A stretch of 64,000 nt of DNA. Origin: an uncultured Alphaproteobacteria bacterium. Lineage in GTDB: Bacteria > Pseudomonadota > Alphaproteobacteria > HIMB59 > GCA-002718135. Below the pieces are notes generated by a model. That model ran no database searches, was not told the origin of the DNA, and saw nothing but the letters and a program-made list of their open reading frames with translations. Position numbers and translations under genes: made by a program. The DNA is taken from the NCBI GenBank assembly GCA_902541215.1, contig CACBPV010000001.1, positions 6,606 to 70,605 on the forward strand. The letters are read 5' to 3'. Positions 1-64,000 of this stretch are shown here, piece after piece (positions within the stretch are counted from its first letter, which is position 1; every line of letters starts with the position of its first letter).

Positions 1-1325
1 ATAGCTATTCTTTGTCTTTGACCTCCTGAAAACTCATGAGGAAATCTAAGCATGGAACTAGGTTCTAAACCAACTTCACTCATTATGTTTTCAATTTTAT
101 TTAGCCGTTCGTTTTTATCTTTCATATTAAGTGCTACAATTAATCCCTCTTCTATAATTTGTTTAACAGACAATCGTGGATTTAAAGATGCATATGGATC
201 TTGAAAAACTATCTGCATTTGATTTCTAAATGGCTTAAATTGCTTTCTAGATAAACTGTCAATTCGATCATCAAAAAACTTAATTTCACCTTCTACATCT
301 GTGTTAGATTCTCTATCAACTAACCTTAATAATGTTTGACCTAAAGTAGTTTTACCAGATCCACTTTCACCAACAATTCCAAGGGTCTCACCTTCTTTAA
401 GATAGAGACTGATATTATTAACAGCATTAATTGATAAAACTTTATTTCTACCTGATACTTTTACTTTAGTATTAAATGTTACATTAAGATTTTCTCCTGA
501 AAGTATACTTCTTCCATTTTTATCATAATGTAAATCTCTTTCTTCTGGCTCTGATGACAATAAATGTTTTGTATAATCATCTTTTGGATTTTCAAAAATT
601 TCTTTTGTAATACCTGTTTCTTTTATTTTTCCATTATACATTACACAAACTCTATCACTTATTTGTCTGACAATAGTCAGATCATGAGTAATAAATAAAA
701 TGGACATTTGATATTTTTGTTGAAGACTTTGAAGTAATTTAAGTATCTCTGTTTGAACTGTAACATCAAGAGCAGTAGTTGGCTCATCTGCAATAAGTAA
801 ATCTGGATTATTAGCTATAGCAATAGCAATCATAATTCTTTGTCTTTGTCCTCCAGACAATTGATGTGGGTATTGTGATAATCTAGACTCTGGTTCTGGA
901 ATTTGAACTTGTTTTAGTAATTCAAGACATTTCTCTTTGAGTTCTTTATCTGAAAATTTTCCATGAATTTTTAAAACCTCACTAATTTGGTTTTCAATTG
1001 TATATATTGGATTTAAAGAACTCATTGGTTCTTGAAAAATCATTGAAATATTTTTTCCTCTAATATTTTGATACTCTTTTTCAGAATAAGAATTTATATT
1101 TGTTCCATTAAATTTAATTGAAGTTTGATCAGATATTACGGCATTCTCAGCAAGTAATCGAATGATTCCTCTAGCTGTAACTGATTTTCCAGAGCCACTT
1201 TCTCCAACTAATGCCAAAGTTTCACCTTTTTTAATATCAAATGATATTCCGTTTACTGCATTAACTTCACCGCTATCAGTATTAAATTTTACGTGTAGAT
1301 TTTCTATTTCAACAAGGTTAGGCAT
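1..1325 (-). CDS. ABC transporter ATP-binding protein with two fused ABC domains (peptide/opine family, YejF / fused DppD-DppF-like). The 3' end runs off the window.
   Basis: Hand translation of the minus strand from the ATG at 1325 gives MPNLVEIENLHVKF.... Walker A VGESGSGK(S/T) occurs twice (about 1189-1208 and 355-374). The LSGGQRQR/FSGGQRQR signature also occurs twice (about 845-870 and at the window start). The start overlaps the upstream permease stop (TAATG). It is absent from the ORF track because there is no stop inside the window. Confidence 0.85.
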   Translation of the reverse strand, partial: MPNLVEIENLHVKFNTDSGEVNAVNGISFDIKKGETLALVGESGSGKSVTARGIIRLLAENAVISDQTSIKFNGTNINSYSEKEYQNIRGKNISMIFQEPMSSLNPIYTIENQISEVLKIHGKFSDKELKEKCLELLKQVQIPEPESRLSQYPHQLSGGQRQRIMIAIAIANNPDLLIADEPTTALDVTVQTEILKLLQSLQQKYQMSILFITHDLTIVRQISDRVCVMYNGKIKETGITKEIFENPKDDYTKHLLSSEPEERDLHYDKNGRSILSGENLNVTFNTKVKVSGRNKVLSINAVNNISLYLKEGETLGIVGESGSGKTTLGQTLLRLVDRESNTDVEGEIKFFDDRIDSLSRKQFKPFRNQMQIVFQDPYASLNPRLSVKQIIEEGLIVALNMKDKNERLNKIENIMSEVGLEPSSMLRFPHEFSGGQRQRIA

Positions 1326-2428
1326 TATTTTTTAGTAGTTGTTGCATAGGGATCAATTGCATCTCTCAAAGCATCGCCCAAAGCATTAAATCCTAAAACT
1401 GAAATTAAGATTGCAAATACAGGACTGAGAACCCATGGGTAACTTCCAATAGTTCGCAGATCTTGCGCAGAATTTAATTGTAGTCCCCAACTAACAAAAG
1501 GTGATTGAATCCCAAGTCCCAAAAAACTAAAAAAGCTTTCCGTTAAAATTACTGATGGTATTAATAGTGATACACTAACTATAACATGGCTTGTAACATT
1601 CGGGAGTAAATGTCGATAAATGATTCTTAAATCATTTGAACCTAATGCTTCAGCTGCTTTAATATAATCCAATCTTCTTAGTGATAGAGTTTTTCCGCGA
1701 ACTTCTCTGGATAGCTGTGCCCATCTCAATGATGATAAAATGAATGCCATAAAAATAAATATTAGAAATGGATCCATCTGTCTTGGAAGTATCGCGACAA
1801 GTGATAAATATAATGGTAAATCAGGAAAAGCTAAAGCTAGTTCTGTCACCCGTTGTGTAGCAATATCAAATTTTCCTGCAAAATAACCTGAGCTTATTCC
1901 AACTAAAATACCAATAAAAGTTGTTATACTCACTACTATAAGAGCAAATAATAATGTTACTCTACTTCCCTTAAAAATTCTTGATAACATATCTCTTCCA
2001 TATGCATCAGATCCAATAAAAAATACTTTAGATCCATCTTTGGTAGTAAATAAATGTATATCCAAATTTAATCCAAGAAATTTATATTCCCATCCTTTAG
2101 TAAAAAAATAAAGATAATTTTTTTGAGTATAATCAATCTCCATTATTGGTTCAAAAGTGTCAGGATCAAATCCTTCAATAAAGCCATAAGCAAAAGGCCT
2201 TAACGAAAAATTATTATCTTGATCAAAGAAATGTATTCCCTGAGGAGGATAGAAAACTCTATCACTATCTCTAGCTGCAGGATCATATGGTGATAAGAAA
2301 TCAGCAAAAACTGCAGTAAATATTAAAAAACTTACAAAGACCAAACCAAGTATTCCAACTCTATTTTTTAAAAATCTTTTTTTGACAAGAGAAAAATATG
2401 AATTTTGTAAATTAGAAGTTTTTTCCAT
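1325..2428 (-). CDS. ABC transporter permease (OppC/DppC-like) with an extended periplasmic loop after TM1
   Basis: Track ORF 1325..2518. I place the start at the internal Met (MEKTSNLQNSYFSLVKKRFLKNR...) at 2428, just after the upstream permease stop at 2434. The C-terminal BPD-type permease core reads ...IKAAEALGSNDLRIIYRHLLPN.... Confidence 0.8.
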   Translation of the reverse strand: MEKTSNLQNSYFSLVKKRFLKNRVGILGLVFVSFLIFTAVFADFLSPYDPAARDSDRVFYPPQGIHFFDQDNNFSLRPFAYGFIEGFDPDTFEPIMEIDYTQKNYLYFFTKGWEYKFLGLNLDIHLFTTKDGSKVFFIGSDAYGRDMLSRIFKGSRVTLLFALIVVSITTFIGILVGISSGYFAGKFDIATQRVTELALAFPDLPLYLSLVAILPRQMDPFLIFIFMAFILSSLRWAQLSREVRGKTLSLRRLDYIKAAEALGSNDLRIIYRHLLPNVTSHVIVSVSLLIPSVILTESFFSFLGLGIQSPFVSWGLQLNSAQDLRTIGSYPWVLSPVFAILISVLGFNALGDALRDAIDPYATTTKK

Positions 2429-2433
2429 AAAAT

Positions 2434-3432
2434 TTAATTCTGCCTTACGCGTGGATCTAAGATAGCTAGTAAAATATCTGCGATAATATTTCCAATTATT
2501 AATATTACTGTTAAACAAAATAAAATTGCTGCTGTAGTATAAGTGTCTTGTCTTTGAATAGATTCAACTAAAAGTGGTCCTGCAGTTGGAATAGATAAAA
2601 CAATCGCAGCTTCTAGTTCTCCCATTAACATATAAGGTAATGCAATACCTTGAAACATAACAAGAGGATGTAAAGCATTTGGAACTGCGTGACGATACAA
2701 TGTTTGATTTTCAGACAAACCTTTTGCTCTCGCAGTTTCAATATATTGCATTCGCATTACATCTAATAAATTTCCACGCATCACTCGCATATTGTATGCA
2801 AGCCCTCCAATAATTGCGATTACAAATATTGGCCAAATATGCAGTATACCGTTCCATAACTTTGCAAAAGACATAGGTTGAACTGCGTAATATGGTGAAT
2901 ACATAGAACCAGTGTTGTCAGAATTTAAAACAATTGCCAACCAATACATAATTAACAATGCCAAGAAAAAACGTGGAATTGTCATACCTAAAAAGGCAAA
3001 GACTGTAGCCACATTATCACCTAACTTGTTTTGATTTTTTGCAGCATAAATACCTATAAAAACACCAATAGTTGTAGCAAAAAAATGACAGATCAAGGCG
3101 ATAACTAAAGTTCGAGGTAATCTATCACCTAACATTTCGCTAACAGGTTTGTTGTAGTGCATGGAAAAACCAAAATCAAAATTTAGAACTATATTTTTAA
3201 TCCAATTAAAATATCTTATTATAACTGGCTCATTAAGACCGTATTTTTCTCTTAATGTTTTTGTAAGTTCTAAAGCCTGTTCTTGTGTAATATTTGCTAA
3301 AGCCTTTGTTTGACTAACATACCAAGTTGCATAATCACCTGGAGGTAACTCGATAATAAAAAAAATTATAATGCTAATTATAAAAAGAAGTGGAAGTGAA
3401 TAAAGAATTCTTCTAATTATAAATGAAAGCAT
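2434..3432 (-). CDS. ABC transporter permease (OppB/DppB-like)
   Basis: 332 aa. The N-terminus MLSFIIRRILYSLPLLFII..ELPPGDY is typical of DppB-type permeases. It contains ETARAKGLSENQTLYRHAVPNAL (EAA-like loop). Confidence 0.85.
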   Translation of the reverse strand: MLSFIIRRILYSLPLLFIISIIIFFIIELPPGDYATWYVSQTKALANITQEQALELTKTLREKYGLNEPVIIRYFNWIKNIVLNFDFGFSMHYNKPVSEMLGDRLPRTLVIALICHFFATTIGVFIGIYAAKNQNKLGDNVATVFAFLGMTIPRFFLALLIMYWLAIVLNSDNTGSMYSPYYAVQPMSFAKLWNGILHIWPIFVIAIIGGLAYNMRVMRGNLLDVMRMQYIETARAKGLSENQTLYRHAVPNALHPLVMFQGIALPYMLMGELEAAIVLSIPTAGPLLVESIQRQDTYTTAAILFCLTVILIIGNIIADILLAILDPRVRQN

Positions 3433-3442
3433 TTTTTAAAAC

Positions 3443-3467
3443 GTAAGGGGCTTTTTAAGCCCCTTAC
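3443..3467 (-). terminator. Intercistronic stem-loop between the SBP gene and the first permease gene (partial terminator / mRNA-stabilising hairpin candidate)
   Basis: GTAAGGGGC-(7 nt loop)-GCCCCTTAC is a perfect 9-bp stem with five G:C pairs in an otherwise very AT-rich spacer. On the minus strand it is followed by GTTTTAAAAAATG, the permease start. Confidence 0.45.
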
Positions 3468-3478
3468 AAAAAGGTTTA

Positions 3479-5530
3479 TTAATCAATACCAGGAACTCTT
3501 CCTGGGAATAACTCATCAAATTGATCATATTGATAAACCCAGAATTGTTCACGGATAACTGTATCTTCAGCCCATTGATAAGCAAGAACAGGCATTCCAT
3601 CAGCTAAGTTTTGAATTCTTTTATTAATCAAAAGTGCTGTAGGATATTGTACTAAACCTGGAGCATAAACATTTTCAGTGAATAACTTCTGATATTGAGA
3701 CATTAGCTGTTTAGCTTCATCTCCCTCCACACCATCTCTCCATCTTTCAAGAATTTTAACAATTTCTTTTTCAAACGGTTGTAGTTGTTGAGGATGTTCA
3801 TCTGTTCCTAAATGAGGTGTAAATGAAGTGTTTGTAATAGGGCCAATATACTCCCAAAAACCTGAATTTGGAAAAGCATACCCTTGCTCAGCTCTTCTTA
3901 TTATCCAATCAAACTCACCTGATTGTCTTGTTGGCTCTGTGTCCTCCATTGGTTTAACATTTAATTTAATTCCAACTTCAGCCATCATTGTTGCAAGACC
4001 ATCACCAATTAGTTTCTCGTTTTCACTATCCTTATTTGACGTCAAATTAATAACAAGGTCTCCACCTCCGTTAGGAAGGTTTCGAACACCATTGCCATCA
4101 GTATCAACAAGACCTAAACCATCAAGCAGAGAATTTGCTCCACCAGCGTTATAAGGGAAAAATGAAGTTGCATCAGGATCAAAGAAGGCACTGTCTCTAG
4201 CAATACCACCAGCGTATACAGTTGCAAAAGGTCCTTTAGACATAGCTTTTGCAAATGCTTTACCATCTATGGCGTGCTGAATAGCTTTTCTGAAATCTAA
4301 ATTTCTATTTAGATCTCTAATTGCAGCCATCTGATCATCTAATACACCTACACCTATAGCTTGATTCATATAGAGGTGATAACCCATAGTTCTTCCACTA
4401 AAGTTAAGTGTTGCCTGTGCATCTTCGCTTTTTGACTCTTTAACAGCCTCTAAAAATAAAGGTACATTCTCCATATTAGAGAAGTCAGCGTTACCAGCTA
4501 AGGTATCAACTGTTCTTTGACCCCATGTTTTTAATTGAAAGACCATCTCGTTCATATATGGAAGCTGTTGCCCTTTGCTATCTACTTTCCAGTAATATGG
4601 ATTTCGACGAAGTATTACAACCTCATCTTGTTTATATTCTACTGCAGTCCATGCACCCATACTTACCCATGGTAATCGTCCAGCTGGAAATGCTTGAACA
4701 TATTCATCGTAAGATGTACCACCATATTTAGGGTGATGCTCTTTAAGTAAATGCGAAGGTCCAGGACATCCATTTATGTATGCCATGGAATGCAAATTAA
4801 GTTTTGGTTCATTTTGTGGAAACGTCCACTTAATTTGAGTTGGGCTTAGAATTTCTAATGAAGTACCTTCACCCATAGTAGAAGCATTCATTCTTGTAGG
4901 AACATTCTCATCAAGTACATTATCTTCCCACCAAAAACGAACATCTTCAGAGTCAAAAGGGTCACCATCAGACCATTTTGCACCATCAATAAGATTCATA
5001 GTTAAAGAGTTTCCGTCCCATTCCCAATCAGTTGCTAGATTTGGTAAAGGATAAGAATCTTCAGCTTTTAATCTTACCATTGGACCATTTCTTGTTAGAC
5101 ATTCTTGAACTGTGTAATTAATTCCACCCCATCCTTGATGCTGTGAAGCTGTCCAGTTCCATCCTTCTGGTCTTCCACCAATAGTATGTCTAAAAGTCCC
5201 ACCATATCGACCAATACCATCTGGCATTGCGTCACCATTAAAAACTAAAGGTCTTTTTGGTAATCGTTCCCAAATCGGTGGTAGTTTACCTTCTTGAACT
5301 AGAGCACTAATGTATTCTGGCTCATATAGAAATTCAAAGTCTCCAATATCTTGATAGCTCATCAATTCATCCCTTCCGACAAATTGAACTTCTTGCATAT
5401 TTTCAATTGCAGGTGCTGATGGAAGTGCTATAGCACCTTCTGGTCTAGCAGATACATTTGTACTAGTTAATGCAAAAGTAGCAGAAGCTACACTAGCAAG
5501 TAATGTGGATCTAAATTTATTTTTTTTCAT
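3479..5530 (-). CDS. ABC transporter substrate-binding protein, family 5 (peptide/nickel/opine/alpha-galactoside type), secreted
   Basis: 683 aa. The N-terminal signal peptide is MKKNKFRSTLLASVASATFALTSTNVSA. Family-5 SBP-like segments include WSDGDPFDSEDVRFWWED and RRNPYYWKVD. A strong GGAGG Shine-Dalgarno sits 5 nt upstream of the ATG (revcomp of 5533-5541). Confidence 0.8.
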   Translation of the reverse strand: MKKNKFRSTLLASVASATFALTSTNVSARPEGAIALPSAPAIENMQEVQFVGRDELMSYQDIGDFEFLYEPEYISALVQEGKLPPIWERLPKRPLVFNGDAMPDGIGRYGGTFRHTIGGRPEGWNWTASQHQGWGGINYTVQECLTRNGPMVRLKAEDSYPLPNLATDWEWDGNSLTMNLIDGAKWSDGDPFDSEDVRFWWEDNVLDENVPTRMNASTMGEGTSLEILSPTQIKWTFPQNEPKLNLHSMAYINGCPGPSHLLKEHHPKYGGTSYDEYVQAFPAGRLPWVSMGAWTAVEYKQDEVVILRRNPYYWKVDSKGQQLPYMNEMVFQLKTWGQRTVDTLAGNADFSNMENVPLFLEAVKESKSEDAQATLNFSGRTMGYHLYMNQAIGVGVLDDQMAAIRDLNRNLDFRKAIQHAIDGKAFAKAMSKGPFATVYAGGIARDSAFFDPDATSFFPYNAGGANSLLDGLGLVDTDGNGVRNLPNGGGDLVINLTSNKDSENEKLIGDGLATMMAEVGIKLNVKPMEDTEPTRQSGEFDWIIRRAEQGYAFPNSGFWEYIGPITNTSFTPHLGTDEHPQQLQPFEKEIVKILERWRDGVEGDEAKQLMSQYQKLFTENVYAPGLVQYPTALLINKRIQNLADGMPVLAYQWAEDTVIREQFWVYQYDQFDELFPGRVPGID

Positions 5531-5611
5531 CTGTCCTCCACTTAAAATTACAGAAAACCTATAATAAAATTGGATTATTGAGAAGAACTATTTGAGATTA
5601 GATTAAGTAAT

Positions 5612-7075
5612 TTATAAATTAAATGCTTCCTTTTCAACTAAAATTGACCTTTTTTGTTGATTACGCTTTGTTTTTTTAGTCAGCCCTTTAATTGATTTAT
5701 TATATTTATAATTTTTTATTTTTTTTAGATTCTTTTTAATACTATTAATTTTTGATTGATATTGTGGTAGCCATTGTGCTTGTGCTACAAGCATCTCATC
5801 TACCATTTGCCAAACTTCCTCCGATGAACATACTGAGCTTACTAGTGGATCTTGGAGTACAGCAAGTTTTAATAATTCAATATCTCCTTTTATAGCTGCT
5901 TTTACTGCCATTCTTTGAACATCTATTGAAGTACTGCATAGAGAAGCACATTGCAGTGGTAAAGTTATTCCTTCAATCATTTGTATTCCTTTTGAATCTG
6001 CGTATCCTGTGCTTTCAATTACGCAATCATCATCTAAATTAGAAATTGTTTTTTTATTAATAACATTAAAATGTCCCCTATATTTTTTTCCAGTTTCAAT
6101 TGCTTCAATTATATAACTTCCGTGTTCAGTTGATCTTTTGTAATCTTTAAGTTGAATTCCAGAATTTTTTAAATATTTTGGATAATCCTCTACAAACCAG
6201 TTTCTTTTTTCATTACATACTCTTAAGTAACCACCTGTTTCGCCATGTATCCAATTTGAGAGGCTGCTCCATTTCCTCACATCTTTTTGTGTACGTCTAT
6301 ACCATGGTAAATATTCACTTAAATGACCGTTGCTCTCTGTAGAAAAGTATCCAAATTTATCTAAAACATCTATTCTAACTTTTTCATCTCTAGAAAATTT
6401 TTTATGTTTCTTTAACGATTTAGAAAGCTGTTCTTTTGTAATTTTTTTACCCTTATACTTTAAATCCAAATACCAAGTCATGTGATTTATACCACTGCAA
6501 GAATATTTCATTTTTCCAAATGGAATGTTTAATGAATCTTCGATTAATTTTGCACCACCTTGAACTCCATGGCAAAGACCGATTGTGTTGACTTTACCAA
6601 TTTCATTTGCTGCCCAAGTATTCATGGCCATAGGATTTGCATAATTTAAAAAGAGTGCATTTTTTTTGGCATATTTTTTTATATCTTCACAAAAATCTAA
6701 AATAACTGGAATGTTTCGCTGCCCGTACATTATGCCACCAGCACAAATTGTATCTCCTACACATTGATCGATACCATATTTCAATGGAATTGATATATCT
6801 GTTTCAAATGCTTCCAGCCCTCCTACTCTTACACAACTAATGATATATTTTGCATTCCTTATTGATTCTTTCCTAATAGGTTCAATAGTGAGTTTAGTTG
6901 GAAGGTTATTAGCTTTAATGTCTTTTTGAATTAACTCAGCTACCATCAACAAATTGCTTCTTGATATATCATGAAGAGATATTTCAATATTTTGAAGTTT
7001 TTTTACTTTTAAGATATCTCTTACTAATGTTTGGGTAAAACCAACACTACCTGCACCAAGAAATGATATTTTCAT
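5612..7075 (-). CDS. Glycoside hydrolase family 4 enzyme (NAD+/Mn2+-dependent alpha-glucosidase / alpha-galacturonidase-like) with a Lys-rich C-terminal tail
   Basis: 487 aa. The N-terminal Rossmann motif is MKISFLGAGSVGFT. GH4 metal/catalytic motifs are present: GLCHGVQG and SGINHMTWY. It is a paralogue of the 7875..9239 product. Confidence 0.8.
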   Translation of the reverse strand: MKISFLGAGSVGFTQTLVRDILKVKKLQNIEISLHDISRSNLLMVAELIQKDIKANNLPTKLTIEPIRKESIRNAKYIISCVRVGGLEAFETDISIPLKYGIDQCVGDTICAGGIMYGQRNIPVILDFCEDIKKYAKKNALFLNYANPMAMNTWAANEIGKVNTIGLCHGVQGGAKLIEDSLNIPFGKMKYSCSGINHMTWYLDLKYKGKKITKEQLSKSLKKHKKFSRDEKVRIDVLDKFGYFSTESNGHLSEYLPWYRRTQKDVRKWSSLSNWIHGETGGYLRVCNEKRNWFVEDYPKYLKNSGIQLKDYKRSTEHGSYIIEAIETGKKYRGHFNVINKKTISNLDDDCVIESTGYADSKGIQMIEGITLPLQCASLCSTSIDVQRMAVKAAIKGDIELLKLAVLQDPLVSSVCSSEEVWQMVDEMLVAQAQWLPQYQSKINSIKKNLKKIKNYKYNKSIKGLTKKTKRNQQKRSILVEKEAFNL

Positions 7076-7103
7076 ATGTTTATTTCTAAACTTCTAAATT
7101 TAT

Positions 7104-7132
7104 TTGACAATATTATTATTTATTTCTAACAT
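7104..7132 (+). promoter_or_regulatory. Sigma70-like promoter candidate for the plus-strand PhyH/GH4/PanB-like operon
   Basis: TTGACA (7104-7109), a 17-nt spacer, then TAACAT (7127-7132). The ATG at 7142 lies only about 10 nt downstream, implying a very short leader or none. This is pattern matching only. Confidence 0.3.
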
Positions 7133-7141
7133 AAAATTTAT

Positions 7142-7882
7142 ATGTCAGATTTCACAGATTTTAAAAATAATGGATACATTCTAAAAAGAAATCTTTTTTC
7201 ACAAGATGAAATATTTAAATTAACCAATTTTATTGAAAGAAATTCTGAGAAAGAAAATCAAGCAAGAGAAACTTTTAGTTCTACAGGTAAACTAAATATG
7301 ACATTATGGAATCATCCATCGGATGATTTATTTGGAAAGTTTTCTACTAATGAAAGAATAGTAAAACCAATGGAAGAATTCCTTGAGGATGAAGTTTACC
7401 ACTATCATTCAAAAATTATTTGGAAAAAACCAGGTGATGGTGGTTTTGATTGGCATCAAGACTATGGTTATTGGTATCATAATGCATGTCTTTATCCAGA
7501 TATGGGATCTTGTTTTATAATGCTAGATAAGGCCACAAAGGAAAATGGTTGTCTAAAAGTTTTAAAGGGATCTCAAAAAGTTGGAAGAATTGGCCATGGT
7601 ACTTCTGATACTCCTGAACAGACAGCTGACTTAGATAGAATTCGTGAGTTAGAAAAAAGACATGAATGTATTTATATCGAAGCTAACCCTGGTGACGCAC
7701 TTTTTTTTCATGCAAATCTTTTACATTCGTCAGAAGCAAATAATTCAAATTCTTCTAGAAGAACTCTAATAGTATGCTTTAATACTAAAACAAATAATCC
7801 GTATAAAGAAATTGGACATCCAAGGTATACTCCTTTAAAAGTCTCACATCATAATTCAATTATGGAATATCAAAATGATTAA
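7142..7882 (+). CDS. Phytanoyl-CoA dioxygenase (PhyH) family Fe(II)/2-oxoglutarate-dependent dioxygenase
   Basis: 246 aa. The HxD motif sits in FDWHQDYGYW and the distal His in FFHANLLHSSEAN. RRTLIVCF supplies a 2OG-binding Arg context. Confidence 0.7.
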   Translation: MSDFTDFKNNGYILKRNLFSQDEIFKLTNFIERNSEKENQARETFSSTGKLNMTLWNHPSDDLFGKFSTNERIVKPMEEFLEDEVYHYHSKIIWKKPGDGGFDWHQDYGYWYHNACLYPDMGSCFIMLDKATKENGCLKVLKGSQKVGRIGHGTSDTPEQTADLDRIRELEKRHECIYIEANPGDALFFHANLLHSSEANNSNSSRRTLIVCFNTKTNNPYKEIGHPRYTPLKVSHHNSIMEYQND

Positions 7883-9239
7883 ACTTACTATAATTGGAGC
7901 AGGTAGTGCTGTTTTTACAAGAAGAATAGTAACCGATCTTTTAGCTATTGAACAATTTAAAAATATGGAGATTGCATTACAAGACATTGATCCTGTAAGA
8001 TTAAAAGCATCACATGATGTAATAGATGTAATTTCAAAAAAATTAAATATTTCACCTAAAGTTACTTCTCATACAGACAGACGAGAGTCTTTAATTGGTG
8101 CAGACTTTGTTCAAACAACAATTCAAGTAGGGGGATATGAACCATCCACAGTTATAGATTTTAAAATTCCTAATGAGTTTGGATTAAGACAAACTATAGC
8201 AGATACTCTCGGTATAGGTGGAATAATGAGAGGATTACGAACTATTCCTGTTTTACTAGATATTGCAAAAGATATTATGGATATTTGTCCAAATGCTACT
8301 TGGCTGCAATACGTAAATCCAATGTGTTCAAATATGATTGCAATAAATACTGCTTTTCCTGAAATCAAAGCTATGGGTCTATGTCACTCTGTTCAAGGAA
8401 CCGCAGAAATGTTGGCAAAAGATTTAGATGAAGATATTAATAATATTGAATATCTTTGTGGCGGTATAAACCATATGGCCTTCTATAAAAAATTTGAAAA
8501 GAAAATTAATGAAAATGAAAACGAAGATTTATATCCTAGATTAAAAAAACTAGCAGATAAAATTGTCAATGATGAGAAAATATCTTCAAGAAGTAAAAAA
8601 ACGGATCATGAATCTAATAAGGTGCTTCATGAAAAAGTACGTTATGAAATTCTTAGACGATTTGGTTATTTTGTAACAGAGTCTAGTGAGCACTTTGCTG
8701 AATATGTTCCATGGTTCATAAAACAAAATAGAGATGACGTCATAAGAAAGTACAAGATACCAATAGAAGAGTATATCGATAGATGTAAAAGCAACATTAA
8801 ACTTTGGAAAGATTTGGAAAAAGATATGACTCCAATTTATGATATGCCTCTTAAAAGAAGTAATGAGTACGCATCATTTATAATGGATGGAATTGCAAAT
8901 AATAAAGAAGTTACTATCAATGCTAATGTTATGAATGATAATTTAATTGATAATTTACCAGAAAATTGCTGTGTAGAAGTCCCTGTAATAATTAATTCAA
9001 AGGGTTATAAACCTGAAAAGTTTGGTAAATTACCAGAGCAATTAGCTGCTTTAATGCGCACTAATATAAATGTACAAATACTAACTGCTGAAGCTGCTCT
9101 AACAAAAAAAAGAGAGCACATATACCATGCTGCAATGCTTGACCCTTTAACAGGTGCAAATCTTACAATTGATGAAATTTATAGCATGACCGATAAGATG
9201 ATTGAAGCACATGGCAATTATTTACCTCAATTTAATTAA
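7875..9239 (+). CDS. melA: Glycoside hydrolase family 4 alpha-galactosidase (MelA-like)
   Basis: 454 aa. Similarity along the full length to my recollection of E. coli MelA: IIGAGSAVFT, QVGGYEP, LRQTIADTLGIGGIMRGLRTIP, GLCHSVQGTAE, GGINHMAFY, GYFVTESSEHFAEYVPWFIK, LIDNLPENCCVEVP and LAALMRTNINVQ. It overlaps the PhyH gene by 8 nt. The GH4 family call is firm. Alpha-galactoside specificity is inferred. Confidence 0.75.
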   Translation: MIKLTIIGAGSAVFTRRIVTDLLAIEQFKNMEIALQDIDPVRLKASHDVIDVISKKLNISPKVTSHTDRRESLIGADFVQTTIQVGGYEPSTVIDFKIPNEFGLRQTIADTLGIGGIMRGLRTIPVLLDIAKDIMDICPNATWLQYVNPMCSNMIAINTAFPEIKAMGLCHSVQGTAEMLAKDLDEDINNIEYLCGGINHMAFYKKFEKKINENENEDLYPRLKKLADKIVNDEKISSRSKKTDHESNKVLHEKVRYEILRRFGYFVTESSEHFAEYVPWFIKQNRDDVIRKYKIPIEEYIDRCKSNIKLWKDLEKDMTPIYDMPLKRSNEYASFIMDGIANNKEVTINANVMNDNLIDNLPENCCVEVPVIINSKGYKPEKFGKLPEQLAALMRTNINVQILTAEAALTKKREHIYHAAMLDPLTGANLTIDEIYSMTDKMIEAHGNYLPQFN

Positions 9240-10066
9240 TGACTAAATTAACAGTTAAAGATTTATTTGAGAAAAAAGGAAAAGATAAATTAACTGAGTT
9301 ATATGTAACTAACGCACTAGAAGCATACGCTGCTGAAAAAGCGGGTATAGATATCCAAATTGTATCATTTAAAAAAGAAACACTAAGAACGGGTGTGCCA
9401 ACAAATAGATGGTTCAGAGATGCTCATATAAAAGATATTAGAGAGGCTGCTCCAAATACTTTTATGATATTTGGTCTTGGTCAACTTTCGTCAACTGAGA
9501 AGGCGGTAGAAGCAGCGCTAATTGCAAGAGATAATGGAGCTGATGCTGTTTATTGTGGAAATAGTCCAAAATATATTGAAGCTCTTCGCAAAGAAGGCTT
9601 ACCCTCTGTAAGTCATATTGGATTAATTCCTTATAAAAGTACTTGGACTGGAGGTTTTAATGCCGTAGGGAAGGACGCTGACTCAGCCTTTAAAGTGTAT
9701 CAAGATGCTATTGCGTATGACAATGCCGGTGCTATTGGTCTAGAAGTAGAATGTGTACCTGATCGAGTAGCAGAATTAATTACAAAAAAAGTAAATCTTT
9801 TAACACTCTCGATGGGTAGTGGTCCAAATTGCGATGTTGAGTTTTTATTTATCCAAGATGTAATTGGAACTAATACTGATCGAATACCTCGTCATGCAAA
9901 AGTATTTAAAGATACAAATAAGTCTTATGAAAAACTTTTAGATGATACTGTTGAAGGATTAAAAAACTTCATAAATGATGTAAAAACTAAAAAATTTCCA
10001 ACATCTTCAAATATTGTTCAAATTAAAGATGAGGAATTTGAAAAATTTTTAAATAAAGTTAGTTAA
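9239..10066 (+). CDS. PanB-fold (ketopantoate hydroxymethyltransferase family / ICL-PEPM superfamily) protein, probably not a canonical PanB
   Basis: 275 aa. PanB-like segments SHIGLIPY, LEVECVPDRVAELIT and LSMGSGPNCDVEFLFIQDVIG are present. The expected GDSLGM and KIEGG motifs are not recognisable. The start overlaps the melA-like stop (TAATG). Confidence 0.55.
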   Translation: MTKLTVKDLFEKKGKDKLTELYVTNALEAYAAEKAGIDIQIVSFKKETLRTGVPTNRWFRDAHIKDIREAAPNTFMIFGLGQLSSTEKAVEAALIARDNGADAVYCGNSPKYIEALRKEGLPSVSHIGLIPYKSTWTGGFNAVGKDADSAFKVYQDAIAYDNAGAIGLEVECVPDRVAELITKKVNLLTLSMGSGPNCDVEFLFIQDVIGTNTDRIPRHAKVFKDTNKSYEKLLDDTVEGLKNFINDVKTKKFPTSSNIVQIKDEEFEKFLNKVS

Positions 10067-10890
10067 ATTTTTATAGTTAGTAAATCTTCTCCAATTATTG
10101 GATCCTTTCCAAAATCTCTTTTGACTGTTTTTTTAAGTTTTGAAATATTAAATCTTGTTGGAACAAAATGAGTTAATACAAGTTTTTTACAATTTGATAA
10201 TTTTGCAACCTTACCAACTAGATTACTCGTCGTATGGTATTCCTTTACGTTATGTAAAGTTTTTTTAGTTCTAAGTTTTGAAGTCTTATTCATTTCATAT
10301 TCAATAAATACTTCATGCAAAAGAACGTCTGCGTTTTGAGCATTAACCATTAAGCTCTCACATGGTCTTGTGTCTCCACTAATTGTTAATTTTTTTTTAT
10401 TATTAAAAAAAGAAAAGCCATATGCAAAAGGAACAGGTTTATGGTCTACTTCAAAATATTTAATTTTTATATCATTAATTTTTATATTACCTTCTTTATT
10501 GAACTCATAAACTTTGTATTTGAGGCCTTTTATAGATTTTCTCATTTCATAATTAATTCTCAGTTGACGCTCATCTCTCCAAGCTAAAAATATTTTATCT
10601 ATAAATTTTTTTGTACCTTTAGGCCCATATATTTTCCAAATTGTATCTCTATCAGAATGCCAAGAAGATATAATGAGTTGGTATAAATCTACGACATGAT
10701 CAGTATGAAGATGAGTAAGTAATAAAGCATCAATATCAGCAGAAGAATTTCCACTTTGATTTAATCTTTGTGTAACTCCGGAACCACAATCAACTAAAAC
10801 TTTAGTATTTTTTGTTGATATTAGATTAGATGAACCACACCTTTTATAATCTATTGAAGGACATCCTGTTCCAAGAAGCGTTAGCTTCAT
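10063..10890 (-). CDS. MBL-fold metallo-hydrolase (RNase Z / beta-lactamase-like)
   Basis: 275 aa. It carries the HLHTDHV (HxHxDH) motif and an N-terminal LTLLGTG. The start overlaps the rpoD stop (TAATG). Confidence 0.75.
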   Translation of the reverse strand: MKLTLLGTGCPSIDYKRCGSSNLISTKNTKVLVDCGSGVTQRLNQSGNSSADIDALLLTHLHTDHVVDLYQLIISSWHSDRDTIWKIYGPKGTKKFIDKIFLAWRDERQLRINYEMRKSIKGLKYKVYEFNKEGNIKINDIKIKYFEVDHKPVPFAYGFSFFNNKKKLTISGDTRPCESLMVNAQNADVLLHEVFIEYEMNKTSKLRTKKTLHNVKEYHTTSNLVGKVAKLSNCKKLVLTHFVPTRFNISKLKKTVKRDFGKDPIIGEDLLTIKI

Positions 10891-13067
10891 TATTCGTCAA
10901 GAAATGTTTTTAACTTTCTAGCTCTTGTTGGGTGTTTTAACTTTCTTAAAGCTTTAGCTTCGATTTGCCTTATTCTCTCCCTTGTAACACTAAATTGTTG
11001 ACCAACTTCTTCTAAAGTATGATCACTATTCATACCTATGCCAAATCTCATTCTTAAAACTCTTTCTTCTCTTGGTGTTAAGGAGGAAAGTATTCTTGTT
11101 GTTGTGTCACGTAATGAGCTTTTTACAGCTGCTTCTATAGGTATAAGTGCATTTTTATCTTCAATGAAATCACCAAGAGAACTATCTTCTTCATCTCCTA
11201 CTGGAGTTTCTAAACTAATTGGTTCTTTAGCAATTTTTAAAACTTTTTTAACTTTATCTAACGGCATATGTAGTCTATCTGCTAATTCGTTGGGAGTTGG
11301 CTCTCTTCCTATTTCTGACATTATTTGTCTAGTTGTTCTTACAATTTTATTTATAGTTTCTATCATATGTACCGGTATTCTTATTGTTCTTGCTTGATCT
11401 GCTATTGATCTTGTTATGGCTTGTCTAATCCACCATGTAGCATAAGTAGAGAATTTATAACCTCTTCTATACTCAAATTTATCAACTGCTTTCATTAGAC
11501 CAATATTTCCTTCTTGAATTAGATCTAAAAATTGTAGGCCTCGGTTTGTATATTTTTTTGCTATCGATATAACCAATCTAAGATTGGATTCAATCATTTC
11601 TTTTTTTGCTCTATTTGCAGATCTTTCACCTTGTTGAACAGTTCCAACAATTCTTCTAAATTCTGATAATGGTAATTCTGAAGCAGCCTGAATTTCTTTA
11701 ATCTCTTCAATATTTTTATTAATTTCAATGTGATTTCTATTAATAAATTTCTCCCAATTTTTGTCTTTTGTAGATAGTAGAGATTGTATCCAATTTTTTT
11801 CAAAATTAAAATTCAAATATTGTGATATAAAATCTTCTCTTTTAACTCCAGCACTAGTTGCCATACGAAGCATCTTTCCTTCACGAAGTAAAAGTTTTTT
11901 GTTTAACTCATATAATGCCTCCATAAGCGCTTCAATTGTAGTAGAATTAAAATGTACAGCCTTCATTGCTCCAATCATTTCTTTTTGGATCTTGAGGTAT
12001 TTTTTTTCTAATGAGGTAAAAGTTTTTTCATTTTTTTTATCGGCACTTGCTAATTCCTGGCTATGTTTTTGAAGTTTTTTGAATAATTTGTTTATATCAT
12101 TAAAGTCATTTAAAACTTTAGGCTTTAATTTTTCTTCCATAGCTGCCAATGAAACATTTAAACCCTCTTCATCATCATCATCATCCTGTTGCTGTTCACT
12201 ATCATTATTATCTTCATCATTATTTTCATTAGTTTTTTCTTTATTTTTTTTTAATTTTTTTTCATCATTACCACTTTCAATGAGTTGAAGTGTATCATCG
12301 ATTTTAGAATCTGAAATGTCAGACATATCATATGTTGCCTCCAAATCAACGATGTCTCTTAAAAGCATTGTCCCATCTTTTATTGCATCTTTCCAATTAA
12401 TTATAGATCTTATAGTCATTGGACTTTCACAAATAGCGCCAATCATTTTTTCTCTTCCAGCCTCTATTCTTTTTGCAATAGCTATTTCTCCTTCTCTACT
12501 TAATAGCTCTACCGCACCCATGTCACGCAGGTATAATCTTACAGGATCATCAGTTTTTCCAGTTTGTTTTTTTTCTTGATCCTCATTGCCATCTTCAGTT
12601 TTTGTGGTTTGTTCTTTAGTTAAAGAAATTAATTCTTTAGCCTCTTCTTCTGTATAGACCTTAATATTATTTGAAGTTATCAAATCTTGAAATTTTTTAA
12701 TATTTTCATCTAACCTAAACCTTTTAGGAATTGCTTTTTCAATTATTTTTTGAGTATATATTCCATCTAATTTATGCTTATTTATTAGTTTAGTAAAAAT
12801 TTCTTTTATTTTATTATCAAAACCTGAAATTGCTTTTGGAATTTTTTTTGGTTTATCTTTTTGTAATGATTTAATTAAAGGTTTCTTGGATACTTTTTTT
12901 ACAACATTTTTTTTTGTTTTTTTAATTTTTGCTTTAGAAATTTTAGAAGATTTAGAAACAGATTTTTTCTTAATTAATTTTTTTTTAGTAGGAGTTTTCT
13001 TTTTAGATGAGGTAAGTTTATTATTTACAGTTTTTTTCTTTACAACTTTTTTCTTTTTTTTAACCAT
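10890..13067 (-). CDS. rpoD: RNA polymerase primary sigma factor RpoD with a poly-lysine N-terminal extension
   Basis: 725 aa. Region 2-4 motifs are [52 protein letters not shown] and [27 protein letters not shown]. It lies downstream of dnaG. Confidence 0.95.
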
Positions 13068-13071
13068 AACT

Positions 13072-14823
13072 TTATTCTAGTAAATCTTCATTGTTGTGAA
13101 GATTAAAAGTGATATCCTTTAAATCATCCCATGTCATTGGAGATGAATTAACCTCTATATCATTTAGGCTTTTATTTATTTTTTTCAAATTTGAAAGTCT
13201 TGTATTCAAATTATTTATCGATTCTTTAATATCTTTTATGGCTGCCTTGGAGTCATAATCAGAACTGACATAAGGAAAAAGTTGAAATATACTGTTATCC
13301 TGAGTTTTTTCATAAATTCCTGATACTTTTTTAGGGAATTTACTTGTATTAATATTATCTTTATCAACATGTAAAAACTCTGATTTGTGAATATAATTTA
13401 AGAATTCAGTTTGATTTTCATTTAATAATTCAGAAGCTATCAAGAGCAAATAAATCTCTTGTCTTGAATTCAAATGATTTAAATAAGATGTAAGAAAAGA
13501 GTAAATTTGTTTATCTTTTAATGAAATGGTTTTTGGAATAATTTTAATAGATTTTTTTTTACTAGAAAATGATTTTAGTTTTTGAAAAAATAAAGATTTG
13601 AACTCATTTTTGTAAAAATATTTTATTTTACTATCTTTGATATTGCTGACTAATTCATCAATATAGTTATCAAAAATAACTTTATTATCAGATTTTTGTA
13701 AATCAATTGATTTTGATGATTCCTGAAAAATAAAATCTACAATCGAAAGTGGATTTTTTAAATATGTTGCAAATTTACTTAAAGAATATTCATTTATGTA
13801 GGTATCAGGATCATATCCATTTGGCAAAATAACAAATTGCAATAATTTAGAAGGAGTTAGATAAGGTAAAGACATTATAGCGCTTTTAAAAGAAGCTTTT
13901 AAACCTGACTGATCTCCATCGAACATTAAAGTTGGTTTATTTACATATTTCCATGATAATGAAAGATGATTATCAGTTAATGAAGTTCCTAAGGGAGCTA
14001 CAGCTGTTTTAATATTTTTGTCATACAAGCTTATTACATCCATATAACCTTCACATATCAGCATATTTTTTTTTGATCTTATAGTTTGTTTAGCGTTAAA
14101 AAGATTATACAAAATATTTCTTTTTTTAAAAAAATCACTTTCAGGTGAATTAATATATTTAGGATTTGAATTATCTAATACTCTTCCACCAAATCCAACA
14201 ATTTTTCCATATTCATTTGTAATTGGGAACATAAGTCTATTATAAAAAAAATCTCTTTTCTTGTTGTTTTTGTCTAGCTTTACAACATTGCTTTCAAGAA
14301 GTTCTTTATCTTCAAAACCTTGTTCTTTTAGAAATTGATAAAGAGTTTGTTTTGAATTAGTAGAAAATCCTAACTTAAAAAATTTAATAGTCTCGTCTGA
14401 TAAATTTCTTTTATTTAAATATCTTTGACAATCTTTACTTACCTCTAGATTGTTTTGAAACCATTTTGTCGAAATTTCTAAAATTTTATAAATTTTATCA
14501 TTTTTTTTATTAATATTTGAATCAAAATTATCTACTATTCTAATACCAACTCTTTGAGCTAATTCTTTTACTGCTTCAGGGAATGAAAAATTATAAAGCT
14601 CTGTATATATTGTAAATATATCTCCCTTAGCTCCACATCCAAAACAGTAATATGAACCTAAATCATCATTTATCTTGCAAGATGGAGTTTTTTCATCATG
14701 AAATGGGCAACAACACCAACTATCCTTTCCTTTTTTTATGACTTTTGTTTTTTTTTCTATTTCTTGTGAAAGAATAATTTTTGATTTTATTAACTCAAGA
14801 TCATTTTTTGAAAATGACATCAA
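13072..14823 (-). CDS. dnaG: DNA primase
   Basis: 583 aa. The zinc finger is [16 protein letters not shown]...[11 protein letters not shown] and a TOPRIM region (CEGYMDV) is present. It overlaps yqeY by 4 nt (ATGA). Confidence 0.95.
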
Positions 14824-15275
14824 TTGCCCAGTAAAGATTTAGCTATTTTTCCTACTAAGCCCATATCTATTTTTCCAGTATAGTTTTCCTTAATTATTTT
14901 CATAAGGGCACCCATTTCTTTGATTGATGAATAATTATTATCTTGAATTATATTCTTTATGATCAATGTTGTTTCATCTTCATCCATTTGTTTTGGTAAA
15001 AACATTTCTATTATTTTGATTTCATTTAGTTCCTTTTGAATAAGATCATTCCGATTCGCTTTTTCAAAAGCTTCTATTGAATCTTTTCTTTGTTTTACTA
15101 AACTTTGAAGTAAATTTAAAATATCAGAATCGGTCAAAGCGTCTTGCTTACCTCTAAGAGAAATTTCCTTATCTTTAATTGCACTCTTTATTAATCTTAA
15201 AGTATTGATGGAATTACTATCTTTTTCTTTGATGGAATTGTTATAATCACTTTCAATTTTATCCTTTAAGCTCAT
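14820..15275 (-). CDS. GatB/YqeY domain-containing protein
   Basis: 151 aa. The pattern is typical of YqeY (LKDKIESDYNNSIKEKD..LRLIKSAIKDKEI...LPKQM). It is the first gene of the yqeY-dnaG-rpoD run. Confidence 0.8.
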   Translation of the reverse strand: MSLKDKIESDYNNSIKEKDSNSINTLRLIKSAIKDKEISLRGKQDALTDSDILNLLQSLVKQRKDSIEAFEKANRNDLIQKELNEIKIIEMFLPKQMDEDETTLIIKNIIQDNNYSSIKEMGALMKIIKENYTGKIDMGLVGKIAKSLLGN

Positions 15276-15395
15276 AATTTTTCACTTTCTAATATATTTA
15301 ATTTAATAATATAATTCTTCTTTTTAATTTCAACTAATCCTTGACTACATTGTTATAAATGCATACTAACTATCATTTTGCTTCATCTAAATATA

Positions 15396-16565
15396 ATGGA
15401 AGTTTTAAAAAAAGAACCACATATACACAATAAAACTGCAGCTCTTGTATTAGAAAATGGTGAAATTTTATGGGGTTATGGATTAGGAGAGAAAAAGGCT
15501 GCCGTAGGTGAGCTTTGTTTTAATACCTCCCAAACAGGCTATCAAGAAGCATTATCTGATCCCTCATATACAAAACAAATCATTACATTTACTTTTCCAC
15601 ATGTTGGAATTGTAGGTACAAATCAAGAAGATCAAGAGTCAAAAAAAATCTATGCTGATGGTTGTGTAATAAATCAGCCATTATCAGAGTATTCAAATTG
15701 GAGAGCAGAAAATGACTTAAATTCATTTTTTTTAAAAAACAAAATTCCATGTATTTTTGGAATTGATACTAGATACTTAACTAAGAAATTATCTGTTGAG
15801 GGAGCTAAGAAGGCCGCGATTATTCACTTTGGAGAAAGTGAAAATAAAATTGAAAAACTTAAAACTCAAATAAATGAGTGGAAAGGTCTTCAAAATTTAG
15901 ATTTGGCGGGAATAGTATCAACAGAGCAAAACTATAATTGGAAAAAAGGAATATGGAAAAGTAATAAATCAATTAAAAACCAATTTAAATATAATGTCAC
16001 TTGCTTAGACTTTGGTATCAAAAATAACATTTTAAGAAATCTAAATGAATTTAATCTTAACCCAACTGTATTAAACTTATTTTCTAGCTACGAAGAAATA
16101 ATAGAAACTAATCCTTCAGGAATTTTTTTATCAAACGGCCCTGGTGATCCTTATGCCACAGGTAGTAAAATAGTTGATGTGATTAAAAAATTAATTGATG
16201 ATAATATTCCAATATTTGGAATATGTTTAGGGCATCAAATTTTAGGATTAGCATTGAATGCAAGGACTAAAAAAATGTTTCAAGGTCATAGAGGTTCAAA
16301 CCATCCTGTCAAAAATCTTACAACAGGCATTGTTGAAATTACTTCACAAAATCATGGCTTTGAAGTTGATAGGAATAGTTTTGGCAAAGATATAATTGAA
16401 ACTCATGTTTCACTATTTGACGGGACTAATGAAGGTTTGAGACATAAGCATTTGCCGGTATTTAGTGTTCAGTATCATCCAGAGGCGTCCCCTGGTCCAC
16501 ATGATAGTCATTATTTGTTTGAAGAATTTTATAAACTTATTGAGAAAAATGCCAAAAAGAACTGA
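15396..16565 (+). CDS. carA: Carbamoyl-phosphate synthase small (glutaminase) subunit
   Basis: The class I amidotransferase triad context is GICLGHQ and [14 protein letters not shown] prefer the ATG at 15396 (MEVLKK...) over the TTG at 15378 used by the ORF track. Confidence 0.9.
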
Positions 16566-19500
16566 TATAAATAAAATATTAATAGTAGGTGCAGGTCCTA
16601 TAGTTATTGGTCAAGCTTGTGAATTTGATTACTCTGGTGCTCAGGCATGTAAGTCTCTCAAAGATGAAGGTTACAAAATTGTATTAATTAATTCAAATCC
16701 TGCAACAATAATGACTGATCCAGAATTAGCTGATCAAACTTATATTGAACCTATAACTAAAGAATTTGTAGAAAAAATAATCGAAATCGAAAAACCAGAT
16801 GCTCTTCTCCCAACTATGGGAGGGCAAACTGCTTTAAACGTTTCAATGGAACTTTTTAATAATCATATACTTGAAAAACACGGAGTAAAAATGATTGGAG
16901 CTAATCCAACAGCAATAGAATTAGCTGAGGATAGACAAAAATTTAAAGATGCCATGAAAGAAATTGGTTTAAGCTGTCCTAAAAGTTACGTGGTTAATAC
17001 TATTGAAGAGTCAAAAAGAGTAAAAAATGAATTAAATTTACCCCTTGTCATAAGGCCAAGTTTTACACTTGGAGGTACCGGAGGTGGTGTTGCTTATGAT
17101 GATGAGGGCTTTATTGATTTATGTAATAGGGGTTTAAATGCTAGCCCAACAAATCAGATACTTATTGAAAAATCTGTTTCAGGTTGGAAAGAATTTGAGA
17201 TGGAAGTTGTTAGAGATAACAAAGATAATTGTATTATTGTTTGCTCAATTGAAAATGTTGATCCAATGGGTGTTCATACTGGAGATAGCATTACAGTAGC
17301 TCCATCCTTAACATTAACTGATAAAGAATATCAAGTTTTAAGGAATGCTAGCATTAAGGTTCTTAGAAAAATAGGTGTTGATACTGGTGGCTCAAATGTT
17401 CAATTTGCAATAAATCCTGAAGATGGAGAAATCAATGTCATTGAAATGAATCCAAGAGTTAGTAGATCTTCTGCGTTAGCATCAAAAGCTACAGGTTTTC
17501 CAATAGCAAAAATTGCTGCAAAATTAGCCGTAGGTTATACTTTAGATGAACTTGAAAATGACATTACTACGACAACACCAGCAAGTTTTGAGCCAACTAT
17601 TGATTATGTTGTAACTAAAATTCCAAGATTTACTTTTGAAAAATTTGTTGGCGCTAATTCTGACTTAACGACATCCATGAAATCAGTTGGTGAGGCAATG
17701 AGTATAGGTAGATCTTTTAATGAATCAATCCAAAAAGGGTTTAATTCTCTTGAGTACGGTCTAACTGGTTTTGATAAACCAAAACTTAGCTCAAATGATA
17801 AAAATACAATTCTGAATGAACTTAAAATACAATCTTCGCAACGCTTGTTAGTTGTAGGTGAGGCCCTAAGGATTGGATTAACAGTTGATGAAATAAATCA
17901 AACTACAAAATATGATAAATGGTTTTTATATCAAATTAAAACAATAATTGATTTTGAAAAAATCTTAAAAGAAAAAGGCCTCAACAAAGATATAATATTA
18001 TATGCTAAAAAAATAGGCTTCTCGGATAGTAAAATCTCATCAATATTAAGTATTAAAGAAAACGAATTAAGAAAATTTAGAACTAATAATGATATTAATC
18101 CTGTCTTCAGACTAGTTGATACTTGTGCAGGTGAATTTAGTTCTAAAACTCCATATCTTTATTCTACTTACGATTGGGATTTTGAAAATACTAAATTCTG
18201 TGAAGCAAATCCTACATCAAAAGACAAAGTAATAATTCTTGGAGGTGGCCCTAATAGAATAGGTCAAGGCATTGAATTTGATTATTGCTGTGTACATGCT
18301 GTCTATGCATTGAAAGAAAAGGGCATTGAAACAATAATGATAAATTGTAATCCAGAAACAGTTTCAACTGACTATGATACTGCTGATAGACTTTATTTTG
18401 AACCACTTTCAGCTGAAAGTGTTATTGAAATTTACAATAAAGAAAAAAGTAATGGAAATGTTCTTGGTGTGTTAGTTCAATTTGGAGGCCAGACTCCTTT
18501 AAAAATTGCAAAAGAATTAGAAGAAGCTGGAATAAAAGTTATAGGAACTTCAACTGAAGCAATAGATTTAGCTGAAGATAGAGATAGATTCAGTGAAATA
18601 TTAATGAAACTAAAAATTGCTCAACCAAAAAATGCTTTTGCAAATACGGTGGCTCAAACTTTAGAAAAAGCTGAAGAAATTGGATATCCTGTTTTAGTTA
18701 GACCCTCATATGTACTTGGAGGAAGAGCTATGCAAATCGCATATGATAAAGATAATTTAGAATCATTTTCTAATGAGGCTCTTGAAGTCTCTTCAAATAA
18801 TATAATTTTAATTGATGAGTATCTTGAGAATGCGAAAGAAATAGATGTAGACATAATTAGAGATAAAAATGGAGAAATATATGTAGCTGGGATTATGGAA
18901 CACATAGAAGAGGCAGGAATTCACTCTGGAGATAGTGCCTGTTCCTTACCCCCATATTCAGTTAGTAAAGAAACTCAGAATAAAATAATTGAATGGGTAT
19001 CAAAAATTGCGAATGAAATTAATGTTGTTGGATTAATGAATACTCAATTAGCAATTAAAGATAAAAAAATATATGTTTTAGAAGTAAACCCAAGAGCCAG
19101 CAGGACTGTACCATTTGTAGCAAAATCAAAAGGTATTCCAGTCGCAAAAATTGCAGCAAAAGTTATGGTCGGGGAAAATCTGAATTCAATTTTGAATGAT
19201 TATAAAATTAATGAATTAAAAAACTTTAACGTAAAAGAATCTGTTTTTCCTTTCAATAAATTTGATGGAGTTGATCTAATATTAGGTCCTGAAATGAAAT
19301 CCACCGGAGAAGTTATGGGAATAGATGAAACCTTTTTATCTTCCTATATAAAAAGTCAAATAGCTTGTGGTAATATTCTTCCATCTAAAGGGACAGTTTT
19401 TATCTCAATAGATAATGATAATAAAAAGTTCATTATTGAGATAGCACAAAAGTTAAAAGAATTAGATTTTAATTTACTTGCAACTAAAGGGACTGCTGAA

Positions 19501-19779
19501 TACTTAAATACTAACAACATTAAGACAAAAATAGTAAATAAAGTAAAAGAAGGTAATCCTCATGTAGTTGACTCATTAATTAATAATGAAATTCAGCTAG
19601 TAATTAATACAACAAAAACTCAATCATCTATTAGAGATAGCTATAGTATTAGAAGGACATCCTTAATGTATAATATTCCATATTACACGACAATAGCTGG
19701 AGCAAAAGTTGCTGTAGATGCTATTGAACATATGAAAACTCAAGAATTCACAATAAAAAGTCTTCAAACTATAAATTAA
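16549..19779 (+). CDS. carB: Carbamoyl-phosphate synthase large subunit
   Basis: The canonical N-terminus [30 protein letters not shown] starts at the ATG at 16549, 17 nt inside the carA end. The track ORF start at 16465 is an upstream in-frame extension. The ATP-grasp halves are duplicated. Confidence 0.95.
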
Positions 19780-19819
19780 TTTTATTGACTATAAAAAGTA
19801 AATAAATCATCATGACTTG

Positions 19820-20293
19820 ATGAATAAAATTCCTATGACTAATGAGGGTTATACAAGATTACAAGATGAATTAAAAAAATTAACATCTGAGGATAGACCA
19901 AAAATAATTGAAGCAATAGCTGAGGCTAGAAGTCATGGTGATCTGTCTGAAAATGCAGAATATCAATATGCTAAAGAACAACAAAGTTTAATAGAAGGTA
20001 GAATTATAGATTTGGAAAGCGCTATTAGTAAAGCAGAGGTAATAGATGTAAAATCAGTTGCAGGTGATGATATAAAATTTGGTGCAACTGTTGAAATAGA
20101 AGATGATGAAAGTGGAGAAAAACAAGAGTATCAAATTGTTGGAGAATACGAATCTGATATTGAAAATAAAAAACTTTCTATTACAAGTCCTTTAGCAAGA
20201 GGTCTAATTGGCAAAACAGAAGAAGATAATGTTGAAATCAATAGTCCCAAAGGTTTAAAAAGTTATACAATATTATCAGTAAAATACATTTGA
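19820..20293 (+). CDS. greA: Transcription elongation factor GreA
   Basis: MNKIPMTNEGYTRLQDELKKL...RSHGDLSENAEYQYAKEQQ is typical of GreA. The ATG at 19820 comes directly after the TTG at 19817. Confidence 0.9.
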   Translation: MNKIPMTNEGYTRLQDELKKLTSEDRPKIIEAIAEARSHGDLSENAEYQYAKEQQSLIEGRIIDLESAISKAEVIDVKSVAGDDIKFGATVEIEDDESGEKQEYQIVGEYESDIENKKLSITSPLARGLIGKTEEDNVEINSPKGLKSYTILSVKYI

Positions 20294-21243
20294 ATATAGA
20301 CAATCCTAAAATTTGGTCATTAACTGATGGTTCACAAGGAATGATAAGTCAGACTAAAGGTTTAGCAAATGAATTGAGTGTAAATATAAAGGAAATTAAA
20401 ACTGAAATAATTTTTCCTTGGAATAAATTACAGCCTGGGATACTTCCTATTTTTAGTTGGTTATTTAAAAATAAGTTACCAATAGATGAGATACCTGATT
20501 TAGTTATCAGTTGTGGAAGAAAAAGTGTTTACCTATCAATCTATCTTAAAAAAAAATATCCAAATATTATTAATATTCATATTCAAAATCCAAAAATTTC
20601 TTCAAAAAACTTTTCCTATATTATAGCTCCAAATCATGATGGTTTATATGGTGACAATATAATTAATTCTTGCGGTGCAATACATCCTTTTAAACAATTT
20701 AATAATTTGAAAAATCATTACAAAATCAATACAAAAAATTTGATCACATGTATTATTGGAGGTGAAAATAATCACTATAATTTCGCAAAAGAAAATACTT
20801 TAGATCTTTGTAGAAGAATAAAAAAATTAAAGTCTCATAATAATGAAATTTTAGTTCTTACCTCGAGAAGAACTAATAAAGAAATTATGCATATTTTGAA
20901 AAAAGAATTGAGCACTATATCTACATTATGGCTTGGAGAAGGAGAGAATCCATACGAATTTGCTATTTATAATTCCAGTTATTTTATTATAACTTCTGAC
21001 TCAACCTCTATGATTTCTGAAGCAAGTATATCTGGTAAGCCAATTTATGTTTATCAATTACCAATGAAGAGAAAAAGTAAAAGATTTATAAGATTCCATG
21101 AAGAATTTAAAAAAATGAATATAACAAGAGATTTTAATACTTTAGATAAATTAGAAAATTGGACATATACGAAACTAGAGGAAAGCAAAAGAATTGCTGG
21201 AATTATAAAAAAAAGAATTATAGAAAGGAAAAATGAATCTTGA
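20290..21243 (+). CDS. ELM1/DUF1022 family protein (GT-B-like fold, function unknown)
   Basis: 317 aa. The N-terminus IWSLTDGSQGMISQTKGLANEL resembles alphaproteobacterial ELM1-family proteins. The apparent TTG start overlaps the greA stop (TTGA). Confidence 0.55.
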   Translation: MNIDNPKIWSLTDGSQGMISQTKGLANELSVNIKEIKTEIIFPWNKLQPGILPIFSWLFKNKLPIDEIPDLVISCGRKSVYLSIYLKKKYPNIINIHIQNPKISSKNFSYIIAPNHDGLYGDNIINSCGAIHPFKQFNNLKNHYKINTKNLITCIIGGENNHYNFAKENTLDLCRRIKKLKSHNNEILVLTSRRTNKEIMHILKKELSTISTLWLGEGENPYEFAIYNSSYFIITSDSTSMISEASISGKPIYVYQLPMKRKSKRFIRFHEEFKKMNITRDFNTLDKLENWTYTKLEESKRIAGIIKKRIIERKNES

Positions 21244-21853
21244 GAACTTAACTCATGCAGATTTTCCCTTTAATCACTGGGTATTTAGTAATTGTTTAGA
21301 AGAAGGCGCATTAGATGAAATTTCCTATAGTAATATTCCATCAGGAGACAGAATGTACGATGGGACAAGAGCTGCCGATCATACAGGACAGGGAGTTGAT
21401 GGTAAATTAAGACTTTTTATAACAAAAAATAATTATCAAAATTTTCCATTTCTAACGAAATTAATTCAGTCTTTACAAAGCAAAGAAATGGTAAATAAAA
21501 TATCGAAAATAATTCATAAAGATTTATCAAATTCATACGTAAGATTAGAAGTAATTGGAGATAAAAAAGGATTTTGGTTAAAACCACACAAAGATATTTC
21601 AGAAAAATTAATGACTATGATGGTTTGGGCGAACCCATATAATGAAGCGTCAAATTTGGGTACCGACCTATATGATAAAAATTTTAAATTAGTTAAAACA
21701 ATTAAATATGTTCATAATAGTGGTTATTTTTTTTCTTCAGGGGATGATACTTGGCATGGACTTGAATTAAAAGAAATTCAAAAAGAAAGAAGATGTATTC
21801 AAATAAATTATGTTACTTTTAATACAGATTGGCCAGTTGAAAAAAGTGCTTAA
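21233..21853 (+). CDS. Hypothetical protein, possible 2OG-Fe(II) oxygenase-like fold
   Basis: 206 aa. A possible HxD (KPHKDIS), distal His (DDTWHGL) and Arg (RRCIQINY) are present. It overlaps the ELM1-like gene by 11 nt. The fold assignment is weak. Confidence 0.35.
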   Translation: MNLENLTHADFPFNHWVFSNCLEEGALDEISYSNIPSGDRMYDGTRAADHTGQGVDGKLRLFITKNNYQNFPFLTKLIQSLQSKEMVNKISKIIHKDLSNSYVRLEVIGDKKGFWLKPHKDISEKLMTMMVWANPYNEASNLGTDLYDKNFKLVKTIKYVHNSGYFFSSGDDTWHGLELKEIQKERRCIQINYVTFNTDWPVEKSA

Positions 21854-21870
21854 ATTATTAATTTAATTAT

Positions 21871-22812
21871 ATGACTGAAAAAATAGAAAATGATGTCTTA
21901 ATTATTGGCTCTGGACCAGCAGGCTATACTGCTGCAATCTATGCAGCAAGAGCAAATTTAAAACCACATTTAGTTTCAGGTTTAGAACCAGGAGGTCAGC
22001 TAACCATCACTACGGATGTAGAAAACTATCCAGGATTTGAAAATGTAATTCAGGGTCCTTGGCTTATGGAACAAATGAAAGAACAAGCAGTAAAAGTAGG
22101 AACTATCTTTCATAATGATATTGTAACTTCAGTTGATTTTGAAAAAAATCCATTTACTTCCAAAACTGAGTCAGGCAAAGAATTTGTGTCCAAATCGATA
22201 ATTATTGCAACAGGTGCTCAGGCTAGATGGCTGAACTTGGAAAGTGAAAAAAAATTTAAAGGATTTGGTATTTCTGCTTGTGCAACTTGTGATGGGTTTT
22301 TCTTCAAAGATCAGCAAGTAGCAGTGATTGGTGGAGGTAATAGTGCAGTAGAAGAAGCAATGTTTTTGACAAAATTTGCTTCAAAGGTTTTGTTAATCCA
22401 TAGAAGAGATAGTTTACGAGCTGAAAAAATTTTACAAGAAAGACTGTTTAATAATAAAAAAATTGAAGTAATTTGGAATAGTAAAGTTTCTGAGTTCGTT
22501 GGAGAAGAAAATCCAAATACATTAAAAAAAATTATTTTAGAGAACACATTAGATAACACCAAAACAACTATAGATGTAAATGGTGCTTTTATAGCTATAG
22601 GACATGATCCAGCTACTTCACTTTTTATTGATAAGTTAAAAATGGACAAGGAAAATTATATAATTACTAAACCTGATAGTACTGAGACAAGTATTAAGGG
22701 AGTTTTTGCTGCAGGAGATGTAAAAGATAAAATTTATAGACAGGCTGTAACTGCTGCTGGTATGGGCTGTATGGCTGCTTTAGAGGCTGAAAAATATATA
22801 GCGGAGAGTTAA
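21871..22812 (+). CDS. trxB: Thioredoxin-disulfide reductase
   Basis: 313 aa. Motifs present are the FAD motif IIGSGPAGYTAA, the redox-active CATCDG, and GGGNSAVEEA. Confidence 0.95.
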   Translation: MTEKIENDVLIIGSGPAGYTAAIYAARANLKPHLVSGLEPGGQLTITTDVENYPGFENVIQGPWLMEQMKEQAVKVGTIFHNDIVTSVDFEKNPFTSKTESGKEFVSKSIIIATGAQARWLNLESEKKFKGFGISACATCDGFFFKDQQVAVIGGGNSAVEEAMFLTKFASKVLLIHRRDSLRAEKILQERLFNNKKIEVIWNSKVSEFVGEENPNTLKKIILENTLDNTKTTIDVNGAFIAIGHDPATSLFIDKLKMDKENYIITKPDSTETSIKGVFAAGDVKDKIYRQAVTAAGMGCMAALEAEKYIAES

Positions 22813-22938
22813 TTAACCCTGTCTGGCTTTCATTCTGGGATTTTTCTTATTAATTACATAAATCCTACCTTTTCTACGAACAATTTTACAATCCTTATCT
22901 CTAGTTTTGGCAGTTTTTAATGAACATTTAACTTTCAT
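22813..22938 (-). CDS. rpmJ: 50S ribosomal protein L36
   Basis: Hand translation of the minus strand gives [41 protein letters not shown] (41 aa), the alphaproteobacterial-type L36 pattern. It is absent from the ORF track because it is too short. Its stop directly abuts the trxB stop. Confidence 0.9.
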
Positions 22939-22995
22939 AGAAAGCGCTTTAAATTCTGGGATTTGTTTTGTCAAACATATATTGTCTTAATTAAT

Positions 22996-24582
22996 ATGAG
23001 AAAATTATCTTATCCTGGAAGATCTAATGTTTTAGCTCAAAATGGTATGGTGGCAACATCAAATCCATTAAGTTCCATAGTGGCTATTGATGTACTTCAA
23101 AAAGGTGGAAATGCTGTTGATGCTGCTATCGCGGCTTCAGCTGTTCAAGCTGTAGTATGTCCAAGCGCAACAGGAATTGGTGGGGATTGTTTTGCAATTA
23201 TTTCGATGAATGGGAAAAAACCAGTTGCTGTAAACGGGTCTGGGATTGCTCCTAAAGAAGCAAATTTAAAGTTTTATAAAGATAATAAAATAAAAAATAT
23301 TGGTTTAATGAGTCCGCATTCAGTCACTATTCCTGGAGCAGTTCATGCATGGTGTTCTATGCATGAAAAATTTGGAAGAATTGATTTTAATGAAGTTTTA
23401 AGTGGTGCAGAAAATTTTGCTAGAAATGGATTTCCTGTTCATGAAGTTGAAGCTATTGCATGGAAAAAAAATGAAAAAAAACTTAAAAAAAATTCTAATT
23501 CTAAAAGATTATTTTTAAATCAAAATCTCAGTTATAATTATGGTGAAGTTTTTAAGAATATTCCTTTGGCAAAAACTTTAAGAGTTATATCAAAAAATAA
23601 AATTAAAGGATTTTATCAAAGTGAAATAACTAAGGACATGGTTAAGACACTAAATAAACTAGGTGGATTGCATACAGAAGAAGATTTCTATAATCAAGAA
23701 ACGCTATTTTCAAAAACAATAACAAATTCATATAGAAATTTTAAAATACATCAATGTCCCTTAAATAGTCCCGGATTAGTTGTTTTGATGATGATGGCAA
23801 TGATTGAGAAATTAAATATCAAAAAATACCATCCTTCAAGTTTTGAAAGATACCATCTTCAAGCTGAAATTTCAAAAATATGTTTTGAGGTTAAGGAAAC
23901 AATATTTGGTGATCCTAATTTTAACAATATAAATATAAAAGATTATTTAAGTAATGAATTTATAAGCTCTTTATGCTCTAGAATAAATAAAAATAAAATT
24001 TATACTTCAAAAAAAGGCTATGTAACTTCTCACCCTGAAACAATATATTTAAGTGTTGTAGATAGAGATTTGAATTCAGTATCATTTATTAATTCAATAT
24101 GTCATGGTTTTGGAAGTGGAATTACAAGCAATAAAACAGGAATTCTGTTTCAAAATAGAGGCGTGAATTTCAGATTAGAAGATGGTCACCCCAACTCAAT
24201 TGATAGTCATAAAAGACCACTTCATACAATAATTCCTGGTCTAATAACTAATAAGAATGATGAGACTCTGTATTCTTATGGAGTTATGGGAGGACAATAT
24301 CAACCAATTGGTCAGTCTCATTTGATTCAAAATATAATCGACTATAACATGACAGTACAAGAAGGCTTGGATTTACCTAGAGCATTTGCACTAAATGGTC
24401 TCTTAAATGTTGAGAATGCATTAGATGATAAAATTGTAAACAAATTAAAGAATATTGGTCATAAAATTAAAATAAATAAAAATGCTATTGGTGGTGGTCA
24501 ATGTATAAAAATAGATAGAAAAAATGGAGTGTTTATTGGTGGGTCAGATCCACGAAAGGATGGTATGGCAATAGGTTACTAA
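22996..24582 (+). CDS. ggt: Gamma-glutamyltransferase family protein (no signal peptide visible)
   Basis: GGNAVDAAIAA, GIGGDCFAI and the autoprocessing-site context HPETIYLSVVD are present. I prefer the ATG at 22996 (MRKLSYPG...) over the TTG at 22963. Confidence 0.8.
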   Translation: MRKLSYPGRSNVLAQNGMVATSNPLSSIVAIDVLQKGGNAVDAAIAASAVQAVVCPSATGIGGDCFAIISMNGKKPVAVNGSGIAPKEANLKFYKDNKIKNIGLMSPHSVTIPGAVHAWCSMHEKFGRIDFNEVLSGAENFARNGFPVHEVEAIAWKKNEKKLKKNSNSKRLFLNQNLSYNYGEVFKNIPLAKTLRVISKNKIKGFYQSEITKDMVKTLNKLGGLHTEEDFYNQETLFSKTITNSYRNFKIHQCPLNSPGLVVLMMMAMIEKLNIKKYHPSSFERYHLQAEISKICFEVKETIFGDPNFNNINIKDYLSNEFISSLCSRINKNKIYTSKKGYVTSHPETIYLSVVDRDLNSVSFINSICHGFGSGITSNKTGILFQNRGVNFRLEDGHPNSIDSHKRPLHTIIPGLITNKNDETLYSYGVMGGQYQPIGQSHLIQNIIDYNMTVQEGLDLPRAFALNGLLNVENALDDKIVNKLKNIGHKIKINKNAIGGGQCIKIDRKNGVFIGGSDPRKDGMAIGY

Positions 24583-24583
24583 C

Positions 24584-25621
24584 CTACACTTTCCCAAAAG
24601 TGTCATTATACTGATTATTTACTCTAACAAATGTAGTACACTTACTAAGCTGCTTCAATGATGAAGCGCCTACGTATGTGCAACTACTTCGAACACCTCC
24701 TAAAATATCTCTAATTGTACTATCTAGAGAATTCTTCATTTGTATTTTAACTTTTTTACCTTCAGATGAACGATAATTTGCAAGACCACCATAATGCTTC
24801 TCATTTGCTTCTTCAGAACTTGATCCATAAAACTCGATAAATTTACTTCCGTTTTCCTCAAATATATGACCACCACCTTCCTTATGACCTGCTAACATAC
24901 CGCCAAGCATAACAAAATCTGCACCAGCACCAAATCCTTTTGCAACATCACCAGGACAAGTACAGCCTCCATCAGCAATAATATGTGCTCCTAATCCATG
25001 AGCTGCATCAGCGCATTCCATAACAGCACTTAATTGTGGATAGCCTACTCCTGTTTGAATTCTAGTTGTACATACACTTCCAGGACCAATACCAACTTTA
25101 ACAATATCCGCCCCACTTAATACTAATTCCTGAGTCATATCCGCAGTAACAACATTACCTGCAATAATAGTTTTTTTTGGATATTTTTTTCTTACTTCTG
25201 AAACAAAATTACTAAAATTTTCTGAATAACCATTTGCAACATCAATACAGATAAATTTAAATTTTGGATATTTTTTTAGAATTGAATTTAACCTATTGTA
25301 ACTGTCATTACTTGTACCGCAACTAAGAGCAATTGAATCAAAGAAAATATTTTTTTTGTAAATAGTTCCTATTTGATTAATGTCATGCTGTTTTGTTAAA
25401 GCAGTCATTAGTTTGTGAGAGCTTAGTTTTTTTGCAACATCTATTTCACCAACACCATCCATATTAGAGGCTATTATCGGAATTCCTTTCCATGACGATC
25501 TTGAGTGTTTAAAAGTATATTTTCTATTTAAATCAACATCTTTCCTACTTTTTAAAGTACTTCTCTTTGGTCTAAAAAGGACATCTGAGTAGTCAAGTTT
25601 AATTTCTTCTTCGATTCTCAT
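24584..25621 (-). CDS. guaC: GMP reductase
   Basis: 345 aa, near-collinear with E. coli GuaC as I recall it: MRIEE..KL...[57 protein letters not shown]. Confidence 0.95.
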
Positions 25622-25683
25622 AAATACATTCGCATATTTGTATTAAATAATTTAGAAATTAAAACAAATATAAATTGTTATCT

Positions 25684-26565
25684 ATGAACTTAAATACGTT
25701 AATAAATGCAAATAAAAGAAAGTTTGATATTAATTTTAAAAAACTTTTAAAAAATAAGCTAGACAAATCAAGTTTATCAAAAGCAATCTTTTATGGCTCT
25801 ATGAATGGAGGAAAAAGAATAAGGCCATTTTTGGTAATGGAGTCTGCAAAAATAGCAAAAATTTCATCAAATGATGCCTTTATCATAGCCTCATGTATTG
25901 AATGTATACATTCGTACTCCTTAATTCACGATGATTTACCATCAATGGATGATGATGATTACAGAAGAGGTAAATTAAGTACTCATAAAAAATTTAATGA
26001 AGCTACTGCAATATTAGCTGGTGATGCTTTACATGATTTAGCATTTGAATTGATCTCAGGTAATTTTAAAAATAAAAATGTTATTTCTAGATTAAATTTA
26101 ATAAATTATCTTTCTTTGTGTATTGGACATAAAGGATTAGCTCTTGGTCAAGCTTTAGATTTAGAATATGAAAATAAAAAGTTATCTAAAAATAAAATTT
26201 TAGATATGTATTCTAGAAAAACCGGCAAGTTATTTGAATTCTCTTTTTCTGCACCTTTTATATTAAAAAATAAAAGTAAAATAGATATTCAATTTGCAAA
26301 AGATTATGGAATGTTATTTGGTTTAATATTTCAAATTATAGATGACTTAATCGATGAAATTGGAACTTTTAAGAAAATTGGAAAAACACCAGGTAAAGAT
26401 ATTGCGCAAGGTAAAAGTACTTTGCTAAAATTGATTGGTGAAAAACAAATTACTGATTTTTGTAAGAATGAGATTAATAATTTTACAAAAAAACATAAAA
26501 AGAAACTAAACCAAAATCCAATACTTATAAAATTGCTTGAATTTGGAATGAAAAGAATTCTTTAA
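25684..26565 (+). CDS. ispA: Polyprenyl (farnesyl/geranyl) diphosphate synthase
   Basis: The first Asp-rich motif is LIHDDLPSMDDDDYRRG and the second is IIDDLID. The ATG at 25684 is preferred over the TTG at 25675. Confidence 0.9.
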   Translation: MNLNTLINANKRKFDINFKKLLKNKLDKSSLSKAIFYGSMNGGKRIRPFLVMESAKIAKISSNDAFIIASCIECIHSYSLIHDDLPSMDDDDYRRGKLSTHKKFNEATAILAGDALHDLAFELISGNFKNKNVISRLNLINYLSLCIGHKGLALGQALDLEYENKKLSKNKILDMYSRKTGKLFEFSFSAPFILKNKSKIDIQFAKDYGMLFGLIFQIIDDLIDEIGTFKKIGKTPGKDIAQGKSTLLKLIGEKQITDFCKNEINNFTKKHKKKLNQNPILIKLLEFGMKRIL

Positions 26566-26999
26566 TAATGAACAATTTTTTTTGCAATATATAGACCTGT
26601 TGTAGCTGAAAGAGCTGTTAGTGAGCCTCCCCAAAACATGTCCACAAAAGTGACAGTTGGTGACCAACCTTTTACAACAGCCATATTTGTCAAGTTATAC
26701 GTTCCGTATGCGACTAAGCCAAATATAAAACCCGTATAAACTGTTTTAAATATACTTTCAGAGTCCATACATGGCTGAATGACTACTAACGCCATCCCAA
26801 ATACGTATAATATGTAAAAAAGAGCGGCTGCCCAAAGAACGGGTTTATCAGCAGGCCCAATAATCAAATCACCGAGTAAAGGTCTATAAAAGGATTTTGT
26901 TGCGAAACTAAGCCATATTACATCAATAATCAAAAAGATTATTGAGGCTAAAAGAGTAGCGACAAGAAAGCATTTAATCATATTACTTAAATATATCAT
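26562..26999 (-). CDS. DUF2177 family membrane protein
   Basis: It has multi-TM hydrophobic segments and the conserved C-terminal pattern GTYNLTNMAVVKGW...DMFWGG. The start is uncertain: ATG at 26999, ATG at 26981, or TTG at 27014. It overlaps the ispA stop (TTAA). Confidence 0.65.
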   Translation of the reverse strand: MIYLSNMIKCFLVATLLASIIFLIIDVIWLSFATKSFYRPLLGDLIIGPADKPVLWAAALFYILYVFGMALVVIQPCMDSESIFKTVYTGFIFGLVAYGTYNLTNMAVVKGWSPTVTFVDMFWGGSLTALSATTGLYIAKKIVHY

Positions 27000-27035
27000 A
27001 TTATTAAATTTCAAGAATATTTATATAAATTTCTA

Positions 27036-27110
27036 TGGTGGGTGTGACAGGGATTGAACCTGTGACCCCTGCCGTGTCGAGGCAGTGCTCTACCGCTGAG
27101 CTACACACCC
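27036..27110 (-). tRNA. tRNA-Val (anticodon GAC), CCA encoded
   Basis: The hand-folded cloverleaf from the minus strand is GGGTGTG TA GCTC AGCGGTA GAGC A CTGCC TCGACAC GGCAG GGGTC ACAGG TTCAATC CCTGT CACACCC A CCA. All four stems are fully Watson-Crick, the T-loop is TTCAATC, and the discriminator is A73. Confidence 0.85.
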
Positions 27111-27330
27111 AAGTAATATTTTTATTTAGATATAGTATTTTAAAATATAATGACTTTTAAAGCTAAAGCAATAATTGAAAGCTTGTATAAATTTTTAAAT
27201 TTTACTTAATTTAACCTTTTTTAATCATTAATTAAGTAAATAAATTATAAACATATTGATCAATTTTTTATTAAATAATATTCAGGATTTAGAATTATTC
27301 ATACAATTGGTTATTGAAATTAGGAGATAA

Positions 27331-27831
27331 ATGAAAGTAAAAAAAAATAATTTTACAGAAAATGAAATCTCTAAAGCTCTAAAAATTTATAATTATTTTA
27401 TTGAAAATTCATTCTCTAATTTTGAAGAAAAAAAATTATCTAAATCAAAATTTAATTTATTATTTAATCAAGTAAAAAAAAATAAGTTACCATTTATTTT
27501 AGCAATTGAAGCAAATGAAGTTATTGGATTAGCATTTGTAAATAAATTTAGAAATAAAAGTGGTTATAGATTTTCATATGAACATTCAATCTATGTAAAT
27601 CCAGATTACATTAATAATGGTTATGGTAATAAAATATTAAAAGAACTTGTTAAAATATGTAAAAAAATTACAAAAATTAAAAATTTAATAGCAGTGATTG
27701 GTGGAAAAAATAATTTTGCTTCTATAAAAATACATAAAAATAACGGATTTCAATATATTGGAACTATAAAAAAAGCTGGTTTTAAAAAAAATAAGTGGGT
27801 TGATTCAATTTATATGCAAAAAAGATTATGA
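27331..27831 (+). CDS. GNAT family N-acetyltransferase (phosphinothricin / L-amino-acid N-acyltransferase-like)
   Basis: 166 aa. It has a GNAT core (IYVNPDYINNGYGNKILKEL), a C-terminal KHNGF-like NNGFQYIG, and W.DSIYMQK. An AGGAG Shine-Dalgarno lies 4-5 nt upstream. Confidence 0.75.
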   Translation: MKVKKNNFTENEISKALKIYNYFIENSFSNFEEKKLSKSKFNLLFNQVKKNKLPFILAIEANEVIGLAFVNKFRNKSGYRFSYEHSIYVNPDYINNGYGNKILKELVKICKKITKIKNLIAVIGGKNNFASIKIHKNNGFQYIGTIKKAGFKKNKWVDSIYMQKRL

Positions 27832-28292
27832 AAAAAGTAAACACTAATAATTTTAAAAAAACACTCAGTAAGTTTTCGACTGGAATTACTGTTGTATGTG
27901 TTAACAATAATAATTCAATATATGGGAAAACTGTTAATTCATTTAACTCTCTATCTCTAAACCCTCCTATGGTTTTGTTTTCTTTGGGTAATTACTCGTC
28001 TTCAATAAAGCAGTTTTCAAAAACTAAATTTTTATCAATAAATATTTTATCTAGCAAACAAAAAGAATTATCTGATAATTTTGCTTCAACTTCACCTAAT
28101 TTAGAAAATATAAAATTTCTTAAAGGAAAAAATAAAACGGCAATTATACCAAATTGCATAGCAAATCTTGAGTGTAAACTAATAGATAAAATCAAAAAAG
28201 GTGATCACATAATTTTTATATGTAAGATATTAGAACTACAATCTAACGATAAATTGAAACCACTAGTATATTTTAATTCAAAATATTTTTAA
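27828..28292 (+). CDS. Flavin reductase-like (FMN-binding split-barrel) protein
   Basis: 154 aa. FSTGITVVCV...TVNSFNSLSLNPPMVLFSL is typical of flavin reductase domain proteins. It has an ATGA overlap with the GNAT gene. Confidence 0.75.
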   Translation: MKKVNTNNFKKTLSKFSTGITVVCVNNNNSIYGKTVNSFNSLSLNPPMVLFSLGNYSSSIKQFSKTKFLSINILSSKQKELSDNFASTSPNLENIKFLKGKNKTAIIPNCIANLECKLIDKIKKGDHIIFICKILELQSNDKLKPLVYFNSKYF

Positions 28293-29585
28293 GTGTTTAG
28301 AATTTTAAGAAATCTAATTTTAATTTCTTTAATATTTTCAGGATATTATCTGTTTATTTCTGAATTTTTTTACTTATCAGAGAATAAATTTTTAGAAATA
28401 GAGATTGTAAAAAATGAAATAGTAGAAAATAAAAAAGAAATAATTCAAGAAAAAAAAGAGGAAGTAGCCTTACCTAATACAAAAAAAAGTATTGATAAAG
28501 TGCAATATGTTGTGAAAAAAATTAAAATTTTACAAGGTGATACTTTTGTTTCTATTTTAGAAAGCTTAAACTTTGAACAGGAAAATATTTACGAAATTAT
28601 AAGTAAGATAGAAAACTTATATGATTTAAAGAAAATCAAAACTGGAGAAATTATAAGTGTTTTTGAAAATAGTTTTGGAGAAATAAAAAAAATTGAATTT
28701 TTTAAGAACAGTGAGACAATTATCTCAGTTGATTTAGATAAAGAAATAAATTTAAATATAAGAGAATTAACTAAGGATTCATTCATTGAATCAAAAGAAT
28801 ATACAATTACAGAATCATTATTTTCAGACGGTATTAAAAATGGTCTATCACCTGATATTTTAGTTAAAATAATCAGCCTTTTTAGTTTTGATCTGGATTT
28901 TCAAAGAGATATTAGAGTCGATACTGTTGTTTCTATATCCTATGAATTTGATGAAATAATTGAAACGGGTAGATTAGAATATAATGATATTAAATATGCT
29001 TCGATAATAATTGATGGGAAACAATTAGAATATTTTAAGTTTATAACAGATGATGGTTATATTGATTATTTTAACAGAGAGGGCAAAAATGTTAAAAAAT
29101 CAATATTAAAGACACCTTTAGACGGCGCAAGAATTTCATCAAATTTTGGAATGCGTAAACATCCTATCTCAGGTTTTAATAAAATGCATAAAGGTGTTGA
29201 TTTTGCTGCGCCTACTGGAACACCAATTTATGCTGGAGGGAATGGAATTGTTGAATACGTTGGAAGAAATGGAGGGTATGGAAAATATATTCGTATAAGG
29301 CATAATAACGGATATAAAACGGCATATGCACATTTATCGAATTACAAGAAAGGTATTTCTAAAGGAGTAAGAGTTAACCAAGGTGAAGTTATAGGCTATG
29401 TAGGGAGTACAGGAAATTCTACAGGACCTCATCTTCATTATGAAATTATTTATCAGAATAAACATATTAATCCTTTAAAACTAAAACTTCCTTCTGGAAA
29501 AATACTTGAAGGTAAAGAATTAGAAAGCTTTAAAAAGGAGTATAAAAAAATATACGCAGATCATTTAAGTATGTTGTACGAATAA
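28293..29585 (+). CDS. M23 family metallopeptidase (LytM domain) with an N-terminal membrane anchor
   Basis: 430 aa with a GTG start. The M23 motifs are HKGVDFAAPTGTPIYA and GNSTGPHLHYEI. Confidence 0.85.
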   Translation: MFRILRNLILISLIFSGYYLFISEFFYLSENKFLEIEIVKNEIVENKKEIIQEKKEEVALPNTKKSIDKVQYVVKKIKILQGDTFVSILESLNFEQENIYEIISKIENLYDLKKIKTGEIISVFENSFGEIKKIEFFKNSETIISVDLDKEINLNIRELTKDSFIESKEYTITESLFSDGIKNGLSPDILVKIISLFSFDLDFQRDIRVDTVVSISYEFDEIIETGRLEYNDIKYASIIIDGKQLEYFKFITDDGYIDYFNREGKNVKKSILKTPLDGARISSNFGMRKHPISGFNKMHKGVDFAAPTGTPIYAGGNGIVEYVGRNGGYGKYIRIRHNNGYKTAYAHLSNYKKGISKGVRVNQGEVIGYVGSTGNSTGPHLHYEIIYQNKHINPLKLKLPSGKILEGKELESFKKEYKKIYADHLSMLYE

Positions 29586-29999
29586 CTATTTAGTTGATCT
29601 TGTTCTTTTTTCTTTAGATGGTTCAGCTATAAATGGAATAGATTCAATAGAGTCATCTTCTGACTTATCATTATCATTTACTTCGTTAGTTTCATTATCA
29701 GTTTCTACAGTTTGTTCATTTGATGTAATTTGTTTTTGATCATCCAAAATTGTATTTTCTTCAATATTGATACCTAGCTCAACCATTATTCTGTAGTAGT
29801 GATCAGTAAATTGATAATAGTATTCAGATTGAATTCTATCACCTGATCTCGATGCTTCTTTAGCAAGTTTTAAATATTTGTTATATTGCTGCGATACATT
29901 CCCTCTATTTCTATTATTGAAATTTTTGTACCCACCTGGTCTCTTAAAACTGGTTCTTCTATTACTTTTATAAGCGGTTCTACCGTTTTTTTTATACAT
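29586..29999 (-). CDS. DUF4167 domain-containing protein
   Basis: 137 aa. A basic N-terminus is followed by QQYNKYLKLAKEASRSGDRIQSEYYYQFTDHYYRIM, the alphaproteobacterial DUF4167 pattern. Confidence 0.7.
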   Translation of the reverse strand: MYKKNGRTAYKSNRRTSFKRPGGYKNFNNRNRGNVSQQYNKYLKLAKEASRSGDRIQSEYYYQFTDHYYRIMVELGINIEENTILDDQKQITSNEQTVETDNETNEVNDNDKSEDDSIESIPFIAEPSKEKRTRSTK

Positions 30000-30076
30000 A
30001 ATGTTTGGAAATTAAAAATTTTATTAAATTATTAATCTTTTTTATTATTTATACAGTTCATTTAATTTATTTCAAC

Positions 30077-30907
30077 TCATATCTTTGAAAAACTAAGGAT
30101 TCTCTCAATTCCTTGTAAATCAGGAATGATATTAGTTAAATGTAGTCCTGAATTTTGAAAAATTTCTTCACAATAGTGTCGTTGATTAATGCCAATTTCA
30201 CATACAAAGTAGGCTTTTTTATTCATTAAATTTTGAAGAGTATTTGAATATTCTCTGTAAAATTTCAATCCATCATCTCCTCCAACTAAAGCCATTTTAG
30301 GTTCAAATTTTTTTACTTCTGGATCTGTCTTATTAAACTGGTCGTTTGTTAAGTATGGCGGATTAGATACAATCAAATCGAACTTTGAATTAATACTTTT
30401 AAAATCAATAAGCTTAAGTTGAATTTGATTATCGCAATTATGTATTTTTAAGTTTCTTGCTGCTACCTCTAATGCTTCTTGTGAAATATCTATAGCTGTA
30501 ATAGAAGCATTTTTAAATTCCTTTGCGAGTGATATTGCAATACAACCGGATCCGGTACCAATATCTAATATTTTTAATTTAAGATTTTTATTCTTATAAA
30601 TATTTAAAACTTGCTCAATTATTAATTCTGTTTCGGGACGAGGATCTAATACATAATTATTTACGTAAAAATCATTTTTCCAAAAAGATTTATTCTTAAT
30701 AATTTTAGCTATTGGTTGTCTATTAATTCTTTTTTGAAGATAATTTTTAAATTTAACAATATCAATATTGTCTTCATTTAGATTACTTAAAATAATTTCA
30801 TCGTTTTTCTTTGAAGCATATTTTAGTAAAACTCTTAGATCTAGTTCTGGATTATTAATATTATTTTGTTTTAATTTAATTAAACTCTCTTTGATTAAAT
30901 TATTCAT
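30077..30907 (-). CDS. prmC: Peptide chain release factor N5-glutamine methyltransferase
   Basis: 276 aa. SAM motif [11 protein letters not shown] and NPPY catalytic motif are present. It lies immediately downstream of prfA and overlaps it by 8 nt. Confidence 0.9.
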
Positions 30908-31976
30908 TTTTCATATTTGCTAACTTTGTACTCTCTTCTTCAGCAATTAAAGGATTTATCAACTCATCTATTTTACCCTCAAGTATTTCTGACAGATTAT
31001 ACAATGTAAGATTTATTCTATGATCAGAAACCCTTCCTTGAGGAAAATTATAGGTTCTTATTCTTTCAGATCTATCTCCAGAACCTACTTGATTTTTTCT
31101 TTGCTCAGATCTTTCTTTATTTTTTTCTTGTATTTGGTTGTCTAGTAATCTTGATCGTAAAATCTTTAAAGCTTTTGCTTTATTTTTATGTTGAGATTTT
31201 TCATCTTGTTGAGAAACTACTATACCTGTTGGAATGTGTGTAATTCTTACGGCACTATCTGTTGTGTTGACAGATTGTCCTCCCGGTCCACTTGATCTAA
31301 AAACATCAATTCTTAAATCTTTATCAAGAACTTCAATATCAACTTCTTCAGCTTCAGGTAGAACTGCTACAGTAGCGGCTGATGTATGTACTCTTCCACT
31401 ACTTTCAGTTGTTGGAACTCTTTGCACTCTATGAACACCCGATTCGAATTTTAGTTTTGAAAAAACATTAAATCCTGAAATATTACAAATAGCTTCCTTT
31501 ACTCCTTTTAAACCCGTTTCTGATATTGATAAAATATCAAATTTCCATGAATTTAAATCGGCATATCTCTGATACATATTTAATAAATCAGATGCAAAAA
31601 GAGATGCTTCATCACCTCCGGTACCAGCTCTGATTTCTAAAATTGAATTTTTAGAGTCATTTTCATCTTTTGGTATTAGTAATTTTAATAATTCCTGTTC
31701 AAGATCTTTGATTTGATTTTTTTTTTCAATGAGTTCCGTTTCAGCTATCTTTATAATTTCTAAATCATTATCTTTTACTAACTCATTAAGATCTAACATA
31801 TCTTTTTGTAAATAGTTGTATTCTTGAATTTTTTCTACAATTGGTCGAAGCTCTGAATATTCTCTATTTAATTTAATTAATTCATTTGAGTCAATATCAC
31901 TCATATTGTTTAATGAATTTTCAATCAATTCAAATTTTTCTAAAATTATTGTAAATTGTTTATCTAGATTTATCAT
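30900..31976 (-). CDS. prfA: Peptide chain release factor 1
   Basis: 358 aa. The GGQ motif sits in [24 protein letters not shown]. The RF1-type PxT context reads [10 protein letters not shown]. Confidence 0.95.
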
Positions 31977-33204
31977 TCAAATGATTAAATATTTGACTAA
32001 GCTTTAATTCTTTTTGTTCACCAGTCATTAAATTTTTAATAGTAAAAAAATTACCTTTAAACTCATTTTCTCCAATAATAATTATATATGAGGCTGAAGA
32101 TGTATTAGCTTTTGTGAATGATTTTTTTAAATTGTATTTATAATTCCAGTAATATGAAATGCTATTTTCAGATAAATATTTTTGTAGATGAAGAAAATAA
32201 TCTTTAAATTTTTCATCTGTTATCGCAATATGAATAGTTGAGTTTATTTTTTTTTCATACTCCATTAATAATGAAATTCTTTCAATACCGGCAGCCCATC
32301 CAATACCAGGTATATCAGGTCCTCCTAATACTTTTATTAAACCATCATATCTTCCACCACCTAGTAATGTATCTTGACTTCCTAAATCATTTGATTTGTA
32401 TTCAAATACTGTATTACAATAATAATCAAGACCTCTAACTAGATTAGCATTTTCTTCAAAATTAATTTCCAATATATTTAATGATCTTTTAAGCTCTTCG
32501 TAGTGCTTTTTAGCTTCATCAGTTAAATATTCATATATTTTAGGTGAAGAAAGTGAAATTTCTACATCTGCCTCATTTTTTGAATCTAATATTCTTAATG
32601 GGTTAGTGTCAATTTTTTTAATACTTTCTTCTGATAGTTTTTTTTTATGTGTATTAAAATATTTTGTAAGACTTTTTTTAAAATCAATTAAGGTTTTTTT
32701 ATCTCCTAATGAATTAATATGAAGTTTTATTTTAGATTTTGGTAACAGTTCGTTTAAAATATTATTTGAAAGTGAAATTAACTCAACATCAGCAAGAAAA
32801 TCTCTAGTTCCAAGTATTTCAAAATTAATTTGATTAAATTGTCTATATCTACCCTTTTGAGGCCTTTCCCTTCTAAACATTGGGCCAATTCCAAAAATTT
32901 TTAATGGAAGATCATTTAAGAGATTATTAGTAATAGCCGCTCTTATCATAGACGTTGTGTACTCAGGGCGTAATGTTAAAAATTCATTATTTCGATCTTC
33001 AAATGAATACATTTCTTTCAAGACAACATCAGAATGTTCGCCAAGAGGTTTTTTAAATAAATCACTAAATTCAAAAATTGGTGTCATGATTTCTTTATAT
33101 TCTTTTAAGTTAGCATTTTTAGATACAATATTAGAAATACGGTTAAATTTATCTATTTCTTCTCCAAATATATCATGAGTGCCTCTTACTGATCTTAATT
33201 TCAT
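31960..33204 (-). CDS. hisS: Histidine--tRNA ligase
   Basis: 414 aa. Class II motifs are present: [27 protein letters not shown] and GGGRYDGL. Confidence 0.9.
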
Positions 33205-33205
33205 A

Positions 33206-34303
33206 TTAGTTACTTAGTTCTATTTCTTTAGTTTTTTTTCTAATGAGATCTTCAAGATAATTTTCTAAATCAACATTTTTTACAACATTATTTTTTTTAC
33301 CATCAAGATAAATCATATGTGTATCATTTCCACCACCAGTTATTCCAATATTTGTCATAGTTGCCTCACCTGGACCATTAACTACACATCCAATTATTGA
33401 GACTGTTATAGGTGTGGATATATCATCTAATTTTTTTTCTAAATTTTTTACTGTTTTAATTACTTCGAATTGTTGTCTAGCACATGATGGACATGAGATA
33501 ATTTTTACACCTCTATTTCTTAATCCCAAACTTTTTAAAATTTCAAAACCTACCCTTACTTCTTCTTCTGGTTCATCTGACAGTGATATCCTAATTGTAT
33601 CTCCTATCCCTCTTAAAAGTAAATTGCCTACTCCAATTGAAGATTTAATTGAGCCTGTTCTTTTTCCTCCAGCTTCAGTAATACCTAAATGTAATGGGTA
33701 ATCACATAATTTAGCTAATTGCTCATATGCTTTTATAGACATAAATATATCTGAAGATTTCACACTTATTTTAAAATTAGTAAAATAATTGTCTTCTAAT
33801 ATCTTGATATTTAATTTTGCACTTTCAACTAAAGCTTCTGGATTAGGCTCTGAAAATTTTTCTAAAATTTGTTTTTCTAAACTACCCGCATTCACCCCTA
33901 CTCTTATTGAGCAATTATTATCTTTTGCTGCTTTTATAACTTCTTTTATTCTATCAATACTACCAATGTTACCAGGGTTTATTCTAATACAAGAAGCACC
34001 ATTATTTGCTGCTTCAATTCCTCTTTTGTAATGAAAATGAATATCAGCAATAATAGGTACTGGGCTATGTTTAACAATTTCTTTTAATGAATGTGAAGAT
34101 TCTTTGTCCGGAACAGAAACACGAACTAAATCAACTCCAAGTTTTGCTGATCTTTCTATTTGAGCAATAGTATCTTTAGCATTAGAAGTTAGAGTATTTG
34201 TCATTGTTTGAACAGCAATTTGATTGTTACCTCCAATACTTACATTTCCAACTTTAATTACACGCGATTTTCTTCTATGAATTTGTTGATACGGTCTCAG
34301 CAT
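33206..34303 (-). CDS. ispG: 4-hydroxy-3-methylbut-2-en-1-yl diphosphate synthase
   Basis: 365 aa. [16 protein letters not shown] and GCVVNGPGE provide the Fe-S cluster cysteines. Confidence 0.95.
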
Positions 34304-34307
34304 CTAT

Positions 34308-35096
34308 TTAATTAGTAAAATCTTTATACAAAACAAAAGAGTCTAATATATCGCCGTACTTGCCAATCTTACCTCTTACTTCATTATCTATGATAACTAA
34401 AATGTTACCAGCATTTCCTGCTGTAATATTATAATTTAGTTTTAATTCATATGAAAATTCATCATCCTTATCCATTAACTTACTTAAAATAATATTATTT
34501 GATTCATCTCTTAATTGCATCCAAGTTGAATTTAATATTTTTAACGTAGCAATTGTATTTATGTCATCATCAAATTCTGCCGATGCAACAGCACTAGAAT
34601 TATTTACAAAATTATTTTTTTTTAAATCATTATTTTGAGAAAAATTACTATTAAAAGTGTTAGCTTTTTCTACTATTGGCTCCAAACTTTCTGGTATATC
34701 TGGAATTAAAGCAAATTTACTTTCATCTTCATCTTCATCAATAAATAAAAAGTAAAAAGAAGTAAATATAACTAAGATAATAGAGGCAGCAAAAAACTTT
34801 TCTATTTTAAAAAAATTATTTTCTATAATTGGCGTGATATTTTTTTTCTCTTCTTTAGAATTAAATGATAAATCATTTTTAAATTTTTCAATAATTGTAT
34901 TAGTATCTAAGTCAAGAAAGTCAGAATAAGATCTTAGGTGTCCAATGTTAAAAATAAGATCTGCATTGTTTTTAATATTATCATTTTCGAGATCAACAAT
35001 GATACTTTGAGATATCTTTAATTCATTTGCTATATCTTTAATTGAAAGATTTTTAGAATTTCTTCCAATTGATAGAATTTGACCTACTGTTTTCAT
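34308..35096 (-). CDS. rodZ: RodZ-like helix-turn-helix / single-TM cytoskeleton protein
   Basis: 262 aa. It has an N-terminal XRE-type HTH (LSIKDIANELKISQSIIVDLEN), a central TM helix, and a C-terminal DUF4115-like region. The conserved rodZ-ispG-hisS synteny supports the call. Confidence 0.6.
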   Translation of the reverse strand: MKTVGQILSIGRNSKNLSIKDIANELKISQSIIVDLENDNIKNNADLIFNIGHLRSYSDFLDLDTNTIIEKFKNDLSFNSKEEKKNITPIIENNFFKIEKFFAASIILVIFTSFYFLFIDEDEDESKFALIPDIPESLEPIVEKANTFNSNFSQNNDLKKNNFVNNSSAVASAEFDDDINTIATLKILNSTWMQLRDESNNIILSKLMDKDDEFSYELKLNYNITAGNAGNILVIIDNEVRGKIGKYGDILDSFVLYKDFTN

Positions 35097-36308
35097 TTAA
35101 TTGCTCAGATTATATGCTTCATGTAGGGATTTTACAGCAATTTTTGTGAATTTTTTATCAATCAAGACACTAATTTTTATTTCTGAAGTTGAAATTGCTA
35201 ATATATTAATTGAATTATCAGCTAGTGTTGTAAACATTTTCTTTGCAACTCCAGATTGAGACATCATTCCCATACCAATTACTGAAATTTTAGAAATATT
35301 GGTATCTGTTTTAATAGAGTTAAAATTGATTAAATTTTGATTTTCTTCCAATAATTTTTTAGCATTATGAATTTCACTGTTTGGAACAGTAAATGTAATA
35401 TTTGCAGTTACACCATCTTGGGATGTATTTTGAACAATCATATCTACGTTAATATTATTATTAGCTAAAAGTCCAAAGATTGTTGCAGATATTCCAGGTT
35501 TATCTGCAATACCAGATAAAGTTAGTTTTGATTCATTATTACTATAGCTTACTCCACTTACTATTTCTTTTTCAATTAATTTATTTTCATCAACGACAAG
35601 AGTACCACTTTCTTTTGTTATTGAAGACAGTACTTGCAAGGTAAGATTATTTTTCATTGCTAATTCAACAGAACGTGTGTGAAGTACTTTTGCTCCAGTA
35701 GAAGACATTTCTAACATTTCTTCAAATGCTAATTTATTAATCTTTTTAGCTTCTGGTTCCAAATTTGGATCAGTTGTATAAACACCATCAACATCAGTAT
35801 AAATGTCACACCTATTAGCATCAATGGCTGAAGCAACGGCAACAGCGGTTGTGTCAGAGCCACCTCTTCCTAATGATGTAATATTTCCATTAATATCGAC
35901 ACCTTGAAATCCAGCAATCACTATAACATCATAATCTTTTAGATATTGTTCAATTCTATGTTTATCAATATTTAATATTTTAGCTTTTTGATGGTTACTA
36001 TCTGTTATAATTGGGATTTGCCATCCAAGTAATGGAATTGATTTAATATTTCTTTTTTTTAAAATAGCTGAAAGTAGTCCTACTGAAACAGCTTCACCAG
36101 ATGTTAAAATTAAATCATTTTCAATAATTTCATTTGATTCAATTTCATTTATATATTCTTGCATTTTGTTTGTGACACCTGACATTGCAGATAAAACAAC
36201 AATCAGTTTTTTATCATTTAATTGCCTTTCAACAATGTTTGCAACATTATAAATTTTATCGATACTGCCAACTGAAGTACCACCAAATTTCATTACTACA
36301 AGTTTCAT
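35097..36308 (-). CDS. lysC: Aspartate kinase
   Basis: 403 aa. MKFGGTSVG, GRGGSDTTAVA, IYTDVDGVYTTDP and C-terminal ACT repeats are present. Confidence 0.95.
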   Translation of the reverse strand: MKLVVMKFGGTSVGSIDKIYNVANIVERQLNDKKLIVVLSAMSGVTNKMQEYINEIESNEIIENDLILTSGEAVSVGLLSAILKKRNIKSIPLLGWQIPIITDSNHQKAKILNIDKHRIEQYLKDYDVIVIAGFQGVDINGNITSLGRGGSDTTAVAVASAIDANRCDIYTDVDGVYTTDPNLEPEAKKINKLAFEEMLEMSSTGAKVLHTRSVELAMKNNLTLQVLSSITKESGTLVVDENKLIEKEIVSGVSYSNNESKLTLSGIADKPGISATIFGLLANNNINVDMIVQNTSQDGVTANITFTVPNSEIHNAKKLLEENQNLINFNSIKTDTNISKISVIGMGMMSQSGVAKKMFTTLADNSINILAISTSEIKISVLIDKKFTKIAVKSLHEAYNLSN

Positions 36309-36371
36309 TGACTTAAATATTTTTTAAATTATTTGAGCTATTATAATTATTGTTTCTAACAAACAAGATAT

Positions 36372-37079
36372 ATGATGAATATAAAATCAAAAAAAGAAGA
36401 ATTTGCCTTGTTTAATCAACTTTCAGATGAATGGTGGAATGAAAATGGTAAATTTAAGATTCTTCATCAGATTAAAAGACATAGAATGACCTACATATTA
36501 GACCAAATTAATAATAGGAACATAAAAAATTTAAAAATACTTGATGTAGGCTGTGGTGGAGGAATAATTTGTGAACCACTAGCAAGACTAGGTGCTAAAG
36601 TTACCGGAATTGATTTTAGTCCAAATAATATCAAAGCTGCTATTTTACATTCTAAAAAAAATAAACTTAAAATTAAATATATTTGTAAAGATGTTGAAAA
36701 ATCAAAAATAGATGAGAAATTTGATATTATACTAATGTTTGAAGTTTTAGAACATTTAGATAATTGGAAAAAGACCATTAAAAATATAAAAAATAACCTA
36801 GATAAAAATGGTATAATTATAATTTCAACTATTAATAGAAATCTAATTTCTAAGATATTCGCAATAAATATAGCTGAAAATATCCTCAATTGGATCCCGA
36901 AAGGAACCCATGATTATGATAAGTTGATTAAACCTGAAGAATTGAAAAATACTTTATCAAAAGAAAATTTTCACTTTAACAATATTAAAGGTCTAATTTT
37001 TGACCCATTAAACAATAAGTGGAAATTATCTACAAACTATAGTATTAATTATTTTTGTACTGCTAATTTAATTAATTAG
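36372..37079 (+). CDS. ubiG: Bifunctional 3-demethylubiquinol 3-O-methyltransferase
   Basis: 235 aa. WWNENGKFKILHQI..R, ILDVGCGGGIICEPLARLGAKVTGID and MFEVLEHL are present. Confidence 0.85.
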   Translation: MMNIKSKKEEFALFNQLSDEWWNENGKFKILHQIKRHRMTYILDQINNRNIKNLKILDVGCGGGIICEPLARLGAKVTGIDFSPNNIKAAILHSKKNKLKIKYICKDVEKSKIDEKFDIILMFEVLEHLDNWKKTIKNIKNNLDKNGIIIISTINRNLISKIFAINIAENILNWIPKGTHDYDKLIKPEELKNTLSKENFHFNNIKGLIFDPLNNKWKLSTNYSINYFCTANLIN

Positions 37080-37485
37080 TTTTTTTTGTTGAAAAAGGTA
37101 GTGGTACTACATCGATATCTTCATCTATTAATTCTTTAGTTTGTTCAATAGAAGCTTCACCATATATTGCACGTTCCTTTACTTCACCATATTTAATTTT
37201 CTTTGCTTCCTCGGTAAATTTATCACCAACATAATCAAATTCTTTTTCTATAATTTTTTTTAGTTTCTTAACATTTGAAGCAATTGATTTATTTATTTTA
37301 GAATTTTTTGAATTTGATTTTTTAGCTACATTTGGCGCCATTAAACCTTTTTTTATTTGAATGCTATTACAGGAAGGACATGTGACCAATCCTTTTCTAA
37401 TTTGCTTATTATAATCTATAGTATTTTCGAACCAACCTTCAAAAGAAAAAGTACAATCAGAGCAATTAAGATTAAATACAATCAT
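37072..37485 (-). CDS. DUF1178 family zinc-ribbon protein
   Basis: 137 aa. MIVFNLNCSDCTFSFEGWFEN...VTCPSCNS is the typical DUF1178 N-terminus. It has an 8-nt tail-to-tail overlap with ubiG. Confidence 0.7.
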   Translation of the reverse strand: MIVFNLNCSDCTFSFEGWFENTIDYNKQIRKGLVTCPSCNSIQIKKGLMAPNVAKKSNSKNSKINKSIASNVKKLKKIIEKEFDYVGDKFTEEAKKIKYGEVKERAIYGEASIEQTKELIDEDIDVVPLPFSTKKTN

Positions 37486-37490
37486 GTCTT

Positions 37491-37973
37491 TTATATTGTT
37501 TCATCTATTTTTTTTTCAATATCAAAATCAACATCATCAGATTCTAATTGCATAATTAGTGAATTTTTTGGAAAATTCAAATTACATATTGTGCCCTTAG
37601 ATAAAGTTACACCCATAAAAGGTTTTAAACTAACATTAATATATTTTTGATTATTTTGATTAAAAATATCAATTCTTACGAGTTCTTTCAAAACAATAAA
37701 AAGGAAGTTTTTATTTAATTTATTTTTAATTAGAGATTTTGGATTTTGAAAAAAAGATAATTTAAAAAAAAGTTTTTTTTCGTCAATATTTATATTTTCT
37801 TCTAAATAAATATCAGAGTTTTGTATTTGAATATTATATAAAAAAATTTGATCTTGTCTATTTAAAATTTTCTCTTTTAATATTTCTAAAAAAGTAGTTC
37901 CATAAATTTTTTTATTAATATTTTCAGTTTCTTCTTTAATAATTGCAACTATCTCTTTAAGAATATTATCCAT
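37491..37973 (-). CDS. Hypothetical protein (no recognisable domain)
   Basis: A 160-aa ORF tightly packed between DUF1178 (5-nt gap) and a divergent methyltransferase gene (26-nt gap). The composition is coding-like and I recognise no motif. Confidence 0.5.
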   Translation of the reverse strand: MDNILKEIVAIIKEETENINKKIYGTTFLEILKEKILNRQDQIFLYNIQIQNSDIYLEENINIDEKKLFFKLSFFQNPKSLIKNKLNKNFLFIVLKELVRIDIFNQNNQKYINVSLKPFMGVTLSKGTICNLNFPKNSLIMQLESDDVDFDIEKKIDETI

Positions 37974-37999
37974 AATTACTTTTAATACTTTAAAAAAAA

Positions 38000-38776
38000 A
38001 TGATAAACAAAAAATACCTTAAATTATTAAGAACTAAAGATAGAAAATATGGAGAAAACTTTATATATAATGAAATAAGTAAAAATATAATTGATTCCCT
38101 AGATATTTTGAAAGTTCCTTTTAATAATATTTTAGAACTTGGAATTAATGATAAATTAATTATTGATTATCTTAAAGAAAGATTTCCCTCTTGTTCTATA
38201 ACAAGTGCAGATATCGATTTGTCATTTTTTACCAAAAAAACAGATCGACAATTAATAGAAATTGATTTGGATGATATACAAATAAAAGACAGTAAGTTTG
38301 ATTTAATTTTTAGTAATCTTTTTTGTCAATTAACTTCCAATTTTGAGAAATTGATAGAAAATATTTTTCAAAGCCTTAATTCAAATGGATTTTTTATAGC
38401 AACCATTCCAAGTGCTGAAAATATATATCAGCTTGTAAATTCAATGTATGAAACAGACAATATTTTATACGGAGGAATGTATCAAAGGGTTAATCCAGTT
38501 TTAGATACAAATTATATTTTTAAACTACTAAAATTTTATAACTTTGATTCACCTTTAATAAATAATAATAACTTTACTATTGAATATTCAGTTTTTAAAA
38601 AACTACTTGATGATGTAAGATTTTTAAACTTACCCTATGCGGGTAAGGACAAAAAAAATTATTTTGAGAATAAGAAATATTTTATTCATTTGGAGAAACA
38701 ATTCAGAAAAAAATATTATAAAGATAATTTTAATCTTGATATAAATTTTAATACAATTTGTGCTTGGAAAAAATAA
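38000..38776 (+). CDS. Probable class I SAM-dependent methyltransferase
   Basis: 258 aa. It has a degenerate motif I (ILELGINDK), then ADID, then DLIFSNLFCQ (post-II/III-like). The call is weak. Confidence 0.45.
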   Translation: MINKKYLKLLRTKDRKYGENFIYNEISKNIIDSLDILKVPFNNILELGINDKLIIDYLKERFPSCSITSADIDLSFFTKKTDRQLIEIDLDDIQIKDSKFDLIFSNLFCQLTSNFEKLIENIFQSLNSNGFFIATIPSAENIYQLVNSMYETDNILYGGMYQRVNPVLDTNYIFKLLKFYNFDSPLINNNNFTIEYSVFKKLLDDVRFLNLPYAGKDKKNYFENKKYFIHLEKQFRKKYYKDNFNLDINFNTICAWKK

Positions 38777-38778
38777 AA

Positions 38779-39990
38779 TTAAGATCTGTAATCAGCATTA
38801 ATCTTTAAATATTCTAGAGTTAGATCATTTCCATAAACGGTATGATAAAACTTACCTGAGTTTAATTTTACATTGATTTCTATAGTTTTATTTTTCATAT
38901 AACTATTAAGTCTTCTAATATTTATTTTTTTACTAATTGAGCCATTTTCGCATACAACGTTGTTTCCAAACGAAACTTTAATTTTATTTTGATTTATATT
39001 TTCTTCAGTTTTTCCAATTGCCATTATTACTCTACCCCAATTTGCGTCTTCCCCAGCCACAGCTGTTTTAACCAAAGGAGAATTAGCAATACTAAATGCA
39101 ATTTTTTTTGCTTGATTTTTTGATCTTGCATTCAAAACATTTACTCTTATTAGCTTAGATACACCCTCTCCATCCTTAATTACTTGAAGAGACAAATCAT
39201 GCATTAATTCGTATATTTTATAATTTAATTTTTTAAAGTTATTTTTATTTAAATTTATATTTTTATTACCAACAGAAAACATCATTAAAGTATCACTTGT
39301 TGATGTATCGCTATCTACAGTTATTGAATTAAATGTGTTATCTAAATTGTTTTTAAGTAATCTAATCATTAACTGTTTTGAAATTTCACATTCTATAAAA
39401 ATATAAACCAACATTGTTCCCATATTTGGTTGTATCATTCCAGATCCTTTTGCTATTCCATAAATTTTAAATGATTGATTGTCTAAGTTAATATTTTTAA
39501 TTGATACCTTTGGAAAAGTATCTGTTGTCATAATTGCCTTAGCACTTTCTAGTAAACTATTTTTATTTTTGGAATTTATTTTTTCAAATTTATTTATTAT
39601 TAAATTAGGATTAAATTTTTCACCAATTACACCAGTAGATGATACTAATACTTCATTGGATTTGCATTTAATTTTTTTTGTTAATGCTTTTACATACTTA
39701 TCGATAATATTAAGGCCATCTTTGCCAGTATGCGCATTCGCATTACCAGCATTCACAACTAATGCTTTAGCCTTACCTTTGTTATTTTGTTTATCCCAAA
39801 TTATTGGGGCTGAAGGTGTTGATGTTTTTGAATATACACAACATACATTAATAATTTGATCAAAAATTATTATTAAAAGATCTTTATCTTTTTTTTTAAA
39901 TCCAGCATTGAAAGTATAAATTTTAAGGCCGTTAGGATTAAAATCTCTGATTTTTTTTGGCTTAAATATTGAAATCATTTTATTGACCAT
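38779..39990 (-). CDS. argJ: Bifunctional glutamate N-acetyltransferase / amino-acid acetyltransferase
   Basis: 403 aa. It has IMTTDTFPK and the autoprocessing site PNMGTMLVY. The start could be the internal Met 5. Confidence 0.9.
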   Translation of the reverse strand: MVNKMISIFKPKKIRDFNPNGLKIYTFNAGFKKKDKDLLIIIFDQIINVCCVYSKTSTPSAPIIWDKQNNKGKAKALVVNAGNANAHTGKDGLNIIDKYVKALTKKIKCKSNEVLVSSTGVIGEKFNPNLIINKFEKINSKNKNSLLESAKAIMTTDTFPKVSIKNINLDNQSFKIYGIAKGSGMIQPNMGTMLVYIFIECEISKQLMIRLLKNNLDNTFNSITVDSDTSTSDTLMMFSVGNKNINLNKNNFKKLNYKIYELMHDLSLQVIKDGEGVSKLIRVNVLNARSKNQAKKIAFSIANSPLVKTAVAGEDANWGRVIMAIGKTEENINQNKIKVSFGNNVVCENGSISKKINIRRLNSYMKNKTIEINVKLNSGKFYHTVYGNDLTLEYLKINADYRS

Positions 39991-40054
39991 AATTTAGCTT
40001 AAATTCCTTTGTAGAAGAAATATTTTTCATATATTAACTGCCATTTATCATAAC

Positions 40055-42571
40055 ATGATTAATATCGTTAATAAATTATTTGGTTCTATAAAATCTAATT
40101 CGCTTAAAAAATATGCGAGTTTTGTAGAGAAAGTAAATAAATTGGAAGAAGAAATTTCTAAACTTTCTGATCAAGAATTAAAAGATAAAACAAATTACTT
40201 TAAAAATAAATTTAGTGAAACTGGATCAATAACTAAATTTTTACCAGAAATATTTGCAGTTGTTAGAGAAGCATCTAAAAGAACATTAAATATGAGACAC
40301 TATGATGTTCAAATAATAGGTGGGATGGTCTTATATGAAAACAAGATAGCTGAAATGAAAACAGGAGAAGGAAAAACGTTAGTCGCTACTCTGGCCGCTT
40401 ATGCAAATACTATAGAAAATTTATCTGTGCATATTATTACTGTTAATGATTATCTAGCAAAAAGGGATGCAGAATGGATGGGTCAAATATATAATTTTCT
40501 TGGTCTAAGTGTTGGATGTGTTACTTCAGAAACTGCACATGAAGAAAGATCTAATCAATATAATGCAGATGTTGTGTATGCAACTAATAATGAGATTGGA
40601 TTTGATTATTTAAGAGATAATCTTAAAAACGATTACAATAACTTGTGTTTTAAAAAGGATGCATTTGCAATAGTAGATGAAGTAGATAGTATTTTAATAG
40701 ATGAAGCTAGGACACCTCTTGTAATATCTGCAGAATCAAATTCTAAAACTGATTTATTTCCTAAAATTGATAAAATTATTAAAATTCTTAGAGAAAATGA
40801 TTTTGAAATTAATGAAGAAAGTAAAAGTATTCTACTTACTACAGAAGGAATGGAATTTTGTGAAAAATTATTGAAAGAAAATGGAATTATTACAGAAGGT
40901 ACACTACAGGATTTGGGAAATATGGTTTTGAATCACAATATCATCCAAGCACTTAGAGCGCATCATTTATTTAAGAAGGATAAAGATTACATAATTAAAG
41001 ATAGAAGTGTAGTCATTATTGATGAATTGACTGGTAGAGCCATGGAAGGAAGAAGATATGGGGATGGATTGCATCAAGCTATTGAAGCGAAAGAAAATTT
41101 AGTGATCCAAAGAGAAAATCAAACAATTGCCTCAGTGACATATCAAAATTTTTTTAGAACTTATCATCGTTTAAGTGGAATGACAGGAACTGCCACAACA
41201 GAAGCAAAAGAATTTGAAAGTATATATAATTTGGATGTTGTTGAAATTCCTCCTAATATTAAAGTAAATCGTCTTGATAAAAATGATCAAATTTATATGA
41301 CAAAAAGAGAAAAATATAATGCTGTTTTAGATCTTGTTAAGTCTCGAAATAAAATTAATCAACCAATCCTAATAGGAACTACATCAGTAGAAAATTCTAT
41401 AAAAATTTCTGATTTATTAAAAAAAGAAAATCTAAAGCATAATATTCTAAATGCTAAAAATCATATGAGTGAAGCAAAAATTATTGAAGAAGCTGGAATT
41501 CCTGGCAATATTACTATTTCAACTAATATGGCCGGAAGAGGTACTGATATTAAATTGGGAAATGGTGACACTAATTTAAAAAAAGAATCAATTGAAGCAG
41601 GTGGATTACTCATAATTGGAACAGAAAGGCATGAAAGTAGAAGAATTGATAATCAATTAAGAGGTAGATCAGGTAGACAAGGAGATATTGGTGAAAGTAT
41701 CTTTTTCTTGTCATTAGAAGATGATCTTATGAGAATATTTGGATCAAAAACTCTTGAAAATGTATTATCAAAATTAGGTCTTAAAGATGGTGAAGTTATT
41801 ACTCATTCTATGATTACTAAATCTTTAGAGAGAGCTCAGCAAAAAGTAGAGAGTCATAATTTTGATATGCGAAAACAAATCTTAAAATTTGACGATATAT
41901 TAAATGATCAAAGGAAAATTATTTACCAAAATAGAAGAGAAATTCTTAATACCAATGATCAATCTAAAATCATTGAAGATATGATTTATGATTATATTAA
42001 TTACTTAATTGAATTAACTATTCCGCCTAAAAAATATTCTCATGAATGGGATGGAAATTTATTAAAAGAAAAAATCAAAGATACTTTTGCTATAGATATA
42101 CCAGCTTCAAAATGGTTAGATGAAGAAGGAGTTGATGATGAAGAGATTAAAAAAAGATTACTTGATGAAATAAATCAAAAATATATAGAAAAACAACATC
42201 AATACTCAGCTGAATTATTTAAATTCGCGGAAAAAAGGGTAATGTTATTTCAAATAGACAAAGACTGGAGGGATCATTTAGCAGCAATGGATTCTTTACG
42301 TGGCAGTGTCAATTTAAGAGCTATGGGAGGTAAAGATCCATTTTATGAATACAAAAAAGAATCATTTGATTATTTTGATGAGATGCTTTCAAACCAAAAT
42401 GAAAGAGTTTTAAAAACTTTATTTAATATTAAGCTTGTTAGTGATAATAATAATAGTTCTGCAAAAGAGCAAACTAAAGAACCTAGAAGAATAATTACAA
42501 AAAAAATAGGTAGAAATGAACCTTGTCCATGCGGTTCAGGAAAAAAATATAAACAGTGTCATGGTAGTTAG
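40055..42571 (+). CDS. secA: Preprotein translocase ATPase SecA
   Basis: 838 aa. It has [13 protein letters not shown], a DEAD-like [18 protein letters not shown], and the C-terminal zinc motif [14 protein letters not shown]. Confidence 0.95.
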
Positions 42572-43506
42572 ATTTCAGAAGTGATATTTAGATACTTTTC
42601 TTTTCTAATTTGAACTAATTCTTTTATTGAAATTTTTTTGAGCTCATTGATAAGGCTAATAATCTTTTCTTTTAGTAATTCTGCTTGTTTAAAAGGATGT
42701 CTGTGTGCTCCCCCATATGGTTCTGGAATGATATCATCAATAATCTTAAATTTTTTACAATCAGCAGATGTTAATTTTAAAGTTTTTGCAGCTTCCTGAG
42801 AAAATTCCGTGTTTCTCCATAAAATAGAAGCACATCCTTCAGGAGAAATAACTGAATAAATTGAGTGTTCTAACATTAGAACTCTATCTGAAGTAGCAAT
42901 TCCTATAGCTCCACCTGACCCACCTTCTCCAATAATTATTGATATTGTTGGAATATTAGTTTTTAAAAAATGAAGTATTGATGATGCTATAGACTCTGAT
43001 TGTCCTCTTTCTTCTGCATCTTTTCCAGGAAATGCACCAGCCGTATCAACAAATGAAACCAATGGCAATTTAAATTTTTCAGCTAATTTTAATAATCTTT
43101 GAACTTTTCTGTATCCCTCTGGTTTAGCCATTCCAAAGTTATGCTTAATTCTTGTTTCCATAGTGTTACCCTTTTCTGTTCCTATGAAAAATATAGAATT
43201 ACCATCTATTTTTGCCAAGCCACCTACTATTGCATTATCATCGGCATATTTTTTATCTCCATGTAAATAAACTATATCATCAAAAATATTTTTGATATAA
43301 TCAATTGTATGGGGCCTTTCTCCATGTCGAGACACTTGAACTTTTTGCCAAGGATCTAAATTTGAATAAATTTTTTTAAATAACTCATCTTTTTCTTTAT
43401 TTAATTTTTTAATTTTATCTAAATTTAATTCTTTATTATTATTTAATTGAGCCAATAATATTTCAATTTTTTCTATTTCACTTTCAAATTCAAAGTATTT
43501 AATCAT
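42568..43506 (-). CDS. accA: Acetyl-CoA carboxylase carboxyltransferase alpha subunit
   Basis: 312 aa. It has [23 protein letters not shown] and [13 protein letters not shown]. Confidence 0.95.
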
Positions 43507-45263
43507 ATAATGAATTTATAGCTTTTAAATATCTCTAAAATTAAATCTCTGAAAAGTAATCCATCTTTATAATTTAGATATCCGTCAAGTATAAGTTTTA
43601 AATGTTCTGGATGTAAATCATTCCATTCTTTACCATTTAAAGAAATTAATGAATAAAAAAGAAATTTTTCTTGATTGTTGTTAACAATACTCTCATTAAT
43701 TTCATTTAAAAGAAAGAGTGAAGGCATTAATCTAACATCAAAAACATTATCTAAATTTATATATTTATCAGAAGTAATATCTAAATTCATTACATCCTTA
43801 ATAACAAATAACAATTCAGCGTTTTGACTATAGTTATCATCTGTATAATTTTCGAAAGTTAAATTAATAGAATTTATAAATGAATTTAAGTCATTAGAAG
43901 AATATATATCTAATAAAATTCTTGTATAAATACTTTTTGAGTCAACCTGCTTTGCACTTTCATATAATTCTATCCATTCTAATGCATCTTGAAATTTATT
44001 ATTAAATATGTAGGCAGAAGCTATTTGAGGTCCATAAATTATATTTTCAGAATTAGCATCAATAGAGCTTAACATATTTAATGATAATTTATATGCTATT
44101 TCTTCTAAATTATTTCTTTTTGCAAAATCCCAAAATTGAATCAATACTTTTAGTCTATCGTTTGGAAAAATTTGAATATTTACTAGTTGAAATAAAAAAG
44201 CCATGCTTAATTCTTTATTACTTAAAAATGAGTCTATTGTCTTTTGAGGATTGTTAAATTGATCTGAATTAAAATCCGCTGACATATATAAAGCTGCTAA
44301 ACTATCGACTGTTATTAATTTTTCTAAAAAACTATTATTTGCTGCTTTTATTCTAAGGTCAATTGGCGAAGCTTGATTTAAAATTATTGGGATTGATAGA
44401 TTTTTCTTATCAAGTTCATAAAATGAATCTGAAAAAGGCAACTCTGCAATTCTAGTCATAGCACTATATAAAAATAATAATTCTATATTTATTTCTGAAT
44501 TTTTAATTTCATTATTAACATTTTGTGAGTCTGTAGAACTAGATATAAGTGAAAACAAATGTTGAAAATAAATATCTGAGTTTTTCTCTGACTCTACTAA
44601 AATTGAATTTAATAAACTAGCTTCAGATTGGTTATCATTTAAAATCAAACAAAATATATCAAGCTTTTCTAAAAAGAAAAAATCTAATCTTACATTTAAA
44701 TTTAATTCTTCTTTAAAGTTGCACGCTTCATTTAATTGAAAAGTTGATAACAGATAATTTAATTTAACCTTAGTATAGAAACTTAAATTTATATCGTTAC
44801 TTAAATCATATTTGTCAATTAATTCATAAGACTTATTAATTAGACCAACAGATTTAAAATAGTTTATAATAAGGAAAAAGATTTGTTTATCTTTCTCAAT
44901 TTCTAAGTTTAATTCCAGATCTTCTAAAATTTCATTAATGTGTATTTGTAATGTTTTTGAAGGAATATCTTGAATGTTTGCAAAATAATTTTCAAGGTCA
45001 CTAATATCATTATCAAAAAAGAAATCATTTTTAACAATTTCAATTTGTTTTACCTCAACTTCATTAGATGGAGTTACAGTTGATTCGTTAGAACTTTCGA
45101 TTTTTTCGTCAATTTCTTCTTTATCATTAAGGTTTTCTAATACCATTTGATCAAGACTCTTAGTTTCATATAAATTAATTACCTCTACTTCTATATTATC
45201 CTCTTCATTCGCAAAAACAGAGTGTGAGAATAGTATAAATAAGATTAATAAAATTAATTTCAT
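43503..45263 (-). CDS. Hypothetical secreted protein (orphan, N/I/L/E/S-rich)
   Basis: 586 aa. It has a clear signal peptide (MKLILLILFILFSHSVFA) and no domain I recognise. It has ATGA overlaps at both ends, with the small ORF upstream and accA downstream. Confidence 0.6.
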   Translation of the reverse strand: MKLILLILFILFSHSVFANEEDNIEVEVINLYETKSLDQMVLENLNDKEEIDEKIESSNESTVTPSNEVEVKQIEIVKNDFFFDNDISDLENYFANIQDIPSKTLQIHINEILEDLELNLEIEKDKQIFFLIINYFKSVGLINKSYELIDKYDLSNDINLSFYTKVKLNYLLSTFQLNEACNFKEELNLNVRLDFFFLEKLDIFCLILNDNQSEASLLNSILVESEKNSDIYFQHLFSLISSSTDSQNVNNEIKNSEINIELLFLYSAMTRIAELPFSDSFYELDKKNLSIPIILNQASPIDLRIKAANNSFLEKLITVDSLAALYMSADFNSDQFNNPQKTIDSFLSNKELSMAFLFQLVNIQIFPNDRLKVLIQFWDFAKRNNLEEIAYKLSLNMLSSIDANSENIIYGPQIASAYIFNNKFQDALEWIELYESAKQVDSKSIYTRILLDIYSSNDLNSFINSINLTFENYTDDNYSQNAELLFVIKDVMNLDITSDKYINLDNVFDVRLMPSLFLLNEINESIVNNNQEKFLFYSLISLNGKEWNDLHPEHLKLILDGYLNYKDGLLFRDLILEIFKSYKFII

Positions 45264-45388
45264 TTTAAATTTAGTGTATATTTTTCAGTAATAATTGATG
45301 AGGGTGAAGGAATTTCAATCATATACAGCATCGTAAAAACGATTATTGTTAGTATTAGAAAAAAATATATAATGTAAGAACTTTTCAT
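45260..45388 (-). CDS. Candidate small membrane protein (42 aa)
   Basis: Hand translation gives MKSSYIIYFFLILTIIVFTMLYMIEIPSPSSIITEKYTLNLK. It contains one hydrophobic helix. Its stop TGA overlaps the ATG of the 586-aa gene (ATGA). A 42-codon stop-free run is unusual in spacer this AT-rich. It is below the ORF-track cut-off. Confidence 0.4.
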   Translation of the reverse strand: MKSSYIIYFFLILTIIVFTMLYMIEIPSPSSIITEKYTLNLK

Positions 45389-45487
45389 ATATGCTAATTT
45401 AAAAATGACTAATATATGTTTTTACCATTTTTTTAAGTTTTTTCTAATTTCAATAAAAATTTGTCAAGAATAAGAAATTTTAATAAT

Positions 45488-46024
45488 ATGTACGATCTAA
45501 GTAAGATTAAAAAGAAAAATATTTGTATTATGGGCCTTATGGGGTCAGGAAAATCTATAATTGGTAAAGATTTAAGCAAATATCTAAATTTAAAGTTTTA
45601 TGATACTGATAAAGAAATTGAACTAAAAATGAAAAAAAGCATTAGTACAATTTTTAAAGAAGAAGGAGAGTCATTTTTTAGAGAAATAGAATTAAAAGTT
45701 TGCACTGATTTGTTAACTCATGATAATTGTGTGATCTCTCTAGGAGGAGGAAGCATAATAAATCGAGAAATTAGAAAAATGATTAAGATTAATTCTTATT
45801 CAATTTATTTGCAGGTTAAATTAAACAATTTACTGGAAAGACTTAAATCTTCAAAAAAGAGGCCATTGTTAAATACAAAACTTAATAAAAGAGAAACATT
45901 ACAAAATCTTTATAATGATAGACGAAAATTTTATGAAAAAGCTGATTTAATTGTAAAGAATAACAATGATAAATTTAAAGTATTAGAAAAAATTGAATCT
46001 GAACTTAAATTATATGAAAACTAA
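45488..46024 (+). CDS. aroK: Shikimate kinase
   Basis: The P-loop is MGLMGSGKSIIGK, followed by DTDKEIE and LGGGSI. The ATG at 45488 is preferred over the TTG at 45461. Confidence 0.85.
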   Translation: MYDLSKIKKKNICIMGLMGSGKSIIGKDLSKYLNLKFYDTDKEIELKMKKSISTIFKEEGESFFREIELKVCTDLLTHDNCVISLGGGSIINREIRKMIKINSYSIYLQVKLNNLLERLKSSKKRPLLNTKLNKRETLQNLYNDRRKFYEKADLIVKNNNDKFKVLEKIESELKLYEN

Positions 46025-47048
46025 ATTATTTATAAAAAATAATTATATTTTAAAATATATTGAAGTTATTGCAAAAAAAAATGAGAAAGTGTTTTGCGTT
46101 ATAGATTCAAAAATTAAAATTGATTTAAAGCAGATTAAACAAAAAAATTTAATTATTTTTTCTATTCAATGTGGAGAGAAAATAAAAACTTTTAATGAGT
46201 ATAAAAATCTTTCTGAAAAACTAATCAAAAGTAATGTAAACAGAAAATCTGCGCTTATTGCTATTGGAGGAGGGACTCTAGGCGATTTGACAGGATTTGT
46301 GGCAAGTACAGTATTAAGAGGTTTAGATTTTTATCTTATACCAACAACTCTTTTGTCACAAGTTGATAGTTCTATAGGAGGTAAAAATGGTATTAACACT
46401 ATTTATGGAAAAAATTTACTTGGAACTTTCTACCAACCAAAAGAAGTGTTAATAGATATTTCAGTATTAAGAAGTTTATCAAAGAAGGAAATAAAATCAG
46501 GGTATTCTGAAATAATTAAACATGCTCTTATAAAAGATTATTCATTTTTTTGTTGGTTAGAAGTAAATACAAAAAAATTACTTAATTTAGACAAACCTAT
46601 TTTGGAAAAAGCAATTTATAAATCTATTATGATTAAACTTTTTTATGTTAAAAAAGATGAGAAAGAATATTTATTAGACAATAATTCTAGAGCAATGTTA
46701 AATTTTGGACACACAATTGGTCATGCTATTGAAAGTCACTATAAATATAAAAAATTTAATCATGGAGAGTCAATTTCCATAGGCATGATAGCTGAAGCAA
46801 AGATATCTAATTATCTTGGTTTGCTATCATCAAATGAACTAAAAAGAATTCTGACACATTTCAAAAAATATAGACTGAAAGTGAATGATAATATATTGAA
46901 AGATAAAAGATTAATAAGTAAGATAACAAAAGATAAAAAGAATTTTCAAAATAATATTATATTTTCACTAATAGATAAAATAGGAAGTTCAATTTTTTAT
47001 AAAAAGCTAGATAAAAATAAAGTTTATAAAATTTTACAAAATATATAA
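46014..47048 (+). CDS. aroB: 3-dehydroquinate synthase
   Basis: It has GGGTLGDLTGFVAS, IPTTLLSQVDSSIGGK and NFGHTIGHAIE. The ATG at 46014 overlaps the aroK end by 11 nt. Confidence 0.9.
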   Translation: MKTKLFIKNNYILKYIEVIAKKNEKVFCVIDSKIKIDLKQIKQKNLIIFSIQCGEKIKTFNEYKNLSEKLIKSNVNRKSALIAIGGGTLGDLTGFVASTVLRGLDFYLIPTTLLSQVDSSIGGKNGINTIYGKNLLGTFYQPKEVLIDISVLRSLSKKEIKSGYSEIIKHALIKDYSFFCWLEVNTKKLLNLDKPILEKAIYKSIMIKLFYVKKDEKEYLLDNNSRAMLNFGHTIGHAIESHYKYKKFNHGESISIGMIAEAKISNYLGLLSSNELKRILTHFKKYRLKVNDNILKDKRLISKITKDKKNFQNNIIFSLIDKIGSSIFYKKLDKNKVYKILQNI

Positions 47049-48296
47049 ATGACGAGCCTATTTCTTCTTTTATTACTTATAATCCTCATAATGCTATCAG
47101 GTTTTTTATCAGGGTCAGAAACTGCAATAACCGCAACTTCAAAAGCAAGAATTCTTTATAAGAAAAAAAAGGGTAGTAAAAGAGCTGGTTATGTACTTGA
47201 GCTACTAGATAAAAAAGATAATGTAATATCTACACTACTATTATCAAATAATTTAGTTAATATTCTAGCATCCTCTCTTGCTACAGCATTTTTTTATGAT
47301 CTTTTTGGAGTAGAGGGTATTTTTTATGCAACCTTAATTATGACAGTTGTAATTGTAATATTTGCCGAAGTCCTTCCTAAAACTTATGCCATAAATAAGC
47401 CAAATAGAACTGCTTTATTAATATCTCCAATTATTTATTATTTAAATAAAATTTTATTTATTTTTGTATTTGTAATTAATTTAATCGTAAGATTAATTTT
47501 TAGAAAAAATGATAATGATATAAAAAATAATGATCTTCAGTCAGAAGAAGAATTAAAAGGAGTAATAGATCTTTATAAAACTTCAAATCCAGATTATGAA
47601 CAAGAAAAGGATATGCTACAAAGTATATTACAATTAAATGACATAACTGTTGAAGAAATTTTTACACATCGAAAAAATATTTATTCGATAGATTCATCTC
47701 TTAAGACTAGTGAAATAATTCAAAAAATTAATAACTCTAGATATACCCGTATTCCTTTTTGGAAAGATAATCCTGAAAATATAATAGGTTTATTAAATGT
47801 TAGAACATTAAATATAGATTTGAAGAATCATAATGAATCAAAAGAAATAATATTTGATAAAATTTCTAATCCTTGGTTTATTCCTGAAACTACAAATCTA
47901 TTGGAGCAATTAGTAGAATTTAAGAAAAGAAAAGAACACTTAGCTTTTGTTGTTGATGAATTTGGTGAATTACTTGGATTAATAACTTTAGAGGATATTA
48001 TAGAAGAAATAGTTGGTGAAATTGTAGATGAAATTGATGTGCCAGAAAATGACTTTAAACTAAATAACTATGGCAAGGTTATTATTAATGGTGAGAAAAA
48101 TATTAGAGATTTGTATAAGAGTTTTGATTTAGATCCACCAGTGATTGAGTCTTCTACAATAGCTGGATATATTTTAGATATGTCAAAAAAAATACCTTCA
48201 TATGGTGAAATTTTTAAAGATAATTTTTTTTACTATAAAATTTTATCACATTCAAAAAAGCAAATATCTAAGGTTGAAATTTCAAAAATTAATTGA
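47049..48296 (+). CDS. HlyC/CorC (CNNM/TlyC) family transporter: DUF21 + CBS pair + CorC_HlyC domain
   Basis: 415 aa. The N-terminal DUF21 membrane domain includes SGFLSGSETAIT. CBS region and C-terminal transporter-associated domain follow. Confidence 0.8.
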   Translation: MTSLFLLLLLIILIMLSGFLSGSETAITATSKARILYKKKKGSKRAGYVLELLDKKDNVISTLLLSNNLVNILASSLATAFFYDLFGVEGIFYATLIMTVVIVIFAEVLPKTYAINKPNRTALLISPIIYYLNKILFIFVFVINLIVRLIFRKNDNDIKNNDLQSEEELKGVIDLYKTSNPDYEQEKDMLQSILQLNDITVEEIFTHRKNIYSIDSSLKTSEIIQKINNSRYTRIPFWKDNPENIIGLLNVRTLNIDLKNHNESKEIIFDKISNPWFIPETTNLLEQLVEFKKRKEHLAFVVDEFGELLGLITLEDIIEEIVGEIVDEIDVPENDFKLNNYGKVIINGEKNIRDLYKSFDLDPPVIESSTIAGYILDMSKKIPSYGEIFKDNFFYYKILSHSKKQISKVEISKIN

Positions 48297-48543
48297 TTTT
48301 TATTTCTATTGAATGCAATCCATTTTTAAATTCATCTTCTAGTAAATTATTTATCATTCTATGAATATTTAATTTATTTAATGAGTCGTTATTTTTATTT
48401 GTTAAAATAATTTTTATATGTGTTTCGTTTTTTCCATCAAAATTATTATGTCCTATATGTAAATTGGAATTGTCAATAATTTCTAGTAAAAAATTATCAA
48501 ATTTTTTTAACAATAATTTAGCAATTCTTTGCTTACGATTCAT
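48289..48543 (-). CDS. bolA: BolA family protein
   Basis: 84 aa. It shows the ...LHIGHNNF..ETHIKI... and C-terminal GLHSIEIK BolA pattern. Confidence 0.75.
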   Translation of the reverse strand: MNRKQRIAKLLLKKFDNFLLEIIDNSNLHIGHNNFDGKNETHIKIILTNKNNDSLNKLNIHRMINNLLEDEFKNGLHSIEIKIN

Positions 48544-48566
48544 ATATTTTAAACTATATAATAACT

Positions 48567-49157
48567 GTGGGAAAACATAAAATAGATATTAATAAAAATA
48601 GTCTTTCTTGGGAAAAAACTTTTTTTAGAAAATGTGATAATAAAGATTGCAACAATGAAGGAAAATTTAAAGCTCCAAAATCTCGAGTTTTGTTGAACCA
48701 ATATTATTTTTTTTGTCTAGAGCATATTAAAGAATATAATAAATCCTGGGACTTTTATAAAGGATTATCAGTTAACGAAATTGAGAATTCTATGAGAGAG
48801 GATATTATTTGGAATAGGCCCTCTTGGCCATTAAAAGGAAGTTACCATAAAGTTATGGATCAAATTAATAACTTTTTTAATGAAGAAATTAATGATTTGA
48901 AACCAAATGAAAGTGAGAATAATTACTTTAAAAATAAGCTAATTGATGAAAATCTTACAAAAGATGAAAGTGATGCATTATCTACATTTGACCTACAACT
49001 TCCATTAACATTAGACAAAATTAAAAAAACTTATAAAAAACTAGTGAAAATATTTCACCCTGATGTAAATGGTAATGATAAAAATGCAGAAGAAAGATTT
49101 AAGGAAATAAATAACTCGTACAAAATACTTTTAAAAAAATTTAAAAATGAAAAATAA
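48567..49157 (+). CDS. J-domain (DnaJ-like) protein with an N-terminal Cys/His-containing region
   Basis: 196 aa with a GTG start. The C-terminal J-domain is TYKKLVKIFHPDVNGNDKNAEERFKEINNSYKIL (HPD motif). The N-terminus has C..C...C..H spacing. Confidence 0.75.
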   Translation: MGKHKIDINKNSLSWEKTFFRKCDNKDCNNEGKFKAPKSRVLLNQYYFFCLEHIKEYNKSWDFYKGLSVNEIENSMREDIIWNRPSWPLKGSYHKVMDQINNFFNEEINDLKPNESENNYFKNKLIDENLTKDESDALSTFDLQLPLTLDKIKKTYKKLVKIFHPDVNGNDKNAEERFKEINNSYKILLKKFKNEK

Positions 49158-50130
49158 AAATAATTTAGATATATCTCCGAGTATCAAAGTAGATCCTAAA
49201 GAATTATTTGGAGTTTCCTGTGAGTTTGATATTTATAAATTTAAAGAAAAAAGTGAGCATGTACCAGAAATTGATCAAACATATATATTTGATCCAGCAA
49301 CAACACTTTCTATACTTGCTGGCTTTTCTTCTAATAGAAGAGTACTTATACAAGGGTATCATGGTACAGGTAAATCTACTCATATCGAACAGGTAGCTGC
49401 CAGACTTAATTGGCCTTGTATTAGAATTAATTTAGATAGTCATATAAGTAGAATAGATTTGATTGGTAAAGATGCAATCGTACTGAAAGATAATAAACAA
49501 GTAACAGAGTTTCAAGATGGTATACTGCCTTGGTCTTACAAAAATCCAGTAGCTTTAGTATTTGATGAATATGATGCAGGCAGACCAGATGTAATGTTTG
49601 TTATTCAGCGTATTCTAGAGTCAGAAGGTAAGTTAACTTTACTTGATCAATCAAGAGTAATCAAACCCCACAAATTCTTTAGATTGTTTGCTACAGCTAA
49701 CACAGTTGGACTTGGTGATACATCTGGTTTATATCATGGAACGCAACAAATAAATCAAGGTCAAATCGATAGATGGAATATTGTATCAACTTTGAATTAT
49801 CTAGATAATGATCAAGAGATAAAAATTATTTTAAGTAAAATAAAAAAACTTAATAATAAGGATGGGAAAGATATTGTTAAATGTATGGTAGCAACTGCAG
49901 ATCTTTCAAGATCAGGATTTATTAACGGTGATATTTCAACTGTTATGAGCCCAAGAACTGTATTGACTTGGGCAGAAAATTACCTTCTTTTCAATGATAT
50001 AGAATATTCTTTTAAACTTTCTTTTTTAAATAGATGTGATGAAATGGAGCGATCTATCTTACAGGAATATTTTCAAAGATCATTTGGAATTGATATTACT
50101 GACGCTAAGGTAGTTAATGTCAAAGAATAG
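49147..50130 (+). CDS. cobS: CobS-type AAA+ ATPase (annotated family: aerobic cobaltochelatase subunit CobS)
   Basis: 327 aa. The Walker A context is [43 protein letters not shown] and the Walker B is [14 protein letters not shown]. It overlaps the J-domain gene by 11 nt. Confidence 0.85.
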
Positions 50131-51898
50131 TGCAATTATTGAAGACTTTAAAAAATCTTTAAGTGCAACAATAAAATCTATAGGAAAAAAAGAGGATATA
50201 GAGATTAATTTTGTTAAAGAAAATCCTTCAATTATTGGTAACACAATAAATTTAACTGAACCAAAAATTGAAAGTTTCAAAAATAATCTAGAATATCTAA
50301 GAGCTGAAGCTGACTCTTTTGCACTTGAATTCAGATTGCATTCAAAAGATATACACCAAAACTTCTTAAATCAAGACGAATTATCAAACGAAATAATTAA
50401 TGTTTTGGAACAGGCAAGAGTAGAAGCTATTGGTAGTAATGAATTCAAAGGGATACAAAAAAATCTAAAAAAAAAATATATTAGAGATCTAAAAATTGGA
50501 GATACTGAAAAAGATAAGAATTTATTAATTAAAGCATTTAAAAACGTAGCATTTGAAGAAATTGTGGGTGTAGATTTAGGTGAAAATAATAGTAGTTTTA
50601 AAAATATTGTAAAAGAAAAATTAAAAAAAGATTATTCAAACTTTTTTAAAGATTTAAAGAAATGTCTTCACGATCAGGAAAAATATACATCTACAATAGT
50701 TGAAAAACTAGATGAGCTTGGATTGCTTAATAATAATATAAACAATACTCAGAATGATGAAATTAATCAAAACGATGAAGATCAAAATAATGAAAATGAA
50801 AATAATGATGATCAAAAAAATGATGAGCAAACTGAATCAAATATTGAAATGCAAACAAGTGAAACGACTGTTGAGCAGTCAGTGTCATTAGAAGAAAATG
50901 ATGATATGGGAGAGGAAAGTGGGGATACTGAACTAGATTATTTACAAGATAGAAAAATTATAGAAAGCTTAGAGAGTTATAAAGTATATGATTATAATTT
51001 TGATGAAATTATTAACGCTGAAGAGCTTTGTGATATCAAAGAATTGGAAAAACTTAGAAGAAATCTTGATCAACAAGTATTTTCTTTTCAACCATTAATT
51101 GTTAAAATTGCTAATAGACTACAAAGAAAACTTTTAGCTCAGCAAAATCGTCATTGGGATTTTAATATGGAAGAGGGTTTTCTTGATACATCACGATTGG
51201 CTAAAATAATTGCTAATCCAAATAATAAATTAAGCTATAAAATAGAAAAAGAAGTTGAATTTAAAGATACTATTGTAAGTCTGCTAATTGATAATTCTGG
51301 TTCAATGAGAGGCAGACCAATTACCGTAGCGGCACTGTGTTCAGATATTTTAGCAAAAACATTAGAAAGATGTTTAATTAAATCGGAAATATTAGGATTT
51401 ACAACCAAAGCTTGGAAGGGAGGTAACTCAAGAGAAAAATGGATTAAAAACGGAAAACCCTCTAATCCTGGCAGGTTAAATGATCTAAGACATATCATTT
51501 ATAAATCTGCTGACTCGCCTTGGAGAAGATCAAAGAAAAATTTGGGATTATTATTGAAAGAGGGTATTTTGAAGGAAAATGTCGATGGAGAAGCTTTATC
51601 ATGGGCATATAATAGATTATCTTTTCGAAAAGAAAAAAGAAAAATTCTTATTGTTATAAGTGATGGCGCACCAGTTGATGACTCAACACTTTCTGTAAAT
51701 CCAGGTAACTATTTAGAAAAAAATTTGAGAGATATAATCGGTAAAATAGAAAAAAAAGACGAAATTGAATTAATTGCTATTGGAATTGGGCATGATGTTT
51801 CAAGATACTATAGTAAAGCTGTAACAATAATGGATGTCGATCAGTTAGGCGAAGTATTACTAAATCAATTATCTACTACTTTTCATTTAGATAATTAA
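50117..51898 (+). CDS. cobT: CobT-type protein with a C-terminal vWA domain (annotated family: cobaltochelatase subunit CobT)
   Basis: 593 aa. It has a central acidic low-complexity insert and a C-terminal vWA/MIDAS-like region ([14 protein letters not shown] ... [12 protein letters not shown]). It overlaps cobS by 14 nt. Confidence 0.8.
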
Positions 51899-53109
51899 GA
51901 ATTTAACCAATTCTTTTTTGCATTATCAAAATCATTGTTATCAATTGAGTTTCTAACTTCTTTCATAAGATTATTCATAAAATATATATTATGATTAGTT
52001 AGAAGTTGTAATCCTAGTAATTCTTGTGAAGAAAAAAGATGATGTAAATATGCAAGTGTAAAGTTCTTACAAGTATAGCAATTACATTCATTATCTATTG
52101 GGTTAAAATTTTTTTTATATTTAACATTTTTTAAGTTTATTTTTCCCTTTTTACCTTTTACTAAAGCTGATCCATGTCTAGCTATTCTAGTTGGGCTTAC
52201 ACAATCAAATGTATCGATTCCATCTGCAACAAAATCCCATATATCCCTTGGATCGCCAATTCCTAGCAAATGTACCGGGCGAGTATTATCCAATTTAGAA
52301 GAAGTAAAATGAACTATATCTTTCATTTCATCTTTATTTGATCCTAAACTTCCACCAATTGCAATCCCAAAAGTTTTAATTTTTTTTGTATTAAATTCAA
52401 TGCTTTCCTCTCTTAAATCTCTGTAAATCCCTCCTTGAACAATCCCATACATTTCTTGTCTACCAGCTGAGCCATTTTTAGGATTATAATGAAATTTAGA
52501 GTTAAATGCATTGATGGATCTTAAAGACCATCTATGACTTCTTAACATAGAATCAGAAGTGTATGTTTTATCTACATTGTAAGGTGTGCATTCATCAAAA
52601 ACTAAGATGAAATCTGCTCCGAGATTTCTTTGAACCTCTATCGATTTTTCAGGAGATAACATATGAGTAGAACCATCTATATAAGACTTGAATAATGCAC
52701 CCTCTTCATTCAAATTTATTAAAGTTTTTTTATTTTTTGAATTTGTTTTTCGCCCTTTTATTTCATCAGCAACTGAGCCATGTCCAAGAGAAAAAATTTG
52801 AAATCCACCACTATCGGTTAACATAGGTCCATTCCAACCTGTAAATTTATGAAGACCCCCATGTTGAGCTATTAATTCACTACCTGGCTGAAGCATCAAG
52901 TGGTAAGTATTGGATAATATAATTTGTGTATTATTTTTTTTTGCATCAAGAGTAGTAAAAGATTTTAATGCAGCTTTTGTTGCACAAAAAATAAATGCCG
53001 GAGTTTCAATATCTCCATGTGGTGTAGAAATTTTTCCCGTTCTTGCTTTATTATTTTTATTTGTATTTTTAACTTTCCAAGAAAAGTTATTCATTAGTTT
53101 TTGGTACAA
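51895..53109 (-). CDS. tgt: tRNA-guanine(34) transglycosylase
   Basis: 404 aa. It has [26 protein letters not shown] and the zinc site CNCYTCKNF. The start is either 53109 or the Met at 53094. Both overlap the yhhQ-like gene. Confidence 0.9.
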
Positions 53110-53827
53110 AAAACTTAGCTACATAAATAAATGGAGTGTCAAGTAGAGCTATAAATATTCTAAGAAAATAAGTACCTAAAATATAAATCATTATGACATT
53201 ATACACGCTAACTGGTTCTGGATTTAATAAGATCCAAGCAAATATACTAAAGACAGTGTTATCAACCAAAGAGGAGGTAATTGTAGATAAATTATTTCTT
53301 AACCATAGGGAATTGCCTGATAAAGTTTGTTTCAAATAGTTAAAGAACCAAACATCAAAATATTGGCTTATTAAATATGCTATCATACTAGCTATAAAAA
53401 ATCTTGTCATAGGAGTAAATACATTTGATAAACTTTCTTGTACCCAATCAGCATCTGATGGTTGAAAACCAATAGTAATTACCATTAACAAAGTCATAAA
53501 TAAGAATGCACTGAAACCAATTAAAATATTCATTCTGGCTTTTTCCTTGCCATAATATTCAGATAAAATATCAGTACATAAAAATGTTGATGCAAAAAGA
53601 ATGGTTCCTAAAGCCACAGGCTCAGGTGAATAAAAAAAATCTACCGTTTTTAAAACTTGAATATTTCCTGCAATTACAGCTAGTGCAGAATAAATAAAAA
53701 TTCCTATATACCCAAATATCCTTAAAAAAATAAGTATAGAAAAAAAACTAAAAGACAACATTATAAACCACATTAGTTCAGTGCTAAGGGAATTAAATAT
53801 TGTTGTTAATTCAAAGAAAAATCCCAT
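53087..53827 (-). CDS. yhhQ: Queuosine-precursor transporter family protein (YhhQ/DUF165, VUT family)
   Basis: 246-aa polytopic membrane protein. It shows the DUF165-like pattern (TFLCTDILSEYYGKEKA ..., VDNTVFSIFAW). It sits directly upstream of tgt and overlaps it. Confidence 0.7.
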   Translation of the reverse strand: MGFFFELTTIFNSLSTELMWFIMLSFSFFSILIFLRIFGYIGIFIYSALAVIAGNIQVLKTVDFFYSPEPVALGTILFASTFLCTDILSEYYGKEKARMNILIGFSAFLFMTLLMVITIGFQPSDADWVQESLSNVFTPMTRFFIASMIAYLISQYFDVWFFNYLKQTLSGNSLWLRNNLSTITSSLVDNTVFSIFAWILLNPEPVSVYNVIMIYILGTYFLRIFIALLDTPFIYVAKFFVPKTNE

Positions 53828-53836
53828 TACAAAAAT

Positions 53837-54118
53837 TTAATTAGATTTTGAAAGAATTGTTTTTTTTAATTTTTTAGCTTTTAAGTGTAGTTTAGAATTC
53901 GGTGTATTGATAAGGAATTCATCTAATCCACCTTTTTTTTCTACTGTACGTATAGTACTAACTGCAACTTTAAGTTGAAATTTTTGTCCCAATGCTTCGC
54001 TAACAAAAGTAATGTTCTGAAGGTTTGGTTTAAAACGTCTTTTTGTTCTATTCTTAGCATGACTGACATTGTTACCAGTTTGGAACGATTTTCCAGTTAA
54101 TTCACATCTCATTGACAT
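53837..54118 (-). CDS. rpmB: 50S ribosomal protein L28
   Basis: 93 aa: MSMRCELTGKSFQTGNNVSHAKNRTKRRFKPNLQ.... Confidence 0.95.
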   Translation of the reverse strand: MSMRCELTGKSFQTGNNVSHAKNRTKRRFKPNLQNITFVSEALGQKFQLKVAVSTIRTVEKKGGLDEFLINTPNSKLHLKAKKLKKTILSKSN

Positions 54119-54161
54119 AATGAAATTGCATGTAAATATAAATATTACTTTGTCAAGTATT

Positions 54162-54998
54162 CTAAATACTAAATTTATCTATAATATAAGTAGGGTTTAT
54201 TTGATGATTTTTAATTAAATTATTTATTTGATTTAAATCTTTATGGATACCAGATTTTACTAAAACACTATCTATTTCAAAATTATTAGCACCTTGAATG
54301 TCATGAAACAATGAGTCTCCAATAGCTACTGTTCGTTTTTTTTCTAAATTAATTTGGTTTGTAGTTTTAATGTAAATGCTTACATCAGGCTTACCTTTTA
54401 TAATAACATTCCCACCCATTTTTTTATATATTTCAGCAATAGCACCCATACAGAAGACATTATTGTTACTATTATTTTCAACTGTTTCAAGGTCAGGGTT
54501 TGCACAATACATTGTTATTTCTTTTCTATAAGCTGCTTCTAGTAATGGGATGTAGTCTATTGGTTGTAACTTTTCAAAAGGAGTACAAGCTAAAATTAAA
54601 TCTGCTTCTTCTACTTTCTCTACAAAATTAAAATTTAAACCATCTCTAAAATCTAGACCATCCTCTTTTTGTTCATCATAAATATGAAAACAATTTTTTT
54701 TATTTTTATCATCAAAATATTTTTTATTAAGTAATTGCCAAATCATTTCTCCACTTGTCACTGTATTTAAAAAAAAATTTTTTTTAAAACCAAGTTTTGG
54801 TAATCTATCTATGGATGTTTTTGATCTTTTTGATGAATTTGAAATTATAAACAAATTTTTATTATTACTTTTGAGAATATTAATAGAATTAAAAGCATGA
54901 TCATATCCGAATGACCCATCATGCATTACACCCCATTGATCAATTATAAAATTATCATAATCATCTATAATTTCTTCAATAGATTTTATTTCTCTCAC
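54162..54998 (-). CDS. HAD-superfamily class IIA hydrolase (TIGR01459-like)
   Basis: 278 aa. It has the FIIDQWGVMHDG nucleophile motif, ISNSS, and a C-terminal GDSLFHDIQGA. Confidence 0.7.
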   Translation of the reverse strand: MREIKSIEEIIDDYDNFIIDQWGVMHDGSFGYDHAFNSINILKSNNKNLFIISNSSKRSKTSIDRLPKLGFKKNFFLNTVTSGEMIWQLLNKKYFDDKNKKNCFHIYDEQKEDGLDFRDGLNFNFVEKVEEADLILACTPFEKLQPIDYIPLLEAAYRKEITMYCANPDLETVENNSNNNVFCMGAIAEIYKKMGGNVIIKGKPDVSIYIKTTNQINLEKKRTVAIGDSLFHDIQGANNFEIDSVLVKSGIHKDLNQINNLIKNHQINPTYIIDKFSI

Positions 54999-55000
54999 TA

Positions 55001-56056
55001 TTATACTGATTTACCAATAACTTCAGATAAATTTTTATATCCATCAGTTTTAATTAGGTCAATCAAATCTCCCTTAATACTATTAATTAAATTCGGGCCA
55101 GAATAAACTAAAGCTGTATATAGTTGAACTAAAGAAGCACCAGATTTAATTTTTTCATAACAGTCGCTTCCACTTGATATACCACCCACTCCTATTAATG
55201 GTATTTGACCATTTGTTAGATCATACATTTTTTTTAAAATTATATTTGAATTATCATATAGAGGCTTACCACTTAAACCACCTTTTTTTCCTTTATTTAA
55301 AGAAATCAAACTACTATCTCTTTTGATAGTGCTATTTGTAAGTATTAGCCCATCTATGTTATTAGCCAAGGAAATTAAAGCTATATCTCTAAGTTGATCT
55401 TCATTCAAATCAGGTGAAATTTTAATTAATATTGGCTTGGTATTAATACTTTTTATTTCATCTCTTTTATCTATAATTTTTTTAATTAATTTTTCTATCT
55501 TTCCTCTTAATTGTAGATCTCTCAACCCTTCAGTATTTGGTGAAGATATATTTATAGTAATATAGCTTGCAAAATCGCCTAACTCTTCTAAACCGATTAG
55601 ATAATCATCAATAGCTTCACTTGAATTTTTATTTTTTCCAATATTAACTCCTACAATTTTATTATTTAAGTATGATTTTTGGTGTTTAATTAAATTTTTT
55701 TTTACTTTTTTTATACCCTTATTATTAAATCCTAAACTATTGATAATGGCTTTATCTTCACTTAATCTAAATACTCTAGGTTTAGTATTACCACTTTGAG
55801 GTTGTGGGGTAATTGTGCCAACTTCAAGAAATCCAAAACCAAATGAGAACATGGAATGCATCACTTCAGCATTTTTATCAAAACCGGCAGCGAGTCCTAT
55901 AGGATTTGCAAAATCTAAACCCATTAGATGTTGTGCAAGAATAGGATCCTCAATATTTTTTTGTCTTACTTTTAAATATTTTAAAAAATTAATTGTAATA
56001 GTATGAGATAACTCAGGAGGTAATAATCTTAATATTTTTAATGAACTATTGTACAA
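55001..56056 (-). CDS. pyrD: Dihydroorotate dehydrogenase (quinone), class 2
   Basis: 351 aa. It has NPIGLAAGFDKN, FLEVGTITP, INISSPNT and GGLSGKPL. Confidence 0.9.
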   Translation of the reverse strand: MYNSSLKILRLLPPELSHTITINFLKYLKVRQKNIEDPILAQHLMGLDFANPIGLAAGFDKNAEVMHSMFSFGFGFLEVGTITPQPQSGNTKPRVFRLSEDKAIINSLGFNNKGIKKVKKNLIKHQKSYLNNKIVGVNIGKNKNSSEAIDDYLIGLEELGDFASYITINISSPNTEGLRDLQLRGKIEKLIKKIIDKRDEIKSINTKPILIKISPDLNEDQLRDIALISLANNIDGLILTNSTIKRDSSLISLNKGKKGGLSGKPLYDNSNIILKKMYDLTNGQIPLIGVGGISSGSDCYEKIKSGASLVQLYTALVYSGPNLINSIKGDLIDLIKTDGYKNLSEVIGKSV

Positions 56057-56060
56057 TAAA

Positions 56061-57644
56061 TTAATTATCTATTAATTTTTTTAGATAATCAATAGTTTCT
56101 CTTAAACCAAATAATTTAAAAAATGATCCTAGTCTAGGGCCTTGATCCTGACCAAGCATAACTTGATATACTAGTTTAAAAAAATCTTTTAAGTTTTCAA
56201 ATTTGTGCTTTTTTCCTACTTCGTATAATAATGTTTGAATATCTTCAGATGAACTGTTTCCAGTAACATCTTTTTCTAAAACATTAATAATATCAATAAA
56301 TACTTCTTTATTACTACTATCAATCTCTAAAAATTTCTTTTTAGGTAAAATAAAATCTTCATAGAAATTTAGTGCAAAGTCTATGAGACGGTCAAATTCA
56401 GGACTATTTTCAGCATTAATTTTATCATCATATTTGTTAATAAAAGACCATATAACTTTTTTATCTTTAGAATTAGAAACATTAACTAGGTTAGTTAGGG
56501 TATTAAAATTTATTTCTGATTTAAATTCTTTTGGTTTTCCTGAATGAATATGCCAAATAGGATTATCATACTGTTTATTTTTATCTAAACTTGAGTATGA
56601 ATTATAATGAGAAAGATAATCATCTACAGTTTTAGGAATAACGTCAAAGTGAAGTTTCTTTGCTGATTTTGGTTTTTGGAACATATAGAGTGCGAGACTT
56701 TCAGGAGATGCATAACGCAGCCATTCATCCACACTAATACCATTTCCAACTGATTTAGAAATTTTTTCACCTTTTTCATCTAAAAACATTTCATAAATTA
56801 GATTAGTTGGTGGTTTTTTATTTAATGCTTTACAAATCTTGGATCCTAAATCAACACTTTCTGTAAGATCTTTCCCACACATTTCGTAGTCAACATCAAA
56901 CGACATCCATCTCATTGCCCAATCAACTTTCCATTGTAACTTACATTTTCCATTAATTACTTCTGTTTCAACTAACTTGTCTAAAGATGGATCTTTGTAA
57001 ATAATTGTTTTTGAATCCATTTTATATTCTTCAATTTTTACCTGAAGTACCTCACCTGAATTTTCACTTATTGGGAGAAATGGACTGTAAGTTTCTTTTC
57101 TCTCTGCTCTTAGGGTAGGTAGAATAATATCTAATATTTTTGAATAGTTTTCAAATATACTTAATATTGTTTCATTAAAATCTCCATTTTGATATTTTTC
57201 TGTTGAGCTAACAAACTCATAGTCAAAATTAAATTCATCTAAAAAACTTCTAAGTTTTGCATTATTATGATGTCCAAAACTTTCAAATTTATCAAATGGA
57301 TCTGGTATGGAAGTAAGTGGCTTGCCTATAAATTTTTCTAACATTTCTTTATTTGGAACGTTTTCAGGAACTTTTCTTAATCCATCCATATCATCAGAAA
57401 ATGTGATCAGTTTTGTTGGGCAATCAATTATATAGCTAAATGCATTTTTTACCATTGATGTTCTTACAACTTCACCAAAAGTTCCAATATGAGGTAAACC
57501 AGAGGGGCCATAACCAGTTTCTAGTAATACATATCCCTTAGATGGAATTTTAAAATTTTGCAAACCACCATTTTTTTTAATGATTTGTAGTGCTTCTTTA
57601 AAAGGCCAAGCTTTTAAGGATTGTAATAATTCTTGATCAATCAT
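56061..57644 (-). CDS. lysK: Lysine--tRNA ligase, class I
   Basis: 527 aa. It has the HIGH-type motif PSGLPHIGTFGE and the KMSKS-type motif GEKISKSVGNG. The length and architecture match class I LysRS as found in alphaproteobacteria. Confidence 0.9.
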   Translation of the reverse strand: MIDQELLQSLKAWPFKEALQIIKKNGGLQNFKIPSKGYVLLETGYGPSGLPHIGTFGEVVRTSMVKNAFSYIIDCPTKLITFSDDMDGLRKVPENVPNKEMLEKFIGKPLTSIPDPFDKFESFGHHNNAKLRSFLDEFNFDYEFVSSTEKYQNGDFNETILSIFENYSKILDIILPTLRAERKETYSPFLPISENSGEVLQVKIEEYKMDSKTIIYKDPSLDKLVETEVINGKCKLQWKVDWAMRWMSFDVDYEMCGKDLTESVDLGSKICKALNKKPPTNLIYEMFLDEKGEKISKSVGNGISVDEWLRYASPESLALYMFQKPKSAKKLHFDVIPKTVDDYLSHYNSYSSLDKNKQYDNPIWHIHSGKPKEFKSEINFNTLTNLVNVSNSKDKKVIWSFINKYDDKINAENSPEFDRLIDFALNFYEDFILPKKKFLEIDSSNKEVFIDIINVLEKDVTGNSSSEDIQTLLYEVGKKHKFENLKDFFKLVYQVMLGQDQGPRLGSFFKLFGLRETIDYLKKLIDN

Positions 57645-58098
57645 TTAATTTTGCTCTAATTCTAATTTTTTTACCCAATAACAACTTTAATGAATTTGTG
57701 AAATTAAAAATTTCAGATCCTAATTTATCAAATAATTCATTTTCTAACTCTACAATATTATCAATAACATTATTAATTAAATCATTCCCTGTATCACTTA
57801 GAATTAAACTATCAGATCTTTTATCTTGTGGTTGCTGTTTTAGTATTAACTTTTTTTCTTCTAAATTAGACACACGTAAACTAACAACTGATCTGTCAAT
57901 AGATGAATTTATGCATATTTCCTTTTGAGTAATATTTGTGTTTTTTTGTTGTAATAAATAAATTGTTTCTAGAATAAGATATTCGTTTAATGTGATTTCA
58001 CTCTCTTTTAATTTTTTTCTTACTTTAGATTGCCATAAGTTTGATGTTTGCCAAATTAACAATGCTAATCTATTCTCATTAAGAGAAGTGTCTGCCAT
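57637..58098 (-). CDS. MarR family transcriptional regulator
   Basis: 153 aa. The winged-helix pattern reads LIWQTSNLWQSKVRKKLKESEITLNEYLILETI...QKEI.....DRS.VS. It overlaps the lysK start by 8 nt. Confidence 0.8.
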   Translation of the reverse strand: MADTSLNENRLALLIWQTSNLWQSKVRKKLKESEITLNEYLILETIYLLQQKNTNITQKEICINSSIDRSVVSLRVSNLEEKKLILKQQPQDKRSDSLILSDTGNDLINNVIDNIVELENELFDKLGSEIFNFTNSLKLLLGKKIRIRAKLND

Positions 58099-58104
58099 AG
58101 TTTT

Positions 58105-58144
58105 TATACAAACTGTTTGTATACAAATTAATGATTTATGTCAA
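58105..58144 (-). promoter_or_regulatory. Promoter candidate with an overlapping 19-bp palindromic operator candidate in front of marR
   Basis: On the minus strand, TTGACA (58144-58139) is followed by a 17-nt spacer and TACAAA. The perfect palindrome TATACAAAC-N-GTTTGTATA (58105-58123) covers the -10 and ends 6 nt before the marR ATG. MarR dimers classically bind such sites in their own promoters. Confidence 0.45.
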
Positions 58145-58146
58145 TA

Positions 58147-58457
58147 CTATTCTGGTGCAATTTCTATCTCTAAACCATCAAGCTCTTCAGAAAGATCAAT
58201 TTGACAGGATAATCTAGAATTATTTTTAACATCAAAAGCTTGATCCAGCATAGATTCTTCATCATCATCTATTTTTTTTAGTTTATTTGTCCATTTTTCA
58301 TTAATATAAACATGACAGGTTGCACAAGCACAACATCCTCCACAGGAAGCTTCAATATCATAGCCATTGTCTCTTAGGGTTTCCATTAATGTAAAATTAC
58401 TATCATACTCAATTTCAGACTTTTTACCTGATCTATCTGTGATTATTAACTTTGGCA

Positions 58458-58458
<1 letters not shown>
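58147..58458 (-). CDS. [2Fe-2S] ferredoxin, adrenodoxin/putidaredoxin type
   Basis: 103 aa. The cysteine pattern is CGGCCACATCHV ... SRLSCQ. Confidence 0.9.
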
Positions 58459-60569
<2,111 letters not shown>

Positions 60570-60577
<8 letters not shown>

Positions 60578-61295
60578 CAAAAATATATTTGTCTTTGGGG
60601 GAACGGGTTCTATTGGAAAATCATTATCAAAAAAACTGAAGAGCAATAACTATGATCCTATAATTGTTTCTAGAAATGAGACAGAATTAAAACAATTATC
60701 TGAGGAAATTGGTTGCGAATATAAAGTTTGTGATGTTTTAGATTTTGATAAAGTTAAAAGTATTTCGGAAGAATATAAAGATCGATTATGTGGTATTGCT
60801 TTTTGCGTCGGATCTATAAATTTAAAACCTCTCAAAATGACTAAAGATGAGGATTTTATTGATTCTTTTAAAATAAATACACTTAGTGCTGTAAATGCAA
60901 TTAAGTTAAATCAAGAAGCTCTAACTAAAAATAATGGTAGTATTCTACTTTATTCAACTATTGCTGTTAAACAAGGCTTTACTAATCACACAATAGTCTC
61001 GACAGCAAAAGGTGCTATTGAAGGGCTTACTTTGAGCTTAGCTGCAGAATTTGCTCCAAAAATTAAAGTAAATTGTATAGCGCCAAGTTTAACTGACGCA
61101 AAAATGACACAAAAGTTACTTAATAATGAAACTATCAAGAAAGCAATTGAAAATATGCATCCTCTACCTAAAATTGGATCTGGCGATGATTTCTCTGACA
61201 TAGGGAGTTTTCTATTAAGTGATAAAAATAGTTGGATTACTGGACAAATATTTCATATAGATGGAGGAAGATCATCATTAAGAATTAAATCGTGA
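60570..61295 (+). CDS. Short-chain dehydrogenase/reductase family protein, atypical (catalytic Tyr not evident)
   Basis: 241 aa. The cofactor motif is FGGTGSIGKSL. Where YxxxK is expected the sequence reads VSTAK. It overlaps ctaA by 8 nt. Confidence 0.7.
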
Positions 61296-61975
61296 AATAT
61301 ATCTATATAATTTGTTTATCTCTTTTTTCTTTTAGCGTTTTTAGTGAGCCATTTCCAATACCTGATGATAAAGAAGTTAGCTATGATGTTATTAGAAAAA
61401 AGAAAAATATAGGGAGCTTAATATCAAAATTTGAAGAAAATGAAGATAGTGTAATTATGCATTCAGTCTTAAAGATAAACGTTAAAGTTTTATTTATTCC
61501 AGCATACAAATTTTTTCAAGAAACAAAAGAAACTTGGACAAATGGTGAATTTGTATCAATAGATGGATTTACAGACTTTGAAGACGATCGAGAGTATAAA
61601 ATAATTGGCAATGATGAAGGCAATTTTTTTATTGCTAGTGGTATGGATGGAGAATTAAAATTAAATAAAAATATAGTACCATTAAATTATTGGAATATCG
61701 AAATGTTAAATGAAAAAGAAGTATTTGATACTCAAAAAGGTATTGTAAGAACAATAGAAGTAAAGCAACTTAAAGATGAAAAAATAAAAATCAATGAAAT
61801 TGAAATATTAGCTAACAAGTATGTTTTTAATGCATCAAAAAATCCAAAAGATAAAGGTCCGTTCCCAGAATATACACTTTGGTATTTTGAAAAAGAGCTC
61901 ATGAAAATGGAATTCAAAAACCCAAATGATAAAAAAAATATTATAACAATAATTCGTAATGATTGGGGTCAATAA
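61292..61975 (+). CDS. Hypothetical secreted protein
   Basis: 227 aa with a GTG start overlapping the SDR stop. The signal peptide is MKYIYIICLSLFSFSVFS. It has a beta-rich-looking alternating pattern and no confident family. Confidence 0.5.
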   Translation: MKYIYIICLSLFSFSVFSEPFPIPDDKEVSYDVIRKKKNIGSLISKFEENEDSVIMHSVLKINVKVLFIPAYKFFQETKETWTNGEFVSIDGFTDFEDDREYKIIGNDEGNFFIASGMDGELKLNKNIVPLNYWNIEMLNEKEVFDTQKGIVRTIEVKQLKDEKIKINEIEILANKYVFNASKNPKDKGPFPEYTLWYFEKELMKMEFKNPNDKKNIITIIRNDWGQ

Positions 61976-62734
61976 TTGCAAACTATTTGGATAACTGGTG
62001 GATCTTCTGGAATTGGTTTTGCTGTTGCACAAAAATTTTTAGAAGAAAATTGGAGGGTTATAATTTCTTCAAGAAATGAAGACAAATTAAAAAAAGCCGT
62101 AGAAAAATTAAAAAATATAACAAGTAATAAAGAAATCTACTATAAGTCTTGTGATGTAAGTAAGTATAAAGAAGTTGATAGTACGATTGCCCATATAGAA
62201 AACGAAATATCAACAATTAATATTGCTCTTCTAAATGCAACTGCTTACTCACCCAACAGGAATCAAGAATTTGATATAAATAATTACAAATTATTAATAG
62301 ATGTTAATTTAAACGGAACAATAAATTGCATAGATGTTTTGAAAAATTATATGAAGGGTAGAGATAATTTAATATCTATAGTTTCTTCGCCAGTTGGATA
62401 CAGAGGGATGCCAACAGCAGGTGCTTATGGTATGACCAAAGCAGCACAACTAAATTTGGTAGAAAGTTTATATTTTGATTTTAAAAAATTAAATATAAAA
62501 ATTTCAGTCATTAACCCAGGTTTCATAGATACTGAGTCAACAAAATTAAATTCTTTTAAAATGCCTTTTTTAAAACCTGCAAGTTATGCTGCGAAAAAAA
62601 TTTTTAAAGGATTAACTGGTAAATACAAATTTGAAATATATTTTCCTTTTATATTGGTGTTTACAGTAAAAATAATGAGATATTTACCTTTAAGAATTTA
62701 TGCATTTATTTGGAAAAAATTAGGAAATTTTTAG
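61976..62734 (+). CDS. Short-chain dehydrogenase/reductase (classical) with a hydrophobic C-terminal tail
   Basis: 252 aa with an apparent TTG start directly after the previous stop. It has TGGSSGIGFAVA, a NAT (NNAG-like) motif, and YGMTK (YxxxK). Confidence 0.75.
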   Translation: MQTIWITGGSSGIGFAVAQKFLEENWRVIISSRNEDKLKKAVEKLKNITSNKEIYYKSCDVSKYKEVDSTIAHIENEISTINIALLNATAYSPNRNQEFDINNYKLLIDVNLNGTINCIDVLKNYMKGRDNLISIVSSPVGYRGMPTAGAYGMTKAAQLNLVESLYFDFKKLNIKISVINPGFIDTESTKLNSFKMPFLKPASYAAKKIFKGLTGKYKFEIYFPFILVFTVKIMRYLPLRIYAFIWKKLGNF

Positions 62735-63816
62735 TTTGTTTCACCAATATAAATTCCAAGACCTTCAGCTACTTTAATTAAAGGATCATTTATTTGAACA
62801 GTTTTAGAATACCCAGCAACTTGACTAAGCATTAAATCTTGTACCCCTCTGTCTTTCCATACAACTACTCTATTAAATTTTTTCTTCGCAATTAAATCAA
62901 CAGCATAAACTCCAAAGGCACTTGCAATTAAACGATCTCTATGAGTTGGTTGAGCACCTCTTTGAACGTGCCCAAGAACTGTAACTCTTGTTTCAGAGTC
63001 TGTTATTTTATAGATTTCATCACCGAGATAATTTCCTATCCCTCCAAGGCGCACCTCTCCATCAACATATTTCACTGTAGCTTTTTTACCGTTTTCTTTT
63101 TTAACAGCTTCTGCAACAACAATTAATGCATGATTTCTTCCTTTAGACCTAAGTTTTTCAATATGATCAGCTATTGATTTTATTGAATATCGAATCTCAG
63201 GAATCAAAATAACATCTGCTCCTCCAGCAATACCAGCATTCAAAGCAATGTGGCCTGCATCTCTACCCATTACTTCTAAAATCATTACTCTTCTGTGGCT
63301 TGCTGCTGTTGGTTGAAGCATATCTAAAGCATTTGTTGCTACGTCGACTGCAGTATCATATCCTATAGATAGTTCATTATGCTTTACATCATTATCAATA
63401 GTCTTTGGAATGCCTACAAAATTTATATTTCCTTTTTTTGTAATACTTTGAAGAATTTTTAAACTTCCATCTCCACCAATACCTATTAGTGCATCTATTC
63501 CTAATTGTTTAAAACCTTCTATAACTAATTCAGATGAGTCTATTTTTTTTCCATTCCTTATAATTTTTTTAAAAGGGTTGCCTTTGTTATTTGATCCCAA
63601 GAAAGTTCCACCCATTCTCATTAGGCTACCCTCAAAATTTTGAGGATCTAATTTTATAACATCCAGTGGTTCTTTCAATAATCCAAGTGTTCCATCCTTA
63701 ATTCCATAAACTTCCCAATTGTATTTATTATGTGCTCTTAATGTAACAGCTCTAATTACTGCATTTAAACCTGCACAATCTCCACCGCTTGTTAAAATTG
63801 CTATTTTTTTTATCAC
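62731..63816 (-). CDS. pfk: 6-phosphofructokinase (PFK family; phosphoryl donor ambiguous)
   Basis: 361 aa. It has ILTSGGDCAGLNAVIR, IGGDGSL, PKTIDND and MGRDAGHIAL. Confidence 0.85.
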   Translation of the reverse strand: MIKKIAILTSGGDCAGLNAVIRAVTLRAHNKYNWEVYGIKDGTLGLLKEPLDVIKLDPQNFEGSLMRMGGTFLGSNNKGNPFKKIIRNGKKIDSSELVIEGFKQLGIDALIGIGGDGSLKILQSITKKGNINFVGIPKTIDNDVKHNELSIGYDTAVDVATNALDMLQPTAASHRRVMILEVMGRDAGHIALNAGIAGGADVILIPEIRYSIKSIADHIEKLRSKGRNHALIVVAEAVKKENGKKATVKYVDGEVRLGGIGNYLGDEIYKITDSETRVTVLGHVQRGAQPTHRDRLIASAFGVYAVDLIAKKKFNRVVVWKDRGVQDLMLSQVAGYSKTVQINDPLIKVAEGLGIYIGETN

Positions 63817-63860
63817 AGGGCGTTTATATACTATTATTATATTTTTACTTATTTATTTTC

Positions 63861-64000
63861 ATGGATGACATAAACAAACTTATAGAAATTTTAAAAAATT
63901 TTGAACAAGAACATAGGGATCTTGATGAAATACTTATTAGGCTTCAAGAAAAGAATACTGTAGATTTTTTACAAATTCAAAGGTTAAAAAAAAGAAAATT
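63861..64000 (+). CDS. DUF465 (YdcH-like) family protein, 3' end beyond the window
   Basis: Hand translation from the ATG at 63861 gives MDDINKLIEILKNFEQEHRDLDEILIRLQEKNTVDFLQIQRLKKRK.... The H-R-D-L-D and RLKKRKL pattern is typical of DUF465. Confidence 0.6.
   Translation, partial: MDDINKLIEILKNFEQEHRDLDEILIRLQEKNTVDFLQIQRLKKRK

Follow-up and report, generated by a model that had tools for sequence, protein, structure and literature searches.

What an eight-gene block combining an ABC importer, two GH4 enzymes, a dioxygenase and a PanB-fold protein might do for a marine SAR11 bacterium is the question raised by the left end of the window, the stretch of 64,000 nucleotides of DNA analysed here.

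The block and its chromosomal site

The layout of the block was confirmed. The eight open reading frames, the 66-nt spacer (7076-7141), the overlaps of 8 nt between the PhyH and GH4_2 genes (7875-7882) and of 1 nt between GH4_2 and the PanB-like gene (position 9239), and the GGAGG site 6 nt 5' of the ATG of the periplasmic SBP all lie where the sequence-only reading had placed them, and the Pfam matches of the encoded proteins far exceed the curated cut-offs. The features are as follows.

1..1325, minus strand: fused double ABC ATPase, AgpD-like, its C-terminal ~100 aa past the window edge (NCBIfam, Ensifer identity)
1325..2518, minus strand: OppC-type permease, AgpC-like (Pfam OppC_N and BPD_transp_1)
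2434..3432, minus strand: OppB-type permease, AgpB-like (Pfam BPD_transp_1_N and BPD_transp_1)
3479..5530, minus strand: family-5 periplasmic SBP of 683 aa, putative AgpA/MelB-type alpha-galactoside binder (SBP_bac_5, 6EPY match)
5612..7075, minus strand: GH4_1, putative NAD+/Mn2+-type alpha-galactosidase (Pfam Glyco_hydro_4 and 4C; NCBIfam PRK15076)
7076..7141, no strand: divergent intergenic spacer of 66 nt (sequence read; no Rfam match)
7142..7882, plus strand: PhyH246, PhyH-family Fe(II)/2-oxoglutarate dioxygenase of 246 aa (Pfam PhyH, 115 bits)
7875..9239, plus strand: GH4_2, putative NAD+/Mn2+-type alpha-galactosidase (Pfam Glyco_hydro_4 and 4C; NCBIfam PRK15076)
9239..10066, plus strand: PanB-fold protein of a distinct subfamily, here PanBL (Pfam Pantoate_transf, 134 bits)

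By eye, the spacer carries a putative sigma-70-like promoter directed toward the plus-strand genes (TTGACA-17 nt-TAACAT). A search of positions 1-11000 against Rfam gave no match, and the same interval holds no regulator gene, as had been claimed. The window's left edge cuts the block, since the fused ATPase (3-1325, minus strand) runs past it; full-length orthologues in loci L001-L006 have 540 aa. Every sister locus has a ninth gene, which overlaps the ATPase gene by 1 nt and encodes a 508-aa Trp_halogenase-family flavoprotein. The grouping is not a chance one, because many SAR11 single-cell and metagenome assemblies hold the same block at the same chromosomal site. This site is a modular hot spot adjoining rpoD, and the accessory status attributed to the block is likewise supported.

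An importer and two GH4 enzymes of the Agp/Mel type

The nature of the importer is best judged from its SBP, which matches SBP_bac_5 (169 bits), begins with an N-terminus that looks Sec-signal-like by eye (MKKNKFRSTLLASVASATFALTSTNVSA), and aligns over its full length (residues 37-681) with PDB 6EPY, a 'periplasmic alpha-galactoside-binding protein' (E 3.7e-179, 601 bits), whereas no peptide binder scores above 95 bits. The sequence-only reading had taken a family-5 SBP beside GH4 genes as a sign of alpha-galactoside rather than peptide uptake, and this match backs it. That the importer is instead of the di/oligopeptide or opine type, with the GH4 genes adjacent by coincidence, is highly improbable and close to refuted: the permeases and the ATPase do score best against Opp, Nik, Gsi and YejF-type NCBIfam models (YejF/GsiA-type fused ATPases in the case of the ATPase), but so do all members of this particular ABC family, every such score is far under its curated cut-off, and both the SBP scores and a six-gene synteny with the rhizobial agp/mel locus speak against it. 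Relative to the Ensifer locus, identity is 44% for the SBP, 48% for the OppB-type permease, and 51% for both the OppC-type permease and the ATPase. The OppC-type permease more likely starts at the ATG at 2428 than at the TTG at 2518; its relatives are called at 367 aa, the length obtained from that ATG.

Both GH4 proteins exceed the cut-off of the PRK15076 alpha-galactosidase model (486 bits), GH4_1 with 542 and GH4_2 with 586 bits. GH4_1 is the orthologue of the rhizobial 490-aa GH4 that precedes agpA (55% identity both to the GH4 upstream in Ensifer and to the 499-aa one at the end of the Qingshengfaniella locus), and GH4_2 that of the 457-aa GH4 after the ATPase (48% both to the GH4 downstream in Ensifer and to the 455-aa one directly after the ATPase in Qingshengfaniella). 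Each is thus 48-55% identical to its positional counterpart, against ~30-33% to the other paralogue. The NAD motif and the Cys/His metal ligands are kept: the GAGS motif, the GLCH Cys and the INH His of GH4_2 match AglA and GlvA in an alignment, and GAGS, GLCH and INH can be read in GH4_1 itself.

The Agp/Mel systems of Rhizobiaceae (agpT-melA-agpABCD in S. meliloti; the mel operon of A. fabrum, whose MelB is 6EPY) share six gene types with the window. The rhizobial order is GH4(490)-SBP-permease-permease-fused ATPase-GH4(457), preceded in Ensifer pT173d by an AraC gene (GH4-SBP-perm-perm-ATPase-GH4), while Qingshengfaniella has both GH4 genes 3' of the ATPase. Best matches are one-to-one for the 490-aa-type GH4, the ~690-aa family-5 SBP, the two permeases, the fused ATPase and the 457-aa-type GH4, at 44-55% pairwise identity. 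By homology and synteny, six of the eight genes are shown to correspond, gene for gene, to this known alpha-galactoside uptake-and-cleavage system. These six are not new, because two GH4 genes with such an importer are not unusual but a standard, described arrangement. The SAR11 block differs in lacking an AraC-type regulator and in placing the second GH4 in a divergent operon between the PhyH and PanB-like genes, and its sister loci differ in the Trp_halogenase-family gene after the ATPase. The host, with its streamlined genome, is a marine SAR11 and not a plant-associated bacterium, and the natural ligand of the importer therefore probably differs from the rhizobial one. Floridoside and glucosylglycerol, candidates named in the sequence-only reading, are speculative. 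Neither a peptide-type SBP, nor GH4 enzymes devoid of ligands, nor a block already characterised was found outright.

PanBL and its oxygenase partners

The remaining two genes have no known place in such a pathway. Among solved proteins, PhyH246 is closest to 7dt0 ('phytanoyl-CoA dioxygenase'), the leucine hydroxylase 5nch and ectoine hydroxylases, with its WHQD and LHSS...RR segments aligning to their WHQD and PHSS...DR. PanBL is annotated by Pfam and in public records as 3-methyl-2-oxobutanoate hydroxymethyltransferase, and it shares the fold of PanB (EC 2.1.2.11): its AF2 model (pLDDT 89) finds only PanBs as top Foldseek matches (TM 0.70-0.77, 20-25% identity), the aligned counterparts of E. 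coli His136 and Glu181 never vary within the subfamily, and the GxGxxxD segment is kept. Yet it scores 107 bits against TIGR00222, whose equivalog cut-off is 207.55, and also falls under that of PRK00311. None of the 11 aligned members of the subfamily retains the GDS, ADLPF-Asp or VKxEGG motif, whereas four canonical PanBs in the same alignment keep the GDS, ADLPF-Asp, Lys and Glu positions. The four aligned catalytic and metal positions lost (Asp45/Ser46, Asp84, Lys112 and Glu114) presumably bind Mg and the keto acid, as in the E. coli structure, and because they are lost in the whole subfamily PanBL is unlikely to form ketopantoate. It is hardly credible that this gene serves the cell as its ketopantoate hydroxymethyltransferase for pantothenate synthesis, given also that just 10 of the 48 informative SAR11 contigs have it at the block site, that some SAR11 genomes carry 2-3 copies beside oxygenases, and that its genomic partners are oxygenases, with no panC or panE nearby.

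This partnership extends well beyond SAR11. Among 52 PanBL loci, SAR11 orthologues excluded, 31 have an oxygenase gene (PhyH, MocD-like FA_desaturase or FA_hydroxylase) within 3 kb, with FA_desaturase counted 17 times, PhyH 12 and FA_hydroxylase 6; oxygenase genes number 11.3 per 100 kb close to PanBL and 1.3 per 100 kb farther off (~9-fold). The 21 loci without one are mostly from Chloroflexi/Chloroflexota, with Verrucomicrobiota, Planctomycetota and others, and no enrichment of THF-pathway genes was found among PanBL neighbours. In Trueperaceae the gene directly 5' of PanBL is PhyH; in three proteobacterial MAGs it is FA_hydroxylase. PanBL with an oxygenase is a combination of enzymes that has not been described and that reappears in different bacterial phyla.

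To our knowledge, classical moc loci and the published moc model have no PanB-like gene or partner. The window in turn lacks MocD, MocE and MocF genes, its oxygenase being a soluble Fe/2OG PhyH. MocD-like FA_desaturase genes nevertheless adjoin PanBL in rhizobial plasmids, SAR11 paralogue loci and many other genomes. MocE-type ferredoxin and reductase genes join them in the SAR11 paralogue locus L066 (MocD-like/reductase/Rieske with two PanBL copies) and on Rhizobium etli and Sinorhizobium plasmids, where LacI is followed by a mocDEF-like operon, FA_desaturase-MocE ferredoxin-FAD reductase-PanBL, with PanBL last. In the sister variants L002-L004 and L030 of the block, an inserted MocD-like gene separates PhyH from GH4_2. 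MocDEF is described, in a passage of PMC13434037 that cites Bahar 1998, as an oxygenase demethylating 3-O-methyl-scyllo-inosamine.

A possible oxidative add-on

As the best explanation of the whole, to which we would give an even chance, an Agp/Mel-type alpha-galactoside system has gained an oxidative PhyH/PanBL add-on. The AgpA/MelB-like periplasmic protein would capture an alpha-galactoside, the two OppBC-type permeases and the fused double ATPase would import it, and the two cytoplasmic GH4 (NAD+/Mn2+) alpha-galactosidases, paralogues with distinct rhizobial orthologues, would cleave it. Our best guess, inferred from the genes, is that the add-on demethylates a methylated sugar or cyclitol oxidatively and passes the C1 to tetrahydrofolate (THF); our best guess for the substrate is a methylated galactoside or galactosyl-(methyl)cyclitol. 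PhyH would hydroxylate a methyl group, most likely O-methyl, on the imported sugar or aglycone; the resulting hemiacetal would release a C1 unit; and PanBL, of the two the dependent and auxiliary member, would hand this hydroxymethyl or formaldehyde unit to THF, on the assumption that folate handling was kept from its PanB ancestry despite loss of the aligned keto-acid/Mg site. The unit could then enter the THF-linked C1 oxidation of SAR11, which is known to oxidise methyl groups and formaldehyde via THF (PMC3160333).

The nearest solved relatives of PhyH246, being amino-acid/ectoine hydroxylases and not demethylases, count against the proposed role of the add-on, as do the 21 distant loci without an oxygenase and the lack of THF-gene enrichment. 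Formaldehyde, moreover, condenses with THF spontaneously, which leaves no obvious need for a dedicated enzyme. A conceptual parallel exists in marine Bacteroidetes, where a cytochrome P450 oxidatively demethylates the algal sugar 6-O-methyl-D-galactose with formaldehyde as by-product (PMC6292453, PMC9400963); in both cases an oxygenase would strip a sugar O-methyl and leave formaldehyde to be handled. That system, however, uses P450, ferredoxin and reductase in place of PhyH or MocD-like enzymes, and separate pathways rather than a PanB-like protein detoxify its formaldehyde.

Variants of the site bear on whether the genes belong to one pathway. In the SAR11 variants that carry PanBL, a PhyH-family gene always lies near it, and the CUT1-type cassette has either both PanBL and PhyH277 (L016, L095) or neither (L101). 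In most SAR11 loci translation of PanBL is coupled to that of GH4_2; GH4_2 often occurs without it, 38 of the 48 informative contigs lacking PanBL. PhyH243/246 directly adjoins RNaseZ in L104, L110, L115 and L155; L104 has an MFS gene upstream and no GH4, SBP or PanBL, and L136 has RNaseZ, PanBL and PhyH in order with no GH4_2. Since PhyH and GH4_2 are each found without PanBL, the three plus-strand genes are separable modules, and the packing of cassettes, not membership of one pathway, may account for their co-transcription in the window.

A mosaic of unrelated cassettes is accordingly conceivable, though rather unlikely: Agp/Mel and both GH4s would serve plain alpha-galactosides (melibiose, raffinose or galactosylglycerol type), whereas PhyH246 would derive from the site's older MFS-PhyH backbone and hydroxylate an unrelated small zwitterion, amino-acid- or ectoine-like, with PanBL serving PhyH246 and not the sugar pathway. 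The loci with PhyH beside RNaseZ, L136 and the leucine and ectoine hydroxylase relatives fit this, and the MFS gene just past the Trp_halogenase gene in window-type loci is consistent with a minus-strand cassette inserted between MFS and PhyH. Against it stand the overlaps that link PhyH, GH4_2 and PanBL, the recurrence of SAR11 PanBL and PhyH-family genes with three different importers of carbohydrate type (one Agp-like of family 5 and two of CUT1 type, the SBP of one CUT1 being similar to AcbH, a galactose binder), and the MarineAlpha5 genomes, in which PanBL is grouped with GH4, GH1 and sugar ABC genes.

PanB transfers a hydroxymethyl in an aldol-type reaction, and PanBL might instead be a C-C lyase or isomerase (isocitrate-lyase/PEP-mutase superfamily) working on an intermediate formed by oxidation of a sugar or cyclitol, rather than merely capturing formaldehyde; it could remove, by retro-aldol reversal of the PanB reaction, a hydroxymethyl made by the oxygenase from a C-methyl, or process a keto-sugar. 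The invariant His and Glu, the coupling to GH4_2, and variant-locus neighbours such as GFO_IDH_MocA oxidoreductase, xylose-isomerase-like TIM barrels and aldehyde dehydrogenase favour this. We regard it as improbable, since both aligned Mg ligands, the superfamily's usual enolate-stabilising device, are lost, and the partner recurring across phyla is an oxygenase and not a dehydrogenase or GH4.

Oxidative demethylation by PhyH and PanBL would agree with the earlier proposal that the dioxygenase and PanB-fold protein act on a modified sugar or an aglycone in a route not yet described. The distinctness of the PanBL subfamily, devoid of PanB's aligned metal site, and its recurrent link to oxygenases, including MocD-like O-demethylase components, lend weight to that proposal; the occurrence of PhyH and GH4_2 without PanBL leaves it unproven. 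What the locus does establish, by homology and synteny, is that a known type of system is found in a new host, SAR11, an abundant ocean bacterium.

Layout of the block and its alpha-galactoside system

The block at window 1-10066 is made up of a minus-strand and a plus-strand gene run, and the open reading frames found in the region agree exactly with those of the earlier sequence-only reading.

Genes of the block (window coordinates, strand, product)
3-1325, minus: fused double ABC ATPase, truncated at the window edge
1325-2518, minus: permease C (OppC-type)
2434-3432, minus: permease B (OppB-type)
3479-5530, minus: substrate-binding protein (SBP), 683 aa, in the same run as the two permeases
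5612-7075, minus: GH4_1, GH4-family enzyme, 487 aa (Pfam)
7142-7882, plus: PhyH246, 246-aa PhyH-family dioxygenase, after a 66-nt spacer (Pfam)
7875-9239, plus: GH4_2, second GH4-family enzyme, 454 aa (Pfam)
9239-10066, plus: PanBL, PanB-fold protein of the Pantoate_transf family, 275 aa (Pfam)

The Pfam scores of the block's proteins all lie far over the curated cut-offs. The 8-nt and 1-nt overlaps that had been described between the plus-strand genes are there in the sequence, as is the strong GGAGG Shine-Dalgarno element of the SBP gene, located 6 nt upstream of the start, and the spacer carries a promoter-like TTGACA-17 nt-TAACAT when read by eye. The longest open reading frame of permease C begins with a TTG at 2518, giving an 85-nt overlap with permease B, and the 367-aa length annotated in relatives implies a start at the ATG of position 2428. 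At the other end of the block, the 3' ends of PanBL and the convergent RNase Z-like gene (window 10063-10890, minus) overlap by 4 nt (10063-10066), leaving no space for a terminator between them; the product of rpoD (window 10890-13067, minus) has a Lys-rich N-terminal extension of roughly 100 aa. The G+C content of the window is ~30%, and close homologues carry the source names Pelagibacteraceae and GORG single-cell genomes, which together assign the window to SAR11.

The sister loci, which are SAR11 loci with a block of the window type, reveal what lies beyond the window's left edge. In all of them, the ATPase gene is followed, with a 1-nt overlap, by one encoding a 508-aa flavoprotein of the Trp_halogenase family (L001:1-462 and L002:132-1658, minus strand), and the minus-strand operon therefore comprises six genes. 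The protein has GxGxxG, a Lys in ATLKFGI and WxWxIP (GWMWQIP), as in true flavin-dependent halogenases, and in the variants L018-L025 a gene of this family is placed between those for the SBP and GH4_1.

The SBP aligns with the 'periplasmic alpha-galactoside-binding protein' of PDB 6EPY with an E value of 3.7e-179 (query 37-681 against chain 15-668), against 95 bits for the best peptide binder, which makes a peptide/opine importer very unlikely. It is 44% identical to the SBP of the Ensifer agp locus (BLASTP), and a search of annotated plasmids with it returned 248 records, mostly from Rhizobium and Sinorhizobium. The order in Ensifer canadensis is AraC / GH4 (490 aa) - SBP (694) - permease - permease - fused ATPase (550) - GH4 (457), and a Paracoccaceae plasmid carries the same gene set with both GH4 genes downstream. 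All six Agp/Mel gene types are found in the block, and the best matches are one-to-one: BLASTP identities to the positional counterparts are 55% for GH4_1 (490-aa GH4), 48% for GH4_2 (457-aa GH4), 48-51% for the two permeases and 51% for the ATPase, with cross matches between the GH4 paralogues at just 30-33%. Compared with the Agp/Mel locus, the sole difference in order is the divergent strand of GH4_2. The AraC-type activator AgpT adjoins the operon there but not in SAR11, being absent from the window and from the flanks of the sister loci; the description of the block as regulator-free holds in a Pfam and ORF reading of the window, and no Rfam family, riboswitch or other RNA, was found in window 1-11000.

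Both GH4 proteins exceed the cut-off of 486 for the NCBIfam alpha-galactosidase model PRK15076 (GH4_1 541.7 bits, GH4_2 586.3 bits). In an alignment with T. maritima AglA and B. subtilis GlvA as references, GH4_2 shares the segment IIGAGSAVF, its NAD+-binding GxGS motif, with AglA. In the sequence of GH4_1 the motif reads FLGAGSVGF. The Cys/His metal ligands of the family, a point raised earlier for both paralogues, are in place: GLCH and GINHM of GH4_2 align with GFCH and GVNHG of AglA and with NICD and GLNHF of GlvA, at positions we take to be C174/H203 and C171/H202 respectively, and the same two motifs can be read in GH4_1.

Overall, the central inference of the sequence-only reading, that a family-5 SBP near GH4 genes serves the uptake of a glycoside and not of a peptide, is correct, given the SBP match, a locus order with six-gene synteny to agp/mel, the pairwise identities, and the GH4 scores and motifs. 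Two GH4 genes around such a transporter are the normal arrangement, already described, and this part of the block is a new member of a familiar system, found in a host where it was not expected. As judged from these comparisons, it very probably captures an alpha-galactoside in the periplasm, imports it through the ABC transporter and hydrolyses it with the GH4 enzymes. Nothing was found in the searchable literature on an alpha-galactoside operon, or on GH4, in SAR11.

PanBL and the oxygenases beside it

PanBL has the (beta/alpha)8 fold of PanB (AF2 pLDDT 89.2), and its top 28 Foldseek PDB matches are all PanB (TM 0.70-0.77, 20-25% identity), the isocitrate-lyase/PEP-mutase superfamily coming next. 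It scores below the PanB cut-offs (TIGR00222 107.2 bits versus 207.55; PRK00311 116.3 versus 272). Pairwise HMMER alignments against five solved PanBs, together with one alignment that combines 11 subfamily members with 4 canonical PanBs, locate the divergence. In the window protein GDS has become VSFKKE, the Asp of ADLPF has become Gly (FGLG) and VKxEGG has become VYCGNS; these elements are replaced in 11 of 11 subfamily members and kept in 4 of 4 canonical PanBs, and the GH(I/V)G His and xExVP Glu are invariant in the subfamily. The positions lost are presumably, in E. coli numbering, the Mg2+ ligands Asp45 and Asp84 and the keto-acid-site residues Ser46, Lys112 and Glu114. An exhaustive HMMER search delimits a small distinct family of 65 clusters at E<1e-30, with canonical PanB set apart at roughly 100 bits and with conserved motifs of its own (TWTGG(F/Y)KAVGK, SMGSGxxCD and PRHAK). 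The sub-cut-off scores, the replaced Mg2+ and keto-acid positions and the absence of panC and panE from the block tell strongly against a genuine PanB, and the public label 'ketopantoate hydroxymethyltransferase' (3-methyl-2-oxobutanoate hydroxymethyltransferase), used everywhere for these proteins, is probably wrong. A rival to the C1-transfer role considered further on is that PanBL acts as a C-C lyase or isomerase.

Long PanB-family proteins, as possible 'Rosetta stone' fusions, gave no functional clue, being either canonical PanB-PanE fusions (P0340 and P0369, with canonical PanB motifs and ~100 bits against the window PanBL) or a PanBL-PanBL tandem. The metagenomic protein P0241 (542 aa) has two tandem PanBL domains in one polypeptide and mirrors the tandem gene copies in SAR11 paralogue loci.

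No contig gave an exact-sequence match to the window PanBL or to its 100%-identical cluster P0001, and relatives were used to collect loci. A genome scan with a 7-sequence alignment yielded 80 PanBL loci, 52 of which are not SAR11 orthologues. An iron oxygenase lies within 3 kb of PanBL in 31 of these 52 (FA_desaturase 17, PhyH 12, FA_hydroxylase 6) and none is visible within that distance in the remaining 21; in the same loci, oxygenase density falls from 11.3 per 100 kb near PanBL to 1.3 per 100 kb farther off. PhyH is the commonest Pfam family near PanBL in loci without a MocD-like gene. Directly upstream of PanBL, two Trueperaceae genomes have PhyH and three proteobacterial MAGs have FA_hydroxylase. 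The pairing is widespread, spanning SAR11, MarineAlpha5, SAR324, Woeseiaceae and Trueperaceae, and the searchable literature yielded no counterpart to it and no PanB-like protein tied to a demethylase.

Several of these neighbourhoods resemble mocDEF. Rhizobium etli pRetIE4771c (L087, 5135-9795) and Sinorhizobium sp. B11 p1 (L090, 5140-9789) share the order LacI / FA_desaturase-family - 'MocE family 2Fe-2S ferredoxin' - FAD reductase - PanBL, in an operon that adjoins a TIM-barrel gene and lies between genes for cobalamin and for NAD biosynthesis. The rhizobial type of PanBL occurs in 279 plasmid records, almost all of them rhizobial; two of these records were inspected, and both have the mocDEF-like operon. 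The SAR11 paralogue loci (L066, 3900-11833; L032, 14463-20764; L059) interleave a MocD-like FA_desaturase, a Rieske ferredoxin, a ferredoxin reductase and FA_hydroxylase with 2-3 copies of PanBL, and adjoin a Peripla_BP_4 (sugar/inositol-type) SBP or TctA/TctC transporters. The PanBL neighbourhood in MarineAlpha5 genomes comprises two sugar ABC systems, a MocD-like gene, an aldehyde dehydrogenase, GH4 and GH1. Compared with MocDEF, oxygenase, Rieske ferredoxin and ferredoxin reductase occur together in L066, whereas the sister variants L002-L004 and L030 have the MocD-like gene alone; the MocD-like di-iron oxygenase, the MocE ferredoxin and the MocF reductase are all absent from the window.

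The oxygenase of the window is PhyH246, in which WHQD, LHSS and RR align with WHQD, PHSS and DR of 7dt0. The HxD...H triad and the distal 2-oxoglutarate Arg are present, H195 being invariant and R207 nearly so in the PhyH alignment, and among solved structures amino-acid and ectoine hydroxylases are the closest to it. Sister variants carry a second PhyH paralogue of 277-278 aa (L002:9152-9988, L016:3358-4191), whose top PDB matches are 4xc9/4xcb 'oxidase/hydroxylase' (E 1e-12), which we take to be sugar-acting orthosomycin oxygenases such as HygX. A MAFFT alignment sets its IHSGN-HEGTQR opposite the WHQD iron motif, which may reflect either a halogenase-like HxG site or an alignment error.

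A modular site in SAR11

When marine metagenomes are anchored on the RNase Z-like gene (L091-L167) and genome loci are added, the interval from RNaseZ-rpoD to MFS is found in at least seven configurations in SAR11.

Configurations of the RNaseZ-rpoD to MFS interval
1: CUT1 sugar importer alone, its SBP best matching the galactose binder AcbH
2: AcbH-like CUT1 importer and GH4_2
3: AcbH-like CUT1 importer, GH4_2, PanBL and 277-aa PhyH
4: window type
5: as 4, with a 278-aa PhyH, a MocD-like gene or both added
6: PhyH - CUT1 importer - PanBL - PhyH
7: minimal MFS - PhyH

The sampled metagenome contigs most often have GH4_2 but no PanBL. PanBL is present at the site in only 10 of 48 informative contigs, and an orthologue at >=83% identity in only 28 GTDB species genomes, so the block is indeed accessory, as had been proposed. 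A PhyH-family gene is near PanBL in every SAR11 variant with enough flank, PhyH and GH4_2 are each also found without PanBL, and the CUT1 cassette has PanBL and the 277-aa PhyH either both present (L016, L095) or both absent (L101). PanBL thus behaves as a dependent, auxiliary partner of an oxygenase. A rival view is that the block is a set of unrelated cassettes packed together.

A candidate route from methylated glycosides to C1 metabolism

For the partnership of oxygenase and PanBL, a mechanism of oxidative demethylation can be proposed. PhyH, or the MocD-like enzymes in sister variants, would hydroxylate a methyl group carried by the sugar or aglycone. PanBL, having lost the aligned keto-acid site and assumed to keep the methylene-THF-handling parts of PanB, would hand the resulting C1 unit to THF. 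This specific mechanism is offered tentatively, its chances being somewhat short of even. The general formulation, in which PanBL is an unrecognised THF-dependent C1 acceptor (hydroxymethyl/formaldehyde transferase) that, with at least three unrelated iron oxygenase families (PhyH, MocD-type FA_desaturase and FA_hydroxylase), strips methyls from methylated sugars or cyclitols into C1 metabolism, appears rather unlikely.

C1 capture fits the observation that the three unrelated partner families share the type of chemistry alone, and that the importers near PanBL are of carbohydrate type. It also fits the described precedent of MocD in O-demethylation, where MocDEF acts on 3-O-methyl-scyllo-inosamine (PMC13434037, citing Bahar 1998), and the oxidation of methyl groups and formaldehyde via THF by SAR11 (PMC3160333). 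Moreover, there is an analogue in marine Bacteroidetes, where P450 enzymes demethylate 6-O-methyl-galactose and formaldehyde is formed alongside (PMC6292453, PMC9400963); the problem proposed for SAR11 would be analogous, and the oxygenases (PhyH and MocD-like) different. The mechanism is weakened by pooled Pfam counts in which THF/C1 enzymes are not enriched among PanBL neighbours, by the loci with no visible oxygenase, by the separable modules, and by the closeness of PhyH246 to amino-acid and ectoine hydroxylases.

SAR11, the most abundant heterotroph in surface ocean waters, is regarded as having a narrow range of carbohydrate substrates. An importer of the Agp/Mel type with two GH4 enzymes is abundant in marine metagenomes, and the completeness of this system in the block suggests that part of the clade uses a defined glycoside. 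Further, what PanBL attaches to this Agp/Mel variant is potentially a new enzyme function. Capture by PanBL of the C1 unit from oxidative demethylation would, if true, constitute such a function and explain how methylated sugars or cyclitols flow into THF-linked C1 oxidation, and a role as C1 acceptor would tie the uptake of algal glycosides by SAR11 to the known 'methylovory' of the clade.
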